From: Piromyces finnis finn
Lineage: Eukaryota; Fungi; Neocallimastigomycota
Direction: 5' to 3'
Assembly (NCBI GenBank): GCA_002104945.1
Contig: MCFH01000001.1
Location: 2,561,576-2,625,575 of the forward strand
Length of the DNA stretch: 64,000 nucleotides
In this document: piece by piece, positions 1 to 64,000 of the stretch
Layout of the letters: every line of letters starts with the position of its first letter
How positions within the stretch are numbered: position 1 is the stretch's first letter
The notes under the pieces: generated by a model
The model's input: only the letters and a program-made list of their open reading frames with translations
Told to the model about the DNA's origin: nothing
Databases searched by the model: none
Translations under genes and position numbers: made by a program

Positions 1-3000
1 TTCACCTGAATTTTTCTCACAATTTGGAGATTCATCGAATGAAGCAGAAAAGAATGCTAAAATTATTTATTGGTTCAGAAACGTATTAAATGGATTTAAC
101 ATACTAATTCCTGAAAATGTTTCAACAGTTGATTCAAATTTATCAATTATAGCCATTTATTATAATTATTATTATGAAAAATATAATGAGGATGTTACAA
201 CAATAAAAGGAATTTCAAAAGATTCATTCATATATCTAAAAATGCTAGAAAATGAAAAATTAAGAAAAATACTTAAATACTTTAATTTTCATATATTAAA
301 AAGTAATGTTTGTAAAGTATTTAATATTTTGGTAAATTATGAAAAATCAATATCTGTAGAAATAGGTGAATCAGCAAATGAAGAATTGACAATTGAAATA
401 GGTGAAAATATAATTATTAAATATAACAATGAGAAATATTATTTGGATAAAATAGAAGATATAAATAATCTTGAAGAAATTTTGGGTTTAGATAATTATA
501 ATAATAAAATAACTATTTATAAAAATAATATTAATGAAGATATAGATTATATAATCCCGAAATGTTTATGTAGCAATAAAAATTCAATAGGAGGAAATTT
601 ATTCTGGTTTTACAAAATTTTCGCTAATGAATATCTTTCACCTTCAATTATAAATAATATGATGCTATGTGAATTTAATGATGCAATCGAGTATCTATTA
701 AAATTTAAAATATTTAATTCGGACAATTTAAAGGGTATTTGGAATATTGAATTAGAAGATATATTAGAAAAGGGATATCATTTAATTAATTCTTTAAGAT
801 ATTTAAAAAATGATCTTTGGGAAGATAAAAGTAATGATGATAAAAGAAAGAAAGTAAATCAATTTATTGAAAATATAAATGACATTAAAAAATATTCTAA
901 ATTATTTAGTTCATGTGAAACAGGAAATATTATTATTGAAAATATAATTAATTTAATAGATAAAATTAAAAATTATTTCAAAAAATATGAAATAAATATA
1001 TGGGAAAAAATGGAGTTATTTACAGTTACCTGCAAATCATATTTAGAAGAAGAGATATTAAAAGAAAAATTTAAAAAAGAGAAAATAGAATATGCTAAAA
1101 AATTAGAAAAAATTAAAAATGAAATTAATGACATATGTAAACCAGAAAATAAATATAAATTCAATTATATTTTTGAAAGCATTAAAAAATTAGAAAACCA
1201 ATTAAATGATAAAAATACAGAAGAAATAATAAATTCTATAAATGAAATAGAAAAACGTGTAAATATGGCTAAAATAGCTAATGAAAGTAGTATTAATGAT
1301 ACCCATTTAAAAAAATCACAAATATTAAATCATAATAATAATAATAATAATAATTTTACTTATAATAATTATGATAAATTTTCAAAAATATTAAAAAAAT
1401 ATTCCATGTTATATGAAATTATTGATAATATGGAAACAGTTAATGATCAGCAAGCATTCATAAATTGCATGTTTAAAATTTGTGATATTACTGCTCTAAA
1501 AAGCTTTAATAATATATACGAAAGTTTATATAAGACTGAATGTTTGAATAATAATTATGTTTCAGAATATTTAATTACAGAATTAAAACATTTAGTAAAT
1601 TCATTGTTTATTTCAGATATAATTAATAAATATGATGATTTTAGTGATTTTGTAAAGAAAATATTTTTAAATGACAAAGCTTGTATAAGATGTATTGGAA
1701 GTCATTTTGAAGATGATAATTACATTCATCTACCAAATTTCGATATTCTTGATTTAAAATATTGTGTAAGATATGGTTTAAAAAGGAAGGAAAAGGGTTC
1801 ATTAATTGAATTATCATATATTGATAGTGACATCGAAATTCGTAATCCATATGAAAATGAAAAAATTGAAGATTATCTGATTTACTTAATTTCTTGCTTT
1901 ATTAAAAATATTGATAATTCTAAAAATATAGATGATATAATTAAAAACCTTAAAGAAAAAGAAAGAAAACAAGATAACATAATAAATACAGTTGAAAATT
2001 TAAAAAATGCAGTTAAAATAATAATGATATTCAAGGATATTGAATATAAATATAATTATGATTGGCTTTTGAAAAATATTGACGAAATGAAAAATGAATA
2101 TTGGAAAGAACCAGGAAAGATTCTTGTTAAAGATAAATTTAATACATGGCTTCAATTTAATGATAGTAAAAATATATTTAATGGAAAGAAAATTATTGCA
2201 AAGTCTCTTTATGCAACATATGAAGCATCAAATTTAAATATAATTCAATATAAAAACAGAAACTTACAAGATATCCTATCTAAAGTATTAAAAAATATTT
2301 ATGAAGATACAGCAAGTACTTATGACTTTGGTTACAGAATTATTTCATTTTATAAGAACTGTATATATAAAGATAATGTTGCTGAAACAATGATCACAAT
2401 AATATATTCTATATTTGAAATTTTATCTAATAAAAAAATAACAGAAGATAAACAAATTAAGAATATAATAAAAATGATAATAAAAAAATTTATTATATAT
2501 TGTATTGAAAATGAAATTCCAGATTTTAAAAATGTTGAACTTATTAATATATTTAATATACTAAAAAGCATAATATACAATAAATACAATAAAGTATATG
2601 AAATACAAAAAAAAGAATTAGAAGATAAAATTAAAAATAAAATAGAAACATTTACGAATACATTACTAGAAAAAGAGGAAAAGATTGAAAATGAATTAAA
2701 AGAAAAGATAGAAGATTATGAAAATGAACTAAAAGATTATGAAGAAGAAATGAAAAAACTTAGAGAAATATATAAACAAGAGAATAATATTAAAATATAT
2801 ATTATAACTAAATATAATAACTTTAAAAAATTTTTTAGCGGTACTGTAGATGAAGAAAATAATGAAGAAATAGAAGAAAAGTATAAAAAAGAATATGAGG
2901 AATATATAAAAGAAAATACAGAAGAACTCAAGCTAAAAGAGTATTTTAAATGTCATAAAAAGAAACCATTTAATAGCAAGTTTGATATAAAATTAAAAAC

Positions 3001-6000
3001 ATTTAAAGAAAAATGTAAAGAACTAAAAAAAATAAATCAGCTCAAAATTTCAGATTGGAAACATATAAAAAATATTATAAATGATAATAAGAATGAATAT
3101 TTAAATAAATATAATATTATTAATAATAATTTAAAAGATTGTTTAGTAAATGATATAGATCAGTATTTTATAATTATTGATGAGAATGAAAATTTAACTA
3201 AAATTCAATATCCTCAATACATTAATACAGAATATAAAATTGACGAAGAAGATATTAAGATATTAAAAATGTGGATTAAAGAATTATTAAATTGCGAAAT
3301 AAATATGGATATTAAAGAATATAAGGAAAATTATTATGAATCAGTAAATGATATAAATAAAACTTTAAAAAAATATTCAGCAAATACAAACTGGATATTT
3401 GACAAAGAAAACGAGCCGAAATTTTTATTAGATCGTATTAATATAAATTTGGGAATTTATATTTTAAAACATGTTTATACAAATAATATTGGCTCTATAA
3501 CATTTGATAATAATTGTCCTTACCCTGTTTGTTATAAATTAGAACAAGTTAAAACAAATGCTATTATTGCATATAGTTCTGGAGATAAATTACAGCAAAA
3601 TGAGCCAATGACTATAAGATTTAGATTAAATAAAAACTTAAAAGAAAACGAAACAATTAAATGTGAATTCTATATCAAATTAATAAATATTAATAATGAA
3701 GAATGTGATAGATGTAAAGTGGTAACATATTTAAATGTAATTCCTTTATGTTTGAAATTTAAATTAAATGAAAAATATAATATTGATGAAAACAAGAATA
3801 TCAATATAAATCATTATATAAATTTGTTAGAAATAAAGCATCAATATCCAGGAAGTTATTCATCAAATAGTTTGGGTATTATAATAAATGAAAATTCAGA
3901 TAATAGGTTCAATAAAATTAAATTTGAACAAAATCAAGGAAAAATAATATCAGAATTTGAAGCACAACTCAATAATTTAAAATGTTCAAATGTTATTAAC
4001 ATTAATTTAAAAGAATTAGAATTATTCCATTTAAACCTTAATTTTATAATTCCAAAAGATATCGGTCTTATTGTATGTAATAAAAATGGGAAATGTATTG
4101 ATTCAATTGATGTAATTGAAAAAAATCCAATATCATTCTTTTTATTTAATATGAGCATTGATCCAATAAATATTAATTATGCTTTTAATATAGAAAGTAT
4201 AGATATGAAAAAAAAAATACAAAGTATAAATCCCGGAGAAAGAAAAAAAATAGTATTTAATGTTTTGAAAAAATTCAATTCTGAAAATATTAGAATTAAC
4301 GACAAAAATATTAAAATTAATATCATAGGATTACCTAAATTAGATAGTGATTATAAAAACAATAATAATTTTAATGAAATTATTTATTGGGCTAATTCAA
4401 ATAAAAATATTCAAAATAAGCTTTCGTTCCTTATAATAAATAATAAATATAAAATACAAAGAGAAAAAGAAATTAAAAGTGTGAAACTTAATAAAATTTA
4501 CTCCTGTTATTTACTATTTAACAATAAAATTATCGCTCATAAATTTAGTATAAATTACACCAATATAAATAGTGATAAATCATATTGTAAAGTATATGGA
4601 TTATATGATAATAATTTATGCGACGATAAAATATATAAAGATGTTGATATAGCGCTATTAATAAAAGATAATAATTCACATATATTTAATATATTTAGTG
4701 AAGATCAAAAGAAAAAGTTTTTGAATATATTGAATAATAATGAGTTTAAAAATAATCTTTTATCTGACAGTATAGCTGATATAGAAAAATCAATAAATAA
4801 ATTAATAAAAAGAGAATTGCCACTAAATGAAACTGAAACTATCAATGAAAATATTAATAATCTTGACATTACTGGTGAAAAGACATCCATTGATAATATA
4901 ATAATATATCTTATGAAAATGTCAATTACTTATGAAAATGAAGCATTTATCAATCAATTAAAGAGTTGGTTAAAAATAATGTATAATAGAGAAATTTTAC
5001 TTCCATATTTTGATGTAAATAATACATTAAATGAAACAATAAAACAATTTTTGGAAAAACTAAGTTATATTATTAGCTTTGTAGACACAGTTGTAAATCC
5101 AGGAGTTTTAAGTAATGATATTATAAATTATATTAATAAAGAAGCTATGAAGGAAGAAGAAATTCCTTTTAATGATAAAGAATTAATAAATAATTTTAAC
5201 AAGTATTTTAATAATGAATCCGATAATGAAGATGAAGAGTTAATATATTATAATAATAATATATATAAGCATTATAAAAATGATGCTTTCGATAATTTTA
5301 ATAAACAAATAGAAAATTCAAAGCTTGATAATAGTAATTATGATAAAGAAAAAATTAATCAGTTCTTACAGACATATAAAAAAGAAATCGAAAACAATAA
5401 ATTTAATATAACTAATAATAAGATTAACTTTTCAAATTTAGTTGATACATTAGATGATTGTATTAGAATAATTTCAAAATGCCCGTTAATATTATCTACA
5501 ATAGAGGAAAATGAAGAACTAGAATTTTGTATTAAACATTGTCAAATAATCTATGATTTTATATCAAATTTAACTAACTCACCTATTTACAAAACAGAAT
5601 TTTCTGAGATAATTAATTCATCTCTTAATGAAGTCCAAAATATTTTATCAAAATTTGAATTCTTTAATTTGAATTTCGATAAAATAAATAATAATGATTC
5701 GGCATATAGAAAAAATAACGGAGTAATAGTTCAATGTGAATTACCTTTTGATAATAGCTTTGAAAATAATTTAGCGAAAAAAAAAAGAGAGCAAGAAAGT
5801 AAGAATCGATTTGTTGATAATAATAGCACAAGAAATGTACATTTTAATAATTCACAATTTACTTCTAAGAATAATAAAAATTACAAGGGTGAAATTTCTA
5901 ATAATACAAATTACGATGATAACAAGCAATTTATGAAGAAGCAAAAAGATAAAGTTAAACATAAAATAGAAAGTATTAGAATTTTAACCGATGAAGAAAG

Positions 6001-9000
6001 AAAAACAATTTCAATTCCATTTTTAAATGATAATCTAGAACAGGGAAACGATAATAATGACAATAATGATATTTTAGATAATATTAATGAATTAGATTAT
6101 GAAAATTCAAATAAAGAAATGAAAATATCTATGGATATATTGGAAAGGAAGTTAAATAAAACAACACCAACAGAATTTTTAATAATGTTACTGGAAAAAA
6201 TATCCTACAAAAATCAAACATTATCTGAAATTAAGTCTTCAAAATTAAAAAAGAAAGGTTTATCCGAAAACGGAACATTTAAATATGTTGATGAATGTTC
6301 TCAATCATCATCATTTATACAATCAACGATATCAAATATTATAAAATCTAATATTAAATATATAGATAATAATGAAATATTGCCAAATTGTTTATTTGAT
6401 AGTTATGTTGATATTGCAGTTGATATTACACATATGTCACCGATTCAAAGAATCACAGCTCTTGTAATATCAACAGGAATATCTCTTTCTCTATTTAATT
6501 ATGGAGTAAATATAAGAATTTCCGTTTTTGGGGAAAGAAATGGTGTTTGGCTTTTATCGGATGATTTTAAAACAAATGTTGAAGTTCAATTAGCAAGATT
6601 AAGAGATGCACTTGCAAGTAAAAAGAGATATATGTCTTTCCCAGGGGACGCTTTATGCTCATTAAAACAAGATTGGCTTAAAAGATTTAATCAAAATCAA
6701 ACAAACTATACATCAGTATTAATATCTTCATTAATTTCACCTCAAGTTATTAATAAACAAATTAAGTGGAGTGATGAAATTTCAAATAACATAGTTGTAT
6801 TTGGATTAAAATCCGAATTTGATGAAGCAGTTGTGAAAAAATATAATATATATGAAGAGTTATTACAAATTCCTTCAGAAAATAAAAATAAAATTACACA
6901 AAAATTTTTAGATCCTAAAAATGTAATAGGTCAAAATGAATCTGAAAATGAATTACTTGAAATATTATGTAAATCATTGGTAACGTCTTGTATTTACAAA
7001 TCAGGGAATAAGGATAACTTTAAAGAAACTAAAATCATTATGAATGATATTAATGAAATTATAAATGAAAGAATACCTTTAAAAACTATATCTGAATTTA
7101 TTAATAAAAATAGAGAAGATAAATTATATTTTGCTCAAAATATTCCTCATATTATGACAGCTATTTCTAAAATTAATGAAGAATTTAATCCCCCTAAAAT
7201 TCCGCTTCCTTCAGCAAATGAATTACAGAACATTTCAGTCCAAGATAGTAACTCAATTAGAAACCTTAAGAATATTGTTGAAATATTTTTAAAATCTCAA
7301 TTTGGTTTAGTATTTGCTCCAAATACCTCTTCCGGAAAAGTACCATCAGCATCCGGAGGCACTATTTCTATAACAGCTATTAAAAAGTGGATTGTTTCAG
7401 GATTCACATACAAAGAAATATTCTTAAAGAAGGCAGGTAAAACAAAGAGAAAATATTCAATAACAATTGTTATTGATTTCTCCTCATCAATTCACTTATC
7501 TTGTAATTATTCACATGCAATTTCAACAATATTGTTATTATTATTAGCCCCATCAATATTACAAGATAATGAAGAAATTAAAATAGATGTAATTATTAGT
7601 ACTAAAAATGGACCAAAGATAATGTATTTATCTTCAGAAGCAAATACGTTTCAATCTCTTTCTTGCATACAATTAATTCTTGATGTAATTGATAATGAAA
7701 TCTCTAAATATTGTACACCAGGTAATACCTTGAATGCCGCATATCAATTGCAATTACAAAAAGGTGGAGTAGGAATGGGTAAAAACATATTTTTCATTAC
7801 TGATGGTTATGTTACTTCTAAAAAAGAAATAAAGTTTGCAAATTCGATTATTAATTCATGTGAAAATTCTGGAATTGATCTAATAACAATAGGAGTTGGT
7901 TCATATCCAAATGGAATTATACAATTATATCCAAAATGTTGTTATGCCCCATCTTTAAGAGATCTTGGAGATGCTATTTCATATTTGTTTTCTATTTCTA
8001 GAAACCCAGTAAGTAATGAAATTATACCACAAGTAATTATAAATAATACTTCAGAAGAAACCCAAATAAAACTTACGGAAATGATCAAACAACCACCAAA
8101 TAATAAGGAATTACAAAGGAGTATTGAAAACAAAAAAATGAACTACATTGAAATGATGGGAAATAATAATATAATGACATTAGATGATAATATATTTATT
8201 CATGACGAAAATCCTGAAATTGAACCATATTATGATGGATTATTTAAAGGATTTAATATTTTGGTTGTGATTTTATATTTGGGAGGATACGAATATCAAG
8301 GTAAAAAGAGAGATCAAAATATTACAATAGAACAATTTGAATCTGGAACTGGAAAAGCATTAAAAAGAAAGGGATTTAGGTATAAATTAGTATTTAGTTA
8401 TGGTGACACTATTAATGAATTAACAAAATCTATAAATGGTAGATGTCCATATATTGAAACATGGGTATTCTGCAGTGGAGCAGATGGTACTTTACCAGAT
8501 AAAGCAATAGATAAAGATTCAAATAAAATTATACCATTTTTCGAATGTATTACTGAATTTAATAATAAAGGAGGAGGACTATTACTATTTTGTGATAATG
8601 AGCCATATACTTTAGAAGCCAATATATTACTTACCGAATATTTGAGGTTTAAAAATGAAAATGGATTAAATGTAAAACCAAGATTTATAATGAAAGGAAA
8701 TTATAACCAACCAGATTTTAATAAAAAATATATTGTATCCTTAAACCCAAAAAATATAAATGAAAATAAAAACGGTAAATTTAAACCAGATATAAAAATT
8801 CCACCTCCGGGAAAATGCAAAGATAGAATATCACTAAGACCTGGTTTAAGAAAATTTAGTGAAGGTATTACACTATCATATGCTGAATGTGCAGATAAAG
8901 GAAACAACTATTCCCCATTTATTCCATTTGCATATTTAACAGATACAACAAAGGAAAGACCATTTATTCTATACTATGATCCAAAAATGAATGATGGTGA

Positions 9001-9754
9001 TATTAATCAAGGACCAATAGTTGTACATGGAGGATTTACTTCTGCATTCTATGATTTCTCATTTGATGGAACAGGTCGACTTGTTACTTCGATTGCCTGT
9101 TGGCTTGTAAGATATGAGGAAAGGTTTTATCGACAAGTACAGTGTGATTTAAAAACTGAAATAGTTAATAATCTACCTCTTATTTCAATTCCAAACTATA
9201 ATGGTAGAGCTTTTACAAAATGGGTTAATAAAAGTAATTCATCTTTATTATATTCTATTATGGTTTTAGATGTATCAGGTTCTATGAATAATTATTATGA
9301 TTCACTCATTAGTATGGCTAATAGTATTATTAATAATCAAATGAAAAATATAAATAATCATGGAACTATAATTTTATTTGGTGATAGAGCAAAAGCAATA
9401 ATAAAAGATAATTATAAGTTATTAATAAGAAATGATATATCAAACGCTAATGTTGGTGGAGGAACTAATTTTTATTTGGCTTTTTCAGAAGCAATAAAAT
9501 ATATTAATCCTTCTGGAGTTTATGATGACAAAAGATTACTATTTTTAACCGATGGAGAATGTAATGTTAATGGACTTAATCAATTATGTGACCAAATATC
9601 AAATGCTGGATTCTCTATACATATTCTTGGATTTGGAAGTGAACAAACTTTCAATCACTTAAAACCATTTATCAGAAGGAATGGAACATTCCAAGTTTAT
9701 AGTAATTTTAAGGATATTGCATCCTCAGCTGCAAAAATATTTGCTGCAGAATAA
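1..9754 (+). CDS. Giant intronless protein (>3250 aa, 5'-partial). C-terminal part has a degenerate vWA, a midasin-like vWA, a GATase/GIFT-like domain and a terminal vWA
   Basis: The frame is open from base 2 (SPEFFSQFGDSS...FIYLK) through the ORF-track Met at 242, so the real start is left of the window. MIDAS motifs: IVIDFSSSI...FFITDG...ITIGVG (~7470-7900) and VLDVSGSM...GGGTNF...LFLTDGE...ILGFG (~9260-9640). Degenerate VDIAVDITHM at ~6405. A GGGLLLFCDNEPY-containing alpha/beta domain lies at ~8250-9120. Confidence 0.85.
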   Translation, partial: SPEFFSQFGDSSNEAEKNAKIIYWFRNVLNGFNILIPENVSTVDSNLSIIAIYYNYYYEKYNEDVTTIKGISKDSFIYLKMLENEKLRKILKYFNFHILKSNVCKVFNILVNYEKSISVEIGESANEELTIEIGENIIIKYNNEKYYLDKIEDINNLEEILGLDNYNNKITIYKNNINEDIDYIIPKCLCSNKNSIGGNLFWFYKIFANEYLSPSIINNMMLCEFNDAIEYLLKFKIFNSDNLKGIWNIELEDILEKGYHLINSLRYLKNDLWEDKSNDDKRKKVNQFIENINDIKKYSKLFSSCETGNIIIENIINLIDKIKNYFKKYEINIWEKMELFTVTCKSYLEEEILKEKFKKEKIEYAKKLEKIKNEINDICKPENKYKFNYIFESIKKLENQLNDKNTEEIINSINEIEKRVNMAKIANESSINDTHLKKSQILNHNNNNNNNFTYNNYDKFSKILKKYSMLYEIIDNMETVNDQQAFINCMFKICDITALKSFNNIYESLYKTECLNNNYVSEYLITELKHLVNSLFISDIINKYDDFSDFVKKIFLNDKACIRCIGSHFEDDNYIHLPNFDILDLKYCVRYGLKRKEKGSLIELSYIDSDIEIRNPYENEKIEDYLIYLISCFIKNIDNSKNIDDIIKNLKEKERKQDNIINTVENLKNAVKIIMIFKDIEYKYNYDWLLKNIDEMKNEYWKEPGKILVKDKFNTWLQFNDSKNIFNGKKIIAKSLYATYEASNLNIIQYKNRNLQDILSKVLKNIYEDTASTYDFGYRIISFYKNCIYKDNVAETMITIIYSIFEILSNKKITEDKQIKNIIKMIIKKFIIYCIENEIPDFKNVELINIFNILKSIIYNKYNKVYEIQKKELEDKIKNKIETFTNTLLEKEEKIENELKEKIEDYENELKDYEEEMKKLREIYKQENNIKIYIITKYNNFKKFFSGTVDEENNEEIEEKYKKEYEEYIKENTEELKLKEYFKCHKKKPFNSKFDIKLKTFKEKCKELKKINQLKISDWKHIKNIINDNKNEYLNKYNIINNNLKDCLVNDIDQYFIIIDENENLTKIQYPQYINTEYKIDEEDIKILKMWIKELLNCEINMDIKEYKENYYESVNDINKTLKKYSANTNWIFDKENEPKFLLDRININLGIYILKHVYTNNIGSITFDNNCPYPVCYKLEQVKTNAIIAYSSGDKLQQNEPMTIRFRLNKNLKENETIKCEFYIKLININNEECDRCKVVTYLNVIPLCLKFKLNEKYNIDENKNININHYINLLEIKHQYPGSYSSNSLGIIINENSDNRFNKIKFEQNQGKIISEFEAQLNNLKCSNVININLKELELFHLNLNFIIPKDIGLIVCNKNGKCIDSIDVIEKNPISFFLFNMSIDPININYAFNIESIDMKKKIQSINPGERKKIVFNVLKKFNSENIRINDKNIKINIIGLPKLDSDYKNNNNFNEIIYWANSNKNIQNKLSFLIINNKYKIQREKEIKSVKLNKIYSCYLLFNNKIIAHKFSINYTNINSDKSYCKVYGLYDNNLCDDKIYKDVDIALLIKDNNSHIFNIFSEDQKKKFLNILNNNEFKNNLLSDSIADIEKSINKLIKRELPLNETETINENINNLDITGEKTSIDNIIIYLMKMSITYENEAFINQLKSWLKIMYNREILLPYFDVNNTLNETIKQFLEKLSYIISFVDTVVNPGVLSNDIINYINKEAMKEEEIPFNDKELINNFNKYFNNESDNEDEELIYYNNNIYKHYKNDAFDNFNKQIENSKLDNSNYDKEKINQFLQTYKKEIENNKFNITNNKINFSNLVDTLDDCIRIISKCPLILSTIEENEELEFCIKHCQIIYDFISNLTNSPIYKTEFSEIINSSLNEVQNILSKFEFFNLNFDKINNNDSAYRKNNGVIVQCELPFDNSFENNLAKKKREQESKNRFVDNNSTRNVHFNNSQFTSKNNKNYKGEISNNTNYDDNKQFMKKQKDKVKHKIESIRILTDEERKTISIPFLNDNLEQGNDNNDNNDILDNINELDYENSNKEMKISMDILERKLNKTTPTEFLIMLLEKISYKNQTLSEIKSSKLKKKGLSENGTFKYVDECSQSSSFIQSTISNIIKSNIKYIDNNEILPNCLFDSYVDIAVDITHMSPIQRITALVISTGISLSLFNYGVNIRISVFGERNGVWLLSDDFKTNVEVQLARLRDALASKKRYMSFPGDALCSLKQDWLKRFNQNQTNYTSVLISSLISPQVINKQIKWSDEISNNIVVFGLKSEFDEAVVKKYNIYEELLQIPSENKNKITQKFLDPKNVIGQNESENELLEILCKSLVTSCIYKSGNKDNFKETKIIMNDINEIINERIPLKTISEFINKNREDKLYFAQNIPHIMTAISKINEEFNPPKIPLPSANELQNISVQDSNSIRNLKNIVEIFLKSQFGLVFAPNTSSGKVPSASGGTISITAIKKWIVSGFTYKEIFLKKAGKTKRKYSITIVIDFSSSIHLSCNYSHAISTILLLLLAPSILQDNEEIKIDVIISTKNGPKIMYLSSEANTFQSLSCIQLILDVIDNEISKYCTPGNTLNAAYQLQLQKGGVGMGKNIFFITDGYVTSKKEIKFANSIINSCENSGIDLITIGVGSYPNGIIQLYPKCCYAPSLRDLGDAISYLFSISRNPVSNEIIPQVIINNTSEETQIKLTEMIKQPPNNKELQRSIENKKMNYIEMMGNNNIMTLDDNIFIHDENPEIEPYYDGLFKGFNILVVILYLGGYEYQGKKRDQNITIEQFESGTGKALKRKGFRYKLVFSYGDTINELTKSINGRCPYIETWVFCSGADGTLPDKAIDKDSNKIIPFFECITEFNNKGGGLLLFCDNEPYTLEANILLTEYLRFKNENGLNVKPRFIMKGNYNQPDFNKKYIVSLNPKNINENKNGKFKPDIKIPPPGKCKDRISLRPGLRKFSEGITLSYAECADKGNNYSPFIPFAYLTDTTKERPFILYYDPKMNDGDINQGPIVVHGGFTSAFYDFSFDGTGRLVTSIACWLVRYEERFYRQVQCDLKTEIVNNLPLISIPNYNGRAFTKWVNKSNSSLLYSIMVLDVSGSMNNYYDSLISMANSIINNQMKNINNHGTIILFGDRAKAIIKDNYKLLIRNDISNANVGGGTNFYLAFSEAIKYINPSGVYDDKRLLFLTDGECNVNGLNQLCDQISNAGFSIHILGFGSEQTFNHLKPFIRRNGTFQVYSNFKDIASSAAKIFAAE

Positions 9755-10790
9755 ATAAAATAATATTTTTTTTTTACAATTGATAATATATTGAATATAA
9801 CAGTAATAATAAAATTTAACTAATGTAATAAAAAAAATTCAAAATATATAAATATAAAATTAATGTAAATTTTTATGTTGAAGCATGTATATAATTATTT
9901 AAAATAAAAAAAATAACATTAAAATATACTATTTAATTAGTTTTTTTTTTTTTAGAATTATAATATTTTTTTTAAATTTTTTTACATATAATCTTTTAAT
10001 ATTTTTATTTTTTAAGGTAAAAAAGCTTTCAAAAATTTAATGCAATACTTTCAACATTCACTAAAATAATTTGATTATAAAAAGATGATTACATTAAAAA
10101 TGTAGTATATAATTATATATATTATTTGTAATTTAAAAAAAAAGTATTAAATAAGATAAATTAAATTTTGTTTAAAAAACATGTATAATACAAACTTTTT
10201 TATATATATTTAATATATCAAAATATTTTTCTTTATAGAACACTTTTTAAAAAATATGTTATGACTAATACAATTTTTTATTACACTCTGGTTAATAACA
10301 AGGGATATTAGTTTTTTTAATTCATTCATATATGAAATATAAAAATTAAAAATAATAATTAAAAATACTTTAAAAAAAATTTTTTATTAATTTATTCTTT
10401 ATTTTATTGGATCAAATTCTTATTTTTGTTTTTTTACCTGTCCGTTTTATTAAGTTTATTAAGGAAAAAAAAAAAAGATTTATTTTTAACCTTTTTTTTC
10501 TGTCTATTATTCTTTTTATTTTTTTTTTAAATAAAAAAATTTCATTCATAAAAAAGATAAATTAAAAAAAATTAATTAAATATTTTTTTTTAAAAAATAA
10601 TTTATTAATTAAAAATAAAATAAATGAATAAATGTAAAATAAAATAGAAAAAATCAATTAAAAAGTAAAGGTATAAAACTATAAAATCTTAAATATCATT
10701 TTAAAAATAAATATAAAAATGAAATTTTTAATTTTTTTCTTTTTACTTTTTAAATTTTAAAATCAAAAAAAAAAAAAAAAAAAAAAAAAA

Positions 10791-13700
10791 ATGGAAAATA
10801 ATATATTAGAAAATACACAACAAAATCCCTTTGATGATGAAAAATCAAATATTTTTGGTCATATTTATCTTGCCAATGTTCGTAATAGACTTAGAGAATT
10901 AGAAAATCCAAATGACATTGATTGTAAAAGATGGATTTGGGAATTAGTTCAAAATGCAAAAGACAGTATTTCTGGAAGGTCTGATAGAACTAGTGTAGAT
11001 ATTGAAATTATTATTTCCGGAGATACTTATACTTTTAGACACAATGGATCACCCTTTACCATAAGTAATCTTACCGCCTTACTTTATAAATATAGTAGTG
11101 GTAAAACCAATGATTGTGAAAGTACCGGTCGTTTTGGTACAGGATTTCTTACCACTCATTGTTTATCAAAAAATGTTAAGATTAGTGGAGAAGTTATATT
11201 GCGTAATAAAGCAGAACCTCAAGGATTTACTGTGACTATGTATAGAGAAGGTGAAGATGAACAACTTTTAGAAGGATTAAAAAATACAGAAAAAAGTTTC
11301 CGTACACCAATCGAGGTTAATGGATGGACAACGTATGTCTATGAAGCTGTCACAAAACGAAATAAAGAAGCTGGTGATCTAGGCATTAAAAATTTCAAAG
11401 AAAATATTTCCAAGGTGATGTTATTTTGTTCTGAAATTAACAGTATTCAACTGAATGAAAACGGAAATGAGTATAGCATTACCCGAGATATAGTTATAGA
11501 AAATCTTTCAGGAGGATGTCAAATGCTTTATTTTCATATTCATGATAATCACAGAGAATATACCAAAAAGTTTTTATGTAATAAAGTGGATGAACCAAAC
11601 GAATTATTATCCCAAAAATTTGGGAAAAAAAGAAATTTAAGGCTGTGTTGTGCCATCCAATTGGATGAAAAGAATGATATTCTTATTGAACCGGAATGCC
11701 CATGTCTTTTTTGTTCCCTTCCATTAGTTGGATCTGAAAAGCATGTCTTACCTTTTATTATTAATAGCCCGGATTTTGAACCTGATTCGGAACGACAAGC
11801 TATTCTACTGGAAGGTAATAAAATGAATGAAAAAACCCAAAAACTTTCGGATCCTGGTGTAAATATGATTATTCTTCATCGAGCTCAAGAAATGTATGTC
11901 AATCTACTCAAATCGGTTTGTTGTAATGGCGTTGGGAAAAGATATCATTTAACTCGCGGTCTCTGTTCCACTCCATGTGTTACAAATTTCTTTGATAAAA
12001 ATTGGTATAAAGAGAATTTTATGCAACCCATGAGAACTATTTTACATCAACATCCAATAGTATGGAATGGGAATTTCTATAGTAGATTAACCGAGGTTTA
12101 CCTTCCAAAATTAAGTGCTTATTATAATAAGGAGGTGACCAAAGATGATACCAAACAAGCCTATCATTTTATTTCGAAATTATATATAGGTGAGGTACCA
12201 GAGTATGAAGAATCGATTCTTATTGAAAACAATATTTGGAAAAAGGATTCGAGATTAAAATTTATTAGTATTGAAGAATGTGTTTGTAAAATTGAGGAAT
12301 GGGGGACGATGGATAAATTAAATACTATAATGAAAGATGATGATGCCTGGGCATGGTTAGATGATTTTCTTGTCTTTATAAAAAAGCATCATCCAGAATA
12401 TCTCGAGAACCATGCCATCATTCCAAATATGAATTCGACATTTGTTAAATTAACCAAGAACCTTGCATCCTCCAAAAATGTATCGGAAGATATGATTCAT
12501 TGTATTGAAAAACTAGGTCTTTCATGGAAGGATAACCATATTCATAAAAGTATCTTAAACTATACCTCCGGTACGGATCATGACACAAATTATGCGGTTT
12601 CGAAAATACGTGACCATCTGACAAACTGGTCAAAACATTTCTTGACCCTAATGCATTATATTCCCGATGATCAAGATCAAGAGTTTATCCAAAAACGTAA
12701 AGCTATCTATGAATTTTGTTGTACAGTTTGGAGTGATACAATGGAAGAAATGAAAATAATTCAAACTTTTCCAAAGGAATTATGGAATGGAATAGATGAT
12801 ATCATTTTCAAACATTTGATCAAAGAAATATCAAACTACGGGAAACTGGATGATCATCTGTATACTATTGATTTTATGATTCAATTCTTAAAATGTGTCT
12901 CAAAATATTATCCGGACTATCGTCATTACCGATTATTCCCTAATCAAAATGGTCTATTTTGTACTATGGACAAGATCTATGAGGATAATCATATTCCAGA
13001 TATTTTTAAGGAATGTTTAAAAGTTTGTTTTGACGATGACATTAAAAAGGAATTACTTGATCCAAGAATGTCACCCATAAACTATTTACTTCCAAAGGAT
13101 AAAAAAAGCATCTATAGTTATAATAATAAATTAAAATATTATTTTGAATTACCAGAGTCGTGCAACCCTAACGCTCATTTAAATAAGGATGGAAAAGGTC
13201 TAGAGAATATAGAGTATATTAAAGTAGAAAAAAAGGAATTGGCTGCCACCTATTTAATTAGAATCCTTCCTGAACAAAATTCCAGTAGTAGTGCAGAACA
13301 AGAATCGAGTTTGCATTTTGACTATACTTCCAGTGCCTCATCAAAGCAAAGGAAACTTTATCATTTATATCAACTTTTTACAAAAACCAATGATATCACA
13401 CAAACCATTAAAGAAAATGATCAAAATGAAGGAATTTGGAAGTATTCTAATACCTATATTTATCGATTTATTAGAAATGAAATTGAAAAATGGGAAGACC
13501 TTGATTCGTTATCCAAAGCTTTAGGAAAATCGGATCAAGAAATCTTGACCTATCTCAAGCAATTTATTCATCATTATTCCAGGGAAGGAAGAGTGGTCCT
13601 TAATCAAAATAATCATTTTTGTAGAATTGACGAATTACAAAATGAAGAATGTTTCGATGATCGCCCTATTCCAGAAGTATTAAAAGATATAAGTAAACTT

Positions 13701-14678
13701 TTAGGGGATGATGTCAAGAATTGTCTTGTTCATCCATTGATGGGAAAGCCATGTATAAAAACCATGTTTTACCCACAATTTTGTCTTAAAATTGATAAAA
13801 TGGTAAAAGAATGGTACGAAAAACCACAAAATCATTCGAATTCCGAATTTAAAGAGGCCGCAGGAAATTTAATTGAAATATACTTTAACGATATTGGGAA
13901 TAAAAAAGCCAATGAATACTTCCCCCTCACCTACAACTTGAAAGATCCGATTATTTTAAATGTCATTTATGATAAAGAAACCCGACAAAACATAACAAAA
14001 CTTGGACAATACGGAAAGGATGCCATTAAGAAACTTGTCCAAAATCCAAATATTATAAAAAAAATAATAAGTGGTGAATTAGACGACAACCTATTTTCTT
14101 CTATTACCCACTACGATGACCATAACGACAATGTGTGTGTGTTACGAATAACAGGGTATAGTAAAATTACTAAATTTAACATTCCGTGTAATGCATTTTT
14201 TTCCTTTAAAGATATTATAGAATTTCTCCATGAATATGTTAATTATTTAAATGATTTTAAAGATTCCGTGAAAAAAGAAATTATTATTTATGGTGAAATT
14301 TACATTTATGAGTATCTTTGTAATTCTGGTTTATACAAAAATGTTAGATGGAATCGGTTAAGTCACGAAGAAAGCCAAGGTGAAATAATTGAATATAACG
14401 GAAAAAAATATTGTATTACACCGGAAGATTCACTATCCCATTGTGGTATTATTGTTGAAACCAATGATCATCAGACAATATATGTTGATGTGAAATCAAC
14501 AAATAGTCAGTTTAACAGTAAAATTCCATTATTTTTTGATGAAAAGAAAATTTATAAAATGAAAGATCAATATTCATTCAATCAATATGTATCAGCTATT
14601 GTTTATAATGTCAAAAGCAAACCATTACATTTCTTTATATCATTAAGAGATAATCTTTATCAAAAGATAATCCAATAA
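10791..14678 (+). CDS. Sacsin/NOV-like GHKL (HSP90-type) ATPase with internal repeats and a C-terminal DUF3883/NOV_C-like domain, 1295 aa, intronless
   Basis: GHKL motifs RWIWELVQNAKDS, FRHNGSPF, TGRFGTGFLTTH; sacsin-like LFCSLPL...LPFIINSPDF. C-terminal YGEIYIYEYL...VRWN...IYVDVKST resembles DUF3883. ATG is preceded by an A-run, like other genes in this window. Confidence 0.85.
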   Translation: MENNILENTQQNPFDDEKSNIFGHIYLANVRNRLRELENPNDIDCKRWIWELVQNAKDSISGRSDRTSVDIEIIISGDTYTFRHNGSPFTISNLTALLYKYSSGKTNDCESTGRFGTGFLTTHCLSKNVKISGEVILRNKAEPQGFTVTMYREGEDEQLLEGLKNTEKSFRTPIEVNGWTTYVYEAVTKRNKEAGDLGIKNFKENISKVMLFCSEINSIQLNENGNEYSITRDIVIENLSGGCQMLYFHIHDNHREYTKKFLCNKVDEPNELLSQKFGKKRNLRLCCAIQLDEKNDILIEPECPCLFCSLPLVGSEKHVLPFIINSPDFEPDSERQAILLEGNKMNEKTQKLSDPGVNMIILHRAQEMYVNLLKSVCCNGVGKRYHLTRGLCSTPCVTNFFDKNWYKENFMQPMRTILHQHPIVWNGNFYSRLTEVYLPKLSAYYNKEVTKDDTKQAYHFISKLYIGEVPEYEESILIENNIWKKDSRLKFISIEECVCKIEEWGTMDKLNTIMKDDDAWAWLDDFLVFIKKHHPEYLENHAIIPNMNSTFVKLTKNLASSKNVSEDMIHCIEKLGLSWKDNHIHKSILNYTSGTDHDTNYAVSKIRDHLTNWSKHFLTLMHYIPDDQDQEFIQKRKAIYEFCCTVWSDTMEEMKIIQTFPKELWNGIDDIIFKHLIKEISNYGKLDDHLYTIDFMIQFLKCVSKYYPDYRHYRLFPNQNGLFCTMDKIYEDNHIPDIFKECLKVCFDDDIKKELLDPRMSPINYLLPKDKKSIYSYNNKLKYYFELPESCNPNAHLNKDGKGLENIEYIKVEKKELAATYLIRILPEQNSSSSAEQESSLHFDYTSSASSKQRKLYHLYQLFTKTNDITQTIKENDQNEGIWKYSNTYIYRFIRNEIEKWEDLDSLSKALGKSDQEILTYLKQFIHHYSREGRVVLNQNNHFCRIDELQNEECFDDRPIPEVLKDISKLLGDDVKNCLVHPLMGKPCIKTMFYPQFCLKIDKMVKEWYEKPQNHSNSEFKEAAGNLIEIYFNDIGNKKANEYFPLTYNLKDPIILNVIYDKETRQNITKLGQYGKDAIKKLVQNPNIIKKIISGELDDNLFSSITHYDDHNDNVCVLRITGYSKITKFNIPCNAFFSFKDIIEFLHEYVNYLNDFKDSVKKEIIIYGEIYIYEYLCNSGLYKNVRWNRLSHEESQGEIIEYNGKKYCITPEDSLSHCGIIVETNDHQTIYVDVKSTNSQFNSKIPLFFDEKKIYKMKDQYSFNQYVSAIVYNVKSKPLHFFISLRDNLYQKIIQ

Positions 14679-15591
14679 TCCAGTGATTATAGTATAGTAA
14701 ATAATAAGAAAATGTAGGCATTATATTATAGTGTGATTATTAAAACAAAAAGCATTTAATATAAAATAGATTAGTTTTTTTCTCGTTCAGTAAAATATTT
14801 TACATTATATAAATATAGTAATAATACTAATATATTATGGATATATCTATATTTTTTCTTTGAATAAAATATTAATATTAAATTAAATCAATATAAAAAT
14901 TTTTATTCTTTTATATATCTATTTTACAAAGTGAAAAGAAATATTTAAATGTAATTTAATTTTTATTTATATATTCAAATAATTAAAAAAAAATAATAAC
15001 ATAACATACCATCTATAAAATATAAAATGAAATATTCTAAAGCTGTCACGCTTTACATTTGATGTAACATTATAACTTTTAATCATCAAAAACTATTTTA
15101 AATAATAAAATATAAATGAAAAAAATTTATATATCTTAACGTCCAGTATATTTTATGAAAAGTCTATATAATTTATATATAATTTGTTATAATGTAGTAG
15201 GTAAAATATAGTTTTAACATTTATATTTTTTCTTTTATTTTATAGAAACAAACCAAAAAAAATATTATTCCATTTTTATTTTTATATTTAAAAATATTAA
15301 TGGATTTACAACCATATTATTGGTTAATATTTAATTAAAAGATCAAGTTCATGATCTAAAATGTTGTCAAATAAATTAATAAATTTTAAATTAAAAATTC
15401 TAATTAAAATAAACTTTAATGATTAATAAAAGTTTGTTTTTTTTTTTAAACTATTGGTGTTGTTGCTAAAAAACTTTTTCATAACATTTTATTTTCATCA
15501 ATAGTATAATCTTTATTATTACAACTATTAGTATAAATATTATAAAAATATTTTTTGATATATATATTAAAAAAATTTACTTTTCATTACA

Positions 15592-16200
15592 TTAAAATAT
15601 TAAAAAGTAGTATGAATTATTTTCTTTTTCTTTTTTGTCATTTTGTTTTACATAGTAAATAACAATTAGGACAATGGCTATAGATAGATAACAACAATAA
15701 AAAACAATAATATATTTCATAAAAGTATTACTGCTTTCTTCTGGTTCATTTTGATGAACACATATTTTATTTTTTAAACAATCAGCTAGATCACCACATT
15801 CATCATCCTTTGTACATTTTTCTTCAAAAGTTAATATGAATTTAACTTTAAAATTCGGACCTTCTTTAGTCGTTCTGCAAATATAGGAAGGATTATTATT
15901 ATTTATCATACATATACCCTCAACACGAATTTTTTTCACAAACTTTTGTATTATATTTTTATTACAAGATAAAAAAATTTTATTTTCATTGTTATCTTTA
16001 ATATTTGAAAAGTATTCACCACCTATACTAACAATACTAACAAGGTTCATTTTTATGACAAATATATTGAAATTTACAAGCAGAAAATTCTTCATCATTT
16101 TTATTGACAAGTGGTACTACGTAATGACGTGAGCTTTCTTCCGGACACCTATATGTATCATTTCCACTTTGTTAAAGTGTTTGATAACTCATTTTTTAAG
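15592..16200 (-). pseudogene. Degraded Cys-rich single-pass membrane protein gene
   Basis: ORF 15592-16110 has CTKDDECGDLADCLKNKIC and a C-terminal TM helix. The upstream coding-like segment (GNDTYRCPEESSRHYVVPLVNKNDEEFSACKFQYICHKNEPC*) is in a different frame and has an in-frame stop before it. Confidence 0.5.
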
Positions 16201-16260
16201 TGAATGTATATTGATATAATAATAATAATAATAATAATTTTTAGATAATATTTTTGCTTA

Positions 16261-16558
16261 TTTTATTTTATTTTATTTTATTTTATTTATTTTATTTTAT
16301 TTTATTTTATTTTATTTTATTTTATTTTATTTTATTTTATTTTATTTTATTTTATTTTATTTTATTTTATTTTATTTTATTTTATTTTATTTTATTTTAT
16401 TTTATTTTATTTTATTTTATTTTATTTTATTTTATTTTATTTTATTTTATTTTATTTTATTTTATTTTTTTTTTTTATTTTATTTTATTTTATTTTTTTT
16501 TTTTATTTTATTTTATTTTATTTTATTTTATTTTTGTTTTTGTTTTTGTTTTTGTTTT
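16261..16558 (+). repeat. (TATTT)n microsatellite followed by a short (TTTTTG)n run
   Basis: Read directly; explains the spurious FYFIL ORF at 16254-16571. Confidence 0.95.
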
Positions 16559-17614
16559 TTATAAAAAATAATTTTATACTTTTTCAAACTAAAACTCATT
16601 CTATTTAAATAATAATCTTTTTTCTTATTTCTCTTTCCTTTTTAAACTAATAAATTCAAGCATTCTTTCTCTTGTGAACGAATGCCAAAATTAAAAAAAA
16701 AAAAAAAAAAAGGTTAATGACTCATTAATAAGTAAATAAATAAATAATGAATAAATAAATTTATAATAAAAAATGGATGAATGAATAACTAATTTATTAA
16801 ATAAAAACTAAACTTTATCTTTTATATTAAATTTTAATTTTTGTTATTTTAATTAGGAATATGAAAGTTGTTTTTATTCTTTACACCATTTTACCATTCC
16901 AAAAATATAAAACCATCGACCATTTTATTTTTATTTTTTAATAATTTATTTATTTTATTATTATTTTTAAAAAGTATTAAAAGTAATCAAAAAGAATCTT
17001 TTTATTATTATTATTATTACTATTATTATTATTATTACAAATAAAATTATAACGATTAAATTTTTAAAATGATTTGCCAAAAGATTAAAAAGAAAAAAAA
17101 AAAAAAAAGGAAAATATAGAATTAGTTAATATATGACATTTTATTTAATTATTGGTATAATTCATATAATATTAAAAAAAAAAAAAAGAAAAAAAAAAAA
17201 AAAAACATGGCCAATATTGTCATCTTTTAATTTCAATCCAATCCCACAAAGATTAAAGTTATCAATGTAAATCTCACCAAAAAACATCAAAATTTATCAT
17301 TTAAATTATTGAATTTGAAATTGTAAATATTTGTTTTATTTTGGTAATTCAAAGGAATGTGTTCTATTTAAAATTTCTTTTTTTTTTTTTTCTGTTATTG
17401 ATTTCTATGATTTAAATATACTTTTTTTTTAAATTAAAAAAAAAATAGTATAAATATAATATTCTATTTTTTAAAATATATATATATCATCATTAAATAA
17501 TATTTATGTTATTATTATTTAATATAATATATATTATAGCATATAAATTAACATGATTTTTTTTTATGTATATTGTCAATTTAACGTTTTTTTTTTTAAA
17601 AAAAAAATAAAAAC

Positions 17615-17734
17615 TTAATAATAATAGTAATTATTTGGTTGTTTTGGATCTGGTAATCTATTAAAACTTGGGTAGTTTGAATATTTATTGTAAAGAGATA
17701 TACGAGGTTGTGGTAGAGAAGCCCAACTATTGTC

Positions 17735-17799
<65 letters not shown>

Positions 17800-19349
17800 A
17801 TACTTTATTTTGATGATGATTTTCTTCTTCATCAATTTCAGGAGAGTTAAATATGATTTTTTTTACATTGACATCTTGACTATTAAGAATACCTGTATTA
17901 TAATTATCTCCAGAAGTTTTATCTCCCCTAAAATAATGATCCATATCTAATAGGTTATTACCATTATTTTTTGAACTTATTAATAATATTTGGTCAATGA
18001 AAATAAATATGTATTGAACACTGGTTACCACTGCTCTAAATTCCTCAACCGAGCAATCAATTTCCTCTTTTCCATTATTGTGGAAATAAATATTTATAGT
18101 AGATACCACAAATAAGAAAGGAAAAGATAGAAGAGCAATCATTGCAGAAATAATAATTCTAAATTCAGAGATTAACCTAAATTTTTTCATTAAGCCGTAC
18201 TCTTCTGTTTTCCTGGTTTTATTAAATAATTCTTTTTTCAAAGTTTTATAAATTACCCATTCATAAATAAAAGTGGTAAAAGCAATAATAGCTTGTAAAA
18301 CCCAATAAAAATTATAATATTTTGTCACGAATTCATTATTAAAACGTTTATCCATATACAATTTTGATGGTGATACATACAATTGTGATATGGGAACAGC
18401 AAGTTTTGAAATATTATAAATTATACATGTGATGTATAATAGTTTTAAATTATTTTTATTTTTTGTTACTGCTTTTGTACGAAGTAACGGATACCAATCC
18501 CCGATGATTTCTCCTATATACCAAAAAAAGCTATTAATTTGACGGGTAAGAAACCATTTTAAAGGATGGTGTTCTGCAGAAATACATACGCTAACACAAG
18601 AACCATCACGACTTATTGCATGATAATAAGGTAATAATTTTCCTAATTGTTCTATTATATCACCGATAGCCCTAAAAAAAATTTTTTTTAAACATTTTAA
18701 TAAATAAAAAAAAAAAGACATAAAATTAATTATTTGTACTGATAATAATTAAAATGGTTTTACAAAATAAAAACCAAAAAAATAATTATTTGTATTGATA
18801 ATAATTAAAACGTTTAAATAAACTCGGAAAACCCAATTATTATTATTAATAATAGTAATTAAAAGTTTAAATAAACCTTGAAAAAACAAATACTCATAAG
18901 AATTAAAATAGTTTAAACCAAAAAAAAAAAGGATAGTTTATTCTATTTAATTAATAAAAGGAATAATCAATTCATTTCATTCATTTTTAATAATTCTGTT
19001 AAAATATATGTATATATATTTTCTATAATTACCTTAGGGTATAATGGTATAAAACAAGTTTTATTATTGGTCTTCTAGCATTAAATTTATACATTATTAG
19101 TAATAATAAAGTCCAATAAAAATAAGGAGATTGAAATGGTTTTAAAAATGCATAAAAGATATTTCTAGCAAAGTCTATTTTATCATTTATACGTTGAATA
19201 GAACTATCTGTTTCGTTAATGAATTGAATATAACAATCAAAACTTGTTCCTTTACTCGATAACCATTGACCTAAAGTTCCACTATCATTTTCCATAAAAT
19301 ATTTATATTCTTTATCATATAAACTTTTTATTTCTTGATCTGTTAACAT
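17615..19349 (-). CDS. 2-exon 7-TM (GPCR-like) membrane protein, ~457 aa; exons 19349-19033 and 18671-17615
   Basis: Donor AG|GTAATT at 19033/19032 and acceptor TTTTAG|G at 18672/18671 join in frame (YTLR|AIGDII); 1374 nt total. Seven hydrophobic segments, no signal peptide, cytoplasmic tail with poly-Asn. Confidence 0.8.
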
Positions 19350-22181
19350 TTTATCATGACGCTTTATATATATAAATGTATTTAAAAAAAGTATACTTTT
19401 AGTTATTATTACTTTTCTTTTTTTTTTTTAAAATATAAAAAGTGTAAAATAAAAAAGAAATTTCTTGTTTTTATTTATATTCTTTTTTTTTTTTTTAATT
19501 TATTTTAATTAAATTTAATTTATATTTGATAAATTAATTACTTTTTTTTTTTTTAATCATGATTTATTTATTCTTTTTGTTAAAAAAAAAAAAAAAAGTA
19601 ATTAATAGAATAATAGTAAATATTGTTGTTGTTGTTGTTTTATTCAAATAATTACTTTTTACAATCTTTAATCATTGTATTATTGATATATTTATATATT
19701 TATTATTCTAAAGAATAAAAAAAAAACTAATTATTTTTCATATGAAGGTAACATTTAAAAAAAAAAATTTTTTTAATATTTCACAATATCAAATAAAATG
19801 AAAATCTTTTTTTTATATATATATATATATAAATATAAATATAAATATAAATATATAAATATTAATAATTATTAAATATTAAAAAATAAATATTAAATAA
19901 ATATATTTATTAAATATTTATAAATTATAAATTAGTATTAACTATTATTATTTATTATTATAATAATTATTAATTATTAACTATTATTATTTATTATTAT
20001 AATAATTATAGGTGATGATGATGATATATTTTAAAGGTGATAAAATAGAAATGGGTAGAGTAAAATTGATATATAATTATTATAAAAATTAATAGAATAG
20101 TTTTACATACTTTTTTTTGTGTACTAAATATCGAATACTTTTTTCTTTATCATTTTAATATCTCCTTTTTTAATAGCCTTCAATAAATAATATAATATTA
20201 ACAATAAAAAAATAATAATAATATTTAATAATAGGAATAATAATATTAATTAATAATATTATTATTATATTATTATTAATAGCTATTATTATATATTATT
20301 ATTGTTGTAGTTGTTAGAATATGTGAAACGTTATGACACATGTATTGAAATACATTGAAATATATTGAAACGTATTTGTATGTATTGTATTTGATTAGAT
20401 ATTTAAGTCACAATATAAATGTATCAATTCAACATTAAGTAGTTCTTTATGGACACATAATTTTATTTATCTATATCATATATTTATGGACACATGTAAC
20501 TATCTTATAAAAACATAAACATGTATTAAAGTGTTATAGAGATAGTTATTTTTTATTTATTTTATTTTCTATGGTCACTTGACTATCATTCTGATACGGG
20601 TTAATTTTATGTAGAAAGAATTAAACTTTAATTAATATATATTTTATTAATAATTTTATTTATAACGTTCCAATATTTCTATTCTGTCTAAATACTAAAA
20701 CGTTCTGTCGTTGTCAAATATTAAAATTCTAACTAAAACAAGAAGCCCTTTTTAATAATATTTATTCTAGTCTATTTATACTAATGAGGCTTACTTAATA
20801 ATTAATTGTCCAATTATAAGGCTGGAACTATATGGATCATTCATTTACAATACTCTTTTACATTACATGATATTACATTTGTCATACATTTACATTATAT
20901 TCTTATAAATTGTAGAAATAATTAATATTATAATAAAACTATATAAATTTAATATTAGGAAAAATTACTAATATAATAATATGTTCAAGTCACATATTAT
21001 TTTTATATCAATTCTGATATATGTTTCTTTTATGGTGTAGTCATTTAATATTAGTTTATTTATAATTTATTATATTAGGTGAAAATATTTTACTCTTATT
21101 ATTAACTTCTCTCTTATTAATACTTTCACTTATACTATTTTCTTATTAATTATTAAAACTCTTCTCTCTAATTATTAATTATTTTTATATGAATATTTTT
21201 ATATTATAAAATTCCTATAAAATAATTGAATATCAATTATATAATATAGTGCATTATAATATAGGAATAATAATTAAATAGGATATAATATAATATATTT
21301 TACATTTTAAATGAAGGCACGTTCCCAAGAGGAATCAGTTTCGTTGTAAAAAATAACTATAATTATTATTATATTTTTGATCCATATCTTTATCTTCCAT
21401 TTTTTTATTTTATTTTTTTTTTTAAAATTGAAAAAAAAAGTTCTATTTTTATTTATATTATATTAGGATAAAAAGAAAAGACACAATGACAATAATATAA
21501 AAGTATTAAAATATGAATTAATAATTTAACTATTCAATAAATGCGATAAAAAATTAATATTATATTTATATACAAACTTCCGAGACTATTTCAATATAAA
21601 GTATACTTTCAATTATTTACTATTTCGTGATTTTCATATTAGGTAGTTAATTTAATGAAAAAAAAATTGATATAAAAAATAGTTTTTTTATTATTTAAAA
21701 CATTCATATTTAAAAATTTATGTAATAAGTGATATATATTATAAAACATTATTTATATAGTAATTATAGAATATATGTACATTAGTTTATATATATTCAT
21801 TACAAATTGTATTATATTACATTTTTATTTTTATAGGTTATATATAAAAGTAAAAATTTCGTTTATATATATTATAAATAAATTATGAATATACTACAAA
21901 TTTTATTTTAGGAATTTTAATAATTAAAAAAGTGCAAATTATTAATAAGAAAAGTAAAGAATTAATAATACCGCTCACCTAATATAATAAATTATAAATA
22001 AGCAACATAAAAGAATTATATATCAAAATCAAAAATCTGATCCTATAATTAGTCAAGTAAAATATAAACCAATTTGTGAAATATTATTATATTTTAATAT
22101 CACATATTATTTTATATATAAATTTTATTCCACCCCACATCCGTTATTTAATTTAGTTTTCAATACTTTTTCATCATATCA

Positions 22182-22219
<38 letters not shown>

Positions 22220-25200
22220 CTCTTTAATTTATTATTATGGCTATAATTTATTTATTACTGTATTACATATTCTTTGTAATACAAGAAATTAGAATTAGTC
22301 ATTTACTTAAAATATATATATTATTCATTATTTTTACATAATTAATTTATTTATTTTATTATTTATTTATTCATTCATTTATATTTATTCCATATTATTT
22401 CACCACAATAGAATAATATTCTCCTTAAAATATTTTTATAATTAATTTAAATATTAAAAAAAAGTGAATTTTGAAATTCTAAAATTAGATAGGAAATTGT
22501 TTTGTATTGTTTTACTACTAATAATAGAGTAATATTACAAAACAGATAATAGCAATAATATTGAATAACGGATAATATTAGATTCATTTCTTTAATAATA
22601 TAGGCACTCTTAATTATGTATATATACAATTTTTTTTTACTTTGCGTTTCTTTTTATTAATTCTATTAACAATATAAAAAAAAACTAAATAGTAACAATG
22701 AATTTAATGCTATATAATTAAACAAAATTAATTTAAAAGATTAATAAAAACACGAAAACCTTTTATAAAAAAACGTATACTAATGCTTTTTTTTTTATTA
22801 TTATTAAAAAAAAGTTCATTATGAATAATTATTTAATGTTTTATATGAAAAGTATATTTATATATTATAATAAATAATTATATTTTTTTTAATAGAATAC
22901 TAACATTATGTTGAAATAAAAGAAAACTTTATGATTACAAAAAAAAAAATACAATAGAATGTTGAAATATATATTAATTTTTTTACATTGCTTTAATCAA
23001 TAAAAAAGAAATCTATAACTTTAATATTGCAATGAACACCTAATATTATTAACCCTTTTAGTTCATGTTTATACTATGTACATTAACAATGATTTGTATT
23101 TACTATGTAATATATAATGTATTTAAAAATTGGAGAAAATTTTAATGTACATATATTTACAAATTCATACAATAATCCATAATGTAATTTAAATAAAAAT
23201 AATTATATGACTAATTATTAAAATTAATATATGAATTAATTACTCATTTTATTTTAAAACCTATAAAAAGAGTGACACTATAGCAAAAAACAAAACAAAA
23301 CCTTTTTTTTTGATGTAATAATGAAATTAGTATAAAATAAACCTACCTTTCTTTTTATTATTTATATTTATTAATGAGTATGAAAACTATTAGATTTTTT
23401 ATTAAAAAAAAAACCATTATTGAATAAGATATAAAATAAAAAATAGTATTATTAATATAAATAAACTTGTGTATTAATATACATATGATATATTTATATA
23501 TTTTATTAATAATTATATAAAACAAAATTATATATATATTTTTTTACTTTTAGTGGATTATCTGTTAGAAAATCATAAAAATGTCATTTTTCAATGTGGT
23601 ACATTTAAACATTTAAACGCTACATTAGTGGTGTGATTCTACTGGTTTTCTATAATTTCTCATTTTTTATGTACTTTAGTATCATATATCTTTTTATATC
23701 ATAGATTTATATGGCATGTATGACAAAAAGAATTCTAATAAAAAAAAGTTTAGAAATCACCACTAAATTATACTTTCATTCAAATAATAATCATGATAAA
23801 AAGGTAGTAGTAATCATCAGTTAAATGTTTTATGCTATACAGACGTCATTGCGGAATAGGGTGCTACTTTAATATTGTTAAGTTTTATTTTACAAGAGGT
23901 TTAAAAAAGATAAAAAAAAAACTAGAGTGGGGGACAAGCAGAAATAGATTAAATACAATGTCAACATATTGCTTCTTTCAGTAGTATAACATGAAAAAAA
24001 CCACCACAAACTAGGATGCGAAAATTACAAAAATAAAAACATTATATTCATTTGCCAAATCATAAAATCTTTTAAAAATAATGAAACATTTGTAAATTAA
24101 AAATAAAGATTTAATTTAAAAAGTCATCCTTAAGATAATATGATTCCCATTTTTATTATATTAACAATACTATTTATAACCAATAAACTCTTAGAATAAC
24201 TCTTTATTTAAATGATGATGTTTTTTTAAAAAATGAGAAAAAGTTTCAAAATAATTTCATCTTTAATTTAATGTCTAACAAATTTCATTATTTAATTATA
24301 TTTATTGTTAAATATATATGAATCTATAATTAATTTATTTATTTATAATACATTATATTTACTAATATTATATTAATTTACCATATTATAATATATTCAT
24401 TTATTAATGTTATATTTAATTTATCTTTTATTATATATTTTTTTTGTTTTATATTAATTTTAAATTAATATGTTATACTAAATAGATTCATCCTACCATG
24501 ATACTTTCTCCATAAATTATGGATAATCTTTTTAATATCTTTATCTTTATTTTTAATTAAAAAAGTATTAAATGTATCAATTTTTTAAATTAATTTTTTT
24601 TAATCTATTGTTTTAAAACACAATGTAAAAGATAATACCAAAATGATATATGAAAAAAAAACAAACAAAAAAAAAGTACCAAAATAAAAAACGGTATATT
24701 TGAAAATTAAAAAAAAAAATGTTTTAAATATAAATTAAATATTAAAAAATAAATAAAGTTGAAATTGGTACAACCTAAAAGTATTATTTTCAATAGGGTT
24801 ATTAAATCATGAAATGATAAATATTTAATATTTTTTTTTATTATATATTTTATATAATACATATAATTTATATGGCTTTTTTAGTATTAAATACTATTTT
24901 TCTATTTATGACATTCATAATCATACTAAATTCAAAAAAAATATATAAATATCTTTTACATAAAAAAAAAAGTAATAAAAATGATACTTTTGTGTAAATC
25001 TTTTATAAAAAAGTGGCGTAATTAAATTTATATAAAGTAAATTACACCCATATAAAACTAATTAAATTAAACTAATAAAAAATGAATCATAAAATATTTA
25101 TTAAATATTACACAAATATTATTAAATAAATTTAATATATAATCATTTAATATAAAATGAACCTAAAAATCTTAATTAATAATATGATTGAATATTACTC

Positions 25201-26914
25201 TAAATATTATATAAACATAAATTAATGTAATATTAGAATAGATTATAATGTAGTTTTTAGTGCATTTTATTTAGTACATTAATGTATTTATTATGTTTTT
25301 ATAAGCATGTGATAAATCAAGGTGTTTATAGTAATTAGAGTATTTAATAAGATAAAAATAAACAAATTTTATAGTTAGATTTTGGTATAAATTAGAAGAA
25401 AATATAGTAAATGAGTCTCTATCTAAGAATATAATAATTAGGAGAAGATATTCTTTCGGTTATATAATATTAAGTATGTATTTTAATCATTTATAAACAA
25501 ATATATAAGTCATCCCACAAATCCTGAGTGTATTGAACCGAGTTGTATCACATTATGCATCATAAATAATTTATTTTTTTTTAAAATAAGTTTAAAATTA
25601 ATGATGCTTAGGATGATGCTAACTAATTTTGTATTATAAAAAGTTTTTGTTCTTAAATTAGACAAAAAAAAAAATTTTTTTTTTTCATTAAAAAAAGAAA
25701 AATAAAAATTAATAGGCTTTATAAAAAAATTTTTATTACCCATTATTATTAGTGATTTCGATTTATTGAGGTAATAAAGAAAAAAGCCAATGAATGATTT
25801 TATAATTTGCTGTTATTATTGTTTTATTATTTGATTTAAAACGTAAATTATTGAAACTTTTATGATTTAGGGGTTTATTTAAGAGTAATTTTTATTGTTA
25901 TGAAAAATGTGCCAATAATGATGCCTTTTACTTATTTGACACTTTTTTGTAACCCATGAACACAAAAATTATTAATTTATCGATAAAAAAAAAAGAAATA
26001 ACAGTTTAAATTGTAATATAATACATTATATTTATAATAAATATACTAATATATACTAGAATAAAATAATAATAAATTAAATTATTTATTCATATTATAA
26101 TGAATATAATGAATTCAATTATTATTTATTTTTTAATAAATTAAAAAATTTAAAAAAAAAAAATGAATAATTAAAAAAGAATATTAAATTTTATATATAT
26201 CAACCTAAATAATGATATATTATCCATATATAATTATAAATATTACTATTAAATCATTATATATATTTTATTATAAATAATTAAATAAAAAAAAAAAACA
26301 TTTGTTGAATGTTTTGAATAAATAAAAATCTTAATAATTATTAATACAAACAAGATTTGTATCAAAATTTCATATTTTTTTTTAAACCACTACTATATAA
26401 TAGTTAGTAGTATAGCTAGTATAGATACTGATATAGATACTAACATACTCTTATAGATACTCATTATAAATACATATTAGTTAAATACAACTTTAATGTT
26501 TAAAATTTAAATTTTATTATTTAAGAAATATTTTTTTTTCTACAAAATATATAATATTAAAGTATTTACCATTTTATACATAGTACATAAATTGAAATAG
26601 ATAAATTAAAAAAATTATAATACTATTATTAATCAAACTTTATATCTTATAAAATAAATTAATAAAAAAAGGGATATTTTTTTGGGTATAAATATCTTTA
26701 AAATTTCCAAAAATTGTTAAAATTTGTTTATTTTCAATATAAGAAAATAGTAATAATATTGTAAATAAATTAATAATAACAACAATTAAAAAATAAAAAG
26801 AATATAATACCTTTTTTTTTTTTTAAAAAAAAATAAATCATCGAAATACTATAATATAATATTTATTATAATTTATCTTTTTTTTAATAGTTGTAAATAA
26901 ATAATTTATTCAAA

Positions 26915-28399
26915 ATGAAGACTTGCGCTATTTTATCACTTGTTGCTTTATTTTTAACTTCAAAGGTTTCAGCTGACTGTTGGTCAGAAAGATTAGGTTG
27001 GCCATGTTGTAGTAACAGTAACGCTGAAGTCGTTTATGTAGATGAAGATGGTGATTGGGGTGTTGAAAACAATGATTGGTGTGGTATCAAGAAGGAACAA
27101 GCTCCATCTAACAATGCTGCCAACGACAACAACAACCCATGGGGTGGTATGGGTAACTGGGGCCAACAAGGTAACCAAGGCGGTAACCCATGGGATCAAG
27201 GTAACCAAGGTGGTAACCAAGGTGGTAATCCATGGGGTAACTTTGATTTCGGTAACATGTGGGGAAATCAAGGTGGTAACAACCAACAACAAGGTAATCA
27301 AGGTGGTAACCCATGGGGTGGTATGGGTAACTGGGGCCAACAAGGTAACCAAGGCGGTAACCCATGGGATCAAGGTAACCAAGGTGGTAACCAAGGTGGT
27401 AATCCATGGGGTAACTTTGATTTCGGTAACATGGGCAACTGGGGTCAAGGTGGTAACCAAGGTGGTAATCCATGGGATCAAGGTAACCAAGGTGGTAACC
27501 AATGGGGTCAACAAGGTGGTAACCAATGGGACCAAGGTAACCAAGGTGGTAACCAAAACAACAACAACGACAACCAAAGCAACAGTTCTCCAAGTATTGA
27601 TTACACTGGTGATGTTGACTGTTCTGGAAAGACTCTCAAGAGCAACACTAACCTTACCATTAACGGTCGTAAGGTAATTGTTAAATTCCCAAGCAACTTC
27701 GGTAGCAAGCCAGCTCCACTTCTTATCAACTTCCACCCAATTATGGGTAGTGCTTCTCAATGGGAAAGTGGTTCTCAAACTGCCAAGGCTGCTCTTAACG
27801 ATGGTGCTGTTGTTGCTTTCATGGATGGTGCTCAAGGTCCAATGGGTCAAGCTTGGAATGTTGGTCCATGCTGTACTGATGCTGATGATGTTCAATACAC
27901 TCGTGCTTTCATTAAGGAAATTACCCAAAAGGCTTGTATTGATCCAAAGCGTATTTACGCTGCTGGTTTCTCCATGGGTGGTGGTATGTCTAACTATGCT
28001 GGTTGTCAACTTGCTGATGTTATTGCCGCTGCTGCTCCATCTGCTTTCGATCTTTCTAAGGAAATCGTTGATGCTGGTAAGTGTAAGCCAGCTCGTCCAT
28101 TCCCAATTCTTAACTTCCGTGGTACTCAAGATAATGTTGTTATGTACAATGGTGGTCTTTCTCAAGTTGTCCAAGGTAAGCCAATTACTTTCTTAGGTGC
28201 TAAGAACAACTTAAAGGAATGGGCTAAAATGAACGGTTGTACCGGTGAACCAAAGCAAAACACTCCAGGAAACAACTGTGAAATGTACGAAAACTGTAGC
28301 GGTGGTGTTAAGGTTGGTCTCTGTACTATTAATGGTGGTGGTCACAATGAAGGTGACGGTAAAATGGGTTGGGACTTCTTAAAGCAATTCACTTTATAA
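26915..28399 (+). CDS. Secreted CE1 feruloyl/acetylxylan esterase with one N-terminal fungal dockerin (CBM10) and a Q/N/G/W-rich linker
   Basis: Signal peptide; [11 protein letters not shown]...[14 protein letters not shown] dockerin; catalytic domain with GFSMGG nucleophile elbow, GTQD and GGGH; strong codon bias of a highly expressed gene. Confidence 0.9.
27134..27560 (+). repeat. Coding tandem repeats (GNQGGNPW-type units) including a duplicated ~125-nt block
   Basis: [42 protein letters not shown] occurs twice, starting at ~27134 and ~27308. Confidence 0.9.
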
Positions 28400-28956
28400 A
28401 CTGCTTAAATAAAATACTATTCATTTCCCTTTTATTCCAGAAAAAACTATAGTTTTTTAAAAGAAAAATTTCAATAATCAAGTTTTTAATTTATTATTTT
28501 TAAAATATTTTGACATATGATGTATAAATATTTTTAAAATTTAATATATCTTGTGTATATATATATATAAAAAATAAATAATTTAAAAAGAAATAACTAT
28601 TTATTGAAATTTAAAAAACATATATCAGAGATATATAAAAATAATATTTGAAAAAAAAAAAGAAGAGGCTAGAACCTTTTTATTGTAAATATAATTTATT
28701 TAAATATTGAAAAACTTTTTTATTTCCTCTATATTAATAAAAAATTATTTGAAAAAAAAAAAAAAAAATTATTTTAAAAAAGCTTTTGGAATAATTATAA
28801 TTTAGATTTAAAAAAGAAAAAAAAAAATGTCTTTTTAAAAAAAATAGGAAGGAGTGATTTAAATCGATAGAGTAAAAACTAAATTATTTGGTAGAAAAAA
28901 AGGCAAAATAATTTGTTAATGATAATAATAAAAAGGGAATAATTATTTTATGTATA

Positions 28957-29232
28957 CTCATGGTACTGAGAGAGTAGAAAGAATTAAATCCAAGTATTGC
29001 GTAATGGATGCTTGGTGCCCTCTTGGGAACGTGCCTTCATTTATTTAATAAATGGAATTTCTCAAGGGGGTCTACTCATGCTCATGGTACTGAGAGAGTA
29101 GAAAGAATTAAATCCAAGCATTGCGCAATGGATGCTTGGTTAGTCTTTATTTAGAAATATTATTAGGACTAAGCTCATGGTACTGAGCGATTAAAAAACA
29201 TTTATTCATCGAATTTAAGTATTTGATGAATA
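28957..29232 (+). repeat. Hairpin-rich direct repeat: 60-nt unit at 28957-29016 and 29081-29140, partial copy at 29173-29188
   Basis: CTCATGGTACTGAGAGAGTAGAAAGAATTAAATCCAAGYATTGCGYAATGGATGCTTGGT occurs twice with a 124-nt period; several stem-loops. Confidence 0.9.
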
Positions 29233-29772
29233 AGTTGAATGTTTGATATTCAGGTAAGTTTGTATAGTATTTAATTAGAAGAGTAATACATTTTGTTGTA
29301 TTTTTTTCTTTTATTCATGTATTCATGTAGTACTACTCTTCTCTTGTAAGAATCCAATGTAGTCAACTTTAGCATTTGCATTGTATTTTTATATTTATGT
29401 AGCTATTGTTGTATTGTTTCTTGTAAGAGACTGATTCACTCTACATCATGTAAAAATACTATTCACAAGCTTTCTGGTGTCGACATTCTTGATTCAAATT
29501 TTTTACCAATTTAAATATTTAATGAAAAGTAAAGTCAAATAATTTAGTGTCAAAAAGCGAATCGAATTTACTAACAACAAACCAAAACTAGAATTTACAA
29601 AGAAAATTTACAACTTCAATTTCAAAAAAAAAAAAAGAAACTATAATCAAAGCATCGTAACAATTTTTGTACTATCCAGTACTTTTAAGAAGAGAGAGAC
29701 AGATTTTTTTCCATATACGTTATATTTATAATTTTTATTATATTCAATATTTTTTAATTAGAATTAATTATC

Positions 29773-32700
29773 ATGTCAGTCCTTTATATTAAAGAAAAGA
29801 ATTATATCAGACGTGATACCCGCTCTTATGGTATCCCCTTAGATGATATTCGCTCCTTCTTTATCCGTGGTATTCGATCATGGTCAGTAAATATGCTATG
29901 GGAAAAACTCGAGGTTATTCTAGAAGATAAATTTAATTCAGTTATTAGTGTTAAATATTTTCAGACTTTCAATGATCACTTTTTCTTAGTCAAGGTTCAT
30001 GGTTCATCGAAAGATTGTATTAAAATCTTACACATGTTAAAGAAGAAACTTTCAGTTACCTCAATTTCCTTTTCAGCTCGTAGTAGAAGGAATCACAAAT
30101 ACACTTTTTCAACACTCAAACGTAAAATTTTAGTTTCTAATAAACATCAACATTCTATTCAACAATCATTTCAACAATCAGTTCAACAATCTCATCAACA
30201 ATCCGATCTTCAACAAGTTTCCCATCATGAAAATATTCCAGATCTACAACAAACACAATTTCAATCTCAACATTCAACAATTAATTCTAATAGTTCTATC
30301 AACTCTGATAACAGTTCAATGGTTGATAGTTCTTCAGTTTCACAGCTATCTAGTAATAGTCCAACTTATCGGATGCGCCATCCATTAATAATGATAACTT
30401 TAATAATAGCAACGATTCTTCCTCATTCAACAAGCCTGATTACTTTTCTTTTTGTCTTAGTTGGAACACCAATGGGTGGAATCACGAAAAGAGAGATAGT
30501 ATTAGCTATTTCACAGCTACTTTCAAACCATTATTTTTATGTTTCCAAGAAACTGGTAATGGTTCTGGATCGAATACAGAGTATCCTTGTCGTGTTACTT
30601 TACGAAACTATAGGCACTTTTTCAAGAAAGCTGATGAATCAGTTCCTGGAATGAGAGGCTTATATTTAGGTTTTCACAATTCGTGTCAAGCCTCACTTGA
30701 AAACTTCTCTGGAAAGTATATTATTTCTATTTATACTTTTAGTCTTTGGAATAGATTCAAATGCTCGATTGGAAATGTTTATATGCCTCATAGTCATCAC
30801 AACATCTATGTTGATCATGCAAAGTTAGAAGTTCGCTTGTGGTTACAAACTCATTCATCCCATCCATCGATTCTTGTTGGTGATTTTAATATGTCTAAAG
30901 TAAAATTATCCAATTGGTTATCAACTAATGGATTAGGAGATTGGGAAGTTCTTCCGCTTAGAGGGTCGACTATCTCTTGGACTCGAGGTGATCAATCTTC
31001 CGACATTGACCATGCTCTTATCAATTCGAAGATGAAAGATCTTATTCACTCAGGATCATTTATAAATAATTTTTATCCTGTATCAGACCATAAGCCACTT
31101 CTTATTAATGGTAAAATTATTCCTATGGAAGATTTTTCTAATGACTTTAATGTTCCTAAGAAAATTCTGAAATGGAATAGATTAAAATGTATTGAGGAAA
31201 AGGAATCTATTCTCAGTCATAATAAATTCCAAATACTTTCAGCAAAATTCAACGATCCTAATGTTTCTACAGATAAACTTTCCAAAGAGTTTACTTCAAC
31301 TGCTTTTTCAATTGCAGACGAGCTCAGTATTACCTCAGCAAATAATGTTATAAAGTCTTCATTTCATATTTCACAACAAATTTTTAATCTTCAAAAAATC
31401 AAAATGAAGTTGTATAAGAGATTTAAAAAAGAAAGAATTTATGATATAGATGAATTTATTAAAAGAATTAAAATTTACCGTAAGCTCATCGATTACATTC
31501 ACAAAAGATGTAATGAATTTAGGAAACAAGAATATCTTCATTGGATTAAAACAGGATGTGAGTATATGAAGAGTCATAATCCTAAGAAGGCGTGGAAATG
31601 GATCAAGAAAACTGCAAAAATTGGAAAAGATTCTTTCTTTATTGCTCAACCAATTAAAAATAAAAATGGAGAATTAGTTGTTGCTACGGAAGAACAACTA
31701 GAGGTGTGGCATGATCATTTCGAAAATCTTGCATCAGATCCAAGTGGTGTAAGTCTTGATTTGGAGCATTGGTATGAAGAACCAACGAATAAACGTTTTT
31801 CACTTCCTATGCTTGATGAGTGGGATATCAACCAAGATATTAGTATTGATGAAGTCAAGTCAGCTATCCTCTCTACTCCAAATTATAAAGCATCAGGTCC
31901 GGATGGTATTCCAATTGAATTTTACAAAGCATTAATTCCATCAAGTAATGATTCTAATAATGCTACAGATAATAATTCTTCTGGTAATACCACTTCAGAT
32001 AATGATGCTTATGGTTTAAATTTTATTCTTAAATTATTCAACCGTATTTGGGATGGAGACTTCCCAAACTCATGGAATGAATCCAGTATTGTTTCTATTC
32101 CTAAGAAGGGAGATTTGACAGATTGTGATAACTATCGAGGTATATCACTTATCAATAATGGCATTAAGTTGATTTCCAAAATTGTCACCACTAGAATCTC
32201 AGAATATGGTCTAAAGAATAATTTCATTAGACCTGAACAATTTGGTTTTCGAAAAAAGGAAGAAAGTATCAGTCTTTTCATTTCAATCCAAGAAATATGC
32301 CGTAGACGTCAATTAGATAATAAAGAGACATATTTGGCCTTTTTAGATCTCAGGAAAGCATACGATTCAGTCCCAATCGGTAATATTCTCCATAAATTTG
32401 ATTGTTTAGGAATCCGAGGTAAGAGTTTACAATTTATCAAAAATTTATATTTAACATCTAAGGCTAATGTCAAATTAGATGGACAATTCTCGAAATCTTT
32501 TGATGTGAAGAAAGGAGTCCGTCAAGGATGCCCTCTTTCTCCTATTCTCTTTAATCTCTTTATTAATGATATATTTAGAGAGTGCGAAGATCTAGGAGTC
32601 AGTTTAGGTGACACTCGATGCTGTGGTGGACTTTTTGCAGATGATATAGTTATTTGTGCTCCAACAAGAGGATGCTTAAAAAAGATGCTTAGAAGAGTTA

Positions 32701-33443
32701 ATGAATGGGCATTGTATAATGAAATGGAATTTGGTATCCAGAAGTGTTCAACGATGGTGATTCGTCCTGAATCAATAGAAAATCAGAACAAGAGAGATCC
32801 AACATTTTACTTAGCAGGACAACCCATTCCAACTACTGATTGCTATACTTATCTTGGTGTTCCATTTGATAAGAATCTGTCCCTTAAACCAGTAATTAAA
32901 GCTCTTAATAACAAGGTTTTGAAAGGGCTTTTCTCAGTCAGTAAATTCTTAAGAAATCCTAATATTCCTATTCCTTTCAAAAAACTAGTACTTAACTCAC
33001 AAGTGATTAGCAGAGTTTCATACTTTGCACCATTACTTGGATCCAACAAAGCTAGGTCTAGGATTGCTCAGAAGCATGTTAACAAAGGAATACGATGGGT
33101 TGCCGGAGTTCATAAAGCTGTATCGTTTATATCTTTATACTCTATTTCAAAAGATTTGAATATTCCTCCATTGTCAGCCAAATGTGCGTTAGCTCAGGTT
33201 AGATGTTTTAACAAATGGAAAAACTCAAATTGTATTATCTCACACCTTGTCAATTACATTCCTAAATTTAGAAAATCCACGTGGTGCAAATCAAGTAGGA
33301 CACTTGATAAAAAACTAAAGAAACATGGAGATGTTAAAGCAGTTAAAAACTTTTATTGGAAAGATCTCAAAGGGAATTCAATCAAAGCGCAATATTATGA
33401 TGATAATAAATTTATTGAAACTATAGATTTTATTAAATTATGA
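29773..33443 (+). mobile_element. Non-LTR retrotransposon (LINE): N-terminal domain, APE endonuclease and reverse transcriptase; frameshifted near 30360 and apparently 3'-truncated
   Basis: APE motifs LSWNTNG and LCFQET are in the 30651 frame upstream of its Met, followed by LVGDFN, SDIDH, SDHKP. RT motifs KASGPDGIP, NYRGISL, EQFGFR, FLDLRKAYD, GVRQGCPLSP, FADD, YLG. Confidence 0.93.
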
Positions 33444-34693
33444 TTGACTATAACCCTAAAAAAAAAGTAAAAAAGAAATAACAATTTTTTTTTCATAGTT
33501 TTATTATTTTTCTTTAAAGTTAATAAACCACTAGTTTGCAATTTCAATATCATTTACTATTAAAAATTGCTATACAATATAAAGAATATTTGATAAATAA
33601 TGAGATATTACCCTTAATATTTTCTTAAAATTATTGAAAAAGTATTTTTCATTTTTTTTATACAAAAGAGATTATATAAAAAAATATATATATATAAAAA
33701 ATGAATTATTGAATATATGTAAATATATGAATGTGATGATATAATTAAGAGTATTACAATTTATTGTAAGAGTTTGTTTTTTTTTCTACAAGAACTACAT
33801 GAAAAGAAATAAAAAAATAATAGGATAATGTGTATAGGGATTTAAGATATAGTTAAATAGAAATTACCAAAAAAAAAAAAAAAAAAAATTTTTTTTCTTT
33901 TAATTATTCTTTTTTTAATTGAAGTATTATTTTATCACAACAAAAAATATTTTATTTTTATAATATTATATTATATATTTATATATTAATATAAATATTT
34001 TTTTTCCTAATTATATATTAATACTGAATATCATGAAAAATCTTGAATCTATTTATTATATTTGAATTTATTATTAGTAGTAGTGGTATTGTTATATTGA
34101 TTCCTCATTTAAAATCTTTCAAAACTCTAATGGAAATAAATATTTTTATTTTAGGAAAAATTCTTTTATTTTATATATATTTAATCTTTTTTTTATAGCA
34201 TAATCATTATCAATAGTTATATTGGATTTATTTATTTATTTATTTATTAATTATAAAAACATTTATTTAATTAAATAAAGAAATGTTAATGCTTTCATTA
34301 CTAATTCAGTAAATCAATATTTACATAAAAATATAAAAGAAAAAAAAAAAAGTATAAAAAATTACTCTTTTCAATTCTTATTTCTTATTTTATTTTATTT
34401 ATTTTTTAAAAAAATAATGAACATTCCATAAAATAAAATAAATATTTCATAAAAGTAAAAAACATATTCTAATAGTTACTTTTAATTATTTTATTATTTT
34501 TTATTTAAATTCATTACGTTTATTTTATTTATATACATACCATTTTACGAATTTTGATTGATTTATTTATGTCTATTGGTAAAAAAAAAAAAAAAAAAAA
34601 CATCTAATATTTTATAATATTTAAAATTATAATAGTAATAATTATTATAATAACTATTATTATTATTATAAAATATTTCTATTAAATAATGTT

Positions 34694-36158
34694 TTAATTG
34701 TTTGTTGATTCATTAGTTGCCACATTATTTAATTCATTATTAGTATTATTAATGGGTTGGATAGGTGATTGCCTATCTTCAACTAATGAGTATGCTGGGG
34801 GTTCAATATTTTCATTATTATTTTCATTATTAATAATTGGTGATGTAGGTGTATTATTAGCGACAATATTTTGATTGTTTATATTTTCATTATTGAAATT
34901 ATTATTATTAAAGCTATTCATCATCATCATCATCATCATCATCATATTATTATTATTAAGGTTCATAATATTATTAGAATATAAATTATTCATTAAAACA
35001 CTATTATGATTATTTAAATCATTATTATTAAGATTACAATTATTCATCATGTTATTAAGACCATTCATATTGTTATATAAATATAACATATTATTGTTCA
35101 TATTGAGATTATTCATATTCATATTCATATTATTATTGTTATTATTATCAGTAATATTACTATTATTAACATCACTATTTACAGAAGTATCAGAAACAGG
35201 TATGGCTGTAATAATATTATTATTATCAGTATTATTATTAGTATTATTACTGTTATTATTTTTATTAGTATTGTTGTTATTGTTGTTGTTGTTGTTGATA
35301 ATTTTGTTATTATTACTGATATCATCATTATTATCATTATCAGTATTATCATTATTATTATTTTTGGTATTATTAATGATATCACCATCATCATCATTAT
35401 TGTTATTATATTGAAATATATTATTAAATATTTGTTATTACATTTCTTGAATAGGACAATTTGGATTGATATCGTTAGTAATTCCATCGACGTATTCTGA
35501 TTTTACAATTCTACAATGAAACAATAAAATGTTTATATTATAACAAAAAATATATTTGTTTTTTTTTTTAAAAAAAAAAGATATGTTATGTGTATATATA
35601 TTTGAAAACTTACAAAGATTCTATTTTTGGTTGATTAAACACATTTTTTGTAATTTGGATGGAGTTTTCGTATGGAATACTTGGATAATCCATAATTTCA
35701 CTATTCATTATTGTTAATATTTATATAAATAATGACATATTATATTGAATATTTTATTTTTTATTGAGTCAAAAATATTTATATTAATAGTTACAGTAGT
35801 TTTAATTGTTGAAAAGTCGGGAAATTATTTAAACTTAAATCACTGACATATTTTGAATTACTAATAATAAAAAGTAAGGTAATAATATATATATATTTTA
35901 AACGAGAATTATTATTTGTAAATAATATATTTTATTTTATATTTTATACTATGCCATACAAATAAATATATTCTATATTATTATTAACATCACAAACGTA
36001 TGGATCATCACCAACATTACAACAATCAAAAGATTCATATCCTATAAAATCTGAACCAACTTCACAGTCTCTTGATATCATTTCTCAAGAAAAACAGAAA
36101 GACTTAGTGATAAAAAAATTAACTATAAAAAACTTGATACTAAATTTTAAATTTTCAT
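34694..36158 (-). pseudogene. Decayed multi-exon LRR (L-domain-like) surface protein gene joined to an Asn-rich tail with a PPAY motif
   Basis: ATG at 36158 with a frameshifted signal peptide and a TGA before EMISRDCE. Exons DCCNVGDDPYVCDVNNNIEYIY, LSLNNFPTFQQLKL, EIMDYPSIPYENSIQITKNVFNQPKIESL and IVKSEYVDGITNDINPNCPIQE join through phase-2 GT-AG introns. Tail is ORF 34694-35128. Confidence 0.65.
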
Positions 36159-36440
36159 TTAATATTTAGTATTTAGGTTTATGTTTATATATTTTTATTT
36201 TTTTAATTATATTAATTATTATATTGACATCCTACTTTAATTACTTTTCTTTAAACCTGTAGAATAGAATAATAACATTTATATTCTTTTTTATTTTACA
36301 TTTACTTTTATTTTTATATATTTTTTTTAAAAAAAAAAAGTAAAAGTTTCTTATTTTTAATTAAATTTTATTAAAAATATAAAATTAAAAAATTTTGGAC
36401 ATTAACAGGACATTAATTTGTTACACCAAAAAATCGACCA

Positions 36441-36741
36441 AAAAATAAAATAAAATAAAATAAAATAAAATAAAATAAAATAAAATAAAATAAAATAAAA
36501 TAAAATAAAATAAAATAAAATAAAATAAAATAAAATAAAATAAAATAAAATAAAATAAAATAAAATAAAATAAAATAAAATAAAATAAAATAAAATAAAA
36601 TAAAATAAAATAAAATAAAATAAAATAAAATAAAATAAAATAAAATAAAATAAAATAAAATAAAATAAAATAAAATAAAATAAAATAAAATAAAATAAAA
36701 TAAAATAAAATAAAATAAAATAAAATAAAATAAAATAAAAT
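36441..36741 (+). repeat. (AAAAT)n microsatellite, ~60 units
   Basis: Read directly; explains spurious ORFs 36413-36754 and 36421-36852. Confidence 0.97.
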
Positions 36742-37995
36742 TAAATGGAAACAAGATAAAGATGAAGAGTTATAAGTATTTATTTGTCTTCCTACTAACT
36801 TATATAAGGGATTTAAAAACTTACGTTCGCTATTATTAAAATAGTTACTCAAACAAATTTATCGTAGTATATCACTAGAAAATTTAAGCTTTTTATAAAA
36901 TAAAAAGCCTGCAACAAAAGAAATCCAAAATTAAAAACTTTCATTTTTAATTTTGGATTTCTTTCGAATTTTTTTTTTTATTTTAAAATTATAAATATTA
37001 CTGTTTTTTTGTGTAACTTTTAATTTATTAATTAAAATTAAATAAAAAGTTTAAATGTGGAAATATATCCACCAATTAAAATTTTATAAAATAAAAAAAT
37101 TTATATTTTTATTTTATAAAATAGTCTTTTTTTTTTTTTTTTTAATTTTCAAAGTCTTTTTTTTTAATGTTAAAATTTACTTATTTTATTTTTGACTTTG
37201 ACTTTTTTTTTTTTATTTGACAAAAAATTTATAATTTATATTTTCCCAATATATAAAAAATTTATATTATTTTTAAAAGAATTAAATAGAAATGATAGTA
37301 ATTTTTACTTTTATAATTTTCAAAACTATACAAAAAAAGAATAAAAATACTAATATTTTAAATATTTAATAAATATTAAAATAACATTAGCAGTTTTATA
37401 ATTTTATATTAATACTTTTTTTTATTAGTATATATTTTATAATTCAATTTTCTTGGTTATATTGACTAAATTGTTTTTATAAAGGTAAACATAAAGTATT
37501 TATTAATATTAATAATTTATTATATACACCATAAGCAATATTTTTATACTTTTTAAAAAAAAATATTTTATAATTTACTAATTAAATGTTCTAATTGTAT
37601 TAAAAATTAAATAAATCAATAGTTATTAATTTATGGTAATAATAAATAACATAATTTTTAATTTTGATACTTCAAGCTTTATGTATTATATAAATAAAAC
37701 AAAAGCCAATTCATGAATTAGATAAAAATTTATAAAATATCATATTAATAAATATACGGTATATAAAATTTTATGTGTATATATTCATTTAGTAATTATA
37801 TTTATTTTATTTCTTAAATACTCATTATTAATAAATTATTTTTTTTAGGTACAACAAAATAATTACTTAGTATTTTATCATTTTTTATTATTTAATTATT
37901 CTATTATCTCTTAGTAATACTAAATATTTTATATAATCTATTAAACTAACTTTAGTAAAATTTGTAATATTGTTAAATTTTTTTATGAATGACTT

Positions 37996-38029
<34 letters not shown>

Positions 38030-38520
38030 ACAATTATTCAAATTATATCATTTATTATTTCTTAGTATAATTCTTTTGTTGTTTTTTTAACTCATAACTA
38101 AATTTATATATTTTTTTTTGATATATATAATAATATAATAGTAATTTTCAATTTGAATTAATAACTTTTTATTAATTAATAATATAAATACTATTCTTTT
38201 CAATAATTATGTATTCATGTAAATATAAACATTTTTAGTATTTAATATATCTAAAACATTATTATTAAATCAATCAATATTTTTATTAAGTGCATTCTTT
38301 TCAATCTTAAAGTTAATCTGAAGAATATTAACAAATGACTATAGGTATTATAAATAATAATATAATTACTTGTTTATATATAGATAGCATTTCTTTTATA
38401 ATCTTTTTGAAATTAAAAAATTAAAGATATTTCATTTTCTATTATATATAATTATTTTTTTATTAATTTATATGAAAGATAATATAAAAATTCATTTATA
38501 TTTCAATATAATTAAATTTC

Positions 38521-38552
<32 letters not shown>

Positions 38553-40294
38553 ATTAAAAATGAGCGTTATAATTAAAAGTGTTTTAATTTAAATTATGAA
38601 CATACAATTCCTTATTAATTTAATACTATCCCCTTTAGTATTTATCTATTGTTTCAAAAATTAAGCTATTTAATACTATTTGAATATATAAAGATTAATA
38701 GAATTAATAATAAAATACAAAATAAGATTATTAAATTTGATAAAAATTCCTTTTTATACTATTCTAGTATATTGTAGAAGTTAAGTACTATAATAATTCG
38801 TAAACTAAAAAAATAATTTATAAATGAAAAATAATTATATTCTTTTTTTCACTTTATTTTTAAAAAAAAAAAAAACTTTTAATGGCATGATTAATTGACC
38901 AATTTCTTTTCTTTTTTTTTTATTTCATTTTACAGAATTAATTATAATAATAAAAAAAATTAATATATTAAATGATAGTGATCCAAATCATTTTAATATT
39001 AAAAATTTAAGATTTACCAAAGATACAATGAACCAATAAAATTTTGTTATTCTTTTTTAATAGGAATGTAAAAGTTTGATAAAATTTATTATTTAAATAA
39101 GAAAAATGTTTTTTTTTTTTTTTTTTTTTTAATAGGAAAAGTTAATTTTATATAAGAATAATAAGACTATCATTTAAAATCAAAATCGTAATAAATAGTT
39201 TTATTTATATATTTGATTAAAAGAGAAAAATATTTGAAAATAAATAAATAAACTATGAATTATATATAAAAGAGGGATAAAAAAAGTCAAATACATTTTA
39301 ATATTATTATTGAAATTTAATAAGAATTCAATTTTTATATTGTACATAAAGTATAAAATTATTGGTTTTATTATAATCAATCTTTTTTTTTATATTTAAA
39401 TATTATAAAGTTGTAAATTCATAATGTAATTAATGTAAAAAAAAAAGTATTAATATACATACAATTTACAATTTACATAAAAAAAGATGAAATGCTTTGT
39501 TGTCTTTTTATTAAAATAACTTTTTTTTTTCAAACTTTAAACCAATCATTTAATAAATCTTTTTACCTAATTTTTAATTAGCTCACCTAAATTTATTTAA
39601 AGTTACCAAATAAGAAAAAAAAGACAATTTGATTTAATGATTTAATGGATGACTCACCAAATATGATTGAATTTATATAATAAAATATAAAATATTATAA
39701 ATAGGTGTAATGTAATTATGTATAATAAAATATAATAATATATAATAAACATTTAAATGTAATATAATTATGTTTATATAATGTAGAGTAAAATAGAATA
39801 AAATAGAATATTTTTTAAAATTAAATATTGCTTATATAAAGTATCATTATCAAAAAATAGGAAAAAGATTTTTTATTATTAAACTTTTTATAATAACCAT
39901 TCAATTTAACTTTCCATTTAAAAAAAAAATGGCGATTCCTATTTTATATTATATAATCTTTTTTATCTAAATAACTCTTGTTTTTTTCTTTTATTTAATA
40001 TTAGATGTTATTTAATATATATTAATATATATTTTTTATTATTATAATATATTAAATTAAATAGGATATCTCATTTATATAAAAATTATCAATTTTAATT
40101 AATAATTTTGATATTAATTTTATGAATTTTTTAAAATGTATAAATATAGTAAATTTTCTTTTACTATTTTAATTTTTAGTTATTTTTATTTTAATAATCT
40201 TTTTTTTTTATATAAGCATTGATATTTAAATAAATAAAAAAAAGAGTTATTAGAAATATCTTTTAACATTTTATATTTGTTTTTTTAAAAAAAA

Positions 40295-42322
40295 ATGAGA
40301 AAGTTTTCAATTAAGCAATTATTAAAATGTATTTTATTTACTTCAATCATTTCAGCAATTTCTGCTGATAATAATGACTCCTATTTAAAAAATATTTCTT
40401 TTAATCGTGGAAAAATATTTTCAAAAACAGATTATAATGTTGCAAAATTTAATATGATTATTAGTCAGGAAAATTTTGATATATTAAAGGAATCAGCCAA
40501 TATTGTATATGAAAATGAGGATGATGAACCTAAAGTTAATGGTACTATAATTATTAATATTAATAATGATAGTGGAAATAAAATGGACGCTCAATATAAA
40601 ATTGGTGGTCAAAGTACAAGAGGTTCAAAAAAAATGAATTTCAACGTTAAATTGGATAAAAAAAAATTAGGAAGAAAAGATTTACGTCTTCGTTCTGCTA
40701 TGATTGATCCATCCTTTCTTCGTATTAAAATATCTACTGATATTATTAACCGAATGGGTCTTAATAGTATATCTTCCAGTTTTGCTGATGTTTTTGTTAA
40801 TAATGAATATATGGGTCTTTATGCACTTATCGATGTCTATAAGAAATCATGGGTTAAAGAATATTATAATTTAGATAAAGATCCTTCCTATAAAATCTTT
40901 AAATGTAGAGATGAAAATAGTGATCTTACCATTAATAATATTAATACCTGTGCCGATGAAGATGAAGATAATCCAGATAGTTCTGCTTTACAAGCATTTG
41001 TGGAAGCTATTAATGATAAAAAAAAGACATTAGATGAATTAACAGAAATTATGGATGTAGATCTTTTTATTAAAAGCTGGATCTTTGAATGGCTTGTTGG
41101 TTCAGTAGATCATATGCTAGTTAATGGTAAGAACTACTATTTATTAAAATATAAGAACGTTTGGATTCCATTGATTTATGATTTTGATGCTAACTTTGGT
41201 AATGATATCAATGAACAATTTAAAACATTATATGGAAATAAAAATCCAGCAGAAGTTAAATTTGATAAGTGGTACACAAATCGTTATATTGTTGATAAAT
41301 TAACTAAAGGTAATAATGAAAAGGTATTCTTAAATCATCTTCAGGATATAATTGATAATGCTTTTAATCCTGATCTTCTTTTCCCACACATTGATTCACT
41401 AAAATCATGGATTGGTTCATATATTAAAAAAGATCGTACTCCAAATGAAAATGGTGAACTTCCAGGTCGTATTAATGTTCAAAATAAAAAGAGAGCTCTT
41501 CCTGCTTCTGAATTTAAAGATTATACCTATGAAGATTATGAAAAAAATTCTGAATATACTGCAGTAGGTACTGCTGAAGGTCTTAAAAAATGGATTAAAT
41601 TACGTTACAAATTTGTCTGTCATCACTATAATATTAAATGTAAATCTGAAATACTCTCCTATGACAATACTAAAAATAATAAAAAATCAAAGGATGGTCA
41701 ATGTGGATCTGACCATGGTAAATGTCCAAATGGTTACTGTTGTAGTAAATATGGCTATTGTGGTAAAACCGAAAGATATTGTAGTATTTCTAAAGGATGT
41801 CAATCAGAATTCGGAGAATGTTCTACTAAAAAAACTAGTGAAACTGTTGCTTCTACTGAAGGAAAATGTGGATCTGGTTATGGTAAATGTTCAAATGGTT
41901 ACTGTTGTAGTAAATATGGCTATTGTGGTAAAACCGAAAGATATTGTAGTATTTCTAAAGGATGTCAATCAGAATTCGGAGAATGTTCTACTAAAAAAAC
42001 TAGTGAAACTGTTGCTTCTACTGAAGGAAAATGTGGATCTGACCATGGTAAATGTCCAAATGGTTACTGTTGTAGTAAATATGGCTATTGTGGTAAAACC
42101 GAAAGATATTGTAGTATTTCTAAAGGATGTCAATCAGAATTCGGAGAATGTTCTACTAAAAAAACTAGTGAAACTGTTGCTTCTACTGAAGGAAAATGTG
42201 GATCTGGTTATGGTAAATGCCCAGAGAGTTATTGCTGTAGTAAATATGGTTGGTGTGGTAAATCACCTGATTATTGTAAAATGGATAGAGGATGCCAAAG
42301 AAAATATGGTCTTTGCAAATGA
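40295..42322 (+). CDS. Secreted CotH-family kinase with four C-terminal CBM18 (hevein-like) chitin-binding modules, 675 aa
   Basis: Signal peptide; CotH motifs GGQSTR, LRSAMIDPSFLR, GLYALID, VDHMLVNGKNYYL, IYDFDANFG; four CGxxxGxCxxxxCCSKYGxCG repeats. Confidence 0.92.
   Translation: MRKFSIKQLLKCILFTSIISAISADNNDSYLKNISFNRGKIFSKTDYNVAKFNMIISQENFDILKESANIVYENEDDEPKVNGTIIININNDSGNKMDAQYKIGGQSTRGSKKMNFNVKLDKKKLGRKDLRLRSAMIDPSFLRIKISTDIINRMGLNSISSSFADVFVNNEYMGLYALIDVYKKSWVKEYYNLDKDPSYKIFKCRDENSDLTINNINTCADEDEDNPDSSALQAFVEAINDKKKTLDELTEIMDVDLFIKSWIFEWLVGSVDHMLVNGKNYYLLKYKNVWIPLIYDFDANFGNDINEQFKTLYGNKNPAEVKFDKWYTNRYIVDKLTKGNNEKVFLNHLQDIIDNAFNPDLLFPHIDSLKSWIGSYIKKDRTPNENGELPGRINVQNKKRALPASEFKDYTYEDYEKNSEYTAVGTAEGLKKWIKLRYKFVCHHYNIKCKSEILSYDNTKNNKKSKDGQCGSDHGKCPNGYCCSKYGYCGKTERYCSISKGCQSEFGECSTKKTSETVASTEGKCGSGYGKCSNGYCCSKYGYCGKTERYCSISKGCQSEFGECSTKKTSETVASTEGKCGSDHGKCPNGYCCSKYGYCGKTERYCSISKGCQSEFGECSTKKTSETVASTEGKCGSGYGKCPESYCCSKYGWCGKSPDYCKMDRGCQRKYGLCK
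41702..42250 (+). repeat. 165-nt near-identical coding tandem repeat (CBM18 plus linker)
   Basis: tgtggatct recurs at 41702, 41867, 42032 and 42197. Confidence 0.95.
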
Positions 42323-44539
42323 AGACATTAAAATTAAAAATATTATTTATTAAACTAAATCTATTATTTATTTATTTTTTATTTAGAATTATTTTTTATA
42401 GCTTTATTATTGTAAATTATGAATAAATTTAAATTAAAAATATATGAAATAGTTCTATTATTTTTTTTTTGTGTGTGTGTGTATGTATGTTCATGTATGT
42501 GTATTTTATTTTATGTGTAGATACATTGCGTAATAGGTTAGTTTAAGAAATAAATATTATAAAATTTTAAAGAAAAAAATTAATGTTATGTTTATATTTA
42601 TATATATTAGGTTAAGAACAAAAATAATGAGTATTTTTTGATAAAAATTAATATATTATATTTTTATTTTCCTTATTTATATTTGCAATATATAAGATAC
42701 GTTTTTTTTTAAATAAAAACATGTTATAAACTTTAAAATTATTAACATTTTCTTTGAATAAATCAATGTTAATGAAGAAATTATGTATAATAGTAAAAAT
42801 ATAAAATAATAATAATATTGCTTTAATATGTGTAGATTTACAACAAAGAAGAATTATTTTTGATATTTCTAAATTCTTAACAGAAAAATTAATACTTAAT
42901 AAAAATAATAATAATATTTTATTTTAAAATAAAATTAATAGGTAAAAAAAAAGAAAAAAGAATTTAGTATTTTTTATATAGATTTTAAAAAAATATTTGA
43001 TATTAATAATAATAATAAAAAAAAAAAAAAAAAAAGAAAAGAAAAATAATATTTAAAAAATAAAATATGATCTTCTCTGGTATAATATTCTTGTAAGGAC
43101 TTTGAAGAGAGCAAATTTAGTAGATTGTCATATATATTATATATATATGTACGTTTTTAATTTTTATCTACATAACCTTATTAATTTCAAAAAGTAGAAT
43201 AAATAATTTTTTTTTGTGAATATTTAATTATTTTTATATAGTAAAATAAAGTTGTATAAAAGTATAAAAAATAATGTTTGTAATAATTATTATTATTATT
43301 TTAAATATTAAAATAGCCTTAAATAAATATTTATACTAGAGTTATTATTAATGGTTATAATAATTTTTTAATACTCTATATTGCTATATTTAAAAAGTAT
43401 AAAAAAATAATTATTAAAAATAAAATGTTTACGATTTTTTTTAGTAAATATTAAAAATTATAAATAATGAATATCATTTTTTATAATAAATAGTATATAA
43501 CAATATATATATAATAATCCTTAATAATTCTAGTACTAGATATATATATATTAAAGTATTTTGTTTTTAAATTCAAATAAAATTGTACTTTTTTATATAT
43601 AATTTTTTATATACAATATATAAATATTTGTAAATAAAAATTTATTAATAAATTATACTAAATAATTACTAGAAGTAATAGCAAAAGTAAAAGTGAAAAT
43701 AAAAGTATAGAATTAGTAGTGGTGCATATATTCCAAATAATAAATTTTATTTTTAACATAAAGTATAGAGTGTTAATTGAAAATTTTGTATAGTATGCCA
43801 CCGATTTTGAAGGTTTAACAACCCATTTATAAATATAATATATTTAAGAAATTTAAATATCTTGCAGATATTATGAAATTGGGTTGTATGAATTAGGAAT
43901 ATAGAAATGCATATATTATCAGGACAATTTTCCAGTTTAGTAATAACATATATATATATATATAAATTTTAGTAATATATTTTTTGTTTATTTTTATCTG
44001 GAATTTTAATAAAATTATCACTATTATCTTAGATTGTTGAAACATGAACATAAATATTACTTTTACAATAAAATTGTGTATAATAATAGTTATAAATAAT
44101 AGCAAATATTAAAAGAGTGACTTTAATATTAAATTATATTGAAAACACTTTTTTTTTTCACTCATTTTACAATTATTAATATTCTTTAATCAAATAATAA
44201 AAACTAAACAATTTAATATTATTAGTAAACTTTTATATTTTTAAGTTTATAAATAAAAATATATTTATTTATTTTTATCAATAATTATTAATATAAAAGA
44301 AAATTTTAAATTTATTTAAAAGTAATAAAAAAAAAGATAAAGGATAAAAAAAAAGATTAATTATAAAAAACTTTTTATTATTCAAAGTATAATTCCTTAT
44401 AAAATTCAAAAAATAGTTATTCATTTCAAATAGATAATATTTATGGATTCTATAATATTAAAATTTTATTTTTTCCATTCATTTTTTAATAAAATAAAGT
44501 TGACAAGTATTAAATATTTTAATAAAATCATGATCGGAT

Positions 44540-45135
44540 AATGGCCATTTCTTTTTGTATAAGAAAAGAAGATTTATAATATAAATCAAGTCATCCAACG
44601 ATTTTATAACTGGTATGATTTTCATATTGGAATTTAATTTCTTTTCTTTTATTTATGAAGAAATAAGATAACTATTCAATATAATGTCTTCTATTTTAGG
44701 AAGGTTTAGTAGATGGCTTGATACACTTTTTAATTTATTATTATACATATCTAATATTTTCAATTTTTTAAAACGAGAAATAAAATCTGGAAATTTTATC
44801 AATTGTTTATCACTTACATCCATTTTTGTTATCTCTTTTATATTCAAATTTATTATGTCATAAAAGGTAGTTCTGATAGTTTTTGATTCTTCATATTAAT
44901 TTACAATCTTATATAATCATCAACGTACTGAAGTGTAGATAAAGAATAACCAATATCTAATCTTTTTAAGCCAGTTAAACCAATAGCTCTTCCAATTGAA
45001 ATAAATTTTTTATTTCTTTTGGTAATTCTTTAATATTATTTCTAGTTAGATCCAAATATGCTAGATTAATTAGTTGCCCTATTTCTTTTGGTAATTTTTC
45101 TATTTGAGTTTTATTAAATTTAAGCATCTTTTAAT
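44540..45135 (-). pseudogene. Intronless LRR gene relic
   Basis: KMLKFNKTQIEKLPKEIGQLINLAYLDLTRNNIKELPKEIKNLFQLEEL, a frameshift, GLKRLDIG, stops, then DVSDKQLIKFPDFISRFKKLKILDMYNNKLKSV. Confidence 0.7.
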
Positions 45136-46479
45136 AAATAGAAATATTTTTATTAAGCACTTAAAGAGTGCAATAATAGTTTGTACATATGATATATAAA
45201 GTAATTTGATTGTAAACAGTTTATCTTATTCAATATAGAATAATAATTATAAACTTGTTTTTTTAATAAAATAATAAAAATTATATTATTTTTATTAATA
45301 TCATATAAAATGTATATATATAAAGATAAAAGTAAAAATAGAAACATATATAATGACATTAAATATTAATAACTTATTTTTCATTAATAATTAGTATTAA
45401 ATATCATATATATGAAGATTTTTATAAAGTATATATAATGTTAATCATAAAGATTACGAATTCAATTAATTTATTATAAAAAAATATTATATTATATTAT
45501 ATTTATTTATTGAATGAGTGATACTTTCTTTTATTTTAAATTAATAAATTATTATTACTAATAATTTATATTTATGATTTTAATAGGTATTTCATTATTT
45601 AGTATCTATAGGTTTAGCACCGTACTGATGAATATATTGAAAATAATAATATATTAAAATATCCATATTTATTTTTAACAAATTTAATTATTTCAAGAAT
45701 CAATTAAATACTTTTAAACTAATAAAGACAGTTATAGTTCATTCATACTTTCAATAACTAAGGAAATCAAACTTTACTATTCAATACAGTATTGAAATGG
45801 GCTTTTAATCAAAACAGAATTGAAAAATAATTTTTTGTAATAATTAAAAATTTTTATTTTTTTTATCTGTCCATTCTAGTCTCAAATATTTAGATGTGAA
45901 TTATAAAACACCATACTTTTTTTTTTTCATTCAGGATTTCAAACACTGACATTTCAGCAAGTACATAAATTATAATTTGAAAAAAAAGAGAAATGTTAAA
46001 ATTTAAATGATTAAAGTAGAAATCATCAGAGAGTGATGTAGTAGAGGATTTGATAGATGGTTTGTTTTGTTTCTGTATTATCCATTATTTTTAAGCTTGT
46101 AAGAATAAGTAGTATAGCTTTAAGCGGGCACTTTCCATTAACTTTTAGAATGAAATAAATACCGAGTAATTATAAGTATTTTTTGGTATGGGATTAAAAA
46201 ATTTCATTGAAAGAATGAATAGTGAATATCATTTAATAGAGATTCTACTAATCGTTGTTTATACCATGAATCAAAATCTTTAAATTTGATCCAAAAGAGC
46301 AAAGACCACAATGTAAAGTAGGTACAGTACAATTGACATTGTTCATTTTTAAGAAAAAAATTTATTATGAATAAATAGATATTGATATATTGGTGTATTG
46401 ATATATAGTAAATGAAAATAAAACTAAAATTAAAATAGTATAGTATAAAAAATATATATTTGTAAAGATGAATATATAA

Positions 46480-49433
46480 GATAATTAATAGATTATTTAT
46501 TCAACACCATCCATCCATCATATTTACTGCAACAGTATCCTTCTTTACAGGTCCTGTTGTTTTTTCCACATCTATAGGATTGTGATTGGTGATGATGATC
46601 ATTTTTTTCGTGTTCATATTTATTACAAGTACCAAATTTAGATTGACAGCCTTGATCAATATCACAATAAGCTTTACTTTTACCACACCATCCAAATTAC
46701 TACAACAATATCCATCTTTACAATAACCATTACCTTTACTACATTTCCTTGATTGATATATTGGAGATGCCTTTTTAGTAATGACACTAGTAGTCTTAGT
46801 GATAGATGGAGTAGTAATAGTAGTTTTTCTTTTTATTGTAGTTGAAGAGATGATAGATGAAGAAGTAACAATAGATTTTTTATCATAGCATCTACCGAAT
46901 TCAAATTGACATCCCAAGTCGATTTTACAATGTTTATTGGTGATACCACACCATCCATATTTACTACAACATTTATTATTACCACAAGATCCGTAACCTT
47001 TTCCACATCTATAATCCTCTGGTTTTGTAATAGCTTCTTTTTTATCAGGATTTATTTCTTCTAATATTTTATCTTTGTCCTCTTCATTGTTGGATTTATC
47101 ATCTGATTTGCTATTGGAATTAATAGGATTATTTTTACATTTTTCACCATTATTTTCCTTTACAGAACTATTCACATAGATATTATTTAATTATTTATTA
47201 ATAATTATTTTTTTTATTTTTAATTGAATGAAATATTATAATTAAAATATAAAAAAACTTACACTCTATTTTTGAGATCTTCAGGGACAGGTGTTGAAAT
47301 ACAATTATAATCAAGGTTTCTAAAAAAAATTATTTTCATAAAGTTAAAAAAAAAAACAATTATTTTCCCAAATATATATATATATTTAATTATAGAATAT
47401 TTACAAAGCACAGTTTTTTAATTTTTTAATAAGTTTTTCATGGAGTTCGTTTAAATAGTTATTTTCTAGGTCAAGTTTCCATAAATCTCCAATATTAATT
47501 ATATCAATAGGAATAGATGTTATTTCATTATTATTTATGAAAAAATATTTTAAAATGTTAACAAGAATTTTTTTAATTAATCAATAAATTTTTCTTAAAC
47601 TTCTAATTATAATAAAATGCATACAATTTGTTAATATTAGTTAATTTTGTTATTTCAATTGGAATTTCAATAAGTTTATTATTATTATTTAATTCTCTAA
47701 TAAAGATATTAAAAATTTTTTATATTTTTTTAATATTTCTTTTATAATGAGATATATACAAACTATAAAGATTATGTATCTTTTCAATTACAGAAGGCAA
47801 TGGAGGGAGTTAATTGATTGTTGATTAAAATCCTAAAAAAAGAAAGATAGATTAAAAATAAAATTAATTTTGTTATTTTCATTTTATTTAAAAAAATTTT
47901 TTTATTATTTTAAAAATTACAATAATTCATTTTATAAAAAATTAAAGATTATTTTTTAAATGGTTCAATAGTATATAAATATTTAAAAACACGAAAGTTC
48001 TTTGAAGTTTTCAATTTCAACAGGAAGTTCAGTAATATTATTATTTTATAAATTCCAATAAAATATTTTTTAAAATATATTTTATATAATAATTGTTTTT
48101 ATATTCAAATAATATTTAAATATTCTCATAATTTTTATTCTATATTTACAAAAATGTAAGTTCTGTTATATTTCCAATTTCAGCAGGAATGGTAGTTAAT
48201 TTATTGTCACTCAGACCCCTATAAAATTTATTTTTAAAATAAATAAAAATTTTGAATGGAAAGTGATTTAGTTTACATTTTTTTATTTTCTTGATTTTAT
48301 ATTATTAATAGATATATAATAATTTTAATATATTTTAGAGATAAAACAATTTAATTAATATTGTTTTTTAATTCATCTAATAATAAAGTAATTCTTACAA
48401 GTATTCAAGCTGAATTAAATTTCCAATTTCAGTAGGTATGGTAGTTAATTTATTTCCATATAAATATCTATAAAAAATGTCTTTTCAAATATATTTCATA
48501 AATAAAAAAGATAATTATTTTATATAACATTTAAATTTCCATATTATTACATTTTATACGTACAAACTTTTAAGATTAATTAAATTTCCAATTTCAGTAG
48601 GAATACTAGTTAATTTATTATTATCTAAGCGCCTATATATATTTTATTTTTTAAAATAAATAAAATTTGAATCACATAATTTTTAAAGTTTTTTTTCTTT
48701 ATATTTTAATTATTATTAAATTTATAATAATCTTTTATATATCCTAGTCTTTAAAAGTCTTTTATATATATTTAATATATAAATTTCAAAAATATTAAGA
48801 ATTTTTTTTACATAATTTAATTACAATTAAAAACAATACTTACAATCTTTGAAAAATATTATCTTTTTTTTTACATAATTTAATGACAATTAAAAACAAT
48901 ACTTACAATCTTTCAAGTTTTGTCAAATTTCCAATTGAATCTGAGATTTTATTTATATTGTTATTCTTTAAAAAGTCTTTTATATATATTTAATAAATAA
49001 ACTTCAAAAATATTAAGAATTTTTTTTACATAATTTAATTACAATTAAAAACAATACTTACAATCTTTCAAGTTTTGTTAAATTTCTAATTGATTCAGGA
49101 ATGGAAGTTATTTAGGTATTATATAAATTCCTTTTTTTTTTTAAAAAAAGGAAAATATTATAATAAAACAATAAAATGGGTCTAATAACATTATTTCCTA
49201 ATTTTTAAATATAATAATTTAGTAAAAATATATATATTTATTTAAAAATAGTATCTATTATTCAATATCAATATTTTATAACATACAATTCTTCAGCTTT
49301 TCCATTACTATTGTCATTACAGCTGTCATATAATATACTTTTTTCCATTAATTTTTCATCAACTTCCTTACATGATAATCCATAAGATATTGAAATCAAT
49401 AAAAACAAATTTAAAAATATATTTCAATATCAT
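46480..49433 (-). pseudogene. Pseudogenised secreted LRR plus CBM18 protein gene, mostly one LRR per exon
   Basis: ATG at 49433 with a frameshifted signal peptide. Phase-2 exons include NLYNT*ITSIPESIRNLTKLERL, RLDNNKLTSIPTEIGNLINLKSL, YLYGNKLTTIPTEIGNLIQLEYL and GLSDNKLTTIPAEIGNITELTF. The last exon (47175-46500) has three CBM18 units, two of them frameshifted. Confidence 0.8.
48770..49075. repeat. Tandem duplication of LRR exon-intron modules
   Basis: TACATAATTTAAT(T/G)ACAATTAAAAACAATACTTACAATCTTT occurs three times; the flanking AAAAGTCTTTTATATATATTTAAT block occurs twice. Confidence 0.85.
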
Positions 49434-51119
49434 TTTATATTTTAATATTTAATTTTTTTAAGGAACTATCATAGATTTAAATATTATTTTTATTATTAAA
49501 ATTGTATTAAATTTATATTATTATTTAAAAGAAAAAGGTAATTTACTCTAAAAACGAGTAAAGAAAAAAGTGGACTTTTTCTCTTTTTTATTTATCAAAA
49601 AAAATTTAATTAAAAATTTTTTATTAATTAAATAGAAATTCTTTAATTAAATTTTATTGAAAAGAATTTCCTCTAATAATATATTTTAATATATAGATAT
49701 AATATATTATCTATATATTAACACATTATTTTTATTGAATTTGATAGGAAGTTTATTGAAAGTTTTTTGTAACCTTTTAACAGCAATTAAAATTGTAATT
49801 ATAACAAGAATTATAGCAGAAGTTATAATAAAAAGTGAATTTTACACTTGCATTATTATCTACTCAACTCTATATTAATTACTATTCATATAACATCAAT
49901 TATTATTATTATTATTATTAATAATATTATTATTTATATATTAAAATTTCATTTTTTTTTACTAATAGTCATTTAAAGATAAAATAAAATTTAATGATGT
50001 ATATTGAAATAACCAATAAGAATTGAGTATTATAATTTAAAACCTATAATAATAGATTATATGTTTTCATGAATTGTACTATCGGTGCATATTTAAACTT
50101 CAATCCCGTCAAATAAAGCACTTTTCTTTATTGTAAAAAAAATAAAACTATCAATAATATATATAACTATCTTTTATATTATTATTATTTTCAATGAAAA
50201 AAGTCATCTTTTTCGCAGCAATACATTATAATTATTATTATAAAAATAATGTAATGTATCAAATGTAATGTAATTAAAAGAATAATAAGTCATAATATAT
50301 TAACTAAATTAATTCTATTTTATTATATTATATAATAATATATTTATATAATATATTAAAATAAACTCAATATAATTTTATAATTTAATTTTCATTTTTT
50401 GGTTATTTTTAGTGGAAATAAAAAAATGATCAAGAATTTCTTTATTTACTTTTTTTTAAAAAGAAATTTCTTATACAAGTTTATTATCCTTATCATCACT
50501 ATTTTCATTATTGTATAATGAACAGAATTTGTTGAGAGAATGGTTATAATATTTTAAATTTGTGGTAAAAGAACATATAAAATAAATAATACAAACTATT
50601 GTTATGAATGATGGAAGATATTCAGGTGGAATGAAAATCAAGTTGAGCAACTTTTTTCTTTTATTTTTTTTATCAATTTTGATCAAAATATAATATATTA
50701 ATAATATATAATGCAAATTGGAAAATTATATTAAATATATTATTTTATATATATTACAAATAAATTATTATAATATTATAAAAATTTAAATTAAATATAA
50801 TAGATTTATAATATATTAAAAGTACAATTATATAATATATTAATTATATATTATGTATTTTACACTAAAAAATAAAAATTTTCAAAAAAAAATTTTTTTT
50901 TATTTTCTTTCCACTTTAGAAAAGATTGTTTTGTTTCTATAATAATAATAAAAGGTATAAAGCATTTTATATTCATTCTTATTTTATATTTAAAAAAAAA
51001 AAGATCATTTTTATGAATAATAAAAAAAATGATAATGAAGGAATATAATAAAATATAAGGATATAACAAAGTAATGATATAATTAAAAGAGCTTGAATTA
51101 TAATAACACATAATAATAA

Positions 51120-51330
<211 letters not shown>

Positions 51331-51416
51331 TAATAATGAGATATAATATATCATTAACTAATGAAGTCTTTTTTTTTTTTAGAAAAACAAAATATATTAA
51401 TCAGTAAAGAAAAAAA

Positions 51417-53051
51417 ATGTCAGAAAATAAAAATAATGCAAGTCTTGAAGAAAAACTAAACATTAAACGAATTATGAAAACTAATTCAATTCGTGATGCT
51501 ATCTTTCTATCTATAGCCATTTTTATTATTCTTCCAGGAGGTTTCTTTTTTATTTTAATTTCTTATAATTTATATAGAGAACGTAAAAATTTCATTAAAC
51601 AAAATCCAAGTGTAAGTAATAACAATTAGTTTTTTTTTTATTATTTATTAATAAAAAATAGAAAACATATTTAGTGAATTGAAACAAAAAACCAAACTTT
51701 AATAACATATATAAACTTCAATTTTATAAATAAAAAAAAAAGTTTGAATATACTCCAGAATTAAAAGACTTTTTACTTGGGATTATTTTCTTCTTTTTTC
51801 TTTACATTATTCGTTTTCTTTCAATTAAACATATTTTCCTTAAAAGTGCAGAAAAAACAATTGTTCAAATACCTTCAAAGGATTTAAGAAAAAAAAAAGT
51901 TGAAAAGGTACTTATTTTTATAAAGATTGTAAATTTTTTTATATTATTATATGAATTATATTTTACTATATAAAAATATTTTAAATAGGACCTTTTTTTT
52001 TGTTTTCTATTTCTTAATATATCATAAATTTTTATTTATATATCAATTGAAATTTTATTTATAAAAATATAATATCGAAAATAAACAATGCATAAAAAGG
52101 CTGCTATTGCTAGATTTAGATGTTTATGGTATATTATAATTACCATTGTTGGCTATTACTGTCTCAAGGATGAAGAATGGCTTCCAAAATCTTTAGGTGG
52201 TACTGCCCGTTCTTTAAAAGATTTAAATTTATTTTGGGAAGATCTTCCATATCAAGCACAAAATAAAAAAGTAATTTATTACTATATGATTCAATTTGGT
52301 TCTGCTTTATGTACATTTGTTCTTCAATTTAAAGAAAGTCGTAGTCGTAACAGTTAGTAAGTATTAAATAAAAATTTTTATTATATAATAGTAAAGGTAA
52401 AAAGAAAATGCTAAATATTTTCTTTTGTAAAATCAGAATATAAAATAAAAAAAAATTTATTAAATATTTAAAAAGTATTATTAATTTATTCTTCTATTTA
52501 AATTATATTTATTTATGATTAATATAATTAAAAATAGTGGTGAATTTCTTCTTCATGATATGGCTACATTAATGCTTTTAGTTATTAGTTTCTTGAATAA
52601 TTATATTCGTATGGGTGCTGTTGTTCTTTTTCTTCATGATATATCAGATATCTTTTCATATGGTTGTAAGATTTTTGTTGATACTGATCAAACCGTTCTT
52701 ACTTTTATAAATTATGTTTCCTTAATTATAACCTGGGTTTACACTCGTTTATACATTTTCCCATTCCAAGTTATTCTTCAATGCTTTACTAATAATATTT
52801 GGGCTCGTCCAGAACTTGTTGGTTACATAATTATCGCAATTTGCTTAATAACTCTTCTTATTCTTCACGTTTATTGGATTATTCTTCTCATTAATATCGG
52901 TATAAAATTCGTTTTTAATGGTGAATTTGATGATATACAAGATGCAGAAAAGGTTGAAGACTATTCTCAATCAAAATATTCTGAAAAAAGAACTATTGAC
53001 ATGAAAACTGAATCCTCAACAAAGTCTTCTCCTAATAAAAAGGATAATTAA
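51417..53051 (+). CDS. 4-exon Lag1/Lac1-family (TLC domain) ceramide-synthase-like ER protein, 376 aa; exons 51417-51611, 51743-51907, 52100-52356, 52538-53051
   Basis: GT-AG junctions total 1131 nt in frame. Lag1-like motif RSRNSYGEFLLHDMATLMLLVISF...GAVVLFLHDISD...K; C-terminal KKDN fits a KKxx ER-retrieval signal. Confidence 0.85.
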
Positions 53052-54122
53052 ATACAAAAAAAAAAAAAAAAAAAAAAAAAAAAACAAATATAAAAACTAA
53101 TAGTAGTAAAATAAAACCAAGAATATCTTATGATCTATTTTCTGATCCTATCTATCACTATTTATATATTTAACCATTGTTAAATTTTTCATTGAACCAT
53201 TCCTATTCAATTTTATATAATATATTTATTATTATTTAGTCAATATTTTATTTAAAAATAGATTTATAATAAAAGATAATTTACCTTTTACTTTACAATT
53301 ATTCTCGTTATATATATCAAAATTTTCTTTATAATTTTTAATAATAATCATCATCATCTTAAAAATAAAGTATTGTATTATTCATCTTTTCAATAGTTTA
53401 TAGATTTTTTATAAAGGTTTATTATTTTTTCTAGATTTTTTTTTTATTTATTTATTTAGATGCTATATACTTTATTTCATAAACAATTTCTTTTCTATTT
53501 AAAGATTTATTAGATAGTATAAATTAAAAATTATAATTCTTAAGTATTAAATAGAGTTTTTGTTTTCTCTTTACTAACATAGACTTTATTTTTGGGTAAC
53601 AAATATACAAAAACAATTATAAACCATTGTAACTTTTTTTTTTTTTATTACTTTTTATCCTTGTTGTTGTTGTTGAAATTCTAGGTGAGTCATCATCTCA
53701 CAGTGTCACTATTGAATTAATTCTTTTTAAATATTCATGTATTTTTTTTTTGTAATCTCTAACATTGACTTTATAATTGATGATTACCAAAATACATATA
53801 TATATATAAAAAAAAGAACCTTTTTTACTTTCTAATGATTTAATAAAAAAAAAAAAAGTATTTATTTTTTAAAGAAATTCTTTTTAATTTTCTCATATAT
53901 TAAATTATATTCTATTATATAGAGTATGATATATAATATTAAATCACATTGATGTATTCATAAAAATTTTTGATTCAAACTCATTGTAAATAATATATTA
54001 AAAAATTCCTTTTAAATTAGTTAATCTTATATTACAATATACTTTAATATATAGTTATTTTTTTTGTGATTAAAATTATTCTTTTAAAAGAATTCCTAAT
54101 ACGAGAAATTTTTAATTAAATA

Positions 54123-54208
54123 TAAAAATAATATATTATATTATATATTACATTATATATTATATTATATATTACATTATATATTATATTATATATTACA
54201 TTATATAT
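54123..54208 (+). repeat. 24-bp AT-rich minisatellite, ~3.5 units
   Basis: ATTATATATTATATTATATATTAC is repeated in tandem. Confidence 0.8.
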
Positions 54209-55727
54209 TTTTTTAAATAAAAAAAAAGCATCAAAAAATGAGTAACAAGAAAAGGTAACTTTAAAGAAATAAAAGAAAAAAAAAAAGACATTCAAAATAG
54301 TATTCCTTGCCATTTATTATTTTAAATACAAAAAAGAATTATAATTAGTATTGTCAGATCATTCAACTATTTAATTTTTAAATAATTAAATAGTAGGGAT
54401 GTAGTTTTACTTATAAAAAAAAACATAGTAATTAATAATGTATACATTATTAGTAAGATATAAATGTTATTCTATTTAAATTATTTGATGCCTATAAAAA
54501 TTGTTAGAAAATAAGAATAATTGGAATTTTTTGCTTGAAACATTGGACATAATATAATAATTCTTATAAAATAGAATCTTTGATAATAATAAAATAATTA
54601 TTGAGATTATAAATAGAAAGAAAGCCTAGATTATTGAAATCTAAATATTTATCAAATAAAATACAAGTTTTAATAATCCAAAATATATTTTTATATGAAA
54701 ATAAAAAAAAAAAACATAAAATATCATTTATAATATTATTTAATATTTATATTTTTAAAAGCTTAACAGGTCTTTCCTTAAAATTAAACCATCAAAATAA
54801 CTTTTCATTTGAATTGTCAAATTAAATTTGATATTATATAGTAAAATATAGTATGACAAAAAGATTAAACTCACTAAAATAGATCCTAATATTTAATAAT
54901 GAAAATTGGTTTATCAACTACATTTTAAAATTTAAGGTTTTGTTCTTATTTATATTCATATAAATTTTTAAAATGTTTCCTTTTTATTAATAAATATTAT
55001 TAATTATATAATGGCTATGAATAGGTTATTATTTTCTTTTCACTTCAATAAAACATTTAATACTTACTGTAATATATTTTAATACAGTTTAATTTAATGT
55101 AGTTTACAAAGTTTTTTATAATTAAAAAAAAAGTATTTAAACAACATTAAACCTTTTTATTATTAAACTTTTTAATTATTAAATTTAATTCAAAAAAAGT
55201 TTAATAATTTAAAAAAGTACTTTTTTTCTCAAATTTAATTTTAGATTATTATACAATGTATCATTAATCATCACTTAATAGTCAATTAATTGTATCCATT
55301 AATGCATGAATTAATTTTAAAGTTTTTACAAAAACTTTTTTTTTTAATTATAAATAAAAAACTTTATAAGCTAATTATTTTTTTTTTTTTAGTGGAAATA
55401 TTCTAAACATTTCTTTATTGTAGACTAAAAATATAAATGGATAAAAATATATATAAAATAGTTTTTTTTTAAAATGATACTATATATATATATTTTAATT
55501 ATTTCATATTTTGAAAATTACCACTTTTTTTATAAATACCTCAAAATTTTAAAAAAAGAAATTAAACTTTATTGTAATATTTATAATTTAATTTACATAT
55601 ATAATTGAATGATTAAATAATTATAAGAAAAAATATTGTTAATTTCATTTAATAAAAAAAAAAAGTATATTTATAATTTGTTTATGTACTGGATATAATA
55701 AACTATTATTGTATTATAAAAATTTAT

Positions 55728-57680
55728 TTATACAACTATTAAAAACAAGGTAACTATTATTAGTATAAAAAGATTAAAAGTAATATTTTTATTGTGATAA
55801 AAAATGGTACTACCAATCGACTGAGGAAGTGAATCCACTTCATCATAAGTAAATATAGAAGAAAATTTTGGTGTAGTATATCCTAATGAACCAACTTGAA
55901 TATCATCTAATGATTTTGGTATATCCATTGGATTATATTTAAGTAGGTATTTTACTTTATAACGAATATAAGTTTTTATTGGCATCGGTGATGTTAATAA
56001 ATTTTTTACATCAGTAACACAAAATAGGAAAAAATCAATATTATTAAGCTTTCCGGTTTTACCATTGAGATTCATTCTAGGCAGTAATAAATCCCATTGG
56101 ACGTCATTATAAATCATTTGAATTAACGATTCTATGTAGGCGTAAAGAACAGGGGTATTAAATGCTGTTTTAATGGTGTCATAAATAATAGTTTCAATCC
56201 TCCTGGAATATTCGTTGTAATCAATTTCTAATAATTTTGTTAATGGTTGACGTATTACCTCTATTTCAGTATTATAGGCGGATTGATTATAAAAATTACC
56301 TTTAATTTGTTTAGCAAATCCATCCGAACCAAAAGTAAAATGAAAATCTGTACTAATAAAATACCAACGATAATCTTTTTTTTCTTTATTAGCACTCTTA
56401 TACATATAATAATTACTCGCCCAAAAAAGATAATTATCAACTCCTTGACATAAATAGTCCAATACAAGACTACGTAAAAACGAATCGACATGAAAAATTT
56501 TTTTTTCAAAAAAAGCTATATTGTACTTTGTTAGTTCATCTATTTTTTTAAAAAATGGAAGTAATTGATCCTTTTTAGCTTTTTCTTCATAATCTTCAAT
56601 TGCAATATCCTTTTCTTTACAAAAACTACTTTTTTTTAATTCATAGGCTTTATATTTCATATCAGTAACATCAACATCATTACCATAATATATCATATTA
56701 CCCACACTAGTCATTACATTGTCAACTTTGAATAATAAGGCATCATCTTTCTTTTTAATTTCATTTCCATTATTTAGAACTTCTTTCATAAAATTATAAC
56801 TAGAAATATGATCGACCAAAGTAAACAAACCAATACTTTTTTTATTAATAATTAATCGGGTAAAGGTACATCCTTGAGTTGGTATTCCCATTGCATCGGC
56901 TAAACTATATACTAATTTTTCGCGAATATAAGTTGGATCTGATTGATTGGCTCTTAATTTTATTGCTTTTCTTTTATATAGTCCCCTCCCATTTTCATCT
57001 TCAATATCAGTGATTTTATAACTCAATTTACGATTGGTAATAGACCGATCACCACTGAGGTTAAAGGATACTTTTTGAAATACCTTGACTACATAGGGTG
57101 ATATGTAAATCATTTGAGCTTTTAAATCTTTATAATCTTTTGATGGATAATTGTGATACTTTTCAAGATTATCATAATTTTGTTGGTTAAATTGAAGTAC
57201 AATTGTTGAAACAAACCGATCATCAAAAAGCTCGGAAGGCTCAGTGTAATTAAATCGCTCATAAACCCTAGGAATGTATTTATGGTTGTAAAAATCATAT
57301 CTATTATTAAATACATGATTATAGGTTGAACTTTGAGAAATATTAAAAAAATGTTGCCTTTCAAATATTTCTTCTTCTATCAGTTTGGTTTTACTTCCTT
57401 TTTCATAAACACTAAAGTGATATTCAATATTTTCTTTATCCGTCAAAAAGTCTTTTGTCATCGTAAAAATATATAGAGGATAAAAATCAATTTCCATTAA
57501 ATATTTTTTCCCCTCGTACACTAAATATACATCAATTTCTTCTTCTGTAAATGCAAGTACCTTAAATAAAAATTCATTCTCATTTTTTAAACTTCGTTGC
57601 TTTAATCTAGAATGAAAAGAATAGGCATTAGTAATGAGCAAAAAAACCCATAAAATAATATATTTGTTATAAAAATTCAT
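55728..57680 (-). CDS. CotH-family secreted kinase with a C-terminal hydrophobic tail (probable GPI signal or TM anchor), 650 aa
   Basis: Signal peptide; LSGDRS, KLRANQSDPTYIREK, GLFTLVD, GVDNYLFWASNYYMY, WYFISTDFHFTFG; terminal LFILIIVTLFLIVV. Confidence 0.9.
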   Translation of the reverse strand: MNFYNKYIILWVFLLITNAYSFHSRLKQRSLKNENEFLFKVLAFTEEEIDVYLVYEGKKYLMEIDFYPLYIFTMTKDFLTDKENIEYHFSVYEKGSKTKLIEEEIFERQHFFNISQSSTYNHVFNNRYDFYNHKYIPRVYERFNYTEPSELFDDRFVSTIVLQFNQQNYDNLEKYHNYPSKDYKDLKAQMIYISPYVVKVFQKVSFNLSGDRSITNRKLSYKITDIEDENGRGLYKRKAIKLRANQSDPTYIREKLVYSLADAMGIPTQGCTFTRLIINKKSIGLFTLVDHISSYNFMKEVLNNGNEIKKKDDALLFKVDNVMTSVGNMIYYGNDVDVTDMKYKAYELKKSSFCKEKDIAIEDYEEKAKKDQLLPFFKKIDELTKYNIAFFEKKIFHVDSFLRSLVLDYLCQGVDNYLFWASNYYMYKSANKEKKDYRWYFISTDFHFTFGSDGFAKQIKGNFYNQSAYNTEIEVIRQPLTKLLEIDYNEYSRRIETIIYDTIKTAFNTPVLYAYIESLIQMIYNDVQWDLLLPRMNLNGKTGKLNNIDFFLFCVTDVKNLLTSPMPIKTYIRYKVKYLLKYNPMDIPKSLDDIQVGSLGYTTPKFSSIFTYDEVDSLPQSIGSTIFYHNKNITFNLFILIIVTLFLIVV

Positions 57681-58689
57681 TTTGTAATTGTTTTTTAAAA
57701 AATTATTATAAATATTGTATTGTTAAAGAGTAAATCTTTCATTATATAAATCTATTGAGAAAATTTTGTTATATATATTTCTTTATTTTAATTAAGAAAC
57801 ATAAATATATATTAAAAAATTTTTTTTATTATTATTATTTAATTTTATTAATACAAATAAAAAATAATCTTAGTATTAACATAAGGCTGCAATTATGTTA
57901 ATACAAATAAAAAATAAATTGTTAATTAAGATGTTGATATTTATATTTGTTAATTTAATGGCTATGTAAAGTTTGATATAAAACTTTATCTTATATTTAA
58001 TTTTATTTTAAAATTTGAATTTGGTGGGTCGATTAATTAATAAATAATATTTTATAATAAAATGATTTTTATTGTTAATATATTATAAAAAAAAAAACAT
58101 TTTATGTAATATTTTGTTTTATATAATATTAAATTCTTTTTTTTTTTTTTTAACAAACTCAAAATCATTTAAAAAGAATTACTTTTTGATATATTTAAAT
58201 TAAGGTATTTATTGGGATCAATTTAATATATACTACTAATTTGTATCCATTCTTGAATCTATTGGAAATTTATTTGATAAAATTAACTGTATATACTTTA
58301 AATCTCATAATAAAATAAAAATAAATAACTTTACTTAATATTAATAATATTATTAAAAACATTAAAGAAATATAAATATAGTTCATAATTTAAAAAAAAA
58401 AAAAACTTAACTTATATTTAAATTTTTTTTTTTAATTAGTATTTAAAATTTTTTAAATTTAAAAAATATAGTTTATATAAAGAAGAAAAATCTTTTTTTT
58501 TTTTTAATAAGAAAGTTTATTTTTTTTTTTCATTTAAAATTTATAATATATAATAAATATAGTAATAAAATAATCTTATATATATTATAGAAATTTTGAT
58601 TTTTTTTTTTACTCTTTTTGCCATTAGATATTCAATTATTAAATCTTAGATAAAAAAAAATTTTTGTGTTAATAAAGATAAAAAAAATC

Positions 58690-61600
58690 ATGAAGTTATT
58701 ACAACAGTTTAATATTATATTTTTCATTAACTGTAGTCTATATTTAATAGGAGTGTATACAAGTATGTAATAAAAAATAAAAACAGGATTTATTGGGAAA
58801 AAAAATTGATTATTTTATTTTATTCACACTATTCATACTATTTATCTATTATATATATATATAAATTTTCATTTATTGAATATTTAATTAAATTATTAGA
58901 GGTTTATCAATTTAATGTAGTAGCACCAGTTGAGAGAAATACAACAGCCATAGGGTTAAATATAAATAATAATATTATTAATTTAGATGATACGGATTAT
59001 CCAATTTGGAAAGGGGAACTTGATATAAATGAAAGGACGCCATATCATTACTTATCTTATTCTGTATATAACAACAATGAAATAATAGAGGAAGAAAATT
59101 TTAATAGATCAATTCAACCATTAACTAAAAATTCTAATAAACTATTAAATGATTTTTTTGGAAGAATAAATACTTTATTTCAACATCCAAAACTATACGA
59201 TAAACGTAATAAATATTTCAGTAATGAATTTAACAATGAAAAAAAAAAATTCTCGGAATTATTTAGTGATCGATATATATCTACCATTTATTTTACCGGT
59301 CATTTTTCAAAATTTAAAAAATTAGAAAAGGCACATTACATGGATGAAACTATTCCTTCCTTAAATATTAATGCCACCATCATTACCCCCTATACTGTAA
59401 AAAAATATAATAATTTATTGTTGGAGATTAACCTTTATGCCGAAAATATAAATACAGATATATATACTTCATACTATTTTAGTAAATATAAAATTCATGA
59501 TCATATCAACTCAAATAAAAGCTCTTATTTTCTTACATTTAAGGATTATAGTTCTATTGAATCCTTATCCTCTTTTGACCTTAATGACTCTAATATCTAT
59601 AATAAAACGAGTATTCAACTTTTATCTTCATCTACAGACCGTCTTTTGATCCGTACTAAAATGTATACGGATATGTGTAATATAATTGGTATCCCATCGG
59701 TTGATGTAGGTTATACACGTATTTATTTCAATGATATTCCAATTGGATTTTATTTAATAAAAGAAAATCCAAATATACAATATTTTGAACAAAATTATAA
59801 TACTTTAAGGGAATATAGTCAAATAGACGGTCATTATTCTCCAATGGATTATGTTGGCGATTTTAATTTGACATCATCAGATCCAAAATTATTAAATAAT
59901 AAAACTACAGATAATTATTCAAGTTTTTGGTATCAAGGAAAAAAAGATCAAGATATTTTTCATTCAAAAGAAGATATTGCTTCTCTTTTTAAAAATTTTC
60001 AACCACCCACTTCTTTAGACGATATTAAAAAGAATTTTGCTGTTGATCCTTTTTTAAAAAATATGGCACTTGATTATATTGTTAATAATCAGCATGGATA
60101 TTTATATAATGGCACTAATTATTTTTTATACTACGAAAATGTAAATACTTTTTTTTTTTTTTTTTAACATTTTAAATATTATAATTTTTTTATAAGTTCA
60201 ATTTATTATTTTCATTGCATTATCTAATATTTATTAACTTTTTTTTAATGCTTAATATAACCAAATTTCTTCATATATATTATATTTAAAAACGAAAATA
60301 TAAAAAAAAAAATTTAAGAATAATAATAAATGGAATTTTCATGAAGGATATTATACTTCACCATTTAATAATTGGAGTAAAAATTTCACTTTAATTGATT
60401 ATAAATCATATCGTTTTATGGGAAAGGGAGAAATTGATATTGAAAGACCAACATTTGATTATTTAATGTCATTCCCAAATTTACAAAATCTTTTTGAAAA
60501 TTATTTGAAAAATATTTCATTAGAACTTTTTGGAACTGTAAATTATTTCAAAAGAATGGCTAGTATTTTCAATATGATAAATGATGATTTAAAATGGGAT
60601 ATTTTACTTCATCCTGTATATAATAATACTGTACTCACTGAAAATGAAAATAGAATGTTCAAATTTTTAAAAATTAAAAATGATTATGAATATTTAATGA
60701 GATTTATATCCAGTAGAAAGGAACGTATAATAGATTATTATGGATTTTCTATTCCTTTCAATATCTACTCTTTATTTACTACTGCATTTTTAATTTCATT
60801 AGTAGTAATATTACTTCACCTTCTTTATGCCGTGCTCATTAATCCTTTTGTATGGAATATCTCAGACAAAAATACACGAGTTTTACCCCATACTTTTCTC
60901 AAACTTTGGGCACTTGCTATAGTTTTGTTAATTATTTTGGTTACATCAATTTATTTCTTGATTAGATATAATTTAACTGATAATTTTATTAAAAATATAC
61001 ATAGAAAAATTCATAATTACATTGTTAGTTACTATGGTACTTACAATCAGACCTACATTAAATTAACTATTATATTATGGTTAATTCTTAACAGAGAAAG
61101 TTTTCTTATTTTCTTAGGGGCTCCATTTGTTCCTTGGCCGTCGTTTAATAAAAAGAAATTAATTAATATTGAAAGTGATAGTAATAACTCTTTTTATTTC
61201 AATAACTTATATGAAGAACAAACCGAAAATAATTACACTACTACTAAAACATTGAGTAACAATTATTCAAGTACCACATTTATCAATAGTAATATTGATT
61301 ATGAATTAAGTGAAACAAATTCATATAGTTTTGATGTAAATCATAATAAAAATATAAATAATTTTAGTCATTCTGATCCTGATTCGTGTATTTCTGATAT
61401 GGGGGACGTGTCTATAATAACTGAGTCTGTAAATGAGAAACTTAGTAGTCACAATTATAGAGAAAGCATCATATCAAAAGAAGAACTCTTTCACTCAAAA
61501 TATAATCCTTCGTATACGGATGAACAATCAAAAATAATTTCTATGTATCAAAATATTAAGCATGGTTTTTTAATTGTTTGTCATAATAGTTCTGATGTAT

Positions 61601-62988
61601 TACCAGCAACCCTGGAATGTTTATTGAAAGTAACTACTCCAATGTGCATATTTATAGCAGAAAATGGTTCCAATCCCGAAGAAAAACAAAAAATGAAAGA
61701 AATAATAGATGAATTTAGCATCAAGTTTCGCTTAACTCACCCTAGCTATCAAGGATTAAATATTATTTATGCTAATTTAAATGAAGGCTCTAAAACCTTG
61801 GCTCAGTTTTGTTTACTAAATAATTTATTTTGGTTCGGTATAAATATTAAATATATATCTGTTATTGATGATGATGTACTAATTCCGGAAAATTGGGTGG
61901 AAGAAGAAATTCTGAGCTACTTTAATGATCCTAAAGTAAAGGCATTAGCTTATCCTATTACTGCAAGTAATCGTCGTGAAGGTATTGTACCTGCTTTTCA
62001 AAATTTTGAATATATTCTTTCAATGTATAGTAAAAAAATTCATAGAGATATTGGTACAGTTGTATTTCCAAGTGGAGCAATGGGTACATGGAGCATTCCA
62101 TTTTTATTAGAATGTCTTTATCTTCATGATACAGTATTTCGTGGAGATGATTTACAACTTGGACTTCGACTTCATACTATGTACGGAAAACCTCGTTTTT
62201 GTGATCCTAATAATATTCATGATGGTAATTATAAAATTGAAATGGCTCATGTTACTGTAGATACTTTTGTACCGGGATGTTATATACATTTAAAGGAGTA
62301 TCTTCCTAACTTTTTAGGAAAGTATCTAAAAGATTGCGCATGCGGTCAATATTCCCTATCACGTCAACGTATTGTGTATTGGGAACCTGCTCGTCATCGT
62401 TTTCTTTTAAAATTTTTAGACTGTATCTTCCATAAGTGTAAATTAAATCATCGAGCTACTCTTACAGCTAAATTGTTTTGTATTGACTTTGTTGTTACTG
62501 TTTTTAATGATTATCTTTTTATTGTATTATTGGTATATATGTTTTTAATGAAATCCTTTTTGCCTGCTTTAATGATTATATGTATTTGTTTTGCTCTCGC
62601 CTATCTTAGTTTAGATATTTTCAATATAGTTATTGCCAGAGGAAAACCAGAAATTAAGCTACCATTTGAAGTTTGTGTCATTTTCCCTATTTGCTATCAA
62701 TTTGTTTCTACTCTTTTCTATAGAATTTCTACCATTATCTACACTTTATCCTATTATGTTCCTTTTGTAAGAAATAACGTTAAAATTAACAAGAGAGCCC
62801 TTAAAAAAGATATTAGTAATATGACTATGAATGATATTTTTACTGAGACCGATTCTGAAAAAGCTATTGCTTACGTATCTGATGTATCTATCTATTTAAA
62901 TAATAGAAAGAGATCAAAACGTAAAATAATAGATGAAAAGATGTATTTATTTAAGAATAAGTTTACAAAGGAAACAAAAAATATATAG
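58690..62988 (+). CDS. 3-exon fusion of signal peptide, CotH-like (pseudo)kinase ectodomain, 3 TM, cytoplasmic GT2 glycosyltransferase and C-terminal TMs, 1327 aa; exons 58690-58762, 58900-60140, 60319-62988
   Basis: Splice sites A|GTATGT..TTAG|AG and AAT|GTAAAT..TTAAG|AAT give 3984 nt in frame. CotH-like TDRLLIRTK, GFYLIKE, NGTNYFLY|NNNKW. GT2 motifs IVCHNS, VIDDDV, SGAMGTW, FRGDDL, LSRQRIVYW. Confidence 0.85.
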
Positions 62989-64000
62989 AATTAATAAAAA
63001 AAAAATATTTAAAAAAAAATACTTTGAATGTTAAAAGAATAAAAATTCACTAATAAAAATTTTAGCTATTAAAATATTTCATTGTTATAATTATGATAAA
63101 AAAACAGTACATTGCTTTAAATTTAGAAAGTAATCAATGAAAATAAAAAATAAAAAATAAAAAAAAGTATTAATACTCTATGAAATATTCACAATATATA
63201 TATAATATATTAATATTTTTATAGATATTTATAATATTCATTTATATTTATATTATAAAAACATTATAAGCATAGTACCTAAGCCCTATTAATATTACAT
63301 TATTTTGTAATTGTAATAATAAGTTCTTATCAATTACGAAAAAAATAAGTAAATAATAAAAAAAAAGTGATAAACATAAAAATACTATAAATGCATTATA
63401 CTTATAATATATATCAAATAGTAGTTTATAATTTAAAAATAAAGATATATTAATATTTGAATATATTAATTAGCATAATTATTTCTTGAATAAATAATAT
63501 TCATAAATTCTTATATTTATATATATAGAATTAAGCATTTACATTATAAATATTATAACATGTAGTTTAAATAAATTAATGAAAAAAAGACTAAATCATA
63601 TCATTTATAATTGATTAATATTTTTTATTTAGTACATCTTTTATTTCATAAAAATTAGGTAAATGATTTTAGGAAAACCAGTTTTGAATAAAAAACTAAT
63701 ATTCCAATGTAACTACTACACTTTTTATTAATAATAATAATAATCTTAAAACAAGATTTAGGGTGATTATTATTTAAAAGAATTTCTTAATCCTTTGATT
63801 TTTTATTATTATTATTTATATTTATGTATTTAATATTTCATAATTAAGTCTTTTATATGCAATAGATTAATATTCAATAAATTTATAAATAGAATAATAA
63901 ATAAAACAACATTAGAAAATGATGATTTTAAATTTTTTTGTATTTCAAAACTTAAAGATGCTGATATATTTTCTACTTATTATGGTCACCGAAAAAACTA

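Follow-up and report, generated by a model that had tools for sequence, protein, structure and literature searches.

A CotH-like ectodomain and a synthase-like membrane GT2 domain joined in one gene of anaerobic gut fungi

Results

The locus at 58690-62988 (+) of the window, that is, of the whole stretch of 64,000 nucleotides analysed, was shown by sequence comparison to be a single gene of three exons that encodes a multipass membrane protein of 1327 aa, with the splicing assigned by homology. This protein joins a CotH-like ectodomain, probably inactive as a kinase judging from its residues, to a membrane-embedded GT2 part, which in the structure model was shown to have the fold of processive synthases and for which synthase activity is predicted. 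The fusion was shown to be conserved across anaerobic gut fungi (Neocallimastigomycota).

Gene structure and splicing

The ORF track splits the locus in two, and the earlier note on this DNA proposed that splice sites nevertheless join the exons in frame. Indeed, the spliced exons 1 (58690-58762), 2 (58900-60140), and 3 (60319-62988), all on the + strand, gave 3984 nt or 1327 codons with a single terminal stop, and the introns had GT..AG borders (intron 1, 58763-58899, 137 nt, GTATGT..TTAG; intron 2, 60141-60318, 178 nt, GTAAAT..TAAG; both +). Exon 1 provides the start codon and a signal-peptide-like N-terminus in 24 codons plus 1 base, ending in a phase-1 junction. The junction codon is AAG (Lys25), and Lys was also found at the equivalent place in the orthologues P0003, P0008, and P0011; in these and in P0015, the hydrophobic N-terminus runs directly into the ectodomain. 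Exon 2 encodes an N-terminal beta-rich module followed by two thirds of CotH, and exon 3 the remainder, from the last third of CotH through GT2 to the stop codon. Intron 2 lies inside the CotH domain, as had been claimed, since the CotH match of P0003 (residues 226-568) crosses its position. On seven orthologues, exon 2 ends exactly where exon 3 begins, with neither gap nor overlap, and orthologues from Neocallimastix, Anaeromyces, and Piromyces read across intron 2 without a gap. The position of intron 2 is shared with two other genomes, those of P. finnis and A. robustus, and the P. finnis annotation shows the identical three-exon structure with a separate first exon of 26 codons.

A polyadenylated metatranscriptome contained the fusion of a relative at 65% identity as one uninterrupted ORF in three independent contigs of 4.3-4.4 kb, one of which ended in poly(A), in agreement with the proposal of one gene and not two transcripts. 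The contig of poly(A) mRNA (L001) has no intron 2. The RNA of the isolate itself was available as assembled contigs from one low-depth run. These covered portions of exons 2 and 3 with zero mismatches; no contig spanned intron 1 or 2, and one was a spliced antisense transcript. Because no isolate contig spans either intron, splicing in the isolate rests on homology, and because one contig is antisense as well, sense expression in the isolate is not proven. In the deposited annotation, the locus holds a GT2 protein only (763 aa, P0001); this model is truncated and is due for correction.

Domain layout

From the N- to the C-terminus, the protein is composed of the signal peptide, the beta-rich module, CotH, three TM helices, a disordered linker, GT2, membrane/interface helices, and a basic tail. 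The last third of CotH and a helical stalk (60319-60762, residues 439-586) form the start of exon 3. Three TM segments ahead of GT2 had been predicted in the earlier note, and both hydropathy and the structure model placed them there (60763-61119; residues 587-619, 628-653, and 682-705), with pLDDT of 83-98 across TM1 and TM2 and 73-94 across TM3; TM2 and TM3 are separated by an amphipathic helix. The following Ser/Asn-rich linker (61120-61521, residues 706-839), delimited by composition and pLDDT, is of low confidence (pLDDT <50 at model residues 175-237) and differs in length between orthologues. The GT-A (GT2) catalytic domain with its interface helices occupies 61522-62430, as assigned from Pfam PF13641 and the fold matches. 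The C-terminal membrane helices (62452-62766; residues 1150-1181, 1185-1210, and 1221-1254; from the model and hydropathy) align with the membrane part of CvHAS, IcaA, and BcsA; the third of them has lower hydrophobicity and is possibly an interface helix. A Lys/Arg-rich tail with a long amphipathic helix (residues 1281-1326) then leads to the stop codon (62767-62988). All of these features are on the + strand.

CotH-like ectodomain

A Pfam scan detected CotH (PF08757) in exon 2 with an E of 3.7e-12 (profile 11-198 of 322; 46.8 bits, cutoff 23.8) and in the orthologue P0003 with an E of 6e-16 (profile 12-321 of 322), the latter making the family match significant across most of the profile length, as expected from the earlier CotH assignment. 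The P. finnis protein was below the threshold for PF08757. The beta-rich module of exon 2 gave a weak Pfam match to CBM_20 (E 0.022, below its cutoff), and Pfam matched no dockerin in the two exon pieces, even with E as high as 0.1 allowed.

The fusion gene has a CotH neighbour, a 650-aa protein (55728-57680, - strand; Pfam E 4.8e-29) with a signal peptide and a C-terminal hydrophobic tail, which is transcribed divergently. This neighbour retains the Asp residues D415 and D445 and Asn423, all of which are invariant in its family. An ectodomain profile made from fusions only matched the neighbour CotH family with an hhalign E of 4e-46 over 511 columns, the neighbour itself being kept out of the ectodomain profile. 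By protein-language features, the ectodomain was nearest to Mucoromycota CotH clusters, with an Atlas score of 0.96 to fungal CotH clusters. Word-indexed searches returned four fragments and nothing else with the ectodomain, gut-fungal CotH only with the neighbour, and bacterial CotH with neither query. In the PDB, neither the fusion CotH profile nor the neighbour protein on its own retrieved a CotH by sequence; the neighbour-family profile aligned to the CotH of PDB 5jd9 with an E of 1.3e-6. The head-to-head arrangement of neighbour and fusion was considered as a conserved module and was rejected, since the neighbour is absent beside the P. finnis and A. robustus orthologues. A similar CotH pairing was seen at a paralogous locus (L006).

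Both essential Asp residues of CotH kinases had been reported as lost. At the catalytic-Asp position (B. subtilis D228; D224 in QNFDGF of the B. cereus chain), we found His423 (codon 60093-60095, +) within NNQHGY, and the orthologues have H, Y, or N at this place; since the residue varies, the position is not under catalytic constraint. The metal-Asp position (B. subtilis D251; D247 in PWDYD of the B. cereus chain) corresponds to Tyr449 in an ungapped register and to Pro453 in the hhalign register, and the orthologue alignment had no conserved Asp in residues 439-470. Thus, the loss of the DxD motif was upheld, whereas WNFHEG, which the earlier note had put in its place, proved to be in the wrong register: the equivalent is GYYTSPFN (60346-60369, +), 4-8 residues downstream in the exon 3 part of CotH. 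Neither the catalytic Asp nor the metal-binding Asp expected of an active CotH kinase is therefore present; in B. subtilis CotH, D228 and D251 are both essential for activity, and D228Q is inactive (PMC7821199). On the other hand, WN(Y/F)HEGY was strictly conserved in all orthologues, with Glu447 located two residues before the lost metal Asp, and N431, which corresponds to the Asn five residues past the catalytic-Asp position in B. cereus CotH, was kept.

GT2 part

Pfam PF13641 was found in exon 3 at 33.2 bits (cutoff 27), and the GT2 motifs pointed out earlier (DDD, GDD, and a QRxxxW-like motif) were all present, with their key residues invariant in 58 homologues. These residues were the first and third Asp of D955-D957 (DDD; 61867-61875, +), D1049 of G1047-D1048-D1049 (GDD; 62143-62151, +), in which G1047 was nearly invariant, and Q1121-R1122-x-x-x-W1126 (QRIVYW; residues 1121-1126, 62365-62382, +), which lies on the helix just past the GT domain and differs from QxxRW in its spacing and in the position of Arg. 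In the numbering of P0001, the family invariants are D391, D393, D485, Q557, R558, and W562.

As the note had anticipated, structure prediction with 58 diverse homologues gave a confident model of the GT2 part (pLDDT 85.5, pTM 0.83) that resembled processive synthases, with the TM and interface helices predicted to pack on the GT domain in a synthase-like manner. Its fold matches, TM helices included, were hyaluronan synthase (HAS), IcaA, NodC, chitin synthase (Chs), and BcsA, on which about 370-450 positions could be superposed; from TM3 onward, the model superposed on the membrane parts of hyaluronan synthase and BcsA. The match to CvHAS had an E of 7e-10 and a TM by target of 0.56-0.58 (model 119-690 on chain 38-451), and that to IcaA had a TM by hit of 0.70 and an rmsd of 4.3 over 433 columns. 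Structural Z-scores of the fold matches were 17-18.5 (BcsA, 16-17); the top score (18.5) was obtained with PcManGT, a small GT2 of the membrane not established as a polymer synthase. Sequence profiles reached no solved synthase, only the N-terminal half of chondroitin polymerase.

Orthologues, paralogue, and the GT2 family

Orthologues of the fusion came from three named genera and from metagenome contigs. The architecture that the earlier note had proposed looking for elsewhere was present in gene models of N. californiae and A. robustus, which carry both Pfam domains and are labelled 'hypothetical protein', and in identical form in the P. finnis gene model. We found no published description of a CotH-GT2 fusion in the literature searched, in line with the note, which knew of none; to this must be added that gene models of it exist, two of them under the above label.

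A second gut-fungus-like CotH-GT2 fusion, P0052, has a GT2 of a different subfamily and keeps the catalytic Asp (HNWDNY), with E-Y-D at the place of DxD. Because this paralogous fusion keeps the catalytic Asp, the pseudokinase status, as judged from the aligned residues, is a trait of the present clade and not of the CotH-GT2 fusion as such.

By sequence similarity, the GT2 part belongs to an unnamed eukaryote-wide family whose members often have large, varied N-terminal regions. We collected 354 representatives (E <1e-3) that share the invariant residues and the TM-GT2-TM arrangement, from organisms including Powellomyces, Caulochytrium, Gaertneriomyces, Basidiobolus, Capsaspora, Chromosphaera, Barthelona, and Andalucia. 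The homologues in chytrids, Capsaspora, and Chromosphaera consist of an optional large N-terminal region, about three TM helices, GT2, and about three further TM helices. Chytrid proteins form the sister group, and their N-terminal region showed no similarity to the CotH profile. Some relatives bear H-type lectin domains; all are annotated as hypothetical, and NCBIfam had no meaningful name for the family.

Discussion

We consider it fairly probable that the fusion is a polymer-exporting synthase with a cytosolic GT2 domain and an outside CotH module that acts non-catalytically. The signal peptide would bring the CotH module outside the cell (to the lumen during transport), and, given the odd number of TM helices, the GT2 domain would be cytosolic. 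The loop between TM2 and TM3 carries rather more basic residues than would be expected on the outside, which counts against this topology. The GT2 domain would use a UDP-sugar, with DDD binding metal and nucleotide, the last residue of GDD acting as the catalytic base, and the Trp of QRxxxW located at the acceptor site. A beta-linked polymer would then be pushed by the GT2 part through its own channel, and the emerging chain would pass under the CotH-like module, which, being devoid of kinase chemistry, may serve as a binding, guiding, or wall-anchoring part, as the periplasmic BcsB does for BcsA. The nearest folds to the GT2 part all make GlcNAc-containing polymers.

Other explanations deserve consideration. 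That the ectodomain is still an enzyme, namely a kinase or other nucleotide-dependent transferase whose catalytic residues have moved and whose substrates are the growing glycan or wall proteins passing through the secretory pathway, appears unlikely to us: the catalytic-Asp position is variable, and every orthologue has Tyr or Pro (according to the register) in place of the metal Asp. Nevertheless, the strictly kept WN(Y/F)HEGY with Glu447 may form a non-canonical active site, N431 is retained, and P0052 with its catalytic Asp suggests that kinase chemistry is used beside this synthase family. Somewhat more doubtful still is the idea that GT2 is a single-transfer membrane glycosyltransferase for glycolipid or protein, and that the ectodomain is a receptor or adhesin merely sharing the polypeptide. 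The top rank of PcManGT, the QRxxxW motif in place of QxxRW, and the limited reach of the sequence profiles would fit such a role; the extensive superposition on HAS, IcaA, NodC, Chs, and BcsA, membrane helices included, and the invariant GDD base and Trp on the interface helix argue against it.

Finally, two separate genes, one for a membrane-anchored CotH protein and one for a GT2 enzyme, might have been joined solely by an optimistic splice prediction, as the deposited GT2-only model and the absence of an isolate RNA contig bridging intron 2 could suggest. This is highly improbable, since exon 2 stops mid-domain, exon 3 is one ORF holding the last third of CotH together with GT2 and lacks any start codon or signal peptide upstream of residue 472, the intron position is conserved, and mRNA contigs of a relative carry the entire fusion.

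Regarding the exporting synthase that we prefer, the nearest structural system is formed by the class I hyaluronan synthases (Chlorella virus HAS and Xenopus HAS1; PDB 7sp6, 8snc, and 8smm), IcaA, HasA, and NodC, with which the fusion shares a membrane GT-A domain, DxD, a GDD-type motif, interface helices, and a TM bundle. However, identity to this group is only 12-17%, the fusion has QRxxxW where the group has QxxRW, and it possesses an additional TM helix on the N-terminal side, a CotH-like module of 560 residues predicted to lie outside the cell, and a long disordered linker without a counterpart in the aligned parts. BcsB is an extracytoplasmic protein with one TM anchor that sits above the exit of the BcsA channel and handles the emerging glucan. 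The CotH module may be likened to it by functional analogy only: BcsB consists of carbohydrate-binding and flavodoxin-like domains, whereas the outside module of the fusion has a kinase fold and is covalently attached at the N-terminus. With the Bacillus CotH spore-coat kinase (PDB 5jd9/5jda), the module shares PF08757 and the scaffold motifs D..IR.K, FL..LA.DY, and NY.LY, but both essential Asp residues are replaced, and the module is predicted to be extracellular, is fused to a synthase, and is preceded by an extra N-terminal module. CotH proteins of early-diverging fungi are likewise secreted or at the surface; those of Mucorales are surface proteins (PMC9973265, PMC10079182), and dockerin-bearing ones occur in gut-fungal cellulosomes (PMC8665504). 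The fusion differs from them in having no dockerin and in being anchored via the synthase, not via GPI or a C-terminal tail. With the unnamed GT2 family, it shares a truly homologous GT2 part, whereas the N-terminal regions of the relatives are not CotH.

To our knowledge, few protein families in anaerobic gut fungi and Mucorales are as expanded and as poorly understood as CotH, and we know of no fungal substrate for it. A conserved covalent link between CotH and GT2, present on two GT2 subfamilies, provides a testable partner for CotH, namely cell-surface polysaccharide. The fusion further draws attention to a family of synthase-like GT2 proteins, uncharacterised and spread across eukaryotes, which have interchangeable N-terminal regions (CotH, H-type lectin, and others of unknown kind) and might make wall or matrix polymers of new kinds. 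One survey counted 348 CotH copies in two gut-fungal genomes (PMC10079182), and Mucor cotH mutants have an altered wall and chitin composition (PMC9973265). In gut fungi, CotH is attached to two different subfamilies of one GT2 synthase family. As a tentative idea, which we hold to be possible though not probable, the fusion may be a Rosetta stone indicating that the CotH proteins of early-diverging fungi act on surface polysaccharide as it leaves its synthase, with the intact paralogue phosphorylating it and the degenerate one binding or guiding it. If true, this would explain both why CotH has expanded in gut fungi and why the Mucor cotH mutants are defective in wall and chitin.

Gene structure and splicing

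The window is extremely AT-rich, its G+C content being about 10-15% between genes and 22-33% within genes, and all of its close protein relatives come from anaerobic gut fungi (Neocallimastigomycota). The ORF listing divides the CotH-GT2 locus (58690-62988, + strand) in two, with one ORF of 453 codons that ends at 60167 and one of 856 codons at 60418-62988. The earlier note had proposed that splice sites unite the exons in frame; indeed, joining 58690-58762, 58900-60140, and 60319-62988 gave 3984 nt and 1327 codons, with the sole stop codon at the end. Intron 1 (137 nt between 58762 and 58900, + strand, GTATGT..TTAG) is in phase 1 with Lys25 as the junction codon, and intron 2 (178 nt between 60140 and 60319, + strand, GTAAAT..TAAG) is in phase 0. 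Both domains named in the note were detected by Pfam: PF08757 (CotH) in exon 2 (E 3.7e-12), with a match that reaches position 198 of the 322 in the profile and breaks off precisely where the exon ends, and PF13641 (GT2) in exon 3 (33.2 bits against a cutoff of 27). The deposited model of the locus, P0001, has only 763 aa; it covers 60418-62988, beginning at Met565 in the CotH module's helical stalk, and lacks the first two exons as well as 126 codons at the start of exon 3. Even unspliced, exon 3 is a single ORF that encodes both the final third of CotH and the GT2 domain.

Relatives were gathered by protein search with the exon 3 product. Full-length relatives from Neocallimastix californiae (P0002), Anaeromyces robustus (P0004), and metagenomes (P0003, P0011, and P0012) carried both Pfam domains, and the P. 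finnis model P0008 had the same architecture, so that the fusion, whose absence from all related genomes would have spoken against it, recurs in them. In the alignment, the end of exon 2 (..NYFLYYEN) and the start of exon 3 (NNNKWNFHEG..) adjoined on the orthologues with neither gap nor overlap. The Pfam CotH match of P0003 covered residues 226-568 (profile 12-321); therefore, the CotH domain spans intron 2, as had been claimed. Three independent contigs of 4.3-4.4 kb encode P0003; each has an uninterrupted 4305-nt ORF, and one of them terminates in a run of 22 A, indicating that these contigs are mRNAs of a 65%-identical relative containing the whole fusion. The P. finnis gene has the same three exons and that of A. 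robustus an intron at the matching place, with GTAAGT donors in both. It is very unlikely that CotH and GT2 are two separate genes.

The note suggested checking both introns by RNA. Assembled contigs from one small RNA run of this isolate matched exons 2 and 3 in part, without a mismatch, and none of them bridged intron 1 or 2; hence splicing in this isolate is argued from homology, which strongly suggests it. A separate observation concerned an RNA contig of the isolate's run X1 over 60829-61199, which skipped 60917-61044 (128 nt). On the + strand the skipped segment has the ends CT..AC; read on the minus strand, it is a canonical intron (GTAAGT..TATAG; depth 3, one contig only), indicating that an antisense transcript is spliced where the gene encodes its TM helices.

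The CotH ectodomain

A divergent free-standing CotH gene lies at 55728-57680 on the minus strand, encoding 650 aa (577 aa in its deposited model, P0165) with a signal peptide, a C-terminal hydrophobic tail, and an N-terminal module that it shares with the fusion ectodomain. When a profile built from fusion ectodomains only was compared with that of the family of this neighbour, 511 columns were aligned (hhalign E 4e-46), and the closest clusters to the ectodomain by protein-language features were those of Mucoromycota CotH (score 0.96). The neighbour-family profile matched the solved Bacillus cereus CotH, 5jd9 (E 1.3e-6), in which D224 (QNFDGF) and D247 (PWDYD) are separated by 23 residues, the same spacing as B. 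subtilis D228/D251; the B. subtilis mutants D228Q and D251A are inactive (PMC7821199). D224/D247 of B. cereus align with D415/D445 of the neighbour, which keeps D415, N423, and D445; in its DxD, the second Asp is replaced by His.

In the window protein, the catalytic Asp position is occupied by His423 (NNQHGY; H, Y, or N in orthologues). The metal-binding Asp corresponds to Tyr449 in the ungapped register against B. cereus and P0052, a second-type fusion (same GYY/GYF context in orthologues), or to Pro453 in the hhalign register (same SPF context). No Asp in this metal-binding stretch was conserved among the window protein and its orthologues; accordingly, the loss of both Asp residues asserted in the note holds, with the correction that its equation of WNFHEG with DxD was off by a few residues. 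WN(Y/F)HEGY itself is strictly conserved, and Asn431, corresponding to the Asn five residues past the catalytic Asp position of B. cereus CotH, is kept in the window protein and orthologues. Pfam found no dockerin in the window protein. The first ~100 ectodomain residues (58902-59200) gave a weak, sub-threshold match to CBM20 (starch-binding; E 0.022, and E 0.12 for P0003), and a carbohydrate-binding beta-sandwich may precede the CotH fold.

Topology and the GT2 domain

The signal peptide would place the CotH module outside the cell, and the linker and GT2 domain, following TM1 (587-619), TM2 (628-653), and TM3 (682-705), would be cytosolic, in agreement with the note. Two clearly hydrophobic helices (1150-1181 and 1185-1210) follow GT2. 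The third helix (1221-1254) is more polar and may serve as an interface helix, comparable to IF3 in hyaluronan synthase, in which case the Lys/Arg-rich tail would stay cytosolic.

The GT2 region was used for an exhaustive profile search, which yielded 354 representatives at E < 1e-3. Using 58 of these as the alignment, P0001 was modelled with a pLDDT of 85.5 and a pTM of 0.83 (pLDDT 44 with 14 close orthologues), and disorder was limited to the Ser/Asn-rich linker. In Foldseek against the PDB, the leading matches were Chlorella virus hyaluronan synthase (E 7e-10, TM by target 0.56-0.58), Xenopus HAS1, yeast Chs1, oomycete and Candida chitin synthases, and BcsA; against Swiss-Prot models, IcaA (TM by hit 0.70, rmsd 4.3, 433 columns), streptococcal HasA, NodC, and HAS2 led the matches. 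VIA-align gave Z of 17-18.5 for PcManGT, CvHAS, and BcsA, with alignments that begin at TM3 and extend as far as the final membrane helix. The GT2 family is remote, since its sequence profile reached no solved synthase. The key residues of all three motifs reported in the note are invariant across the family, namely D955 and D957 (DDD), D1049 (GDD), and Q1121, R1122, and W1126 (QRIVYW). The last motif is QRxxxW instead of the canonical QxxRW. Also invariant or near-invariant in the whole family are a CxCG motif (62245-62253, C1111-x-C1113; C547 and C549 of P0001) and H477 and H493 of P0001; these Cys and His residues might form a metal site.

The GT2 family and a second fusion

Named family members, all annotated as hypothetical, occur in the chytrids Powellomyces, Caulochytrium, and Gaertneriomyces, in Basidiobolus, in the holozoans Capsaspora and Chromosphaera, and in Barthelona and Andalucia. 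Many consist of a signal peptide, a large N-terminal region, ~3 TM helices, GT2, and ~3 TM helices; short forms are without the N-terminal region. Pfam analysis of 48 long N-terminal regions found an H-type lectin domain in five, including the distant members P0100 (770-832), P0121 (688-750), and P0149 (520-580), and CotH in one. Matches to kinesin, Mpp10, and stray GT2 look like gene-model artefacts. The one chytrid N-terminus examined by profile comparison showed no likeness to the CotH profile. The window-type clade of gut fungi (SH-aLRT 100) was sister to Caulochytrium plus Powellomyces (98) in the GT2 tree, which shows that the synthase is vertically inherited and gained its CotH domain in the lineage of the gut fungi.

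The sole other CotH carrier among the 48 regions was P0052, encoded on AT-rich, gut-fungus-like contigs (21% G+C), one of which is the JGI metagenome contig L006 (1-7194). It has its own signal-peptide exon, an N-terminal module, three TM helices, and an intact GT2, and its CotH domain is encoded without an internal intron. The catalytic Asp is retained in this CotH (HNWDNY), whose DxD position reads E-Y-D. The GT2 of P0052 groups with Gaertneriomyces and Basidiobolus in a separate subfamily (SH-aLRT 99), and a single clade of all fused GT2 domains was rejected (p-AU 0.006; the group was chosen after the tree, and P0052 is on a long branch). CotH thus occurs on two subfamilies of the synthase family, being apparently active on one and degenerate on the other, which points to a functional link and not to a gene-prediction accident. 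On L006, the P0052 fusion likewise lies head-to-head with a free-standing CotH gene, which carries the canonical D..N..DYD. The pairing of the window fusion with its divergent CotH neighbour is not conserved beside the P. finnis or A. robustus orthologues.

Proposed function

CotH is hugely expanded in gut fungi (PMC10079182) and is found on about 20% of their dockerin proteins, where its role is unknown (PMC8665504); in Mucor, defects of the wall and of chitin are seen in cotH mutants (PMC9973265). The best reading of the window protein is a plasma-membrane synthase with a non-catalytic CotH-fold module above the polymer exit. The synthase would make and export a beta-linked polymer at the plasma membrane, perhaps containing GlcNAc, for which the use of UDP-GlcNAc by all of the nearest folds is weak evidence. 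The chain would emerge under the CotH-fold module, which would bind, guide, or anchor it in a role analogous to that of BcsB on BcsA. As alternatives, the ectodomain may catalyse in a non-canonical way, or the GT2 may be non-processive.

CotH-GT2 proteins are already in public databases, labelled hypothetical; the literature searched contained no description of this architecture, in line with the note. The window fusion can be classed as a membrane-integrated GT2 synthase whose extracellular module is of a new type.
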